Source: Salisapilia sapeloensis CBS 127946 (lineage: Eukaryota; Protista; Oomycota). Taken from it: a stretch of DNA of 60,644 bases. Under the pieces are notes generated by a model, which was given only the letters and a program-made list of their open reading frames with translations, made no database searches and had not been told where the DNA came from. The position numbers and the translations under genes are program-made. Positions within the stretch are counted from its first letter, which is position 1, and every line of letters starts with the position of its first letter. Shown in pieces: positions 1 through 60,644 of this stretch. The DNA lies in assembly GCA_023334545.1 (NCBI GenBank), contig JAADVB010000099.1, positions 1-60,644 on the forward strand, written 5' to 3'.

Positions 1-10041: not shown

Positions 10042-13000
10042 TTACGCAAACAAGCGAGTGCCAGAAAGAACTCGTCGCCTCATTTCGAGTCGAAATCCAA
10101 CTCTGTCTAAGCTTGCTTTGTTTTCATCTCCAGTGGAGTCACAAACTGGTAACGAGTCGTATCGCAAAGTAATGACGCCGATATGTGGTAAAGCTCCTAC
10201 CATGGTAACTTCTGGATCTGCCCACGTATCTAGAGGAAGTGTCCCAGTACTATCTTCGTTACCTGTATCCGTCTGCTCTGAATGTTGCTCATTCTGCACG
10301 ATATACGAAGACTCCTTCCAGCTCGCTTTCTAGTCCACATAAGCCATTAGTTGCATTAACGCCATTTAAACCCATTAATAGTAGTACTCCTTCTCGTAGG
10401 GCAAGCTTTGAAAGAAGGCGAACTAATTCCCGATCTTCATATTGGTTCAAATGAAGAGGAAGATACTGTCGGTCCGGTCGGAATGGATCTATGATGTTAA
10501 GCCAGCCCAATTTCCGGACACATTCTCTTTGTTCACCTTCAGCTAGCGCATCAAATATCTAGTACACGTTTACAACTTCAGTTAGATTTGTTTTGATTGA
10601 CACGAGTGCAGAAGTCGAGCTTACGGTATAAAAGTTCTCAATGTCGACAATCTTGGAAAATAGCAAACATGCTGCCCGGCTTCGAGCTCGCAGCATGGAA
10701 GGTAGACTAAGAACGATTTCATACGCCTGCTCACTGCTGAATAGATGGACACTTGCAATAACCTCCAGCACATGTAACTTGGCTCGGATACTCACTAATC
10801 TGTCATTCACACCATCCCAATTTACCTTTTGTACCGCATCCTCCTTTTTCTTTTTCCTGATCTCTGCCCATACATACTGCCGAACCATTTCCCAACGAGT
10901 CCACACCAGAGCGCATTTAGTTTCATTCCTGGGTTGCTTCTGCCTAGCCATTTTTGGAATCAGCTTATGACTCGTCTCAATGACCTTTAGCGCCTGTTTA
11001 TAGCGACGGCGAGACATCGATGTAGATCCTTTAGACGGGCGAGTTGTGCTTACATAATCGAATGAAAGGATTTTACTATCGTCCTTCAAGTTACTTTGGC
11101 TGTCGCGATTAGTGATTTGATTGTGCTTCCCTGTAGAAATGGATCCTACGTGGGTAGTGGTTCCTTTCTTGCTTACCTTTTCGAGTTTATAAGGTGATAG
11201 AGCTTCATTTAATATCCAGTGACTTGTCATTTGGATCGGTTGGCTGTTTAAAGATGCGTTGCGAAAGTTCTCCCAATCTCCATGTTGAGATGTATCTCGC
11301 CTTCCAGACCGTATCTGACTAAACTTCTTCTCCTTGTCTGCAATGTGAGCCAAAGCTTCTAGCGCTATTCGATCATATTCGACATTTAAATCGAATTCAT
11401 AGCTGTTGGTGAGTGAACCAAGGAAAACTGTGTACAGATTGCCCAGTTGAGCTTGTAAATGCAAATGCTGCTCCCACCGGTAATCCTTGTCAAGCACCTG
11501 CATCGCTAATTCCTCTGCTTCCAAACGGTTTATAATCAATGGCAACAGTTGAATGACGGCTCGACTTCGACGAGCCCAATGGCAATCTAAATGCTGCGTT
11601 TGCTTCAACCCTTGGACAGCTTGGGCTGCAGTCAAACGCAAATTTGCTTGTTTTAGTAGCATAATAAGAAGGTCAAACTGCTGCGTCGGGCTGGACGAAG
11701 TAGCTGAGATTGTGAGCAGTATTTCGGAGAACAATGTGGCCATCACGCCACTATCGCGTTCGGAGCATCTACGTTGGTTTGAAGTGGAGTCTTTCGTGTC
11801 ATTCTCCATCGAATTGGTGATGTCGAACTCAACTGTGAGAGTGCCAAACTGGGGAACTTCCCATACTTTTCCACTCATATCGCACATAATCCACTTCCCA
11901 TGCCTTTGACCGTCTTCCTTGTTCGTGTTTTCCCCATTAAGGTAGAGCTCCATTTCCATAAAGTAGACCAATTCCTGTTCGTCGATTTCTCCACTATTAT
12001 CAATATCGTATTTTATCATCATTCGATCTAACTGGGCTTTAGTTAGGCTGGGAAAGCCAAGTAGCCTCCATACACCACGAATTTCCTCCTCGTTTAAACT
12101 TCCAGACTCGTCCATATCGACCATGGCAAATCCGCAGCAAAGAAAAAACTTAACAAAGTCCTCCCGCCGAACCCTGAGTGACTGGTAATGCTGCTGAAGT
12201 ACTCGTAGTAGCCGTGTAGCACTTATTTCCACCCCGTACCGATGCAAGCCTTCCCATAATTCTTTCTGATCAACAGCCCCGCTCGCATCAACGTCCAACT
12301 CGTCAAATAATTCGAGGAGCCGGTCTTTACCTCGCGGAGCTTCCTCGCTAACACAAGTTTTGCCTTCGACCTGAAAGGATCGGAAAATTTCGATGCGTCT
12401 TTTATCACTTGGCTTCGCCGATTCAGCGTACTCTAATGTCTGGAAACTGTACTTAGGTTGTGTAGCAGCAGTTCGTAGCAACTCATATATAATCATTCTG
12501 TCGAACGAGTCGGACAAGGATAATGTATATTTGCCTTCGGGCCGGCTTGGATCAAAGCTAGACGAATCATCCGTCAGGTGTGCACGATGCTCACTGCAGT
12601 CAACTAAGGACAAATGACAATAGTTTTCCTTGCCATTTTTTCTTTCCACAGCAATTCGAATCAAGTGCTGAACCGCTGACATCCCTAGTGAATTGCCATC
12701 CATCGAAAGGTTACGCAACTTATTATTCACCGCGAGACCGCTTCCAACGACAAGTCCACCTCTGCACCCTATACTATTGTAGCTAAGGTTTAAAACTTCA
12801 AGCGAGTTGTTTCTTCGGAGTGCATCGCCTATAGCCATGGCGCCATCATCTCCACAGTTATTGTGGCTGATAGATAGTATACGCAACGTCGAATTCTGCT
12901 GAAGAGAGGATGCGATGCGATACACCCCATTGCTACGTAGCATGTTCCAGTCCAAAAACAGCTCCTCTATATTTCTGTTCTTCATAAGCATGGATTCAAG

Positions 13001-13813
13001 TCCAATAAGGGCACTAGAAGGTATCACTTTTTCGGAAGAAGTATCACTGCAGGTAGACGGAATCGCTGGAATGGCACCTAGACGATTTTTCTCCAGTGAC
13101 AAGGTATTGACTGACTGATTGATTTCCAACGCTGCGAGGATGGTGCGGAAGGCACGGTCACTAAGTTCCACATCCATGATTGCCAAGTGCCTTAAAGCAC
13201 ACAGCGAAGATGTTAGGTATTTAGATAGCTCGTTTGCGCTTCGAGTGCCCATCTTGTTTTCGGATAGATCAAGCTGGAGAAGGGTTGTCTTATTCTCTAC
13301 AGCTGAAAGTAGACCATGCATACTAGTATCTTTCAATCGATTGCCACGCACATTTATAGCTTCTACACAAGGCAGCACTGGTAAGCACACACTGAAGCTG
13401 TCAAGGAACTTGTCTCCCAGACCTTGATGACTAAAGTTGTAGGATTTGGAATCTGGATCTTTTCGCAACAAGAGTGTGAGTGCAGGATGCGCATGGGTAA
13501 TGCAAGACGCTAAATACAAGGTTCGTGGTGATGAGAAATTGGGCGTCGGTCTTGCCTCAAACGTGAAGTCGGATGGTGTTTCTGAAGATATAATCGTTTT
13601 TCTTCGATTGGTGTCTAGAAAGAGCTGTGGCTTGCCATGTAACGTCTTATAGGACTCATAAAACGAGTTACGCGTATAAGGATCACTTTGTTCTGCTGAC
13701 AGCGTCTGTGGATGTTCATAATCTAACTCGATATTTGATAGCGTATGTTTCGATGCATTCGTCGCATCCACATCCTCTTGATCCTCGAGATTACCACATA
13801 AATTCGAATCCAC
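10042..13813 (-). CDS. Large RNI-like leucine-rich-repeat protein with EF-hands and repeated helical modules (at least 3 exons)
   Basis: LRRs such as LLQLDLSENKMG, LRILSISHNNCGDDG and LEVLNLSYNSIG. EF-hand loops DVDASGAVDQKE, DMDESGSLNEEE and DIDNSGEIDEQE. A GTAAGC donor near 10625 and a TAG acceptor near 10560 continue the frame into the 10289-10510 and 10042-10299 ORFs. Confidence 0.85.
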
Positions 13814-14515
13814 TTGTGGTGGAGCAAAAACAAAGCGCTTCGTCGTGACACGATTTGGTAGGCATATCTCTTTACTTCTGGCAGCATTGCTGACATCTGA
13901 AGTCTCTAGAATGTCGATATCCCAGCTGAGTCGACCAAGAAGTTTCGTCTCTGCAGTCGAGCGACTTCGGCGGAAGGAGGCTTTGGGAATCTAGTTAGTT
14001 TGAGGTGTACGTACGAGGGATGATCAAGCATTTGTATTCATAATTTACGTTGTACAAGTAGAGGAAAGGGAGTGGCGTCGTTGGAATCCGTCATGGACAC
14101 TTCCTGACCACAATCTCACAGGAAGTAAAATCGTTGCCGGCAAAAATAGATTCTAGGCGATACCATTGCTGCCTAAGACGATGTGCAAATTTTTATCCCT
14201 TCGATGGCGACAGACATTACGGAAATGTACATAAAGCCGCCGTCGGATATGTAGATCCATTTGGCGGATCAATATCCGACAGGACGGTATATGTGACCCA
14301 CCACTTTGGCAATTAAGAAAAGTACGTTTATTAGGTGCTGGAGCGTGGAATCAAGTGATATGCGGACTTGAATGCTCAACTGCTGAAACAAGGAACTCGT
14401 GTCGTGTTGTGATTCGGAAACTGCGGGTGAAAGTAGACTGAAAATCTGGTGGCTTATTCGATATCGAAACTTCATTTCATAAATTCTCTGCTCAAGCAAA
14501 GTCATACCGAGTGAC

Positions 14516-15463
14516 ATGGTACGAGCACGTACATTTGTCGTGCTTATGGTATTCATGAGCGTAGCCATGGCAGAGCTTTCGCGGCAAGACGGTGAGTTAT
14601 TATTTGAAACTCATTTTCAAGCAGTACATTATCCACTTATGCTAGTGAGTGCAGAAAGCTCCCGAGTAGGCGATGAAAGTTGGGAGGAAAGTAGTGAGGA
14701 CACACTCCCAGCAAGTGTCCAAGTCTCCACTTTCCTTCCAGAAGATGTCATATCCGGATTAGAAGACAAAGTACAAACGCTAAGCTTAGCTTTTGGCTCG
14801 AACAGCTCTTCTGCTGAAGGAGAAAACAGTAGTAGTGCAAATGCAGACAGTCAAGAAGTATCTAAGTCGCCCATGTATGGAATACGCGACATCGTTATCG
14901 TCGTCTGTGGCTGTTTCGCAGTCATCGGGTTTTTTATCAGCTTTGCTGTTGTCACCTTTCGACACGATCGAAGAGCTAAAGCTCGTCGGTACAAGAATAA
15001 GAGTGAGAAGAATGATAAAACCGCTTCGAGTCGAGAGAAGTGCCTTGGCAAAGTGTTTCAAAAGCAACCGAAACGAATTGCGCCACCTAAAAGCAGCCAG
15101 TCTCCAAGGTACGCCCAGTTCGAAGTACCATTCGTTATGAGTTCGGAAGAAGGTCAGGAACCGGACAAGGAAGCACTCGCAAAACGAGACACCCTATCGC
15201 AACTGCTAGCTCCAGTTCATTACCCAAACGCATCGACTATGCACGATCAGCTTGTTGGTTTGGAATGCAGCAGCGAGCAACCACTATACCCAGCAAGAGA
15301 TGAACATTGGAATCGCAGTGCGAATCCAGAGGAGTCCGAACCAGTGAGCTCGCCTCGCCGAAAGGTTCAGAAGCCTCTTTCGAATGAAATGGGAGAACCT
15401 GTTCAGCATGACGACAGTGTCATCGTGTCCTTCAATTCCGACGATGCAGAGTATGAACTGTAA
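14516..15463 (+). CDS. Type I membrane protein: signal peptide, Ser/Glu-rich ectodomain, one TM, disordered cytoplasmic tail
   Basis: Hydrophobic N-terminus TFVVLMVFMSVAMA. TM segment IVIVVCGCFAVIGFFISFAVVTF followed by basic RHDRRAKARR. An INR-like TCATTTC lies about 45 nt upstream. Confidence 0.75.
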   Translation: MVRARTFVVLMVFMSVAMAELSRQDGELLFETHFQAVHYPLMLVSAESSRVGDESWEESSEDTLPASVQVSTFLPEDVISGLEDKVQTLSLAFGSNSSSAEGENSSSANADSQEVSKSPMYGIRDIVIVVCGCFAVIGFFISFAVVTFRHDRRAKARRYKNKSEKNDKTASSREKCLGKVFQKQPKRIAPPKSSQSPRYAQFEVPFVMSSEEGQEPDKEALAKRDTLSQLLAPVHYPNASTMHDQLVGLECSSEQPLYPARDEHWNRSANPEESEPVSSPRRKVQKPLSNEMGEPVQHDDSVIVSFNSDDAEYEL

Positions 15464-15751
15464 TGGTGTAACAAGTGATTGAAGATGAAGAGATGGAAGA
15501 TGAGTCAATATAACTATGGAAAACAAAATCAAATACCGTTCATCTTACACTTCCCATGCTTGAGTGTTCCTATTTTATCGAACCACAACACTTACAACGT
15601 GTACGATTATCATGGATATGCAGTAGTGAGTACTATCATCGTATCAATGCACAGACACGAATCAATCCAACCACCTTTAACGCCAGCATCGTCCAACAAG
15701 CCTGCTCTTGCTCTTGCAAATCAAAAGTCGTGTTTTAAGCTTTCTACCTGT

Positions 15752-16489
15752 CTATTTTTGTCTCTGTCGCTTCCATTTGTACACCGCAGGCAGTCCATTC
15801 TCGGCGTTCTTCACCTTTCGCTTCTTCCCTTTGCTCTGCACCTTTCGCTCCAAATCAAGTTTTGCACTCATCCGACCTAGCTTGTCTGCTCTATTCAACC
15901 GGTCACTCATCTCGCGATACTGACGGTCTCTCGCTTTTTTCCACTTAGCCGACTTCGTCCCTTTCAAAATTGAATCCTCCTTTAACGTCTGCTTCCGAAT
16001 GCGATTCGACGGTCGGTCCACAAGCTCCGGCACCGTTTCAAAGTGCTCCGCCGGGTCAAAGTGAGTGACGTCTTCTTTGTCATCCACGAAAATTGTGTGC
16101 TTGTTGTCCTTAACGGCATCAATAAAGTGCAAGCCTTGAGTCAATTTGTCTGCCTTACGGAGGTCTGTTGCTCGAGCGACCTGCAGGTATGCCAGGTCCT
16201 GCGTCTTGAGGTTCTTGAGGACAGCAGCAGGAAGTTCTTTCTCGTGATTATTTTCAGAGATGTGGACTCCGTCCTCCGTATGAGCATTGTTCATGTGAAA
16301 GTAGTATTCATCCGGGTTTCGGAACGCCGCCTTCCGCTGCAGCGCCTGAATGCGCTGCTTCTTCTTGTTATGGTCACGAGCACGCTTGACATAGTCCTTG
16401 TGCTTCTCGAGCAGTCCGAGCCTTCGTCTTTCATGCGGCTGGGACCGCTCCTTGTGCTCCCTTCGCTTCACAACATTTCGCAAAGACAT
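15752..16489 (-). CDS. UTP11: U3 snoRNA-associated protein 11
   Basis: Signature N-terminus MSLRNVVKRREHKERSQP...LGLLEKHKDY...RNPDEYYFHM and C-terminus PAVYKWKRQRQK. Confidence 0.95.
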   Translation of the reverse strand: MSLRNVVKRREHKERSQPHERRRLGLLEKHKDYVKRARDHNKKKQRIQALQRKAAFRNPDEYYFHMNNAHTEDGVHISENNHEKELPAAVLKNLKTQDLAYLQVARATDLRKADKLTQGLHFIDAVKDNKHTIFVDDKEDVTHFDPAEHFETVPELVDRPSNRIRKQTLKEDSILKGTKSAKWKKARDRQYREMSDRLNRADKLGRMSAKLDLERKVQSKGKKRKVKNAENGLPAVYKWKRQRQK

Positions 16490-16610
16490 ACTGCCAGAAG
16501 GTGTCTACTTCCTTTCTGGCATCAAGTGCAGTCCAGTGTTTCCCAGCAACCTTCGTACGACCTTATTTTACTTAAAGAAAAGAAAAAGAATTTGACCAAA
16601 TCAAATGGAA

Positions 16611-18460
16611 TCACTGTGTTAACTTGTCAACGGTGAGCGTATCAGGCGAAAACCCATTGAAAAACGGGTGTCGAAGGGCATCTCTCGCCGTCATACGTTC
16701 TCTCGGGTTCACGACCAGCATCATCTGAAGGAGGTCCAGCAACCCTGTCGACGCATCTTCTTTGGTTATCAACTGGGACAGCGGTCGCATCCGTCGGACG
16801 TGGTCAATACTTTCATCTCCGCTCGCACCTCTAGGCCAGTCCAACCGACCATCTCGTCTGAAAAACTTTCTAGCATCTCGATCCGCCTCGGACACCATGG
16901 ACGACGGTAGCTTTCCAATGCACTTCTCCATCAACGCCAGGTGCTCCAGATTCTCATGCTACATCCAACATCAGGCCACCTTATAAAAGATCCATAATGA
17001 GATCTACGTACAGTTGCAAAGAGGAGTTCACCGAGATACAATTCCGCCAAGATGCATCCGGCAGACCAAATGTCCGACGGGAAGCTCCACGGGAGTCCTA
17101 AAATCACTTCTGGCGACCGATACTGCCTCGTGTTGATCACTGAGCTCTTGCTCTCATGTTCGTACGTTGCCCCACCAAAGTCAATCAGCTTCACAGCGCT
17201 GGATTTAGGGCGAGGACAAGCGAGTCGACCAGTGTCCATGTCCGAATACTTTCTTTTGCGCTGCAAAGACGACGTCGAGTCGTTTGCGGTCGAGGAAGAG
17301 TTGGAGCGAGATCTGGATCGCGATTCGGACCGAGACGGCTGCTCCTTGTCGTCCACGAGCAATATATTTTCAGGCTTTAAATCCGTGTGGATAAGGTTGA
17401 TGTCGTGGATGAACGCCAAGGACGTGAGCAATTGCCAGGCAAACGCACGGATGCAATCCAGAGGGAATGGTTTGTAGTCATGACGCTTCAGATACTCGTA
17501 CAAGGAACATCCGAGGCTTTCAAAGACAAGACAGACGTGGCCGTGGTACTCGAACCACCGATGCAGGTGGACGCACAGAGAGTCGTTCCGTTTGTCTTTG
17601 TCATTCACGTCCTGAAGAATAGCTGCTTCAATCTACACACAGATATTAGTATCTAATGGTTATAAAAGAAGAGATCTAAAACGTACTTTGGCTGAATCTG
17701 AGTACTTGTCCACTTTCCGAACGACTTTAATCGCCACGACGATATCTAGCTCTTTATCAAGACACTCGAGGACTCTGCCGAACGTGCCGATTCCAGCTTC
17801 TCGCAAAATTTTATCTACATGGACATGAGTACGTGCAGCCTTTACATGGGCTAGATCGAACGTTACATCGGTTGGCAATATAGTCTCCAGGTCGACCGTT
17901 GAAACTACCGACGGTGTCGTCATGACCGGCACTGTCGTCTGATTCATCGCGCTGGTGTGTCGAACTAACGCCACGACTCGAGTAGCTTCTTCCTCGACGA
18001 CGAGACCGAGAGGACGGGTGTCGATGGTGTCGATAAGACCTCTGCTTTCTCCCATTCGACCGTTGTCTGTGTCGAGGACTATAGCTATGTCGCTCCCGTT
18101 TCCGAGGTCTATGCATGCATGAGAATCGAGGAAAAGATTTGACTAGCACTCGTCGTTACCTGCTTCGAGGTCGACGACCAAGTGATCTTCTGCGAGAGTA
18201 CGATCGAGACCGTGGTCCTATATTGCAAGTACGTCCATGGTTCAAGTGTACTGTCTGCCATCGATAGCTATTGCCAGCTTACCGGAACGACGACGAGAAC
18301 GCGATCGAGAACGGGGGCGGCTGCCGTACTGCATAGATGGAGGAGGATGGCGCCGTCTCGGTGGTGACCGTGTGCGTCGGTGTGAGTACCGTGAGTGCGA
18401 CGCAGAGCCACTGTTGTGCGGACTAGCGGAGCGTCCGCGAGCTCTACGACGCCGCTCCAT
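16611..18460 (-). CDS. CLK/LAMMER-family dual-specificity kinase with RS-rich N-terminus, multi-exon
   Basis: Motifs GTFGRVLEC, VAIKVVR, HTDLKPENILL, KLIDFGGA, INTRQYRSPEVILGL and DIWSAGCIL. The minus-strand reading at 16930-16955 gives ENLEHLALMEKCIG (LAMMER variant). The N-terminus is Arg/Ser-rich. Confidence 0.92.
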
Positions 18461-18585
18461 TAATTTGCTGTTGTGACCTCTACCGATTACACGATGGAAT
18501 TTACAAATGTGCACATGCGTTGTCTTTCTGTTTATATGAGAGAAGCCCGTCCTATTCATTTTACAAATCTAATGTTAGACTGTAC

Positions 18586-19193
18586 ATGCATCTTAGTGTA
18601 GTTCAGGGACTGTTGTCAAAGGTGCGTTTTATATATGACTCGGTTGAATGGACTAGTAGGTACAAGAAGATTGAGAAATTGCATTCTTACCCAATTTGTG
18701 CCAACAGTAAGGTTGGAACTAGATAAAACTGCGTTTGATAAAGAACGATGTAGTACCGTCATTTGGGTCTTTAAGAAACGGTCTGAAAGGTTTGTCGGCA
18801 TGTATACGAGCTGACTCAGAAGTGAGAACAAGGTCGCTACGCAGAGATTGAGAACGGTTTATCTGCTTTGCAAGCTAGGTGGAATGGCTCTGTTACAAAT
18901 GTTTAAGCGTCATCGGAATGCCGTGGCTTAGTTAACACAGCACGATTACCACAGGTTTATTCCAGATTGCTACCACAGAGAATTTACGAAATAAGCAAAA
19001 GGAGGAACGAGTTGGCGCACGTGTATCAGGACATGCTCTTTAAGAAAAGTATCAAACTGATCCGATCAGTGTCATTCTAGCTCTAAAGAATGCCTTCTAT
19101 GTGTCTCAAAGATCATGGTCTGACTTTCAGATGCAACTTGAGAGCACCGTTGAATCGTTATATCCATATTGTAGATTACCTAGGTACAGGTAG
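18586..19193 (+). CDS. Possible small multi-exon gene missed by the ORF track
   Basis: INR/FPR-like TCATTTTACAAAT at about 18556, then ATG 18586. GT-AG joins give a continuous reading ending ...YQTDPISVILALKNAFYVSQRSWSDFQMQLESTVESLYPYCRLPRYR*. The assembly is manual and one intron is only 39 nt. Confidence 0.3.
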
Positions 19194-19402
19194 CGCCCAA
19201 GGTCGTTTAAACCTTGCTGATGTACTGCATCGATATCCTCCTTCATATATATGCCTTGCCTTGTTTTCAAGCATCTATCTACCTACTACATATATTTAAT
19301 TCGAATAATGATAAACTCAGGAATGGCAAGCAACGCGCGTTTGAATCGCCAGAATTAGAACATGAAATGGTTTCATATTCAACGAGCTAGTGCTTCGTCG
19401 AA

Positions 19403-20826
19403 ATGGAGGGTCTGATGCTGGTAGAGAGCAAGTCGGGTACTTTGCACTTCTCCAAAGCACTCTCAAGTCAATTCGATGAACGCCACGCAAAACACGATCG
19501 GATGAATCTTAGTGCTATCTTATTTGCGCTACAATCGTTTGCTTCGAACAGTATCAATCGACCTATAGACATCTCCCAAGTCCATTCGCCGATATCAATT
19601 AGGGAACAACCGGCATTATTAGCTTTCCGAAATTCGAAAGAGCAGGTTATTATGGCGTATACTCCATCTCGAGATCTACTTGTGGTTTGTGCATACCTGT
19701 GTATCTGAGTGACATGAATCCAACATCGTATTGATATGATAGATATTGTTCACAGCACCGGAGTTTGATGCAACGAGAGCTAGGTACCATTTAAGACATC
19801 TATATGTTTGTGCCTATCATCTCACAGATCACCAACACATTGTATCAAAGTAGAAACTTTATCAATCGATTCGCTTTCAACTACGAGAACGATGAAAATC
19901 CGAATAGACACATTGCAATGGTGCTCCATCAAACTGTATTTGCCTCGTGACATACATCTTCGACAATTTTGTACGATTAAAGCATATAAGCGTAGGTGAG
20001 ACTCTTCCGAGATGCTTTTATAAAATCCATTGAAGATGAGATACAAGAACTTGTCGACAGACTTTTCGAGCATCTACACGACCGTGGCAAAGCGACTGCA
20101 CCAACTGATAAAGATCCTCCAAATTTCCTTGCCTTCTATTACAACAGTGCGCTTTTGACGGCCATGGAGTCTGTCATGAAGAGACCAAAGTCTAAGAAAT
20201 CAGTCACCGTCACAAATGAAGAGCGGGATCTACGAGATTTATACCAACAAAAACAGAGTCTTTCAGGTATATTTCCAAGGATGCAGTCGTATGCTAGGTT
20301 AATGCGAAAACCTACCGGGATCCTACCGAATCAACCGGTGATAGACCAAAGTCGACAAGTTACTACTCGATCTCTTTTCCAACTATCGCGACTGACAAAT
20401 AGCAAGAAATCGCTTCATCACTCTCGAAATTCAGTTGAGGACGTTGTGGATCCTGTCAGTGTATGCAAGTTTGTCGTGGATCATGATGGCGTCGCAAAGT
20501 ACAGCATTGAAGAGCGTATGCCATCCATCATCCGCGTTCTAGCCCCTTGTATAGGTGCGATGGGCACGGTGCTGTATACCCCCGGCAGTTCCAGGCTTCA
20601 TCAAGGCACTTGGAAAAACTTTCCTGCACGACTAATGTCCCCCGACGGCACTAAATGCAAGTATGTCGACTTGATTGTATGGCGCTCAACGCACGGGCTC
20701 CTCTTCTACCCTTCTTACGCTATCACACCTGAAAACATGCCCAAGTCGGCATTGTGGAGTGTTATTGAAAAGAACATGGCAGTGTTGCAGGACTTGGGAA
20801 ATGTGTTATCTGTCGTAAAAACATAA
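19403..20826 (+). CDS. Uncharacterised multi-exon protein with a longin/roadblock-like N-terminus
   Basis: ORFs 19403-19708 and 19996-20826 are linked by GT-AG introns (about 19679-19741 and 19783-19826). N-terminal pattern LMLVESKSGTLHF...LSAILFALQSFA. Confidence 0.65.
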
Positions 20827-20948
20827 CCTATTCATCGACACTGTGGTTATCTCATGTCAAGAAAATAAACATTACGATCGTTCTTCCAAGTAATCACATC
20901 CAAGAGTACATTTTCTCACTGAAACGTAGTTGAGCACCGTTTTTAATC

Positions 20949-22208
20949 TTACAGAGCAACCTGGTGCGACTTTGCATCAAGTGGTTCGGCATTATCCTTT
21001 GGCGCGATGACATTGCTGTCAACGAATCCTATGTTGGATCCGTTACTGTCCGAAGAGCTTGCTGCGTTCGCGAAATCAACTTTCACTCGACTGCCCATGA
21101 CATCGCTTGACATAACTTCACTGCCTTTAAACGAATAGTTTTCTTCGTTCGACCCAGTTTGGTTGCTCGCACGGACCGTCTGGCGTCCGAATGGAGATGA
21201 TGGGCGCTTCGAGTTCTCCACTCCACCCGAATCTTCGTTACTCGAAGCAAGTGACATGACGTTCACGACATGCATAGAGTCTGAGAACACGCCTTTAGAA
21301 GCGCCGTTTTGACGTGGTTCCGCCACACGCGCATTCGTGTTCTGGGCGGCATAGTGATCGTCTCCATCATCATTCTGGTCCTCCACGGTCAAGAACCGAT
21401 TATCAGGCGTCGGCCCAGTGTTATTAAAGATTGCCTCAACCGACATCGGAGCAGCCTCGACATCACTATCATCTACGTCCTCCGGTTCCTTCTTCTTCTT
21501 GTAGAAGACACTGCCCACCAACATCGCCACGGCAGCGACACAGCCCACGACGATTGCTACCACGCTTCCTCCGCCCATGCCAGAATCGTCTTTCGACGTC
21601 TGGACATTCGATACAGCGTAGGGATTTACGTCCATATCGGAACTTGAAGACTGGTCGAACGTTTGGTCTGAACTCGGGTTCGACGGCCCAACAGTTGCGC
21701 TTTGGTTATCATCTTCATCGTCGCCTGAACCAAAGCTTGCTGATGTCGACTCGTCGGGTTTGGTGGCACTCGTGGCCGAGCCTATGGATGGTCTTATCGC
21801 ATCGCTACTGAAAGATCTATCGTCCTCGGAATTGTCCGTGGTAGCTGAAGACGAAGACGGGGCTGAATGTGGAGATAGACCTGAAGATGGTGAGGACGGT
21901 CGGATCATATGACTCGGACTTGTATTTGTATTCGGACTATCCGTTCTCGTCGGTGCATTCGTACGAGGCTCTCTGCAGACACGAGATCCGTCCGAAAGTC
22001 GATAGATGAATTCACCACTCGTGCAACATTGTGTCGGGCATTCATCTCCATATCGACATCGCTCACTTGACTGTAGACAGTCTAACGATACAAAGTTGTT
22101 TAACAGATACATTCGGACTTGAGTACTAGATGGATACATACATTCTCTCGTTCCTTGGGCTTGAACGCTGCAAAGGACGATTGCAACCCCAGTCAAAAAC
22201 ACTCTCAT
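20949..22208 (-). CDS. Type I membrane protein: signal peptide, six-Cys mini-domain, Ser/Thr/Pro-rich mucin-like stalk, TM, cytoplasmic tail (probable in-frame intron 22082-22141)
   Basis: Signal MRVFLTGVAIVLCSVQA. Cys domain CLQSSERCRYGDECPTQCC...C. TM VVAIVVGCVAAVAMLVGSVFY followed by KKKK. Confidence 0.85.
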   Translation of the reverse strand: MRVFLTGVAIVLCSVQAQGTRECMYPSSTQVRMYLLNNFVSLDCLQSSERCRYGDECPTQCCTSGEFIYRLSDGSRVCREPRTNAPTRTDSPNTNTSPSHMIRPSSPSSGLSPHSAPSSSSATTDNSEDDRSFSSDAIRPSIGSATSATKPDESTSASFGSGDDEDDNQSATVGPSNPSSDQTFDQSSSSDMDVNPYAVSNVQTSKDDSGMGGGSVVAIVVGCVAAVAMLVGSVFYKKKKEPEDVDDSDVEAAPMSVEAIFNNTGPTPDNRFLTVEDQNDDGDDHYAAQNTNARVAEPRQNGASKGVFSDSMHVVNVMSLASSNEDSGGVENSKRPSSPFGRQTVRASNQTGSNEENYSFKGSEVMSSDVMGSRVKVDFANAASSSDSNGSNIGFVDSNVIAPKDNAEPLDAKSHQVAL

Positions 22209-22674
22209 TTGACCACGTGCGCTTTGGTCGAGTCGATTCTGAAACTGAGCGAAAGTCTAAGGTGTCCAAGACTCAGACGGCACTGGTCGTTGTCGTCACG
22301 TAAAGCCTGAAGAGCCGGATATCTGGGCGAATGTATGGGCACGCCTGATGAAAAAAGTGGCTGCTTTGGCGGAAAAGTCGAGCATTCCAGTCATGGCTTC
22401 GCGGGTTCGGGACATCAGATTGATATATCTCTATCCGTCTACGCTTTCACCTGGCGCGGATATTTTTCACAAGAGCCTGTTCCGTCCATCGTATGCGATC
22501 AAGTCGTAATGTAGGCATGCCAGACTTCACAGCAGATCGTAATAGTCGAGTACTCAGTATGTCGCCATGAATCGTGCATAGACATTCTACCACATAAACC
22601 AAAATATTTTAAAATTGACTTGCGCAAACTATGGGTTCTCGTCGAGCCATTAAACTCATCAACGTAACGACGCG

Positions 22675-24202
22675 ATGGCGGACGCAGCGATCGAGGTTGC
22701 CAAAGCGTCACGAAATGGACACGCCCGAGATCCGAGGGTCTTGAGCATCCAATCCCATGTCGTGCAGGGGTACGTGGGAAACCGAAGTGCCGTGCTCCCC
22801 ATGCAATTGCTCGGTATCGACGTCGATATCATGAACACCGTGAACTTTTCAAATCACACCGGCTACGAGCACTTCACCGGCAAGCACTTGCGTCTTTCAG
22901 GAGATGATGTGCAAGAATTGCTAGACGGTTTGGAGCACAATAGCCTTCTCCAGAATGCCCACACGCACCTCTTGACAGGGTATGTCGGGAATCCAGTGCT
23001 CCTCAAGTCCCTCGTGAAGGCCTACGAGCGTATCAAAGCGTTGCAGAAAGATCCATCGGAATTTATTTACGTCTGTGATCCTGTACTGGGTGACTTGGGC
23101 AAACTGTACGTTCCGGATGAACTAGGTATCGCATCTATTCGACTATAAATCTCTGATTTATTTCTCATTCTCTCGCGTAGTGGACGTCTACAGGACAGAG
23201 GTGCTTCCCATCGTCGACGTCCTCACTCCAAATCAGTACGAGTGTGAATTACTCGCACAGACAAAGATATCTACTGTCGAAGATGCGAAAGACGCTTGTA
23301 AAAAGCTCCATCAGCTTGGTCCGAAAGTGGTCGTCATCACGAGCTTCCAGGAATCTGACACTGCGTCCGAACTAGTGGTCATTGGCAGCAAAGTCACTGG
23401 CGAGCATGGCTGTGAACAGTATGAACTGCGGTTCCCATACATTGACAGCTACTACACTGGGACAGGAGATCTCTTCGCTGCTTTGCTGCTCGGATGGCTC
23501 TACCGTCTCCCGAACGACTTCAAAACCGTTCTCGAGACCGTCCTATCGACCATGCAAGATGTCTTGCGCATCACGCTTGAACTTGGTGGGAAGGACTGTG
23601 ACCTGCGTCTCGTCCAAAGCCGCAACGTCATCGCCAATCCGACACCTCACCTCACGGCCTCGCCTTTAGCGGTGCCTATCAAGCACGTCTGGGTCGATTT
23701 TGACTTACTTCTCCAAATTCCGTCATCCTGGAGTGAACAAATGCTGGAGGAGACCGAAGCGTCTGTGCGAGATCTACCGGATGCATTGGCGCCACAGAGA
23801 GACGAAAGCAACATCATCCAGTTCTTGAACGAATGCTTGGAAGCGACAAAAGCTTCTGAAGTCGTCATCGTTTCGAGTTTCGCAACGGAGCTGACAAACC
23901 CAGTGGTCAGGAGCTGGCTCAAGGAAACGGATCTCATCGAAAAAGTCCGGGTTATCACGCCGACAGAGCTGCGGGCGTTGCTATCCGATGACGCTCCCAG
24001 AGACTCTATCGCCCAAGCACCATACACTCTGGTGCTGTCGACGAGTGAGGAGCTTACGCAGCGTCTCCGAAAGGCATCCTTCCATACGCCACAAGCTATC
24101 ATGGAGGGCTGGTCGCTGGACAAACCACTGACCGCACTTGGACTGCGTGAGTACGTGGCAACAAACAATGAACGTTGCGTCCTAGCTAGGAGCGACGAAT
24201 AG
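22675..24202 (+). CDS. PDXK: Pyridoxal kinase (PdxK, ribokinase family) with an approximately 175-aa C-terminal extension (intron 23126-23200)
   Basis: RVLSIQSHVVQGYVGN, FSNHTGY, VCDPVLGD and the anion-hole motif GTGDLFAALL. The intron joins DELV-DVY in frame. Confidence 0.93.
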
Positions 24203-24290
24203 ACAATCGGTACAAATATGTTCTGACTGATCTCAAAATACAACATAATCGACTTTCGACAATAACTAGGTCGTTCTGATTGTTTCTATC

Positions 24291-26850
24291 CTACTTTTTA
24301 GATCGATGAACTGGTGATAATGCTTTTTCGATCGAGATACTTCGAGATACGACTTTAGGCTTGATTCTAGACTCCTGGTTTTCATGGTGATTGGAAGCAG
24401 GAGGAAAAGTATGCTTTCGAGCTACCTTTCGGTCTTTTTGATCGGTAGATGTCTTTTTGGAAACACGATCTCGGTCGTTAATAAGATCCAGAACACCTTG
24501 AAATTGGTACGCGAATCCGCGAGTCGGACGAATATCGCGAGCTATTGGAATCATATGATGGTCTCTCAACCTATTGTAACCATGGATAGGTAGCATGAAG
24601 CCATAACGATTCTTTCCAATAGCCATGCAGTCGGTTGATGGGTCGCTCGAGTCTGACGTCAGTCCGACCCAATTCCAAAGACGCAAGTTCCGAACCCAAG
24701 CTGTATTCGCTACGAGCCGGGCAGTATGGCCTCGGTAGACACGTTGAATGTTCAAAGCAGCGTGCAATGTACGTATTTTCATTGTTGGAACAGCGTATGA
24801 CCTTGACGGTAGATAGAGTACCACGGTTTTACCGTATTGAAAACCATTTCGCTCATTCACGAAATGTGTAATTGAAAGTATTCCGGGGTCGTCTCTCCAC
24901 ATGTGCCTCGTAAGCCATCCTTTGACCATCTTTTGAATAGAAATTGCGCCATAGAACCTTTTGTGAATCCAAATACGCCGCCTATAGCGCATCCAAGCGA
25001 TCTGGATTGCACTTGCATTTTGCTCGCTATGTATCTTGTCCATTCGACTTCTCTCTTCCTCCGCCTTCTTCCTCTTCCGATCTCTTATATTTCTTGAAAG
25101 TACATGGCGAGCTCTCCATCGTCGGAAAGAGATAATCTGAACCTCTAACTCGATCAAGTTACGGTCTGCTTCCTTTTGTAAATCGCGCATGTAAAGCATT
25201 TCTTCTCGAAAAGCCCAAGCGAGGAGACGTTGGCGATAGGATCGGTAATTACGTTGAATGCGCAGACAAGCTTTTAATCTTCGCGACGTCTTTCTAGCAA
25301 TTGCACCGACCCATATTCGATGGATCGTCGATATGCTCGAAATTACTCTGTTCTTATGTGCTTTATATTCCTGTCTACCTATCCATCTCCTTACATACGT
25401 CTGCAGCACTTTCGTCGCGCGTATTCTCTGTAGAGCTTGCATTTCATGTCGAATTTCGCGCACACGACGTCTCGACCGATTACCGCGAAAGATACGTTGG
25501 ATTCGAGTTGCAACCACAGGTGCTCTTCGAGCATAGTGAATCCTCCACAGCAGATCCTTAACTACAACTAGAACCCGATTTTCATCCCGTATAAAAACTG
25601 TGATAAGCGCTGCAATGAGCAACATTGCCTTGGATAGAAATTTTGATAATCTAGACCGGTTTGAATGGGATTTTACAATGGTCATCGACTCAAATTCAGA
25701 TGTGGAAAGAGGATGCTTTGGTGCTAACGGATGTTTGGTTTTGTCCGTAACTTCAGATTCTCTTTTGCACTCTTTCAATCCAGGAACATCAAATTCGGAT
25801 GAAGCAAAAACGCATTCACTTCTCTTGTCGAATGTCAGCGTTGCCAAGTAAGATTCGAGGTGATTGCGGCACATGCCGAAAGAATTTAAACGATGAATCG
25901 GTGTACACGATGGAGCACTCGACTTGCTCTTTTTGTATTCATGAATGCACTTGGGCGTGTGGTAGCCGCAAAAAGAAAGAAATGATCCGGGCAAAGATGG
26001 ATGACCAAGGACCCGATTTGTGCATTTCCACAGATATGCGCTTCCAGAGTGTTCCTTTTGCCACCTGCACAGACTTTGAGCATGTAATCCCATGCCACTA
26101 CTTGCTCTCTTTAAGGTTCCGCCTCTCCGAAGATACGAGTAAACTTCCTTCTTCGTTCCATGTATCAAACTGATCGTGAATACGCCTGGAACGTTAATTG
26201 GCCGTACACGTGCTGGTACTCGCTGCAGGGTGCCACGCTCTTCTGTCGCTGTACTTTCATAACAGCCCAAGCAAAGTCCTTCAGCATTTGGAATTTCGAT
26301 GCTTTTGCTCTTGTCGAGTGGATGATCCGCATGGACACATTCACGGACGTGCCAAAGACAAAACCTTTCACGTTTGTGCATGCTTCCGTTTTCATCTAGT
26401 TGGGGATCGTTTCCTTTAACTTTAGGGAAAAAGGGATTGACGCAACGATAAGCCTTGCCTCCCAGGCGCTCTCTAGCATCTTTTTTAGTGTTTGCATTTA
26501 TATAGCATAAATTTTGCCTACTGCCATGTACACTGGTCATCAGTTATACTGTCCGCTTGGACTCGAAGGTTACTCTGGAAACCGTTCAATTCTTCATCCA
26601 TTGCTGCAGCTACATCACCGATCCTGTTTTGCATAGCAGTGCCCAAACTTTCACGTTCAATACGCGTTTTCGCCACACTTGTGTTCGATGCTTGTTTCCA
26701 TCTCCACTTGCCTTCAAGTTCCGCCAAGTATTTCCTTGCGTTCCACTCTTTAATCGATATCTCGTTGTTATAATCCCCATACTCTTCAATAGCATTAGAT
26801 AGTTTCCTTCTCCCTGGGCTTTGTGCATATGCACTACGTCTCCTTGGCAT
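24291..26850 (-). CDS. Multi-IQ-motif protein with two N-terminal Cys/His repeats (intron 26473-26521)
   Basis: About seven IQ-like motifs, e.g. IQRIFRGNRSR, IQRNYRSYRQR, IQKMVKGWLTR and IQRVYRGHTAR. A 49-nt GTAGGC...CTAG intron fuses the 26518-26850 and 24291-26540 ORFs. Confidence 0.8.
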
Positions 26851-27190
26851 ACCTCAGATTATCTCACTTTATAGGATCAAAAGTTCGTTCTTCGGCGACA
26901 TGAAACACCTACTCTTCAACAGTCATCATATTATCCTCAAAGCGACTCCAAGAAGTGTCGCTTCAAAGTCCATTCTTTTTGCAACGACTCTGGAAAGCTC
27001 ATTGAGACTTTATTTAATCAATCGTTGCAATGTCTAGTCGATGCATGCGTCTTTCGAACGGAAGATTACGAGGGAGAATGGAATTTTACGCGGTTCTTGT
27101 CCTGTGGCTAGCCCTGGTCCCACTTTGTCTTTCGTCCAAAGGTATAATGTGTGCTATCAGTGCCTTTTCGAAGTAGAACCACCTCATCAC

Positions 27191-29386
27191 ATGACGAATG
27201 TAGATGACAACATGCACGACACCTTTATGCTCAAAGAAAATGAAGGAATAAAAGGTATTCCTATTGCAAGTGATGCGCTCGTCGTTGGGGTGATGATCAC
27301 ATTCCTGATCACTCTTTCCATTGCATTCGAAGTATCTAGTGGATACTTAAAGGATTCAACGGACGACATGAACATGCCATTCGTGAACACTGCCTTTAGT
27401 GACCTCACGACGCTCGGATTCATTGGATTGATCCTTTATATCGCCACAAAGATAGAATTATTTTCCTACATATCATCCGCAGCCTTTGGCCACAAGGAAA
27501 AAATTGTTGAGGCTGTAGAAGAACTCCACATGGGTCTATTCCTCTTTATCCTTGTCTTTCTACTTTTATGCTGTGCTCTTCTAAGGCTCGGCACTCAAGC
27601 TCAAAATGAATGGCGTGAGTTTGAGCGAAATGCAAGTGACATTCCAATTGCTATATCAGCGTATACACTCGCGACAGAAACCCCTCGATCCTGGAAAGAA
27701 TATTTTTCATTGCATCGCTATTTGCGAGCTCGGAAAGCTCGAAGGGAGCTGACTTATCTTGCTTTGCGAAAAAGGTTTCTAGATTACCGGTCAAACCATC
27801 CTGATCCTGGTACTGCGCACAGTTTAGCGAAAGAATTTCAGTTGAACGCGTACGCTCCATTTCCATTCAATGAATACCTGTCTATCATTTATGGTGGAAT
27901 GATGGCCAAACTGATCGAACTCGACGCTTACACTTGGATTGGACTTGAAGTAACTCTCGTTGTATCCCTTGCAATATGCAGTGCATTAGGAACTAGTACA
28001 AGAATCTGGGTTTTGATGGTGTTTGGGCTTGCCCTCATCGCAATGAATCGGTATGTCTACAAGCGCATCTATGATGCCAGGACTTTGCTAACTCCACCAG
28101 CAATGCTAATGGATGCTGAAAGACTACGTCGGAAAAATGAATGGCGTTCACAATTTATGCTTCCGCTGTATGAATCCAACGAGCAGTCTCATATGCTGGA
28201 AAGTGTACAGATATCAGAGGTAGATTTTACTCCACCTTACTTGGAACTACTTCCCGGTGGAGGTTACCATTTGTCTGAAGCTGAACTGCAGATTTATCAG
28301 CGAAAGCTAGTGGGAGGAAGAGGAGACGGTGCTAAACTAACTATCTTTTTAACGCGACTGCTCTTCTTGCTAACTGCGATGCATTTATCTATCTTCCTGA
28401 TGCAGACCATGTCTGAGATCAATAAGGTCTTTTCATCAATCCTGCTCAGATGTATCCTGTACACATGCTTTCTGCTTCCGACTATACTTGTTACCAGCCT
28501 GTCAACAGATATTGCAAGAGATGTTTTGTATGCATTTAATGTGGAGCATCTGAAGTCTGCTCGAGTTATGGTGACAATCTCTCGACTAGTGAAAGCAAGG
28601 CAAACGTTGCGTACATTACGCTGTATTGCCGAAATGAAGATATACCTTCGAGAAGCGCTACAACGAGAAAAAGCTCGAGGCTTTGCAAAACACGTGCTTC
28701 CTATCACAGCTTCACTTCATGCTTCCTCCTCGATGTATTCTACCGTTTTTTCACCCAAGAACAAAAGGAAAGGTGGCAATAGCTCAAGACAAATTTCTCC
28801 TGCGCGACGTTCAAGAGCTAAACGTTCTGAGTCGTACATTTCATCCTTATCTAGTTCAAATACTGGCTCCCGCCCAATATCACCGTTGTCATCCTACACC
28901 TCGCCTCGCCATAGGCAAAGTGATGCTTATCAACTTGAAATGGAGCGTCGTGATATTCATGCAATATTCTGCTTATTTGACGTGGATGGGTCGGGAACTG
29001 TATCGCGAGAAGAGATGAGAACTTTGCTAGAGGCGATAACGTATCATGTGGACGAAGCTGACTTGACGAAGCTCATGAAAGAGCTTACGGGTGGAGATGA
29101 TGAACAAGATGACATTACATTTGAAGCTTTCTATAATTGGTGCCTTCAACGCATTCATCAAAGCACCCGGACGAAAGAGGATCTTATTGAGGAAGTGTTT
29201 CGGCTTGTTGATGCGGATGGGAGTGGGTATATTACTGTCGAAGAGTTCATTTCTATCTTTAAGACGCTTGGTCAAGCGATTGAAGCAGACGATGTTCGTG
29301 AACTTGTCTATCAAATGGACCGCAACGATGACAATAGGATCGACTTAGATGAGTTCAAGAAGATGCTCTACAAACACGAAGTTTAA
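27191..29386 (+). CDS. MLO-like multi-pass membrane protein fused to a C-terminal calmodulin-like EF-hand domain
   Basis: About seven hydrophobic segments with MLO-like motifs LTTLGFIGLILY, VEELHMGLFLF, TYLALRKRFL and FPFNEYL...TW. EF loops DVDGSGTVSREE, DADGSGYITVEE and DRNDDNRIDLDE, plus one degenerate hand. Start placed at ATG 27191; ATG 27041 is also in frame. Confidence 0.8.
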   Translation: MTNVDDNMHDTFMLKENEGIKGIPIASDALVVGVMITFLITLSIAFEVSSGYLKDSTDDMNMPFVNTAFSDLTTLGFIGLILYIATKIELFSYISSAAFGHKEKIVEAVEELHMGLFLFILVFLLLCCALLRLGTQAQNEWREFERNASDIPIAISAYTLATETPRSWKEYFSLHRYLRARKARRELTYLALRKRFLDYRSNHPDPGTAHSLAKEFQLNAYAPFPFNEYLSIIYGGMMAKLIELDAYTWIGLEVTLVVSLAICSALGTSTRIWVLMVFGLALIAMNRYVYKRIYDARTLLTPPAMLMDAERLRRKNEWRSQFMLPLYESNEQSHMLESVQISEVDFTPPYLELLPGGGYHLSEAELQIYQRKLVGGRGDGAKLTIFLTRLLFLLTAMHLSIFLMQTMSEINKVFSSILLRCILYTCFLLPTILVTSLSTDIARDVLYAFNVEHLKSARVMVTISRLVKARQTLRTLRCIAEMKIYLREALQREKARGFAKHVLPITASLHASSSMYSTVFSPKNKRKGGNSSRQISPARRSRAKRSESYISSLSSSNTGSRPISPLSSYTSPRHRQSDAYQLEMERRDIHAIFCLFDVDGSGTVSREEMRTLLEAITYHVDEADLTKLMKELTGGDDEQDDITFEAFYNWCLQRIHQSTRTKEDLIEEVFRLVDADGSGYITVEEFISIFKTLGQAIEADDVRELVYQMDRNDDNRIDLDEFKKMLYKHEV

Positions 29387-29645
29387 CTTTTTCGATTGCT
29401 CCGTGACGTATTGTGACATTTTAGTGATGGTATAAACGACAAGCTAAAAGCATCAATCTGAGCAAGATGATTGCCATCTATCGAGTAGACGTCACAGTTG
29501 AAAAATAATACTGATTGAATGAAACAATGTGGTTGGGGCATGGAGTGGTGCTAGCTCTATAGGAGTAAGCATTCGATGAAGGATGAGATGCCATATCTCG
29601 ATTTACCGTCGAAGCAGTAAGCCTGGTACTCCATACCATAGCATC

Positions 29646-30968
29646 ATGACTTCCCCGCTTTCCACTCTGAAGAGAAGCCTTCTTTTGGCGATACTGACTG
29701 TCGTTTGGCATTGTTGCGCAGTCCAGACGCATGATGCATTCCCAGTTCGTCTTGGGACCGGATGCAAGTACGGTGACTACAATTCTTTACGACAAATTTC
29801 CGATGGCACGAACAGCGAACGCGGCAAGCCATACTATAGTTACACACTAAGATCTCGTTTGGGCGAAGGATCGTATGTGCTCCACTTCGTGCTTTTCCGC
29901 TTGCCCTCTGAAGACGAGCTAGTCGTCTATAACGACTCTGAAGAAGTGTACGCGTTGAAGGGATCGGACACCTCGGAAAGCTTCTACTCAGCTCCAGTTG
30001 TTGGAAAGGATTTTACGCTCAAGTTGTTCAAGCACTCTAGCACATCCACTGAACAATTGGAAGATAAATGCTTTGGCTTTGAAGTGGACAGCTTCATCTT
30101 CTTATCGACAGAGAATGTCGAGCAAATGGAAGCACTGAACTTCACCAGTGGAATCGTTTCACATGGCTCGCAATCTCCAGCAGATAAAGGGAACGACGAA
30201 AGCTTGTGTGGGGAAGACGAATCAAAGCCAGCTGTATGCTTCGAGACGGAGGAAAATGCTGACAAATACCGAGCAGCACGAGGTGTCGCAAGACTCACAA
30301 TTTCTCGTACGCAGACCATGCGAGTCGCATACTGCACGGGATTCCTTCTTGGATGTGAGGGCCATTTGCTTACCAACCAACATTGCATTGAGAACTGGTT
30401 GGATGCATTCAACACTGAGGTTGAGTTCTTTGCTGAGTCACCTGTATGTGATGCTGAAGCTAGCAACTCAAGCGAAAGTTGCACCGAACGTGGCTCTTGC
30501 GCTGGGAGCATTGTCTTTCCATCAACAACTCTCGTCGCTGTATCAGAGGAACTTGACTATGCTCTCGTCAAGCTCCCATACTTGCAAACCTTTAGAGGGA
30601 TTACCTCATTGTACGAAATCGGCACATACCTTCAGCTGCGAGAAAGCGGGCCAGTTGTCAAGGAAGAAGTTTACATCCCTCAACACCCACTCGGTGGTGG
30701 AAAGCGTATCTCCATGGCTTCGGATGCATCACCTGGTGTTATTGAATCCCTCACAGCAGACGCTTGCGGTGGTTCCGATGCTGGGTACTACTTGGACACG
30801 CAAGATGGCAGCTCTGGTTCTCCTGTCATCGGAGTTTCGGACAACACGGTCGTAGCGCTTCATCATTGCGGTGGGTGCTTAAATGGAGGTATCTTATCCA
30901 ACAAGATTATCGAAGACCTGAAAAGCAAGAATGTACTTCCACGGTGCGCGGTGGCGCAGCAACCTTAG
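29646..30968 (+). CDS. Secreted trypsin-like serine protease of bacterial lysyl/glutamyl-endopeptidase type, with an N-terminal pro/CUB-like domain
   Basis: Signal-like LLLAILTVVWHCCA. Catalytic triad LLTNQHC, ELDYAL and TQDGSSGSP, followed by VVALHH. Confidence 0.88.
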   Translation: MTSPLSTLKRSLLLAILTVVWHCCAVQTHDAFPVRLGTGCKYGDYNSLRQISDGTNSERGKPYYSYTLRSRLGEGSYVLHFVLFRLPSEDELVVYNDSEEVYALKGSDTSESFYSAPVVGKDFTLKLFKHSSTSTEQLEDKCFGFEVDSFIFLSTENVEQMEALNFTSGIVSHGSQSPADKGNDESLCGEDESKPAVCFETEENADKYRAARGVARLTISRTQTMRVAYCTGFLLGCEGHLLTNQHCIENWLDAFNTEVEFFAESPVCDAEASNSSESCTERGSCAGSIVFPSTTLVAVSEELDYALVKLPYLQTFRGITSLYEIGTYLQLRESGPVVKEEVYIPQHPLGGGKRISMASDASPGVIESLTADACGGSDAGYYLDTQDGSSGSPVIGVSDNTVVALHHCGGCLNGGILSNKIIEDLKSKNVLPRCAVAQQP

Positions 30969-31182
30969 ATCTCTGATAAAGTAACAGAAAAAAATAAATT
31001 CCAAGAAAATAAATATTTGATGACAAAATCTGCAATACTTTTGGCTTTTACTGCTACTACTTTCATATCCTTTCCACGTTGAGACAAAAGGTAAGGCCAC
31101 AGCGTTATCAATCCGTACTTGCATAAGAACAATACTTTGTCTGATGCGAATTAACGTCGGTACCTCTGACCCTCATGCACTT

Positions 31183-31560
31183 TCATCCAACTCTCCGCAG
31201 TTTAAAAAAGCACCTATATAAGAGCAGCTCTCGCTGAAGCAACAAATTTACTCATTAAAATGCTCGCGTAAAAGACTCCATGGCTCATTTACTTGAAGTA
31301 GATTGCCAGACGATGAATGCAGCGAAAGTGACAGGAAAGAAGCTGCATGAGCTAAGCTATCAAGCCACTCTCTAAAGTTAATATAAATCCAAGGCTTGCA
31401 AGCGCATATGCATACTCATGTTTGTTCATAGTCTCTATATCTGCAAAGAGCACCACATCTGTCTGCTCAAAAGTAGATTCCAACACTTCACTCCAGGGTT
31501 TCCAGATCTGTGTTGAAGTAGATAAACCTTCCCAAGAATTTCTAATATAAATCTTTGTAT
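31183..31560 (-). CDS. Possible short-exon gene fragment, start not resolved
   Basis: Reading TKIYIRNSWEGLS...ETMNKHE|EWLDSLAHAASFLSLSL...REHFNE|CFFKLRRVG* across GTATGC...TTAG (31372-31415) and GTAAAT...ATAG (31214-31251). The introns are short and no family is recognised. Confidence 0.25.
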
Positions 31561-31616
31561 GCTATAAAATTGAAGCAGTCAACTTCAACTATAGGAACAG
31601 CAACATCCAACTTGCT

Positions 31617-31630
31617 TCATTCCGCAATTT
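31617..31630 (+). promoter_or_regulatory. Oomycete core promoter initiator + FPR element
   Basis: TCATTCCGCAATTT matches the established oomycete consensus YCATTYYNCAWTTT and sits 27 nt upstream of ATG 31657. Confidence 0.75.
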
Positions 31631-31656
31631 ACTATTGACTATTCAAGCTAGTTGGA

Positions 31657-32451
31657 ATGGCGAAGACGAGGAACATGAAAAAGAAATCTGATAGTAGAAA
31701 GCTACGTGAGAAAACGAACCTTACACAATCCAGTCAAGCTTCCCAAGAGATCGCGAGTCAAGATAAAAAGGCTTCAACTCAAACATTCGATCCTCGTGCA
31801 GCTATTGCAACAGCGCAGAGCGACTTATTTGATGAAGCAAAGAAAGTTGACATCCAGAAGAACAAGGAAAGTAAACCTGCTATAAGATTCTGGTCTCCGG
31901 GTGCTCAAAAAGATGCGAAATTGAGTGCGGGAACGGCAATATCTTCCGAATTAGAGACGCCACCAAAGTACAAGCCACCATCGAGGCTTTCCAAGAGAAA
32001 GAAAGTTACGAGTAAAGAAAAAGAAGTGGAAGCATTCGTGCCGGATGACGAGCTAGACTTGAAGGAGGATGTCCAGACATCTCAAGAAGCTTGTGAAACG
32101 CGCAGCAACAAGCGATCGAGGTGATGATTATATATGTACCACCCTTTGCTTGCAGCCAACGGGAAAGATTGCAAAGATATGTTATCATTTATAAATTAAC
32201 GCATTTTGCAGTCCATCTCGTAAAGAGAAAGGAAAAATACGGAAGCGGGCGCCTGCCAAGAGTTCCAAGGTGCTTCGATGATACCACTTTGCTTCTGCCT
32301 CTTGTAAAATAAAATGCTTGTATAGACCACGATAGCAAAATCCAAGGCACCAGCAAAGTCTGAAGGCAAGCCCCGCAGGTACGAATTGCATATATAACAT
32401 GTCTTAGTAGTCTTGGTAGCACTGACTTGGATCGGATGTAGAAAAAAGTAA
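31657..32451 (+). CDS. Lys/Ser-rich, probably disordered protein (4 exons; introns 32121-32211, 32270-32325, 32379-32441)
   Basis: Canonical splice sites extend the listed ORF to ...SPSRKEKGKIRKRAPAKSSK|TTIAKSKAPAKSEGKPR|RKK*. Composition is consistent across exons. Confidence 0.7.
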
Positions 32452-32649
32452 GATTCTGCTCGAGGTACACCGCATCATCGGCGTAGACCAGATGGAAAGT
32501 ATCATAGCGTGCGTAAATGTCACAGCCTGCTAGATGACGGCCGATTTGGTCGTGCCACGACCAGCTCCTCTCCATCCAAAGACCAAAGAAGCACTTTCAA
32601 CGTCAATTTATGCTCCCTCCAAAGACTCTTCGCAAATTAACTCGCCATT

Positions 32650-33575
32650 TTATAACCACGCGTTCAGTATATTATCTCTCGCCATCCATGAATTGTAGGT
32701 AAAAGCCTTTGGAGCTAAGATGTACAACGGAGGGGACTAGGAGATGATGCAGCTGCCTTTACCCTTCTGCCGATTCATCTTTGCTCGCTTTTGGCGCCCG
32801 GACGGCGTTGAAGGATAAGACTCTTCTAATGCATCCTCATTCTGCTCAGCGATGATCATCGTCTCTCGAAGAGCTTTCGGGTTGTGAACTAGTCCAGGGA
32901 CAGTTGAAAAGTTCGATGCTACACTTGATCGCTCTGCTGCTGAGGAACGACCTGAAATCTGGCTGCTACTTTCATCCGTATCATCACCGGCACCGTGGCT
33001 CGGAGCTTGCAGTCCCATCATGATGTCGATCATACTTGGCCCCACTTGATCCGATCGCAATGTGACTTTACCGTGAACCTCTAACTCCAGCTTTCTCAGC
33101 TGCGAAGCATAGGTGTCAATACATTACTTCAACTATGATGGATGTGTAAACTAACCTGTTCAATGTACGAATTGCGTGGGGCACTCGACGGTCGCTTTTG
33201 GGCAATATACTTGTAGGCGTGCTCTAATGTCGAGTTGTTGGACAGCATAAGGTACGTCAGGCAGACGACAACGCTTTCATTGCTGCCAAATGTACAGCAT
33301 ACGAAGACAGTTTTTCCATCCTCCTTTGCTTGTCGGAGGAGATTATTGGCCTCCGTCACGCTGTCCTTAAAGTTCGCATACGAGAAATCGTCATCCAACT
33401 CGACTCTCTTCGTTTCAATGCCACTTTCCGATGTCGATTCACACTCGTCTTTCCTGCGCGGATTCTCGACATCCAATATGTAGGAGACGTGCAGATGATT
33501 CATCACTTCCTCGTCCCGTGCCTGTGCCACCGAGCCGAGCAGCAGCCAGTCTTCAATAATTCCTGGTACATCCAT
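32650..33575 (-). CDS. Dual-specificity phosphatase-fold protein with degenerate CX5R motif (3 exons)
   Basis: LLLGSVAQARDEE...ILDV, then VFVCCTFGSNESVVVCLTYLM and AYKYIAQKRP...PRNSYIEQ|LRKLE, the typical DSP layout. The last exon reads APKAFTYNSWMARDNILNAWL*. Confidence 0.85.
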
Positions 33576-33825
33576 TCTATTCCATCGCGTCAGTCAAATT
33601 TAAAGTAAATTAAAATATCAAGCTAGAACCTGCTAGCTTCGACCTCGAGTTCGCTATCTAACGAGCTAGCCTGCCGTAGAACCGTGCCAGAGTTGGCATT
33701 TTCGGACGGAAGAGACATTCGCGCTTCCTCGGGCAAATTTTGGTATATGCGGGACAAAAGGATGTGAATTAGTTACACAGCTATTTCTACATTACTGTGA
33801 AGCGTCACAGGATCGTTCGTCCGAC

Positions 33826-34900
33826 ATGAAGCGCGACAGCAGGAGGTTGCATCCGTTGCTACAGCAAGATCTTGAAATCGTCAAGTCCTTGCGTCGATAT
33901 CGGAGGGTAGTCATGTTGCTGAATATATAATGTTGGGTATGTGAGAGATATTGCTTGTGGATAACGGGATGGCATGTAGCAATCGCTATGGATTAACCGC
34001 TTGGTGAAAGCGACAACATCTCCGTATCGTACTCGAAGCATTTCTCTCGTACTATGGTACATTTTCAACCCTTTCAGAATACATGATAGTGACAATAGAT
34101 AAAACATCTTGTAGGATTGCCTTTGGTGCACTCATGATGGACGGTGGCTTTGCATACGTCTGGGCGTGCATTGGAAACCTCGTCGTGACGATCCTGCTAC
34201 AGTACCTCGTTCAAGCTGAGCGACCAGTCGATGCTTCCCGTCGATTACTGGATAAGAACCTTGTCGATCCGGATACCTATGGTTTTCCTTGCATCGATTG
34301 TCACATGACTGTTGTAGTCCTGTCCATTCTCTACGACGACCATGACCACTTCCTGCTCCAAGCCGTCGCTCTTGTCTTTTTGGTCTACATTGGTCTCAAT
34401 AAGCTTATGATCGCAGAGCGGTTTGTATATCAAGTCCTAGGGAGCTGGCTAACTGGTGTCCTGGGTGTACTTGTTGCTCAATACATCGAGAGCATAGTTC
34501 GACGCGCAAAGGTCTCCGCAGCATACAAGTACTACAAAGATTTATCTACACATAACTTTTTTGGAAATAATTTTAGTATGCCAATTGTAGCACAGAAGCA
34601 CTGTTGCTAACCATCTTTATATGCATGGGGGTCCTTGGCATATACATGGAAAACAACCAAAGTCGTGTCATTGGCGTCCCGAGGGAAGACTTTACACGAG
34701 TGCTGGACAATATCATGAGCTCCAAACCGCCTTCGGATGCCAAACTAGTTCAAAGTCGCGACTCAGAGGCTTCTGATCCGACAAGCAAGAAGGAACGGTT
34801 GAACACCGAGTCGGACACGATCGATGAGACTGCTCCAAAAGACTCGTTCTACTACTTGATGCGAACGATGCAACGCCGTCGACAGAGGCTAATAAACTGA
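33826..34900 (+). CDS. PAP2/haloperoxidase-like multi-pass membrane protein with degenerate catalytic motifs, multi-exon
   Basis: QYLVQAERP, YGFPCIDCH and NKLMIAERFVYQVLGSWLTG occupy the positions of PAP2 C1, C2 and C3 between TM helices. Confidence 0.6.
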
Positions 34901-34925
34901 AGAGAAATGATCAATTCTATTGCAT

Positions 34926-37235
34926 CTATACTTTGTCAATGAAATTCGCCTGCAGCTCCGCTCGTCGGTCTTTCGAAAGACGCGGGAAGAGGATCTCTCC
35001 AATCCACACATTGAAAGATGCAGTCGTATCCGTCGTCAGCTGGACGACTGCTGGTCCTTTCGGAACGTCCACGAGCTCCTTTTGACACGTATCAGATAGA
35101 GACGTGAACGACAAGTGCTCTTTTGTCTTGAGCACCAGCTCAAAGTCCTCAGCATTTAGTCGTAGGACTCGACAGCTAAAGTAGCCGTCAATGAAGCCGA
35201 GCGCTTCTTCCACCGGGCGGTAGAAAGAGGTGCCGTGGTCGGTGATTTTGGAGAAGACACGCAGTCCAGTGTTGACGATATCCAGTGCGTCTCCAGCCAA
35301 GCAAGCCTGCTCAATCTCAGCATCTACGTAGTTGATACTGGCCGCTCCATCAGATCGACACCACAGACGTTCCTATCATTTATAAGTTTCTTTTTCATGA
35401 TAAGCTCCAACTAGTGATACGTACTTTGAGAGACATGTCGGATAGACCGTAGTAGTCCTTGATTTCGTTCCAAATGTTGTCACTTATCCGCCTGTAAAGT
35501 GTTTCTCTCTTGCCACCCTTCTTCTTCCCTTCCACCTTCTGTCGCTTTGGCTGTCGGTATTCGTCATCCGGAACATAGTTTTCACATTGCTTCATCAAAT
35601 GTCCACTCTTGCCACACAGCTTACAAACGTAGTCCTCTGGCACATCAATCGACATGTCCTCTTCCAACGCACCCAATCCTTCTTGGTTGGCACCTGGCAA
35701 GTTACGCACCTTTTTCAAAACAGCAATGAAGAAGCCACCGGTGTTTTGATCGATCGGTACGAGACGCATGGATTTCTCCACTTGCTTTTGAATCCAACCT
35801 TCTTTCGACGGAAACATGGATCGTAGCAGTCGATTGCCCTTGAGCTCCGAAGGAACTGAATCGTAGTCCTGGAACCACTCATGATACATCTCGCTCACTT
35901 CCGCATTCGCAGCCGCAGTAGAGAACTCGTGTCCCTTTTTAGACGATTTCGACTTGGATCGCCATCCAACAGGCCACATTGTTCTTCCTGGTCTTGTCAC
36001 GAGACGAGGAAGCTGGTCTTTGACATCGACCACTTCCATTGCCCCATCACACCTTCGGAGTAGCTCGGATAGCACTGCCTCATCTTCTACAGGACTCATC
36101 GAACATGTCGAATACACCATCAGTCCGTCGATCTTGAGCAACGAGGCAGAGCGAAGAGCAAGAGATAGCTGCGTTTGATGCAACGTTAGTCCTTGGCCAA
36201 TGTGCCAGTCACGCCAGAGTCTGGCATCTTTACGAACTGTGCCATCACCACTGCATGGGACGTCACAGAGCACACGATCGAGAACATTATTCGCCTCTAG
36301 TTGATTATTCACATATAGTCCAGGAAACTGATCGCCAGGACCACACGTAACAACAGCACGACGTAAAGTGTTTCGTGTTAGACGATGGACGAGCATGTAC
36401 GCACGCTTCCGATCGAGGTCATTGGCGATGACGAGACCGTTCTTGGCGGAGGACGCGTCTGTCGTTAAGAAATCTAAAATCTGCGTGGTCTTGGAACCAG
36501 GAGACGCACACATATCCAACACAGCATGCGTGGGTTGGACGTTGAGGAAAAGCACTGGCAGCATGCTGACCGCTTCCTGTCGATCGATCGTCCCAAGCTC
36601 CGTTTGCTTCAGCAAGAACGAGTGGAAGCGCTTTACGTCCGGGAATTTGGGTGCTGCCGTATGTATATAATAAGCTTTAATACTATTATATGAACCTTTG
36701 CGAAGGAGTGGTTGTACCGCTTTTGGAGAGGGCAGATCGGCCACATGATAGTTCCCATGCTACCTTGGACTGAGGATACCATGCAATTTCGCTGCATTAC
36801 AAAAAGTTAGTACAATAAAAAAGAACTGGCAGGTGTTAAATTATACGTTGGAGGATTTATGCTGATGTCATTGTGACTGTAGGTATCCGCGTCGAACTGC
36901 AGATCGGATGCCACCGCTTCCATCGCCCTATTATAGACAAAACTTAATGTTGTTGGTACCTCGTCTACATTGCCTATGCCATACTGTTTCGATTCAGATC
37001 GATGGAGGTTAAAACGGAAGGAAATGGGCAGCGGTTCATGCAATGTTGTCATGAGCTGCTCAAGCTCCGACTCGTTGTCCACGACTTTGGTCTCTTTCTA
37101 CCATATATTATTGCGCTTGCATAAGCAATTATCTCTCATCAAATATGCAATAGAAGCATGTACCAAGTACTCTCGGAAACTTTGCTTAAAGGCTTCCAAC
37201 GTCGGCTTCGTACTGCTCTCGCCTTCCCCACTCAT
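34926..37235 (-). CDS. NSUN2: RNA (cytosine-5)-methyltransferase, NSUN2/Trm4-like, with a CCHC knuckle; multi-exon
   Basis: RQEAVSMLP, VLDMCASPGSKT, ANDLD, DRVLCDVPCSGDG and YSTCSMSPVEDEAV (both catalytic Cys present). First exon MSGEGESS...REYL| is joined to KETKVVDNE. Confidence 0.9.
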
Positions 37236-37361
37236 TTTGGTATTTCGTGTCGTAATTTCTTGTCAGTTCAAAATACAAGAACACATACTTTATGCAAGTC
37301 CACATGTGTAGCCATCTCAGGTTTATTGCACCACGACATTTTCTTTATTCAACTTGGCAGC

Positions 37362-39050
37362 ATGCAGGTGGCAGCTCCTCGACGCGTCGTTGGCGTGGTC
37401 TCCACTCCTGACGAATCCTACGCGCCTCCAGAAGCTCCACATTGGCGAGATACCTTACCAGCTGCCTTCTTATCTTCCTCTCGACAGATAAAGCTCCATA
37501 GCTACGACCCTGTCGACCAAGACGGGTATCGAGAAACCAAGATCGGCGGCCATGCTCTCGATCATGTGCCTTTCGTAGACCGAGGACTGCCTTCCCGACC
37601 ACTCATGGGATACTCTGTCTCTCCAACCTTGCAGAAGCCCTCTCAAACTCCTTCCCACCCTAGTTCCGTGTCATCGCTGATGCCTGTCGCTCTTCTATGT
37701 CCAACGTTGCAACCTGCATGTAGCCACTGCACATCTGTGCAAGAAACGACTGCCAAGATCCAATTGTGCTGTGGTCATAAAGTCTGTGGCTCTTGCCTTG
37801 AAAGTGGCCGTGCAGCTCTCGTCGAACTCCAAGACACCCACTATGTAGACTGCAGTCCATGCCACTCTCTCGTCAAAGTAGACACTATCTCCGTCCATTC
37901 GAACACATTTCCTCTCTATGGCCGTAACAGCAACCATCTTTCTTCTTTAAACATGCCGAGTAAAATGCAGTGGGGTCTTTCCGGTGGTCTCGTCGCACTT
38001 CTCTCCTTTGCTGCTGGTAGATACATCTCCGCCCGTCGCATCGTCCAGCACCAAGCTCTACTCCAGTCTCCACCAACTACTAGTAATCTATCAGACCTTA
38101 AAGATTGTGAATTAAGCAGTGTAGAGCGATGGAGCGCTCGTCTTGATTTCGCTCAGGCAAACTCTCGACTGCATCAGTACCATTTCCTTCGGTCTTTGGG
38201 TAAAGGTCAGTCGGGGGAAGTGATGCTGGTCAGGACGAAGAAAACAGAAAAGGTTCGTGTCATTAAGGAAAGTGACAAAGTCGTAGAAGCGATAAATGAA
38301 TGTCGACTCTTGGCCAAAGTCGACAGCCCACATGTCGTCCGTTTGTACCATTATTTTATCGAGACCATGGGCATGCACCACCTTGCCTACATTGAACTCG
38401 AGTACTGTGCGGGTGGGGACCTCCAGACACACCTCCAATCCAAGGTACATGCTACCAAGTAAGCTATAAGAGGCAGGAAAGTAATTATTTGTTTTGTCTG
38501 TAGGGCAAAATGGACGCTACGACCTTCCAAGAGGCTTTGTATCAACTGTGCATGGGACTGCAAGCTCTCCATGACCTCGGTATCATCCATCGTGACCTCA
38601 AACCTGCCAACATCCTCCTATCCGTACGTGCTGTTCCTAGATATCAAAATATCAACAATCTCATGTGCATTGTAGGCGAATGGAGATGTGAAGATTGCCG
38701 ATTTGGATGTCTCCACCTCCCTCGACAGTACATTGATGACACGACACGCTGCTGGGACGCTCAGTTTCATGGCACCTGAAGTCCGCAAGTACCTTTTCGG
38801 CGACCCGGTCGAGTACGATGCCAAAGCAGACGTCTGGTCACTTGGTGCGTTAGTTGTAGCCATGCTTCTCGGTCAAGTGGAGCCGAAAGTAGCAACACGA
38901 CCGGTCTCTGACGTAGTGGTCCAACTGGCAGAAGCAAATGTCCAGCAGGAGCATATAGATCTAGTTGAAAAGATGCTTCAGGCAGATCCGACGGAGAGAC
39001 CGAGTGTGCACGAATTGATCCAGATGCTACCAATTCAAGCTCGTCTTTAG
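37362..39050 (+). CDS. Protein kinase (NEK-like) preceded by a RING-type zinc finger and a hydrophobic helix (3 exons)
   Basis: RING-like CSHC...CGHKVCGSC...CSPC. TM-like [15 protein letters not shown]. Kinase motifs [34 protein letters not shown] and DVWSLG. Confidence 0.85.
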
Positions 39051-39340
39051 CGACGATGTATGCTTGCCAACAAGTAGCTATGCTCTACTCGCTAAAGTCT
39101 TTAGTACATGTATCTGCTACGTGTAGTCTCCTTGGACTGTACAAAGAAAGCCAACCAGTCTTATCTAGAGAAATCATGTTTCTTCACAAGGCAAACACTT
39201 ATGGTGAAGGCAGTCGGGTGGATCCACAAAGCAAGTCTGCCGCATACAGTTTCGGTCTATTCATTCCTGGCGATAGGACTAGTGTCTACTGGATGTGGAT
39301 GTAGGAAGATGGAGGCATGGAAATAAGATCACAAACGACC

Positions 39341-39942
39341 TTAGAGTTTCTGCTTCTTTTCAATTGGCTCTTCGACGCCGGTGCTTCCGAAACCGCCGGC
39401 ACCCCGAGTCGTGTCATCTAGTTCCTGCACTTCCTCTAGCACAGGGTATGCTATCTTCTCCATAATCAATTGAGCAATCCGATCGCCCGGTTTCACTACC
39501 ACGACAAGATTAGCCATAAATATAGGGAGAAATGGGGCAATAGAATACCTTCAAAGTCCTCGTCGCTGTGGTTGAACAGGACGATGCCGAGCGGTCCACG
39601 GTAATCGGCGTCAATCACACCGGCACCAGTGTCAATGGACTTTTTAGCGGCGAGTCCAGATCGAGGAGCGACGCGACCGTAGCAACCTTCCGGGACGGCA
39701 ATGGACAGATCCGTCTTAATAATGGCTTTGCCTCGTGCAGGAACGCTCGTGGCTTCGGCGCTGGCAATGTCATAGCCTGCTGATAGCTCGGAGCCTTTCA
39801 CAGGCATCACGGCGTTTTCGCTGAGACGCTTCACTTGTAGGACTGGAGCTTTGGTACTAGCCATCGTTCGAAATGAAATTGTGGGAATCGAGCGCTTGGA
39901 CAGCAGAGATGAGTGAATGGCAAATGCAGCTTTTCGCGCCAT
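39341..39942 (-). CDS. DUT: Trimeric dUTPase (2 exons), with two possible in-frame ATG starts (39942 and 39864)
   Basis: All five motifs: [32 protein letters not shown] and [10 protein letters not shown]. The second exon ends [10 protein letters not shown]. Confidence 0.96.
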
Positions 39943-40101
39943 GATTGAGCATTTGGATGCTAGATGGAGAACACTTTGATTGGTCAAAAATGTTGTTTCG
40001 GTCTTTTCAGCACGGACAGACGTGCGCCAAGGTGGCGAAGGTGAAACGTACAGCTCTGCAGGGCACCAATATAAACAGAACGCTGATGTGTAGCAAAATA
40101 T

Positions 40102-40106
40102 AAAAA
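40102..40106 (-). terminator. Pol III oligo-T terminator of the tRNA gene
   Basis: TTTTT on the minus strand 2 nt after the tRNA 3' end. Confidence 0.75.
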
Positions 40107-40108
40107 GA

Positions 40109-40181
40109 CGACCCCGATGGGACTCGAACCCACAACCCCCTGATTAGAAGTCAGATGCGCTATCCATTGCGCCACGAGGTC
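40109..40181 (-). tRNA. tRNA-Arg(UCU), intronless
   Basis: GACCTCG/CGGGGTC acceptor stem, D arm GTGGCGCAATGGATAGCGC, anticodon loop CT-TCT-AA and T arm GGTTCGAGTCC. Confidence 0.97.
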
Positions 40182-40339
40182 ACAGTACTCCACATATATA
40201 AATTTGCAATATATAAAGTATAAGTTGTAGCTTTGACAGATGGAAACTTGGACATAGGTAGAGATACGAATAAAAATGTGTTGATCAAGCGTTCGTTGTC
40301 TTTGTACAATCACTCACTTTCCGTACTAGTTCACCATCG

Positions 40340-40760
40340 AGTAGGCTTATATGTCACTAGTCTAGTTGCATTGAAAAGCATTCAACTTTGCCCAAACTCG
40401 ATAGACATTGAGTGGAAGCCCGCGAATATGCATGGGACCAAGTTACCACGGACTTGCGAAAGGACAATACCTGATCTGCCCTCGGAGAAAAGTTCGTCTA
40501 AAATCATACACTTGGTGCACATAGGCATGAACTTGCATACTATATTAAACACTACTGCACGAAATGAATCTGACCTACTTTGCATGGCCGAAAGTAAAGT
40601 ACTCGAATGTCCTTATTTCTTCGCAGTGTACTTGGTGCCAGAACCCATAGACTATGGGAAGCTAAAGATAAACACATACATTTTACCTGGAATTGATGCA
40701 CTGGGGTCGATACCCCATCGACGACTGTAGCTATCCATCTGATCAATTGTTTCCACCATG
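40340..40760 (-). CDS. Possible small multi-exon gene of unknown function
   Basis: MVETIDQMDSYSRRWGIDPSASIP|VYGFWHQVHCEEIRTFEYFTFGHA|NMQVHAYVHQVYDFRRTF can be read across two GT-AG introns of only 35 and 39 nt. The end is not resolved. Confidence 0.2.
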
Positions 40761-41099
40761 CAGCTTCGTTGACACACGCGAGAATTAAAGAGTTATCAAT
40801 ACATGATACTAAAGATAGAGTGATCATGCGTCAATTGTATGCATCAATACGTTATTTGTTTGCATAGTATGAAGAGTTGATGCTGCATCACTCAGACCAT
40901 GCCATGCTTGCATTTGCCAGCTTGCAATGATGTTCTATCTACTCGATCTCCTCCAACACAATAGCACCAAACAACTAATTTCATACTACATCTTCATGCA
41001 TCCATCTTATAACCCCCTTAATCCAGAATCCTCATGCTCCTACATTCCACCACACTTATCAAGAGCAAACAGGAGAAAGACACGTGGAGAAAGTATATT

Positions 41100-43122
41100 T
41101 TACGACGCGAACTTTACGCGCACGTCCTCTTCTGAAAGTAATCCTAGCAGGAGTCGGTCCACGTCTCCTGTGAACGCGCGTCGTTCCCATGCTTCCACGT
41201 CAAAGTAGAGATATTGATTTTCCTGCACGTCTCCACCGACGGACATATTTCCAGCAAGTGCCTGCCCGATCGCGCCCACACCTCCAGTCGGACTACCGTT
41301 TCCGTTCTGTCCTACCTCTTTTTGCACACTCGATGCCAACAGTGCAGCGTCAGCAGGCGTCGCTCGTTTTACCCAGATCTTGGACTCGCCATGGTACCTC
41401 CACTCACGACTGTACAGCTCTTGGGCTGCACATGCCTGGAGCACATCCTTGGGAAGGATGTAAAAGATGTACAAGAGTGTTTCGAGGTGGAATTTAGCCA
41501 AATGTGTCGTCTTCAATTGCGGTGGTTGATTCGCGTAACATGCTGGCAGGACGAACTGTGGTGTTTTGGACACGGGCGTCGACGAGAACGGAGATGAGAA
41601 CGTTGCGTACAACGGTTCGGTCGAGTTCAGATTCAGACCGAGTGCGGTCAAGTCTGTTCCCAACGACAAGCTATTCTTCGTCTCTTCCTTCTCCCTCACA
41701 ACTGTGTTTAGCATACCCAAGAGACCAAACCGAGCCTCTTCCTCCGCCTGCTCCTCCGGACTCTGCTCACTCTTCACTGGCGTATCTGCACGTTCCTCTT
41801 GCGTCCCATTGGACGTCAAGAAAGGAGCGTCCTGGTCGTTCTGCTGAGCTCTGGAGATCAAGTTGGGCGTCGGCGATGAAGCGGATTTACCAGGCGTCGA
41901 TCTGTTATCTGTGACGGAAGCAAAGGACGAGAGAGCTGGAAAGTCTTCTTTTTGGATGACAAACTCCGAAGACGGAGACGCTCGTAACCTTGCTGCTGAC
42001 TCGGATAGATTTTCCGCATCCAATGCAGCCATTCTATTGAACGAGTTAGTCTCTATCGTCTGCAAGAGATGCATGACGATCGTACCTGGCGCCAAGAGCT
42101 GGGAATTCAGATAAATCCGGAGGTTTCGTCTCACTCTGCGCAGGCTTGCCTACAACTTGTGAGATGACAAGGATATAAATAGCGACGGAGAGAACATACT
42201 TTTCACGGCCGACACAACTGGATCCGTCGTCTGCACACGATAGCTCTCTGGTGTGAGTGGCGCCGGTGCCGTTGGAGGCGTCCTGGTTGCAGAAGACGGC
42301 AGGAACTACCGTCAAATTTATTTAATACGGCTACTGTATAAGATTCGCTTGGTACACGTACGGATCCACTAGGTACGGGAGGTATCATGCTATTGCCGTT
42401 CAAGCCGGAGAATACGTTCTGGGGTGGAGCGCCTGTCATGTATCATTCATTCGTACGTGAGCTCATGATGTCACCGTATTCAAGCTGAGTAGGAAGCGTA
42501 CCTATGTTCTGTAAACCAGCACTAGCGTTGCTGGAAAGGTCGTTTGCGATGCCGTTGCCCATTGCCTGAGACGAGTTGTATGCAAAAGCGCCTCCAGTTT
42601 GACCAAGCACACCGGCGTACGGTCTGCTACCAATGATGGGTGGTGTTCCAGGCAAAGCTTGTTGGCCAGGTAGTTCGTCTCGATGGTAGTAGTATTGACT
42701 AGCGTCGAAATCCTCCTGTCAATAGACGTATTAGTTGACAAAGACTATGGTTGATACACTATTTATACGATGACATGCATGCGGATACTATTTCATGGAT
42801 TTAACAGTGCATATCCATTTGAAATAGTGTAGCAATGAAGCTGACGATGTGACAGAATCATCGTATCTGACAAGCAAAACGGTCTGCGCTTGGGCTCAAG
42901 GTGCATGAGATCAGCATACGAGCCCAAGACAAGCATGACCATACTCCTACGTATACAGCATGAGCAGAGGCAACTGACGAACGGACATGAACATGATGAC
43001 AGTCCAGTCGAAGTCGTCTGCATTTCGCCTTGAGACTATTGGAGGAGGAAAAGTACCTTGTCCTCTGCCGTCTGGATGTTGTCCTTGAAGTAGGCAAATT
43101 TATCCTTGGAAGGGTCAATCAT
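41100..43122 (-). CDS. CNOT2: CCR4-NOT subunit NOT2 (CNOT2-like), multi-exon; start uncertain
   Basis: NOT2/3/5 box: GLLGML, LGTDLTALGLNLNS.EPLY.TFSSPF, FHLETLLYIFY, AAQELYSREWRYH and YFDVEAWER. N-terminal QKEDFPAL motif and low-complexity exons. Confidence 0.9.
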
Positions 43123-43393
43123 GCTCTTTTGTATCACACGTCCGGTGCAACGTACGAGGCGAGGGAGGCTGCGACCGCTCTACGACCTCGAGTCGATATT
43201 CGTGTTGTTATTTGGCATGCTGCCATGATTCGCACTTGATCGCGTCGCCTTCTCTACAAATTGCCCTTCGTCTTACAAAACTGCCTCTTTTATGTAGGGT
43301 TTTCTTGTCTATCGTCTCGGTAAGATATGTGGATTAGAGGTGATACTTTAAGCAAGACACCCCTGGACAAAAGCGATACAAAACGGTCCGAGG

Positions 43394-45938
43394 ATGGAGG
43401 ACAGCCAGGTCCATACTCCTGTCCTTGCGACAGAAGATGCATCTTCGAATGACGGGGAGTCCAGACCAAGTCAAGACAAGATTGTGCACAAGCAGAGTGA
43501 AGATGTGGAGATAAAAGTTACCAATGACCAAGAGGAAGAGGATACTTTGGACGATGGCCGGTCTCAAGCCGATACGGAGCCAAATACGAAGAACACATTG
43601 ACATTGAGAGGTTTCATTGAGGAAGTACGAGTGGCATGGGTTGCGTCGGCTTCCGATCCGTCATTCCCAAACATGCATGATGCTGTTCGTCGAAAATTGG
43701 CAGGTAGATCTGGTCATTCTATTCCTTATCGCTCTTTGCATGCATCCCGGATGGACGTGGCGGATTCAGAGGAGGAATCGGACTCACTAAATCATTCTCA
43801 CACATCGTCTAACTCTATATGCCCAGAGCGAAGACATATACGCTCGCTAACGTTCAATTTCTTCCAGAGTACATGGGTCTTCCTCCTGCTACTAGGCGTA
43901 CTAGCATCCGTCACAGCCTGGACATTGGACGGAGCAATCCTTCTCCTTACAAACGGACTCGAAGCTTTTGTACAGACGGGAGGAAATTGGATACCAAACT
44001 ACTTTCTCTACGTGCTTTGTCGCGTACTCACTCTCCTCATCGGCGTCGCCATCACGTTCTACTTGTGCCCAGCTGCAGCAGGGTCTGGTATCCCAGAGAT
44101 GCGCAGTATCCTCGGTGGATTCCCAGCCCCAGCATATCTCTCCGGTAGAACGCTCCTGACCAAAGCAGCAGGACTTGTTTTTGCGTTGGGAAGTGGTTTA
44201 TCCATCGGAAAAGAAGGTCCGTTCGTCCATTTGAGCTGCATCATCGCCCGGCAACTCCTCCGCATTCCTTTATTTCGACAAATACGCCGGTCGCAGGATC
44301 TCACCCATCATGTCCTCTCCGCTGCCTGTGCTGTTGGCGTGACAGCGACCTTTGGTACGCCCATCGGCGGTGTCTTGTTCAGTATCGAGGTCACCACAAC
44401 GTACTACGTCACGAGAAACTACTGGCGAGCGTTCTTTGCTTCGGTAACATCCACCTACATAGCATGTTTGATAGTGCCTCATGTATAGTACTAGGTTGTG
44501 GGCGTCGTCGTCTTTCGATTGCTGAACTCTGTCGTGTCGGAAAGCAGCGTCTCTCTCTTTGCCACGGAGTTTGATGTACTGCCGTACCAATCGTACGAAA
44601 TTTCCTTGTTTCTCATCCTCTCCGTTCTCTGCGGTCTACTATCTGCGCTCTTTGTACGCATCTACCGCATCGTCCTGACACTGCGAGATGTCGTGTTAGG
44701 AAAAGTCGTCGTGGCTCGCTGGCCTCGCTCGAAGCGTTGGACTCCATTCGTCTACGCAGGCGGTGTCGCACTCGTCTTTGCTCTTGGTGAATACCCCGTC
44801 GGTAGTTTCATGCTCCTCACACAAACCCAAGTGGTCGATGACATGTTCTCGGAAGGTAACCTAACAGAGTCCGACGCCACACGCTTAGGTATTAGCTCGT
44901 TCCTACAAATAACTTGTACACGTACTAACATACAGAATAGCGGAAGTATTTGGAACATCATGGAGCTCTCCTTCGCTTCTTGTGAATTTGTTCTTGTACT
45001 TCATCCTACGATTCTTATCGACAGCTATCTCTGCCACTGTAATGGTGCCTTGTGGAATTGTCACGCCGATGTTAGCGCTAGGTGCTTCTCTCGGTAGACT
45101 GTTTGGTGAAATTGTTGTTGTCTTTGGAGGTGGCACGGAACTTGCAGGAGGGTATGCGGTCGTGGGTGCAGCAGCCTTCACGGCAGGCGTCACTGGCACC
45201 GTCAGTATTGCTGTGATCGTCTTTGAACTGACAGGACAGCTGAGCTACATGATCCCAGTCTTGCTATGCGTACTTGTTGGACGAGCCGTTGCCTTGTTCC
45301 TATCTCTAGACTTTTACGAGACGATTAGCAGACAGAAGAATCTGCCACAGTGGCCGGACTTGACGAATCAAGACTCGTATGATCTTGTCGCGGGAGATAT
45401 CATGCATCCTATCCATCCACACGACGACAGTGTGCTGCCTCGACAGCAGTCATTGTCTAGTTTGCAGTCGTTTGTGAAAATTACAGGAAACGCGTCTGAA
45501 CTGGTGCCTGTCGTCGATAGCGTCGAAAGTCTCGTGTTCCTTGGTGTCGCACAGAAAAGCGAAGTAGAGACGCTGGTTCAAGTGTGGGAAGAGATGACGT
45601 CCAGTCCCAAGAGTGCTGGTGCTAGTGTTTCAAAGGACGAAGAGGATGTAGATGTGATGGATACGCTGTCTGCAAAGATGGCGATGACTGAGCTCTCAAC
45701 GGAGCAGAAAAGCATGCTAGCTCAATCTCAAACGCTGTCTCTTGATTTGGTTCAGAAAGAGCTCTTGGCATTGGACGTTGTCAACTGTCACGTGCATCGC
45801 AACACACCAGCGAGCCATGTGATTCTATTGCTCGCCGTCCACAAGTGTCCTCGGCTGTTCGTCACTTCGAGAGGTAAGCTGCTCGGACACATCCAAGCTT
45901 CCGATCTGCTAGCGAAAAGTAGACGATTTGCTTTGTAG
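43394..45938 (+). CDS. CLC-family chloride channel with CBS domains (3 exons)
   Basis: GSGIPE, GKEGPFVH, GVLFSIEV, YAVVGAAAF, VFELTGQ and the central Tyr in DFYETI. The C-terminus carries CBS motifs (PVVDSVESLVFLG; LFVTSRGKLLG). Confidence 0.93.
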
Positions 45939-46574
45939 GTCATAGAGACGCCAAGTAAAAATTAAATATAATATAGTTTTAAATGAGATCATGGTGCTAC
46001 ATTGCTGTGTAAATCTCTGCCTTGGCATTACGATAAACTGAGTCAGACATCCAATGGCAGTGCTGTCATACGAAGTTGAAATGGGAACATATAAGATCGA
46101 GTATCAATATCTTCAAGTAGTGGGATAATAATTCCTTTCTTAAAATACCAGCACCATAAATGGAGCCCGCGCAGTTCCGTGAATACTTATGCATCATGTG
46201 CAGAGAAATTTGCTACAATCTTGTCACTTACGTGCAAGTGATCTTACCTCGGGCACATGAAGACTCCAGGCTAAATTGCTACTCCGACATGGAAATATTC
46301 ATGGCATCAAGATATCACCATTTAAGAAGCCATACGAACTATGTACACTCTCTCAAAAGTCTATCATACAGAATCTTACCACTCCACACATTCGCTTCCT
46401 GAAAAGTAAACTGGAAACCTTGATAAGTGAGCCATCAAGCCTCGAAAAAGATCCGTCGCTCAAAATACATACCTGTGACCTAATTTAGCTGTCTAACTAA
46501 ATCAATCCATCTATAAAAGCACGATTAAGAAAGCGCTGAATCGAGGGCGAATCGACGCAAGTACTCAGGACATA

Positions 46575-48344
46575 ATGGCTGGATCCGACGGTATGCACGA
46601 CATTAGTTTACATTTGCACCCTCTCCATGTCCCAGCTAAGTAAATGTAACTAAACTACGCTGCTTGCGTGGACTGCAGATGACGAGAGTAAGAAGAGATC
46701 GATCAATGAAATGTTTGGCGAGGACTCGGACGACGACGATGACCAAATTCGCCCAGGTAATCTAAATCAACGATAGTAGGCTTGTATATCGTGTACGATG
46801 TGGTTAATACGATCAATCTGATGTGCTTGCTTATTAATATATCGTCCTCGATCGCATGCTACTCATGATTATACTCCTTCCATACCCTCTATTAACATTC
46901 CTTACTAAATGATACCATCTTAGTCTCCAGTGGCGTAACGGCAGATGCATCTGGGTATGCCCCACCTCAAGCCATTCGCATAATAGGATCACACTTACAA
47001 AATACAATAGATTGTTCGGATCGGACTCTGAAAGCGACGATGAACCAGCTCCAAAGAAGGCAAAAGCAGATAAAGCTTCTCACTCCAACAGTTCTGCTCA
47101 GGCATCAAAAGAACAAGTTAACTCAGGTACATTTAGAAACGTATTCTGTCCATTTCTACCGACTGAACATTTGGCTAGGCGACGAGTACGAGTCGGAAGA
47201 GGAAGGCGCGAGGAACAAGGAGGACGACGAGTTTATTGATGGAGAGGATGACCTCGCTGATGTCCTGCAAGAGTACAACCAAGATGCACAGGTATACGCC
47301 ATATGCCCTTTGCGTTTCCCCAACAGCTCACGCCTCGTATAGAATTTCAACGACACGCGACCAAGTGGTCAGCCAGATCCGCTTCCGAGTAAGAAGCAAG
47401 AGGACTTTTTCGAGCAAACGCTTCGGTCGTTAAAGACCGGTCGACGTAGCAAGATGAAGCTCTCAGCGCAGGAGATGGAGCATCTTGCACAGGAGGTTCT
47501 CTTCCGGATGGACAAAGCGCACGCGGATGACTTGGCAGCTTTGAACGAAGGCAAAGTGCCGTTCAATAAGATCAAGTACTGTGACAACGCAGTGGAGATC
47601 CTTCGGAAGCAGCAGCTGCAGCCGATTCTGCTCGACTTTGACCTTTTGTCGATCATCAAGAAATGGATACAGCCGATGGAAGACGGGACGCTGACCAACG
47701 TCGGTGTTAGGTCAAAGATGCTGCAGACAGTCGACCATCTACCTATCTACAAGGAACACTTGAAGCGCAGTGGCTTTGGCAAAGTCGTCATGGCGCTCTG
47801 GAAACATCCGAATGAAGTAGCTTTGCCTTGTAGCTACTTTTTATCCGTACCTCACGCTTGCATGTAGACTCGAGACAATAAGGAGATTTGTCGAGGAATG
47901 ATCGACCGATGGAGTCGCTCCGTCTTCAACAAGACGCTCGACTACTCAAAACTGTCCGAGCTCGAGGCAGAAAAGGCCGAGAATGGCGGGTACCGACAGC
48001 ACAAAAGGTATCTTCCGTCCTCTTTATACCTCATTTATTCTCCTAACGCCTTCCATAGCATTCAGAAAAAGAAACAGGAAGGACAAGGTGCAGAGTCTAC
48101 GTCAGGTGGATGGGCTGCAGGATCCGAACGTGCAGCCATGCCACAGCAGATGCGCTTTGACTTTATCGCTCGTCCTCGACCGAAGGGTATGCATGCAGAG
48201 GAAGAGGACGAAGAAGGACGACGTGGACGGAAGAAGCTTGATCCAGAGTCGCGCAAAGGACGACTGGCGAAACGCATGCAAGCGATCGCACGGCCTGGGA
48301 AGAAGAGCAAACGGTCGCAGAACATGAGCATTGAAGGTAGATAA
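46575..48344 (+). CDS. IWS1: Transcription elongation factor IWS1/Spn1, multi-exon
   Basis: Acidic N-terminal exons. TFIIS-N-like core: MDKAHADDL, LLSIIKKWIQPMEDGTL, HLKRSGFGKVVMALWKHPNE and IDRWSRSVF. Ends in MSIEGR*. Confidence 0.9.
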
Positions 48345-48397
48345 ACGAATGAAGATGGAAAGCAACTTTCGTACATCACATATATACATTCTCCCAT

Positions 48398-51300
48398 TTA
48401 AAATGAGGTCAGGACGTCTCCATGGAGGTACCCGACGTGCTTCCCACCCCACGTCAGCGATAGATCGAACGGGATGGGCGTCGCTGCAGATAACTCTGCA
48501 CCTGCGTTCTTGAGCATATCTTCCTCTTTGATGCACAACACGCCTTGTCCTCCTCCTCCACCTTTCGCAGCTTCAATGCAAATTGCGACATGAATCGCAC
48601 CATTTACTGCTCGCGTGACAGCCGAGTGCATCACACCATATCGGCCAGCTTCCGTCCACTTCATACTCCGAGAGTTCGTGTAGGCTAGGAACGAGTCTTC
48701 GACTTCTCCGTCCTTTGCAATGGAGCTAAAGCCTCCTGTGACGGAGTGCGCGACTTCATACACCTTTCGCTGCAGAGCGTAGACGTCTTCACTAGGGAGT
48801 GGGAAGACTGTCGAGATCGTTTCAGGCTCAATCGGTTCGATCACTGGACCATACGAGGAGCCTACTTCAAGAGACTCTTCTCTCAAGTCGTACGAGCTCA
48901 AGTTCTTCGAGCGAGCGGAGAACGTGGTGTATGGACTGTTATATACATTGGACGTTAGCTCTCGCGACTGCGCTCGACTGAGCATTCGGTTCATCAAGGA
49001 CGAGATAGACCCTTTACGACTATTCGCAGACGACCGCAGTCCTCTCGAATTGCTTGTCGACGACGAGCTCTTGGAACTAGCTGCTGAGCTCCAGAAACTC
49101 TGGTCTCGCAGTCCTCGACCTTCGCTGATAGTCGAGTCCGTCGGGTCCACTGCATCTTCCTGCTCTCTCGCTGAACTACGCGTGTACCTACGTAGTCCGT
49201 GGCTAAACTTCGTCATCGCTTCCTTTGAGCCATAGCGATACGTCCAGATATTCGCATCGAGGTTCACCAGCTTAAGTCGGAACTCCATGACCCCTTTCTT
49301 ATCCTTGAGTCCTCGAATACCTTCCAACTGATCACTCTGCTCGGCCTCAGCTAACTTGTATGCAAAGAAACGATCTACCTCTAGTTCATATACACTACAC
49401 ACAGGCTTATGTGTTGACGAGACGACGTCTTCACATACCCAGTACGCCACGTTCCTCAGTCTCTCTTTCGTGTCCGTCAAAGAATGTGACAGGATCCGAT
49501 CTTTATATGCCGGCCGAGCAGGCATCGAAGACGCGTCACCTCCATTCATACCTAGAAACTGGTTGTGACACGTACGATCGTACACCATCGAGTACGACGC
49601 CACTTGGTTCGGATCGCGAGGAAACGTCGGGAGGAATCGGATCGGAGGCTCCTCGAATCCACAAAAAGCTTCTTTCGCTTCCAACGCTGCTCGAAGTTCA
49701 TCGTATCGCAGCAGCGCTTGCCACTGCCGTCGCGTCTTGTCCTCGATCATTCCGGACTTGGACATGAGCGCGACGAACTTGCGACGCTCACTACGCGGCA
49801 GACGCTGCAAGCTAGAGGCGTCCATGCTCTCTGCAAACATGGAGCTCGTGCGTGATCGCGCTCGAGCTAGCATCCTATCGACGATCGGATTACCTTTTTC
49901 CATTGTCTCTCGTCCGTCTTCCGTCGAGAACACGTGGTCTAAGAAGCTATTCCAGTCTTCATTCGCCTTGTCCTCTGCTCCTGCGTTCCCGAATGAAAAG
50001 CGACTGACGGGAGCATCGAACGAAGTGTCGCTTGAAGTCACTGGAGACCGGAGGAGAGTGAACGGCATGTTGTCATGATTCGAAGTGAAGACTTGGTCAT
50101 ATTCTGCGCCTTCCTCCATGGACATGCCGGAGCTTGCAGATGACCTTGCTTGGGTATCAAAGTAAAGCAGGTCCCAGTCCACGGCTACATTGCCTCCCAC
50201 CTGGTTGTGCTCGACCTCCTGTTTTCCCTCCTTTCCACCTAACGGCCCTGCTAGCATATTCATTTTCTCCATTATACGCTCCGTCTCTTCCACATCCCGA
50301 CCGTACGTGTACAATTCGTCACTAGACGATGGCGCGACCTTTGTATCCAATGCCTGGTCCGTCGATCGTTTTAAACACTCGGCCTTGTACGCCTGGTCTA
50401 GACTACTCACGAGCTTGGAGGCAGGAGCAGCAATGTCATAGTTCAGGTTACCAGATAGGAACGTATGATGGTACAGATATGGAAACTCCACATTTGCTTG
50501 GTCCGTGTCCATCCCAAAGGACCGGATCAAGTCGGCACTCGTAGCATGCTTCTCTTCGATCGATATCTTCTTCGCGTTGACACCTAGCGACGGGTAGCTG
50601 GACAATGGTATGGTCGAGCTACCGTGCAGCGACCCACTGGTGGCACCTCCGCCGTTCGCTTCAGATACAAAGGTACCGTTATGTGCAGACGTAGCAGCAT
50701 TTCCGGTGGTTGCCAAGTGAGACGGGAACGATGCACCGAGGTTGCAGCTGACAAAGGCCAGAGACGCGTCAAAGTATCGAAAGGGGATGCCAGCAACTTC
50801 TTTCAACGACTTCTTCTGCGACCAGATGCGACCATCCGCTGGTCGGAACTGAAAGTTGCCACTCAAATCGTCCGCTTTGTTCACAAAGACGATCTGACAT
50901 ACTGCTGCTTCTCGTCCGACACGCGCACTTGCGCCTGCTAACGTCGTGATGGACCGATAAGCCATGGGGTAGTTGATACGCATGAGATGCTGACGGATGC
51001 ATGCTTCTGCGCCAGAAAAGTCGCTGCAGTGCTGCAACGAGAAGACGTACAGGTCCTTTTCAGGAGGAACCCACTTGTCTAGACTACGAGGGAATGGCCG
51101 CCAGTCCATGTCAAATGTCGTGACGAAGATGGAGGCTGTGCCCAGTTGCTGCCGCTCCTCCTCTTTGCCCATTTGAAGTACCTTGGCATCGTCTCCACTC
51201 GCACCTTTGCTACCTGTCCGTCCTTCGCGTTGTTCCTTTGCTTGTCGTTTCGCGAATCGACGTCCAATATACCCATGGAACTTGCCATAAATGATTGCAT

Positions 51301-52264
51301 TCACAAATCCCTGGAGAGACACGACGGAGACGTGCAGCATGGAGAGTACGAAGAGCGTGCGACCTGTGATGGCATTGTATCCTCGGTCAAGCACCGGCGG
51401 AATCCAGCAGATGAGAAAGCCCGAAATGTAGATGGTCAAGTTGTACACGACCTCATGATACGCTCGACGAGCGTCGTCATTCACTTGAGCCTCCAGCCGC
51501 TTCTTGACGTTGATTTTAACGAGGATCAAAAGCACGATGAGTGCAATGCCGCCGAGGATGACCCAAATGTAGAGCACACCTAGCTTCCAGTAGTTATAAT
51601 CGTCAAGTACCCAGCACCACAATCCAGCATCTCCGAACCGATTAACTACGTACGTCATTAGTTTTGTTTTAAAAGACTCGAAAGACACTGGTACAGGAAA
51701 GCGCGAGGGCAGGAATCGCAACGTTGATCAAGATGGTACCAAGGAGGTAGTACTTGATGTTCTTCTGCAGTCGTTGCTGGTCTTCACCTCGACAGACCCA
51801 CCAGTAGAGGTTGACGGCCATGACTAAATTCCAAGCAATGGGCGAACCATCGCCAAAGGTTACCACTACATTTTCCATTAGTCACGTGCATTTTCATGAA
51901 ATACTTTCGATTGCATACCAAAGGCTTGGAGGTTGCACAAGGACGACGTCTCTTGTCCGGCTTTGATCGTATATGTCGGCAGGACACTAAAGATGCGACC
52001 AATAGCTCCAATTAAGTCCTACATACATTTTGTTAAACATACATTTCGCATATAGGTAAAATAGCGACATACGAGCCACGCAAGGACGTGAATGAGCTCT
52101 TTAATGACGTCGAGCTGCTGCGTCGTATTCGCTGCAGCGACACGCGATATTAAATGACGCGTTTGCCAGTAGCGAATAAGGATGTAGAGAGCGCCGACAA
52201 TGGATAGCCCGGACGAGATCGCCCCGGCCACCATTTTGGACGTCATGTGCGTGTCGTCGCTCAT
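48398..52264 (-). CDS. GPCR (cAMP-receptor-like 7TM) fused to an inositol polyphosphate 5-phosphatase-like domain (GPCR-INPP), multi-exon
   Basis: 7TM features: SIVGALYIL, WNLVMAVNLY, GDAGLWCW, FLICWIP and SLQGFVNAIIYG. 5-phosphatase layout: FVTTFDM, LYVFSLQ, LAFVSC, SGNLNY, FEEPPIRFLPT, PAYKDRIL and STHKPV. Confidence 0.88.
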
Positions 52265-52514
52265 TTCGACCTCCCTTCTTCCACCGAATAGAGAATGCGT
52301 CACGATTGACACGAGAATAGGTTCAATCGATACTTTTCAAGCCCAAGGACTCCACCAATCAACGCGCTCGAGTGAGGAGATCGTTTACATTGGAGCCGAC
52401 TCATCTGGTCCGCAAAGGTCTCAGATATGTATCGGCCAATCTATCGTCGCGTGACGTATCTGAGACCGAAGATATCTTCAAAAGGCGCACCCAAACGTCA
52501 CTCGTCACGCTACA

Positions 52515-53831
52515 ATGGACACGACAGATGCACCACAGCTCATAGAGCACACGAGCAAGTCTGTGCCTTTTACACCCAATGCAGTGCGATGGATGCCGAG
52601 CTCTGCGAAGTTCATTGCCATGGGGATTTACCCGAAGGCTACAGGCGCAATCTCTGTCTATCAACTCAACCAAGGTGGAGAGCTTAAGACGTGCTTGGAG
52701 CTAGAGAAGCGCCATGGCATTAAATGTGGAACTTTTAACGCATCTTCCATCGAGAACAGGCATCTAGCGACTGGAGACTTTGGCGGCGTCATGAGTGTCT
52801 GGTAGGACGTGTCTGTACACCGAGCATGCGTCTTATGGTCTAATTGTGTGTAACGTATTCAGGGATCTAGAGCAACCGGAGAAACCAGTATATGAAGCCC
52901 AAGCCCATAGCTCTATCGTGAACGCTATCGATGGGTGTGGTGGTCGCAGTGTTGGTCATGGTGCCCCTGAAATCGTCACAGCTGGACGCGATGGCTGCGT
53001 CCGTGTTTGGGATATCCGAGTCCCTGATCCAGTCGTCGAACTCAAACCGTCCAACCAAGAAGTATGCTCTAGAACCCTCTCATAATAAGCTATATGGTGG
53101 TATGTAACTCTCTACGGTTCAATAGGCAAGTCGAGACTGTTGGTGTGTTGCATTCGGTAACTCGTTCAGCGATTCGGAGCGATGCATTGCTTCTGGGTAC
53201 GATAATGGGGACGTGAAACTATTCGATCTTCGGACAAACTCAACGTTGTGGGAGACAAATTGTCAAAATGGAGTTGTGCATGTAGAGTTTGATCGACAGG
53301 ACATTGAAATGAACAAATTACTCGTGACAACGCTCGAGTCTAAGTTCCGAATATTCGATATGCGGACACAACATCCCGAGAAAGGATTCGCCAGTATGGT
53401 GGAAAAAGCTCATCGATCTACCATTTGGCAAGGACGATTCTTGCCCCAAAATCGAGATTTGTTCATGACCGGTGGTGGTAACGGAGGCTTCAACTTGTAC
53501 AAATAGTGCGTATCGCTTTGAAACTTTAATTCCTCGACGATGTCTAACGTACAGCCTGCCACAGCCACTACCCAATGTCTCGCATGACGAAGGACAAAGA
53601 TGGGAAGCTCGAAGGTGTTGCGGGAAGTGTTGAACTACTCAACTCTCGGGTGCTTTCAACTCAGCCGATAGTCAGTCACGACTGGAGGTACCATACATCA
53701 TGTAACGTTGACTGCGTATTGTGCCTAAGAGTTATAATATTTCTAGTCCGGATCGTGAAGGCTTGTGTGCCCTTGCATCTCTTGATCAAACGGTTCGAGT
53801 CTACATCGTATCGAAAACACATAAATACTGA
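52515..53831 (+). CDS. WDR92: WD-repeat protein 92 (R2TP/prefoldin-like co-factor for axonemal dynein assembly), multi-exon
   Basis: PQLIEH...[74 protein letters not shown] and final [12 protein letters not shown]. Confidence 0.93.
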
Positions 53832-53923
53832 GCGATAAGCAGTCCACTTGGATCAAATGCCGGACAAAATACTTGAAAAGCAATACTTGATTCCTACTAT
53901 AAATTTCTACACCTACCGCTGCG

Positions 53924-56331
53924 TTATTGTGCTAGTTCGAGCAGTGATATTGCGACATTTGCGCTATCTTCGCTCACACTTTCGTTTGCATTTACAGCAT
54001 CGATGCTCTTGCTCGTTGTATGAGGTTGAGCATCATAATGTGCTATCGGCGTAAGCTCAGCTTCACGTCCCTCTGTTTCATTGACTTCTACCTTAGCACT
54101 ATATTTGTCTTCTAAGTCAAATTTCTGGTCTTCTGGCTTAGGCAAAGTTTCTGGATCGCATTGTGGACTGGGTAAATTGATCGATTGCTGATAACCTGCT
54201 TTCCACGCCTGGTATCGTCGTACTCCGTTTGATACATCAAAAGAAACAGGAGCCTGGACCTCCTTACTAGTATGACTTTCAAGGTGAGAAATACTCTGAT
54301 TAGTGGCGTCTTTCACTTTCAATTTATCCGATCTTGTACTACCAGATAAAGGTGATGGACGGAGCGAATTATAATCAAAATCTAACTCCTCTTTGCAAGC
54401 TTGTTTAAATGCTAGCTCATTTCCCCCTTCCGTTGATTGATACTCGCAAATCTTCCTGAGTTTACTTTGTGCTTGCATGCGTTTAATCTTTTCATCGTGC
54501 AAATGCTTCCGTAAACTTGATAGTTGCTCCAGAAGTGCTGTTTCCATCTTCTTTTTCGTGTCTTTCAACTTATTAATTTGTTCATTCTGCTTTTCGATTC
54601 GACTTTCCATAGCTTTTTGCTCCTGGAGAGAGCAAGCACTCAAATTTACGGCTTCATTCATCGCTTTCGCAGCTTCATTGCGCTGTGACGAAATGGTTTG
54701 TAGATCTTGCAACGATTTCTCCATCGCCTCTTTTAGAGCTTTTTCATCACCCTCCTTTTGTAAAAGCTCTCGATGTTTCGCATCGATTTGCGCTTGCAAC
54801 TCAAACCTTTCTTTAGATCCTTCATCGACAGAACTCTCCAACTGCTGAACTTGAGATTTGAGATCTTCACATACAGCTTTCACAGCAGCAAAGTCATCTG
54901 CTAGACTCTTCTTTGTCGTTTCCAAATCAATCCTTTCGTTCTCTTTTGCCGCATTCTGCTCTTTGAGATCTTGTATTTCGCCAGCTTGATCTTGTAGCAT
55001 CTTTTGAAATTCTTGATCATCCTTTTCTAGTCGCTCAATATACTCTCGCTGGGACTCAGAGTGTCTTGTCAAATTATGCAAATTAGACTCGGACACATCA
55101 AGTCGACGAACCAAGTCTTTTATCTTTCTCTCGTACTCTGTTTCCTTCTCTACTAACTTGGATTCTAAGTGAAGTTTTACTTCTGCTTGCTCTTGAATAA
55201 AATGAAGCAGCTTTGTTTTTTCGACGGCATAGTTCTGTATATCTCGTGCAGAAGCTGATAGCTGGCAACTTACGTGCGTTCTCTCTTTTTCTAATCCCGC
55301 TATATACGCTTCTTTCTCTTCAAGACGGTTTTGTAGGGAGTCGAGCGAAGCCTCATTCTCTTCTAATGAGCTCTGAGCACATACGAAATATAATCAAGAT
55401 TGTCAAGTTACAATAGATAGTAAATAGGAATTACCTGAAGTTTCTTCTTCTCAGCTTCTTCATTAGCGAGTTGCAAAGCCAAATTTGACTTTTCATCTTC
55501 TACTTCTGCAAATTCGTACAAGATACCATTGTGTAAGCTCCCATTCAGCTCCATCTCATCAAATCTTGTATCTAGTGCTCTTCTCAGAACTTTGTTCTTT
55601 TTTTGGAGATCATCGATCGTACTGCGGTACTCAGATATGCTTTCTTCGTGTTCCTGATTCATCCTCGAAAGCTCCTCGACTTGGCGAGAGAGATCCATAC
55701 CAGTGTTAGCCGCAGACTAATTTATTTCTCCAGTTAGCTTAAAGTGCAGTCGATTAATAAATCTAGGGTACCTGTCCATTTGATTTAGTGGAATATCGCT
55801 GCTCAATTCGCTTGGCATATTCTCTATTTTGAACCGCCTGGAGCTCTATCTGACGTTTTTCGTCTTGCATTCGGTGTACCTAAGCCAAGTTTCCACGGGA
55901 TTAACTCCAATATTATAGTCAGTGCACGTTTTTTTCAAATACCATCTTTCGCAGTTTGTCACTGCTGCGTTGTAACTTCTCCTTATCAGCTCGCATGGTC
56001 TTCATGTTTTTCCTAAGACCAAAATTCTATTGGATGGAAGATACAATGATTTCTGTATAACAATGTAGTCCATGGGAGAAAGCGGGAGTAGTATCCGTAC
56101 CTGTTCATTTGATTTATCTAACTGTTGCCTTGTTCTTAAGAAGGCTCGTTCAAGGTCTTTAATTTCATTTTTCAAAGTAGCTATATGACTTGATGAACGA
56201 GGCCCTCTTGCCTCCTCTTCAAGTTTGACTGAAGAAGATGTTACCGAATAACTATCCTCAAAACTTTCTTCATCCTGCACACTTTCAGGAAGCTCTTGAT
56301 ACTTCACTCCATTTCGCATTGTAAGCTGCAT
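53924..56331 (-). CDS. Long coiled-coil protein, multi-exon, family unassigned
   Basis: ORFs 56002-56331, 55408-55698 and 53924-55114 all show E/K/Q/L heptad character and are separated by intron-sized gaps. Confidence 0.75.
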
Positions 56332-56485
56332 TTAGGCAATAAAGAGACTGGTCTGAGTAGTCCAGTTACAAAAGCATCTCAACAAGGCGTTTCAAAATCT
56401 CAATAAAAGCATATGAGAACACATCAAAGTATGTCTTACTTGCATATCGAAATCTAGGTTCAAATTTTAACATTACAACGCACCT

Positions 56486-58057
56486 CTAGTCTGCCGTAAC
56501 CAATCCAGCAGGAGAAGCGTTGCAGTTGATATTAAAAGGCGTAAAACCTATGCTTTCAATACTTTCTTCTGGAATACCAAACTTCCGTAGCTTGGCTGTA
56601 AATGTCCTCAGGGAATCATTAAAACTCTTTCCTGCTTTTGCAACCTCGTATTGCAATTGACGTAACTGAGAGTCGCGACTATCCAGTAGCTGGTCTATGC
56701 TTTCTTTTACACGTGCAACCTGGCCTGCGTCCAAGTCCATTGCCATTTTCAGTACTTCGTCTAGTTGTGTATCTTTCTTTCCGCTCTGCTCTTCCATGAA
56801 GGATAACTTTTCCTCTAGTGCTACGTTTTTAACTTCTCCCTTACTGTGCATCGTTTGAATTGTCGTCTCAAAAGCGTCGTATAAAGCATTTTTGTCCATA
56901 ATAGCTTTCTTGTACGTATGCTTGATTTCAGTGTATCGAATCTTCATTTGCTTGATTTGCGTCGTCAAATGCTTCACACGAGCTTTAGCATGCCGAAGAG
57001 ATAACTCATCCTTCTTTTGACCCTTCAGTTCATGCCGCAAGAATTCAACTTCTTTCAAAGCTGCAGCTAAAGGCTCGGACAGCCTCTTGTTCTCCAACGC
57101 AACATCATGCATCAACTTCGTATTACTCTGAGCTTTGCGCTTCATAGTGACAATCTCATTCTTGAGTGCATCAATTAAGCGCAAGTTATCTCTTGTGATA
57201 TCGTTATAGTAATTCTTGATCTGGGCAAATGCTCGCTCGTGGTTCTTCATCAAGTCGTTGATGTGCAAATTTTTTCGCTCTTCGATCTCGTGAATATCCA
57301 CTTTCTTTCGTAGCTCCAAACCTTCATTAAGCTCTTTCAGTTTCTGCTCGCATCGTTCTTCCAAGCCTTTTAAGTTTAATTCGAATTGCTCACGAAGTTT
57401 CGCCAAATTCTTTTCATGTGCTTTCTTAATCTGTTCGATCTCTTCTTCATTCGAGAGTTCTCTTTCTTTCAATTCCAGTCGCAGCGACTGTTTCACAGTT
57501 TTTAATTGTGTCTCTCGTTGCCCATGAGAATCTTGAGCTTCATCCACCCGATTAAAGTTTTCACCCTGCAACTTCTTCAGGTTTGTTTGATGCTCAAATG
57601 TTAGATGCTTCACTTTCTGTGTGTATACACGAACTTCCACGCGATGATTGTCCTCCATGATTTCCATCTCTCGGTCTTTTTCCAAAAGTTGATTTGAATG
57701 TTCATCAAGGTCTGACTTGGTAACGTTGTAAAATGATTCAATTGTATCCTAGACACGAATAGTGAGTGTGAGCATAATCGCTTTCATCCTATACCTATCG
57801 TAGAGATCATACTCTTTCGTGCTGGACATAATTACGATCTACTTGAGCTTTATCAAGCTGCTGTTTCAGCATTTGAATAACTTCTTTAAGCATTAGAGCG
57901 TCCATCGTGTCGTATTCTAGTGATGAAGACTACAATTAAGCTCATATTAATACAATGTTAGGCGTGCTTCAGTACCAGAAGGCTCTTCAGGTAAAGCATC
58001 CTCCTCTTTGGATTGCTTCTTTCCTTTCTTTCCACCTTTCTTCTTCTTACCCGCCAT
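56486..58057 (-). CDS. GAS8: Dynein regulatory complex subunit 4 (GAS8), 3 exons
   Basis: MAGKKKKGGKK start, DRNYVQHER, HRVEVRVYTQKVKHL.FEH, KKVDIHEIEERKNLHIN.LM..HE.AF..IKNYYNDIT.DNL.LI and terminal PAGLV. Confidence 0.94.
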
Positions 58058-59437
58058 GGTGCTTATTTACTCAAGATAATCTCCAAGTTAGGAGCAAGAT
58101 CAAAGGGTGCGTATATCTTCGAATTGCGAAAGAGATAAGAATACCACGCTTCAATGCAAAAAGGCTCGGTAGTGTACGGAATGACTACTAAGAATAGATT
58201 TCATAAAGTGCGTTTCAAGATGATGATATTTAGGTAGCGAAAGAACGAGTGATTTTTAAGCTGTCACAGTACTGTATTTCAAGAACTTTATCTCACTAAG
58301 CTATGCGCTACAGTGCACTGAGCAGGTTGGTATATACCGTACATGACGCAAAGTGAATCATTAACTTGTTGTGACGTGCTAAGTTACTGAAGTAGTGACA
58401 GACTCCGATCTATCATTCCATTATCACTTTCCAATCTCCAGTTCTACTTTACACTATCGCGCCATCGTCCGGATAACGGGTATTCATACTTTTCACCGCG
58501 GCTACATCACCGTAGTCTTGCTCGACAGTGATGATGAAAGTGTTCAGTTTGCCAGCCAAAATGGTGGAGATCTTGCAGTTGAGCTGCCTATGAATGCAGC
58601 TTCCACCTAAACGAGTACACCAAAGCCCTTCACGTAAAATCATCAGCGCAAAAGACCTCCACCGTCATAGAAATACAGCACTTTGTACATGACGTAGTCA
58701 AGATCACCACGAGCGACCCTGATGGTCTTGGTTATTTTGGATCTTTTTGTTCCAAGCGTCTTCACCAACGTCTGTCTACAAGTACACTCGATAATATAGT
58801 CATAATGGGTGCACTGGATGCCTATCGACTGATTCTTTTCCAAGGTCACACTCTTAAGGTAGTCAGCGACTTTGAGGCCGAACGCAACATCAAACGAATT
58901 AGACACCTTTCGGTAATCCCCCATACGATCTAAGCACTAGTATGTTAACAAGATGCCAACGAAGATCTCTTTGGTACGGAAGATAATTATATCATCGCGA
59001 AAGATGTATTCAGTGCTCCACAACACTTTCAGATAAAAATTAGGAATACAGTCATGGAGGAAACTAAGATGATGAAAGCGATGATAAAGATGGAATTCTT
59101 CATGTCTGCTGAAGGTGCTGGCGGGTAGTTGTAAATTTGTAAATTAGCTCTTTTGTGATGGCATAATTTGTTCTCGTCGATTATTTAAAAGCTTCAAGAC
59201 ACTTTGACGTGATGAATTGTGTAGCGCATACGTATGGAGTGCGAAAGCCGTCTATACATTTCTATATTATTTGCGTTTGGCAACTGGATCTTTGTTTAAG
59301 CACTTGATGGCGTACAGTTCATGGGAAACTTTTTAATGCTCTAGTATTGTATTTCCTAAGGAAAACGACGAATACGATGAAAGGAACTCTCGCGTAGATA
59401 ATAACTCTGATGTTGGGCGATTTTTATGAACGCCTAA

Positions 59438-59851
59438 TATGGGGAGCTTCTGTGGATAGGTAGCACCTCCCTTGCAAATCGTCAAACGACGAATAATGAA
59501 GCTGAATACCGGGGCTTGCTGACTGGAGTTCAAGCGGCAAAGTCTCTACAATTCCGTCACCTTCACGTAGTAGGAGACAGTGCCATCATCCTACTGAAAC
59601 CTCAGCGCGGAGTAGAGTCAAAGGCTTCACATCTGAAACAATTGTTTCACCAATGCATATCGCTTGCGGTACACGTATCGGTGCTTTCCTGGACACATCA
59701 CCAACCTGCTTACAACAAAATGGCCGATCATGCAGCTAGTATGGCTGTGGACACTCAAACAAGTTTTCAGATGCTGGCTACGAACTTGCGACCAGAAGTT
59801 AAGGCAGGCCAGAACTTACGTCCGGGTGGCATCAGACAATGGTATAGGTAA
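59438..59851 (+). mobile_element. Truncated retroelement RNase HI-like domain (relic)
   Basis: WIGSTSLANRQTTNNEAEYRGLLTG, LHVVGDSAII and WTHHQPAYNKMADHAA match the RNase HI-like module of oomycete retrotransposons. It is preceded by in-frame TAA 59435-59437, the first catalytic Asp motif is missing and no RT is seen. Confidence 0.8.
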
Positions 59852-60644
59852 GAGCCATTGAGCATAACTGACGCCCCTACGTCCACCCCTCACTAGTCTC
59901 TCTTCTGTTCGCTGGGGGGTGTCTGCAGCAAGCACATAATTCTCACCGACTATTAACATTCACTAGATCTAGGTACCTAGGAAACGTAGCTATGTAATAG
60001 ACCGTGTTTCCAAAAAAGCGAGCGCCTAGTACCGATCCTAAGTTTCCGTACTAAAATGTATGTGATGGGTGGGGAGCTTCATGCGTATCATTACATTTTC
60101 CCTACCTATTTCTATATTTACCCGTACGAGGATAGCTAGTTGCCGAAAGTCAAGGCATGATGGGGGATTTCTTCACTATTACATTATCCACTTTACGATA
60201 CCAAATTGACAAGATTGGTATCGAAGTTTCCCGCTGAAACGAAACGTGCTCACGTCAGAAACTGCTCTTGTTCGTACGCACAAATTCTAAAGATCCGAAT
60301 CCGATAAGCATCGATAATGTACACTGCCAGAGATAAAATCCTGCGCTCAAGCATCCTCATTGACATTTCGGGTACTAGAGTTTCATATCAGCTCTAATAT
60401 AATTTTTTTTACTAGTGTTGCGATGTGGTAACCTAGAGTCGAAGCATTCGTCGCCCACGCACGTGTGTAAGTCAAGTCCGAGATTGCAGCACGAAGAGTA
60501 TACTTGCTGTACTCGTTCTCCTAGCTGTATCTATAGCAGTCATACTTTTGCACTTGGCAGCACGCGGATATGAAAAGTATATTTTCTTCCGTATGGTAAT
60601 CGAGCTTCGAGACTCGTATATTGAGATCCCTGTCGGCTTTTCGA

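What the first reader, a model, noticed from the sequence alone, without database searches (positions are those of the whole stretch)
27191..29386. MLO-like channel with a built-in calmodulin-like domain
Seen: about seven TM segments carry ordered counterparts of plant MLO motifs (LGFISLLL ~ LGFIGLIL; LHQLHIFIF ~ VEELHMGLF; DYxTLRxGFI ~ TYLALRKRFL; FDFHKY...LW ~ FPFNEY...TW), followed by a basic Ser/Arg linker and four EF-hand positions, three with canonical loops. Established: plant MLOs are Ca2+-permeable channels inhibited by calmodulin binding to the C-tail, and MLO-like sequences exist in some protists. Inference: the Ca2+ sensor is fused here, giving a self-gated Ca2+ channel. In an oomycete it could act in zoospore, encystment or tip-growth signalling. 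No function is known to me.
Basis: partly seen in the sequence, partly recalled or inferred. Interest (0 to 1): 0.78.

Follow-up and report, generated by a model that had tools for sequence, protein, structure and literature searches.

The report
Oomycete MLO-like protein fused to calmodulin
This is an intact oomycete gene for a seven-helix membrane protein distantly related to plant MLO calcium channels, with a calmodulin-like calcium sensor fused to its tail; the fusion was already described in oomycetes in 2016 and its function is still untested.

Summary
Window 27191-29386 (+) lies in one uninterrupted ORF (27041-29386). It encodes seven hydrophobic helices, a conserved basic helix after TM7, a 79-residue Ser/Arg/Pro-rich disordered linker, and four EF-hands, three of them with canonical loops.

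The MLO reading is supported at family level.
- The window protein scores only 14.9-16 bits against Pfam Mlo (cut-off 24).
- Orthologues reach 25-29 bits.
- Non-oomycete relatives found with an oomycete-only membrane-domain profile (E 1e-19 to 1e-46) reach 37-53 bits, in the same register.
- Mlo is the only Pfam family shared across the membrane domains, and no solved fold competes.

The protein is a divergent "MLO-like" protein, not a canonical land-plant MLO. It has no extracellular cysteines, no FWFxxP motif and no Trp-containing calmodulin-binding motif.

The architecture is not new. Kusch et al. 2016 (PMC4824068) reported MLO-EF-hand "Rosetta stone" fusions in oomycetes, Albugo included, citing intron-free ORFs.

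The self-gated Ca2+ channel idea is plausible but inferred. I add a candidate cis target for the sensor, the basic 1-8-14 helix at residues 457-490. I also found the same fusion in ochrophytes, a red alga, an amoebozoan and a choanoflagellate.

The scan's other notes on this stretch are the same finding read again.

The parts
27041..29386 (+).
   Evidence: the upstream in-frame stop is seen; there is a single copy in the window
27275..27592 (+). TM1 (aa 29-49), short cytosolic loop, TM2 with the D/E-L-T-T-L-G-F-I-G motif (aa 70-90), short outer loop without Cys, and TM3 with the L-H-M-x-L-F motif (aa 112-134)
   Evidence: Hydropathy; helices in the model; G76, H113 and F117 are invariant in 42 distant relatives; the window's Pfam Mlo match maps aa 107-156 to profile 143-192
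27593..27928 (+). Large basic cytosolic loop 2 (aa 135-246). It carries EWREFE (compare plant WxxWE), Y189-x2-L-R-x2-F196 (compare plant DY-x2-[LM]RxGF) and F224-P-F-x2-Y229 (compare plant FDF-x2-Y)
   Evidence: Alignments; plant motifs quoted from Kusch 2016; orthologue Mlo matches span profile positions 143 to about 300
27929..28060 (+). TM4 (aa 247-267, starting at the conserved W249) and TM5 (aa 271-290), joined by a 3-residue outer turn
28061..28336 (+). Cytosolic loop 3 (aa 291-382), basic, with invariant LTPP and PPY motifs. The plant FWFxxP motif is absent here, though LFWxxxxGP is present in the consensus of the distant EF-fused relatives
28337..28504 (+). TM6 (aa 383-405) and TM7 (aa 416-438). 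The outer loop between them has no Cys
28559..28660 (+). Conserved basic amphipathic helix after TM7 (aa 457-490; net charge +6; LVKARQTLRTLRCI fits a basic 1-8-14 pattern). It is a candidate in-cis docking site for the EF-hand domain and sits where plant MLO has its calmodulin-binding domain
   Evidence: Invariant A469 R470 T472 L473 R474 L476 R477; conserved across the wide family; pLDDT about 94 in the model; motif counts against shuffles. The target role is inference
28682..28918 (+). Disordered Ser/Arg/Pro-rich linker (aa 498-576) with one conserved island, P562-x-S564-P565 (RPISPLSSY)
28928..29374 (+). Calmodulin/centrin-like domain with four EF-hands (aa 580-728). Canonical loops are at aa 597-608, 674-685 and 710-721; the second hand (about aa 633-646) is degenerate

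Best explanation
The gene encodes a divergent member of the MLO family ('MLO-like'). It has seven transmembrane helices, with the N-terminus outside and the C-terminus in the cytosol. The cytosolic tail carries, in order, a conserved basic amphipathic helix, a disordered Ser/Arg-rich linker and a calmodulin-like domain with three working-looking EF-hands.

Shown: the architecture, its homology to Mlo at family level, and its conservation.

Inferred mechanism: like plant MLOs, the membrane domain forms or controls a Ca2+-permeable pathway. When cytosolic Ca2+ rises, the tethered EF-hand domain binds Ca2+ and clamps onto the post-TM7 helix of its own or a neighbouring subunit. This would change gating, most likely as negative feedback that shapes Ca2+ transients. 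The separate calmodulin of land plants is here built in, much as the calmodulin-like domain is built into CDPK kinases.

A role in the sporangium or zoospore stage is suggested only by orthologue names.
For: Identity:
- Pfam Mlo reaches 25.2, 28.9 and 25.7 bits for orthologues P0001, P0003 and P0005, against a cut-off of 24. All map to profile positions 143 to about 300.
- A profile built from oomycete membrane domains only finds 720 proteins at E<=1e-3.
- Full-length hits P0198, P0161, P0136 and P0127 (E 1.8e-19 to 1.1e-26) score 53.2, 52.8, 43.6 and 37 bits against Mlo.
- 8 of the 10 best distant hits pass the cut-off, in register.
- Mlo is the only Pfam family shared across the 49 membrane domains, matching 30 of them.
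- 28 of the 30 nearest named Atlas clusters are Mlo.

Fusion:
- It is one ORF, found in 62 oomycete proteins.
- 42 of 42 long relatives carry EF-hands although the search used the membrane part alone.

Topology:
- Seven hydrophobic segments, with basic loops 2 and 3 and the tail on one side.
- A confident model, pLDDT 88.9.

Sensor and target:
- Three canonical EF loops.
- A conserved, basic, amphipathic post-TM7 helix.

Analogy:
- MLOs carry Ca2+ in heterologous cells, and the calmodulin-binding domain was proposed to gate NTA (PMC12369466).
- Calmodulin binds the proximal tail (preprint 10.64898/2026.04.10.716904).
- Kusch 2016 read the fusion as a Rosetta stone for the MLO-calmodulin pair.
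Against: - The window protein alone is below Pfam's cut-off (14.9 and 16.0 bits).
- The matches cover TM1-TM5 only. No HMM match reaches TM6, TM7 or the tail.
- Land-plant hallmarks are missing: no extracellular Cys, no FWFxxP, no Trp in the proximal tail.
- Kusch 2016 judged calmodulin-binding-like sequences outside land plants 'likely not directly related'.
- Whether MLOs are channels themselves or recruit channels is still debated (abstract of the 2026 preprint).
- The basic 1-8-14 pattern is permissive: 9.8 of 25 are expected from shuffles, and orthologues are not independent.
- The full-length model gave no confident docking of the EF domain (pLDDT 41-66 around residues 450-500).
- No expression data could be obtained.
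Confidence: 0.6

Rival explanations
1. It is an MLO-like protein with a tethered Ca2+ sensor, but not a channel. It would act as a Ca2+-regulated membrane scaffold that directs polarised secretion or recruits other channels, as has also been proposed for plant MLOs.
For: [quoted passage not shown] Plant MLOs interact functionally with the exocyst (PMC10980356, listed). [quoted passage not shown]
Against: An acidic residue sits four positions before the LGF motif of TM2 (D71 here, Glu in most relatives). TM2 and TM3 are strongly conserved, and these are the helices predicted to line the plant MLO trimer pore. This fits a permeation role, but it is only suggestive.
Confidence: 0.28
2. The membrane domain is not related to MLO. 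It would be an unrelated seven-helix family whose few short motifs resemble MLO by chance.
For: The window protein's own Mlo score is sub-threshold. No structural match to anything was found: best TM-score 0.26 in the Atlas, and best VIA-align Z 7.2 to generic helical proteins.
Against: There is a chain of significant matches in a constant register. No other family is shared across the membrane domains. The absence of a structural match is expected, because no MLO chain was found in the PDB by sequence.
Confidence: 0.04
3. The fusion is an artefact: two neighbouring genes read as one, or a decaying gene.
For: None found.
Against: It is a single stop-free ORF of 2.2-2.3 kb. The same order of parts occurs in 62 oomycete proteins and 42 distant relatives, several of them from transcriptomes. 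Invariant residues run through both halves.
Confidence: 0.01

Closest known systems
Oomycete MLO-like / EF-hand 'Rosetta stone' fusion proteins of Kusch et al. 2016 (Genome Biol Evol 8:878, PMC4824068; examples named there: ETL41083, CCA21210)
   Same: Same architecture, with an MLO-like membrane domain fused at its C-terminus to a calmodulin-like EF-hand domain. Same group of organisms: Phytophthora, Hyaloperonospora, Albugo, Pythium, Aphanomyces and Saprolegnia are listed. Same intron-free ORF. The window gene is an orthologue of this set, 45-60% identical to the oomycete proteins retrieved.
   Different: Nothing in kind. The paper gives no function, no candidate cis target helix, and treats the fusions as several independent events.
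Land-plant MLO proteins (barley Mlo, Arabidopsis MLO2, NORTIA/MLO7) with free calmodulin
   Same: Seven helices with the same orientation and large cytosolic loops 2 and 3. Shared motifs with the same spacing: E-L-x2-L-G-F-I in TM2, L-H in TM3, Y-x2-L-R-x2-F and F-x-F-x2-Y in loop 2. A basic helix just after TM7, followed by a disordered tail. A partnership with a four-EF-hand sensor.
   Different: The sensor is covalently attached. The outer loop 1 is about 20 residues with no cysteines, where plants have a longer loop with three conserved Cys. There is no FWFxxP and no Leu/Trp calmodulin-binding signature. Similarity is only about 15-29 bits for oomycete proteins.
Calcium-dependent protein kinases (CDPKs), as a working analogy only (my own knowledge)
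   Same: A calmodulin-like domain is fused after an effector domain and acts on an adjacent junction helix in cis, which removes the need for free calmodulin.
   Different: The effector is a soluble kinase, not a membrane protein, and there is no homology outside the EF-hands.

Membership tests
MLO (Pfam PF03094 Mlo) | Significant sequence match to the family profile | tested here: met
   Met at family level. Orthologues score 25-29 bits, and distant EF-fused relatives 24-53 bits, against a cut-off of 24, all in one register. Those relatives are linked to the oomycete profile at E 1e-19 to 1e-46. The window protein on its own is sub-threshold (14.9 and 16.0 bits).
MLO (Pfam PF03094 Mlo) | Seven transmembrane helices, N-terminus outside, C-terminus cytosolic, large cytosolic loops 2 and 3 | tested here: met
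   Seven hydrophobic segments, with the basic loops and the EF-hand tail on the same side. Confident helical model. Most orthologues start with a signal-peptide-like segment, which fits an outside N-terminus. This is a prediction, not an experiment.
MLO (Pfam PF03094 Mlo) | Conserved loop-2 motifs DY-x2-[LM]RxGF and FDF-x2-Y (Kusch 2016) | tested here: met
   Y189-LA-L192-R193-KR-F196 and F224-P-F226-NE-Y229 have the same spacing. R193 and Y229 are invariant, and F196 and F224 nearly invariant, in 42 relatives. Gly is replaced by Arg, and Asp by Pro.
MLO (Pfam PF03094 Mlo) | FWFxxP motif before TM6 | tested here: not met
   The window has GDGAKLTIFLTRL at that place. The motif survives as LFWxxxxGP in the consensus of the distant EF-fused relatives.
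MLO (Pfam PF03094 Mlo) | Four invariant extracellular cysteines (loops 1 and 3) | tested here: not met
   The Cys residues are at 127, 128, 263, 421, 426, 478, 594 and 651, and none lies in a predicted outer loop. Kusch 2016 found the same for non-plant MLO-like proteins.
MLO (Pfam PF03094 Mlo) | Calmodulin-binding domain with a quasi-invariant Trp in the proximal C-tail | tested here: inconclusive
   There is no Trp between residues 319 and 649. A conserved basic amphipathic helix with a 1-8-14 pattern does occupy the same position. Homology to the plant domain could not be tested because no plant sequence could be fetched.
MLO (Pfam PF03094 Mlo) | Ca2+ permeation | not testable with these tools
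   This needs electrophysiology or Ca2+ imaging.
Calmodulin-like EF-hand proteins (PF00036 / PF13499) | Two pairs of helix-loop-helix EF-hands with canonical 12-residue loops | tested here: met
   EF-hand_1 at E 3.5e-20 and EF-hand_7 at E 3.2e-19. Residues 577-728 align end to end with centrin, troponin C and calmodulin. Loops 1, 3 and 4 are canonical and loop 2 is degenerate.
Calmodulin-like EF-hand proteins (PF00036 / PF13499) | Ca2+ binding and Ca2+-dependent target binding | not testable with these tools
   This needs biochemistry.

The most novel reading that the evidence does not exclude
The MLO-calmodulin fusion may be one ancient, eukaryote-wide lineage rather than several independent fusions. 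It is present in oomycetes, ochrophytes, a red alga, an amoebozoan and a choanoflagellate. On this reading its post-TM7 basic helix is the homologue of the plant calmodulin-binding domain, and land-plant MLO plus free calmodulin would be the derived, split state. Some members have further gained a cyclic-nucleotide-binding domain.
Probability: 0.3. Interest if true: 0.55.

Novelty: already known. Interest (0 to 1): 0.3.

Why it matters
MLO proteins are a major target for mildew-resistance breeding in plants, and their biochemical role is still argued over: a channel in their own right, or a recruiter of channels. A natural protein in which the calcium sensor is welded to the MLO core is a convenient test object. 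It is a single polypeptide that needs no plant partners, and it has a defined sensor and a candidate target helix to mutate.

For oomycete biology it is a conserved, usually single-copy, uncharacterised candidate component of calcium signalling. That signalling governs sporangium cleavage, zoospore behaviour and encystment.

None of this is new as an idea, since Kusch et al. raised it in 2016. The value of this locus is as one more clean, intron-free example.

Tried and rejected
- RNA evidence: no run was listed for the ORF. Start codon and expression stay open.
- Solved structures by sequence: nothing for the membrane domain. A weak S100-like match in loop 2 (E 0.085) was judged not significant.
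- Fold searches with the confident membrane-domain model. The Atlas gave TM-scores of 0.26 or less. PDB Foldseek gave nothing at E<=1e-3. VIA-align against 48,161 chains gave a best Z of 7.2 to generic helical proteins. So no rival fold was found, but there is also no structural confirmation.
- Fetching land-plant MLO sequences for a direct profile-profile or structural comparison failed. The second word search, with the broad alignment A4, returned essentially only the oomycete family (the one exception, P0181, was already in the query). I therefore relied on Pfam's Mlo model and on intermediates.
- The full-length AlphaFold2 model (pLDDT 65) gave no confident placement of the EF domain on the tail helix.
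- Kusch 2016 supplements are not held.
- Literature searches for functional work on oomycete MLO-like proteins found only plant MLO papers.
- I considered and rejected a functional head-to-head pair with the IQ-motif gene, because the arrangement is not conserved.
Full report
**What is there.**
Window 27041..29386 (+) is one uninterrupted ORF of 781 codons. An in-frame stop lies just upstream of 27041. The first 50 residues of the long form have no counterpart in orthologues, so the start stays ambiguous. No RNA run was listed. The gene is single-copy in the window.

**Anatomy.**
- Hydropathy gives seven membrane segments: 29-49, 70-90, 112-134, 247-267, 271-290, 383-405 and 416-438.
- The two long loops (135-246 and 291-382) and the tail are basic, so they are predicted to be cytosolic. 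That places the N-terminus outside. Most orthologues also carry a signal-peptide-like start.
- AlphaFold2 on residues 27-488, using a 49-sequence alignment, gave pLDDT 88.9 and pTM 0.84, an all-helical model. The full-length model was poorer (pLDDT 65), and residues 498-576 were below 50.
- After TM7 comes a conserved helix, residues 457-490, with net charge +6. Next is a 79-residue linker with 22 Ser, 9 Arg, 5 Lys and 6 Pro.
- The C-terminal domain is calmodulin-like. EF-hand_1 matches at E 3.5e-20, and residues 577-728 align end to end with centrin, troponin C and calmodulin.
- EF loops 1, 3 and 4 are canonical (DVDGSGTVSREE, DADGSGYITVEE, DRNDDNRIDLDE). Loop 2 is degenerate, and it is variable in length across the family.

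**Is the membrane part MLO?**
- The window protein alone scores 14.9 bits against Pfam Mlo, or 16.0 bits for the membrane part alone. The cut-off is 24. The match maps residues 107-156 to profile positions 143-192.
- Sixty-two oomycete proteins share the whole architecture. Identity over the membrane part is 56-60% for the best Pythium-type hits, about 51-53% for Phytophthora and 47-50% for Saprolegniales.
- Several orthologues pass the cut-off in the same register: 25.2, 28.9 and 25.7 bits, at profile positions 143 to about 300.
- A profile built only from oomycete membrane domains (A2) was scored against 1.84 billion representative proteins. It found 720 hits at E<=1e-3 and 347 at E<=1e-10.
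- Among full-length hits, P0198, P0161, P0136 and P0127 (E 1.8e-19 to 1.1e-26 to the oomycete profile) score 53.2, 52.8, 43.6 and 37 bits against Mlo.
- Eight of the ten best distant hits pass the cut-off. Their matches fall on TM1-2 (profile 7-70) or TM3-5 (profile 143-330).
- Across 49 membrane domains, Mlo is the only Pfam family that recurs, matching 30 of them, with a best E of 2.1e-14. The only other hit was a single sub-threshold Virul_fac_BrkB match.
- 28 of the 30 nearest named Atlas clusters by language-model features are Mlo.
- The residues invariant or nearly so across 42 distant relatives are L75 G76 F77, H113 F117, R193 F196, and F224 Y229 W249. They keep the spacing of the land-plant motifs DY-x2-[LM]RxGF and FDF-x2-Y listed by Kusch et al..
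- No solved MLO structure was found by sequence. Fold searches gave nothing specific. There is therefore no rival family, but also no structural confirmation.
- My conclusion is that this is a genuine but divergent MLO-family member.

**How it differs from land-plant MLO.**
- There are no cysteines in any predicted outer loop, and outer loop 1 is only about 20 residues.
- There is no FWFxxP motif before TM6, although LFWxxxxGP is present in the consensus of the distant EF-fused relatives.
- There is no Trp in the proximal tail.
- Kusch et al. reported the same losses for non-plant MLO-like proteins.
- It should be called MLO-like, not an MLO in the land-plant sense.

**Prior knowledge.**
- Kusch et al. 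2016 (PMC4824068) list MLO-like proteins in Phytophthora infestans, Hyaloperonospora, Albugo candida, A. laibachii, Pythium ultimum, Aphanomyces and Saprolegnia.
- They describe C-terminal fusions to calmodulin-like EF-hand domains in green algae, oomycetes and Apusozoa. They call them Rosetta-stone proteins for the MLO-calmodulin interaction, and they note intron-free ORFs (ETL41083, CCA21210).
- The architecture is therefore published.
- I found no functional study of the oomycete proteins.
[quoted passage not shown] 2022, as summarised in PMC12369466). Calmodulin binds Leu/Trp in the proximal tail, and trimeric pores lined by TM2/TM3 are predicted (preprint 10.64898/2026.04.10.716904). The same preprint's abstract leaves open whether MLOs are channels themselves or recruit other channels.

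**Mechanism (inferred).**
- The stretch after TM7 is conserved well beyond oomycetes. The pattern is roughly V-x-S-[VI]-E-x2-[KR], then a basic amphipathic helix (V-x-R-x2-K-T-[RK]-x3-R-x-L-x-L-L).
- In the window it reads LVKARQTLRTLRCI, a basic 1-8-14 pattern. That pattern occurs in 25 of 25 oomycete orthologues, against 9.8 expected from shuffles. It occurs in 16 of 42 distant relatives, against 8.3 expected. This is weak statistics, because orthologues are not independent and the pattern is permissive.
- The helix sits where plant MLO binds calmodulin. The simplest model is that the tethered EF-hand domain binds this helix in a Ca2+-dependent way and alters gating, giving built-in feedback on Ca2+ entry.
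- An acidic residue four positions before the LGF motif of TM2 (D71 here, Glu in most relatives) is conserved. From memory, it matches the Glu of the plant ELMxLGF motif near the predicted pore mouth. This last point is a lead, not a test.
- I put identity at about 0.95 and the self-gated channel mechanism at about 0.4. The main rival is a Ca2+-regulated scaffold that does not itself conduct ions.

**Wider family.**
- All 42 long relatives retrieved with the membrane profile alone carry EF-hands.
- Named members come from the choanoflagellate Salpingoeca urceolata, the amoebozoan Cochliopodium minus, the red alga Timspurckia, and the ochrophytes Aureoumbra, Rhizochromulina and Chrysophaeum.
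- Four also have a cyclic-nucleotide-binding domain, with a best E of 1.4e-10.
- This coherence hints at one old fusion rather than several, contrary to the suggestion in Kusch 2016. I could not root a tree, because no unfused plant MLO sequences could be fetched.

**Surroundings.**
- Downstream, the Trypsin_2-type protease gene (window 29583-30968) follows the MLO-EF gene in Pythium oligandrum too. DSPc and PAP2 genes lie further on there, as in the window.
- Upstream, the window has an IQ-motif ORF head to head (24291-26540, minus strand).
- In P. infestans an IQ gene lies two genes upstream, on the same strand, separated by a Peptidase_C1 gene. In P. oligandrum the immediate upstream neighbour is Peptidase_C1. 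In Saprolegnia the neighbours differ.
- The neighbourhood is ordinary conserved synteny, and the head-to-head pairing is not conserved.

**Verdict.**
The kind is already known. Interest is modest. The new elements are a candidate cis target helix, the breadth of the fused lineage, and the cNMP-domain variants.

Noticed in passing
relatives P0074, P0214 (Aureoumbra lagunensis) and others in alignment A3: Four of 42 MLO-EF relatives also carry a cyclic-nucleotide-binding domain, with a best E of 1.4e-10. Where it was located (P0074, a weak 23-bit match) it lies between the membrane part and the EF-hands. This triple architecture is not mentioned in the passages of Kusch 2016 that I read.
   Followed up: partly
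relatives P0071, P0073, P0077/P0215: MLO-EF fusion proteins occur in a choanoflagellate (Salpingoeca urceolata), an amoebozoan (Cochliopodium minus) and a red alga (Timspurckia oligopyrenoides). The family therefore reaches into Holozoa, although Kusch 2016 found none in animals or fungi.
   Followed up: partly
window 27788-27890 (aa 200-233, cytosolic loop 2): The loop-2 segment around EFQLN..FPFNEYLSII gives a weak S100-type EF-hand match with the family profile (E 0.085). In orthologues it reads Q-L-N-x-D-x-R-F-P-F-N-E-Y, like a degenerate EF loop. The match is not significant, and it is more degenerate in the window copy.
   Followed up: partly
window 24291-26540 (-) and loci L001, L002, L003: The head-to-head IQ-motif ORF is not a conserved partner. 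In P. infestans an IQ gene is two genes upstream on the same strand, and in P. oligandrum and Saprolegnia the immediate neighbours differ. Downstream order (Trypsin_2, then DSPc and PAP2) is shared with P. oligandrum.
   Followed up: partly
window 26518-26850 (-): A 110-aa ORF overlaps the start of the 749-aa IQ-motif ORF by about 20 bases in another frame. It may be an upstream exon or extension of that gene, or a small separate gene.
   Followed up: no
window 27041-27274: Most orthologues begin with a signal-peptide-like hydrophobic segment followed by an acidic stretch. The window copy has neither, from either candidate ATG (27041 or 27191).
   Followed up: partly
window 28874-28894 (aa 562-568): The only conserved island in the disordered linker is P-x-S-P (RPISPLSSY here, PPLSPLAAY in most orthologues). 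It looks like a proline-directed phosphorylation site.
   Followed up: no
locus L003 106-3494 (-): In Saprolegnia diclina, a 1011-aa protein with several EF-hand matches lies about 3.5 kb upstream of the MLO-EF gene.
   Followed up: no
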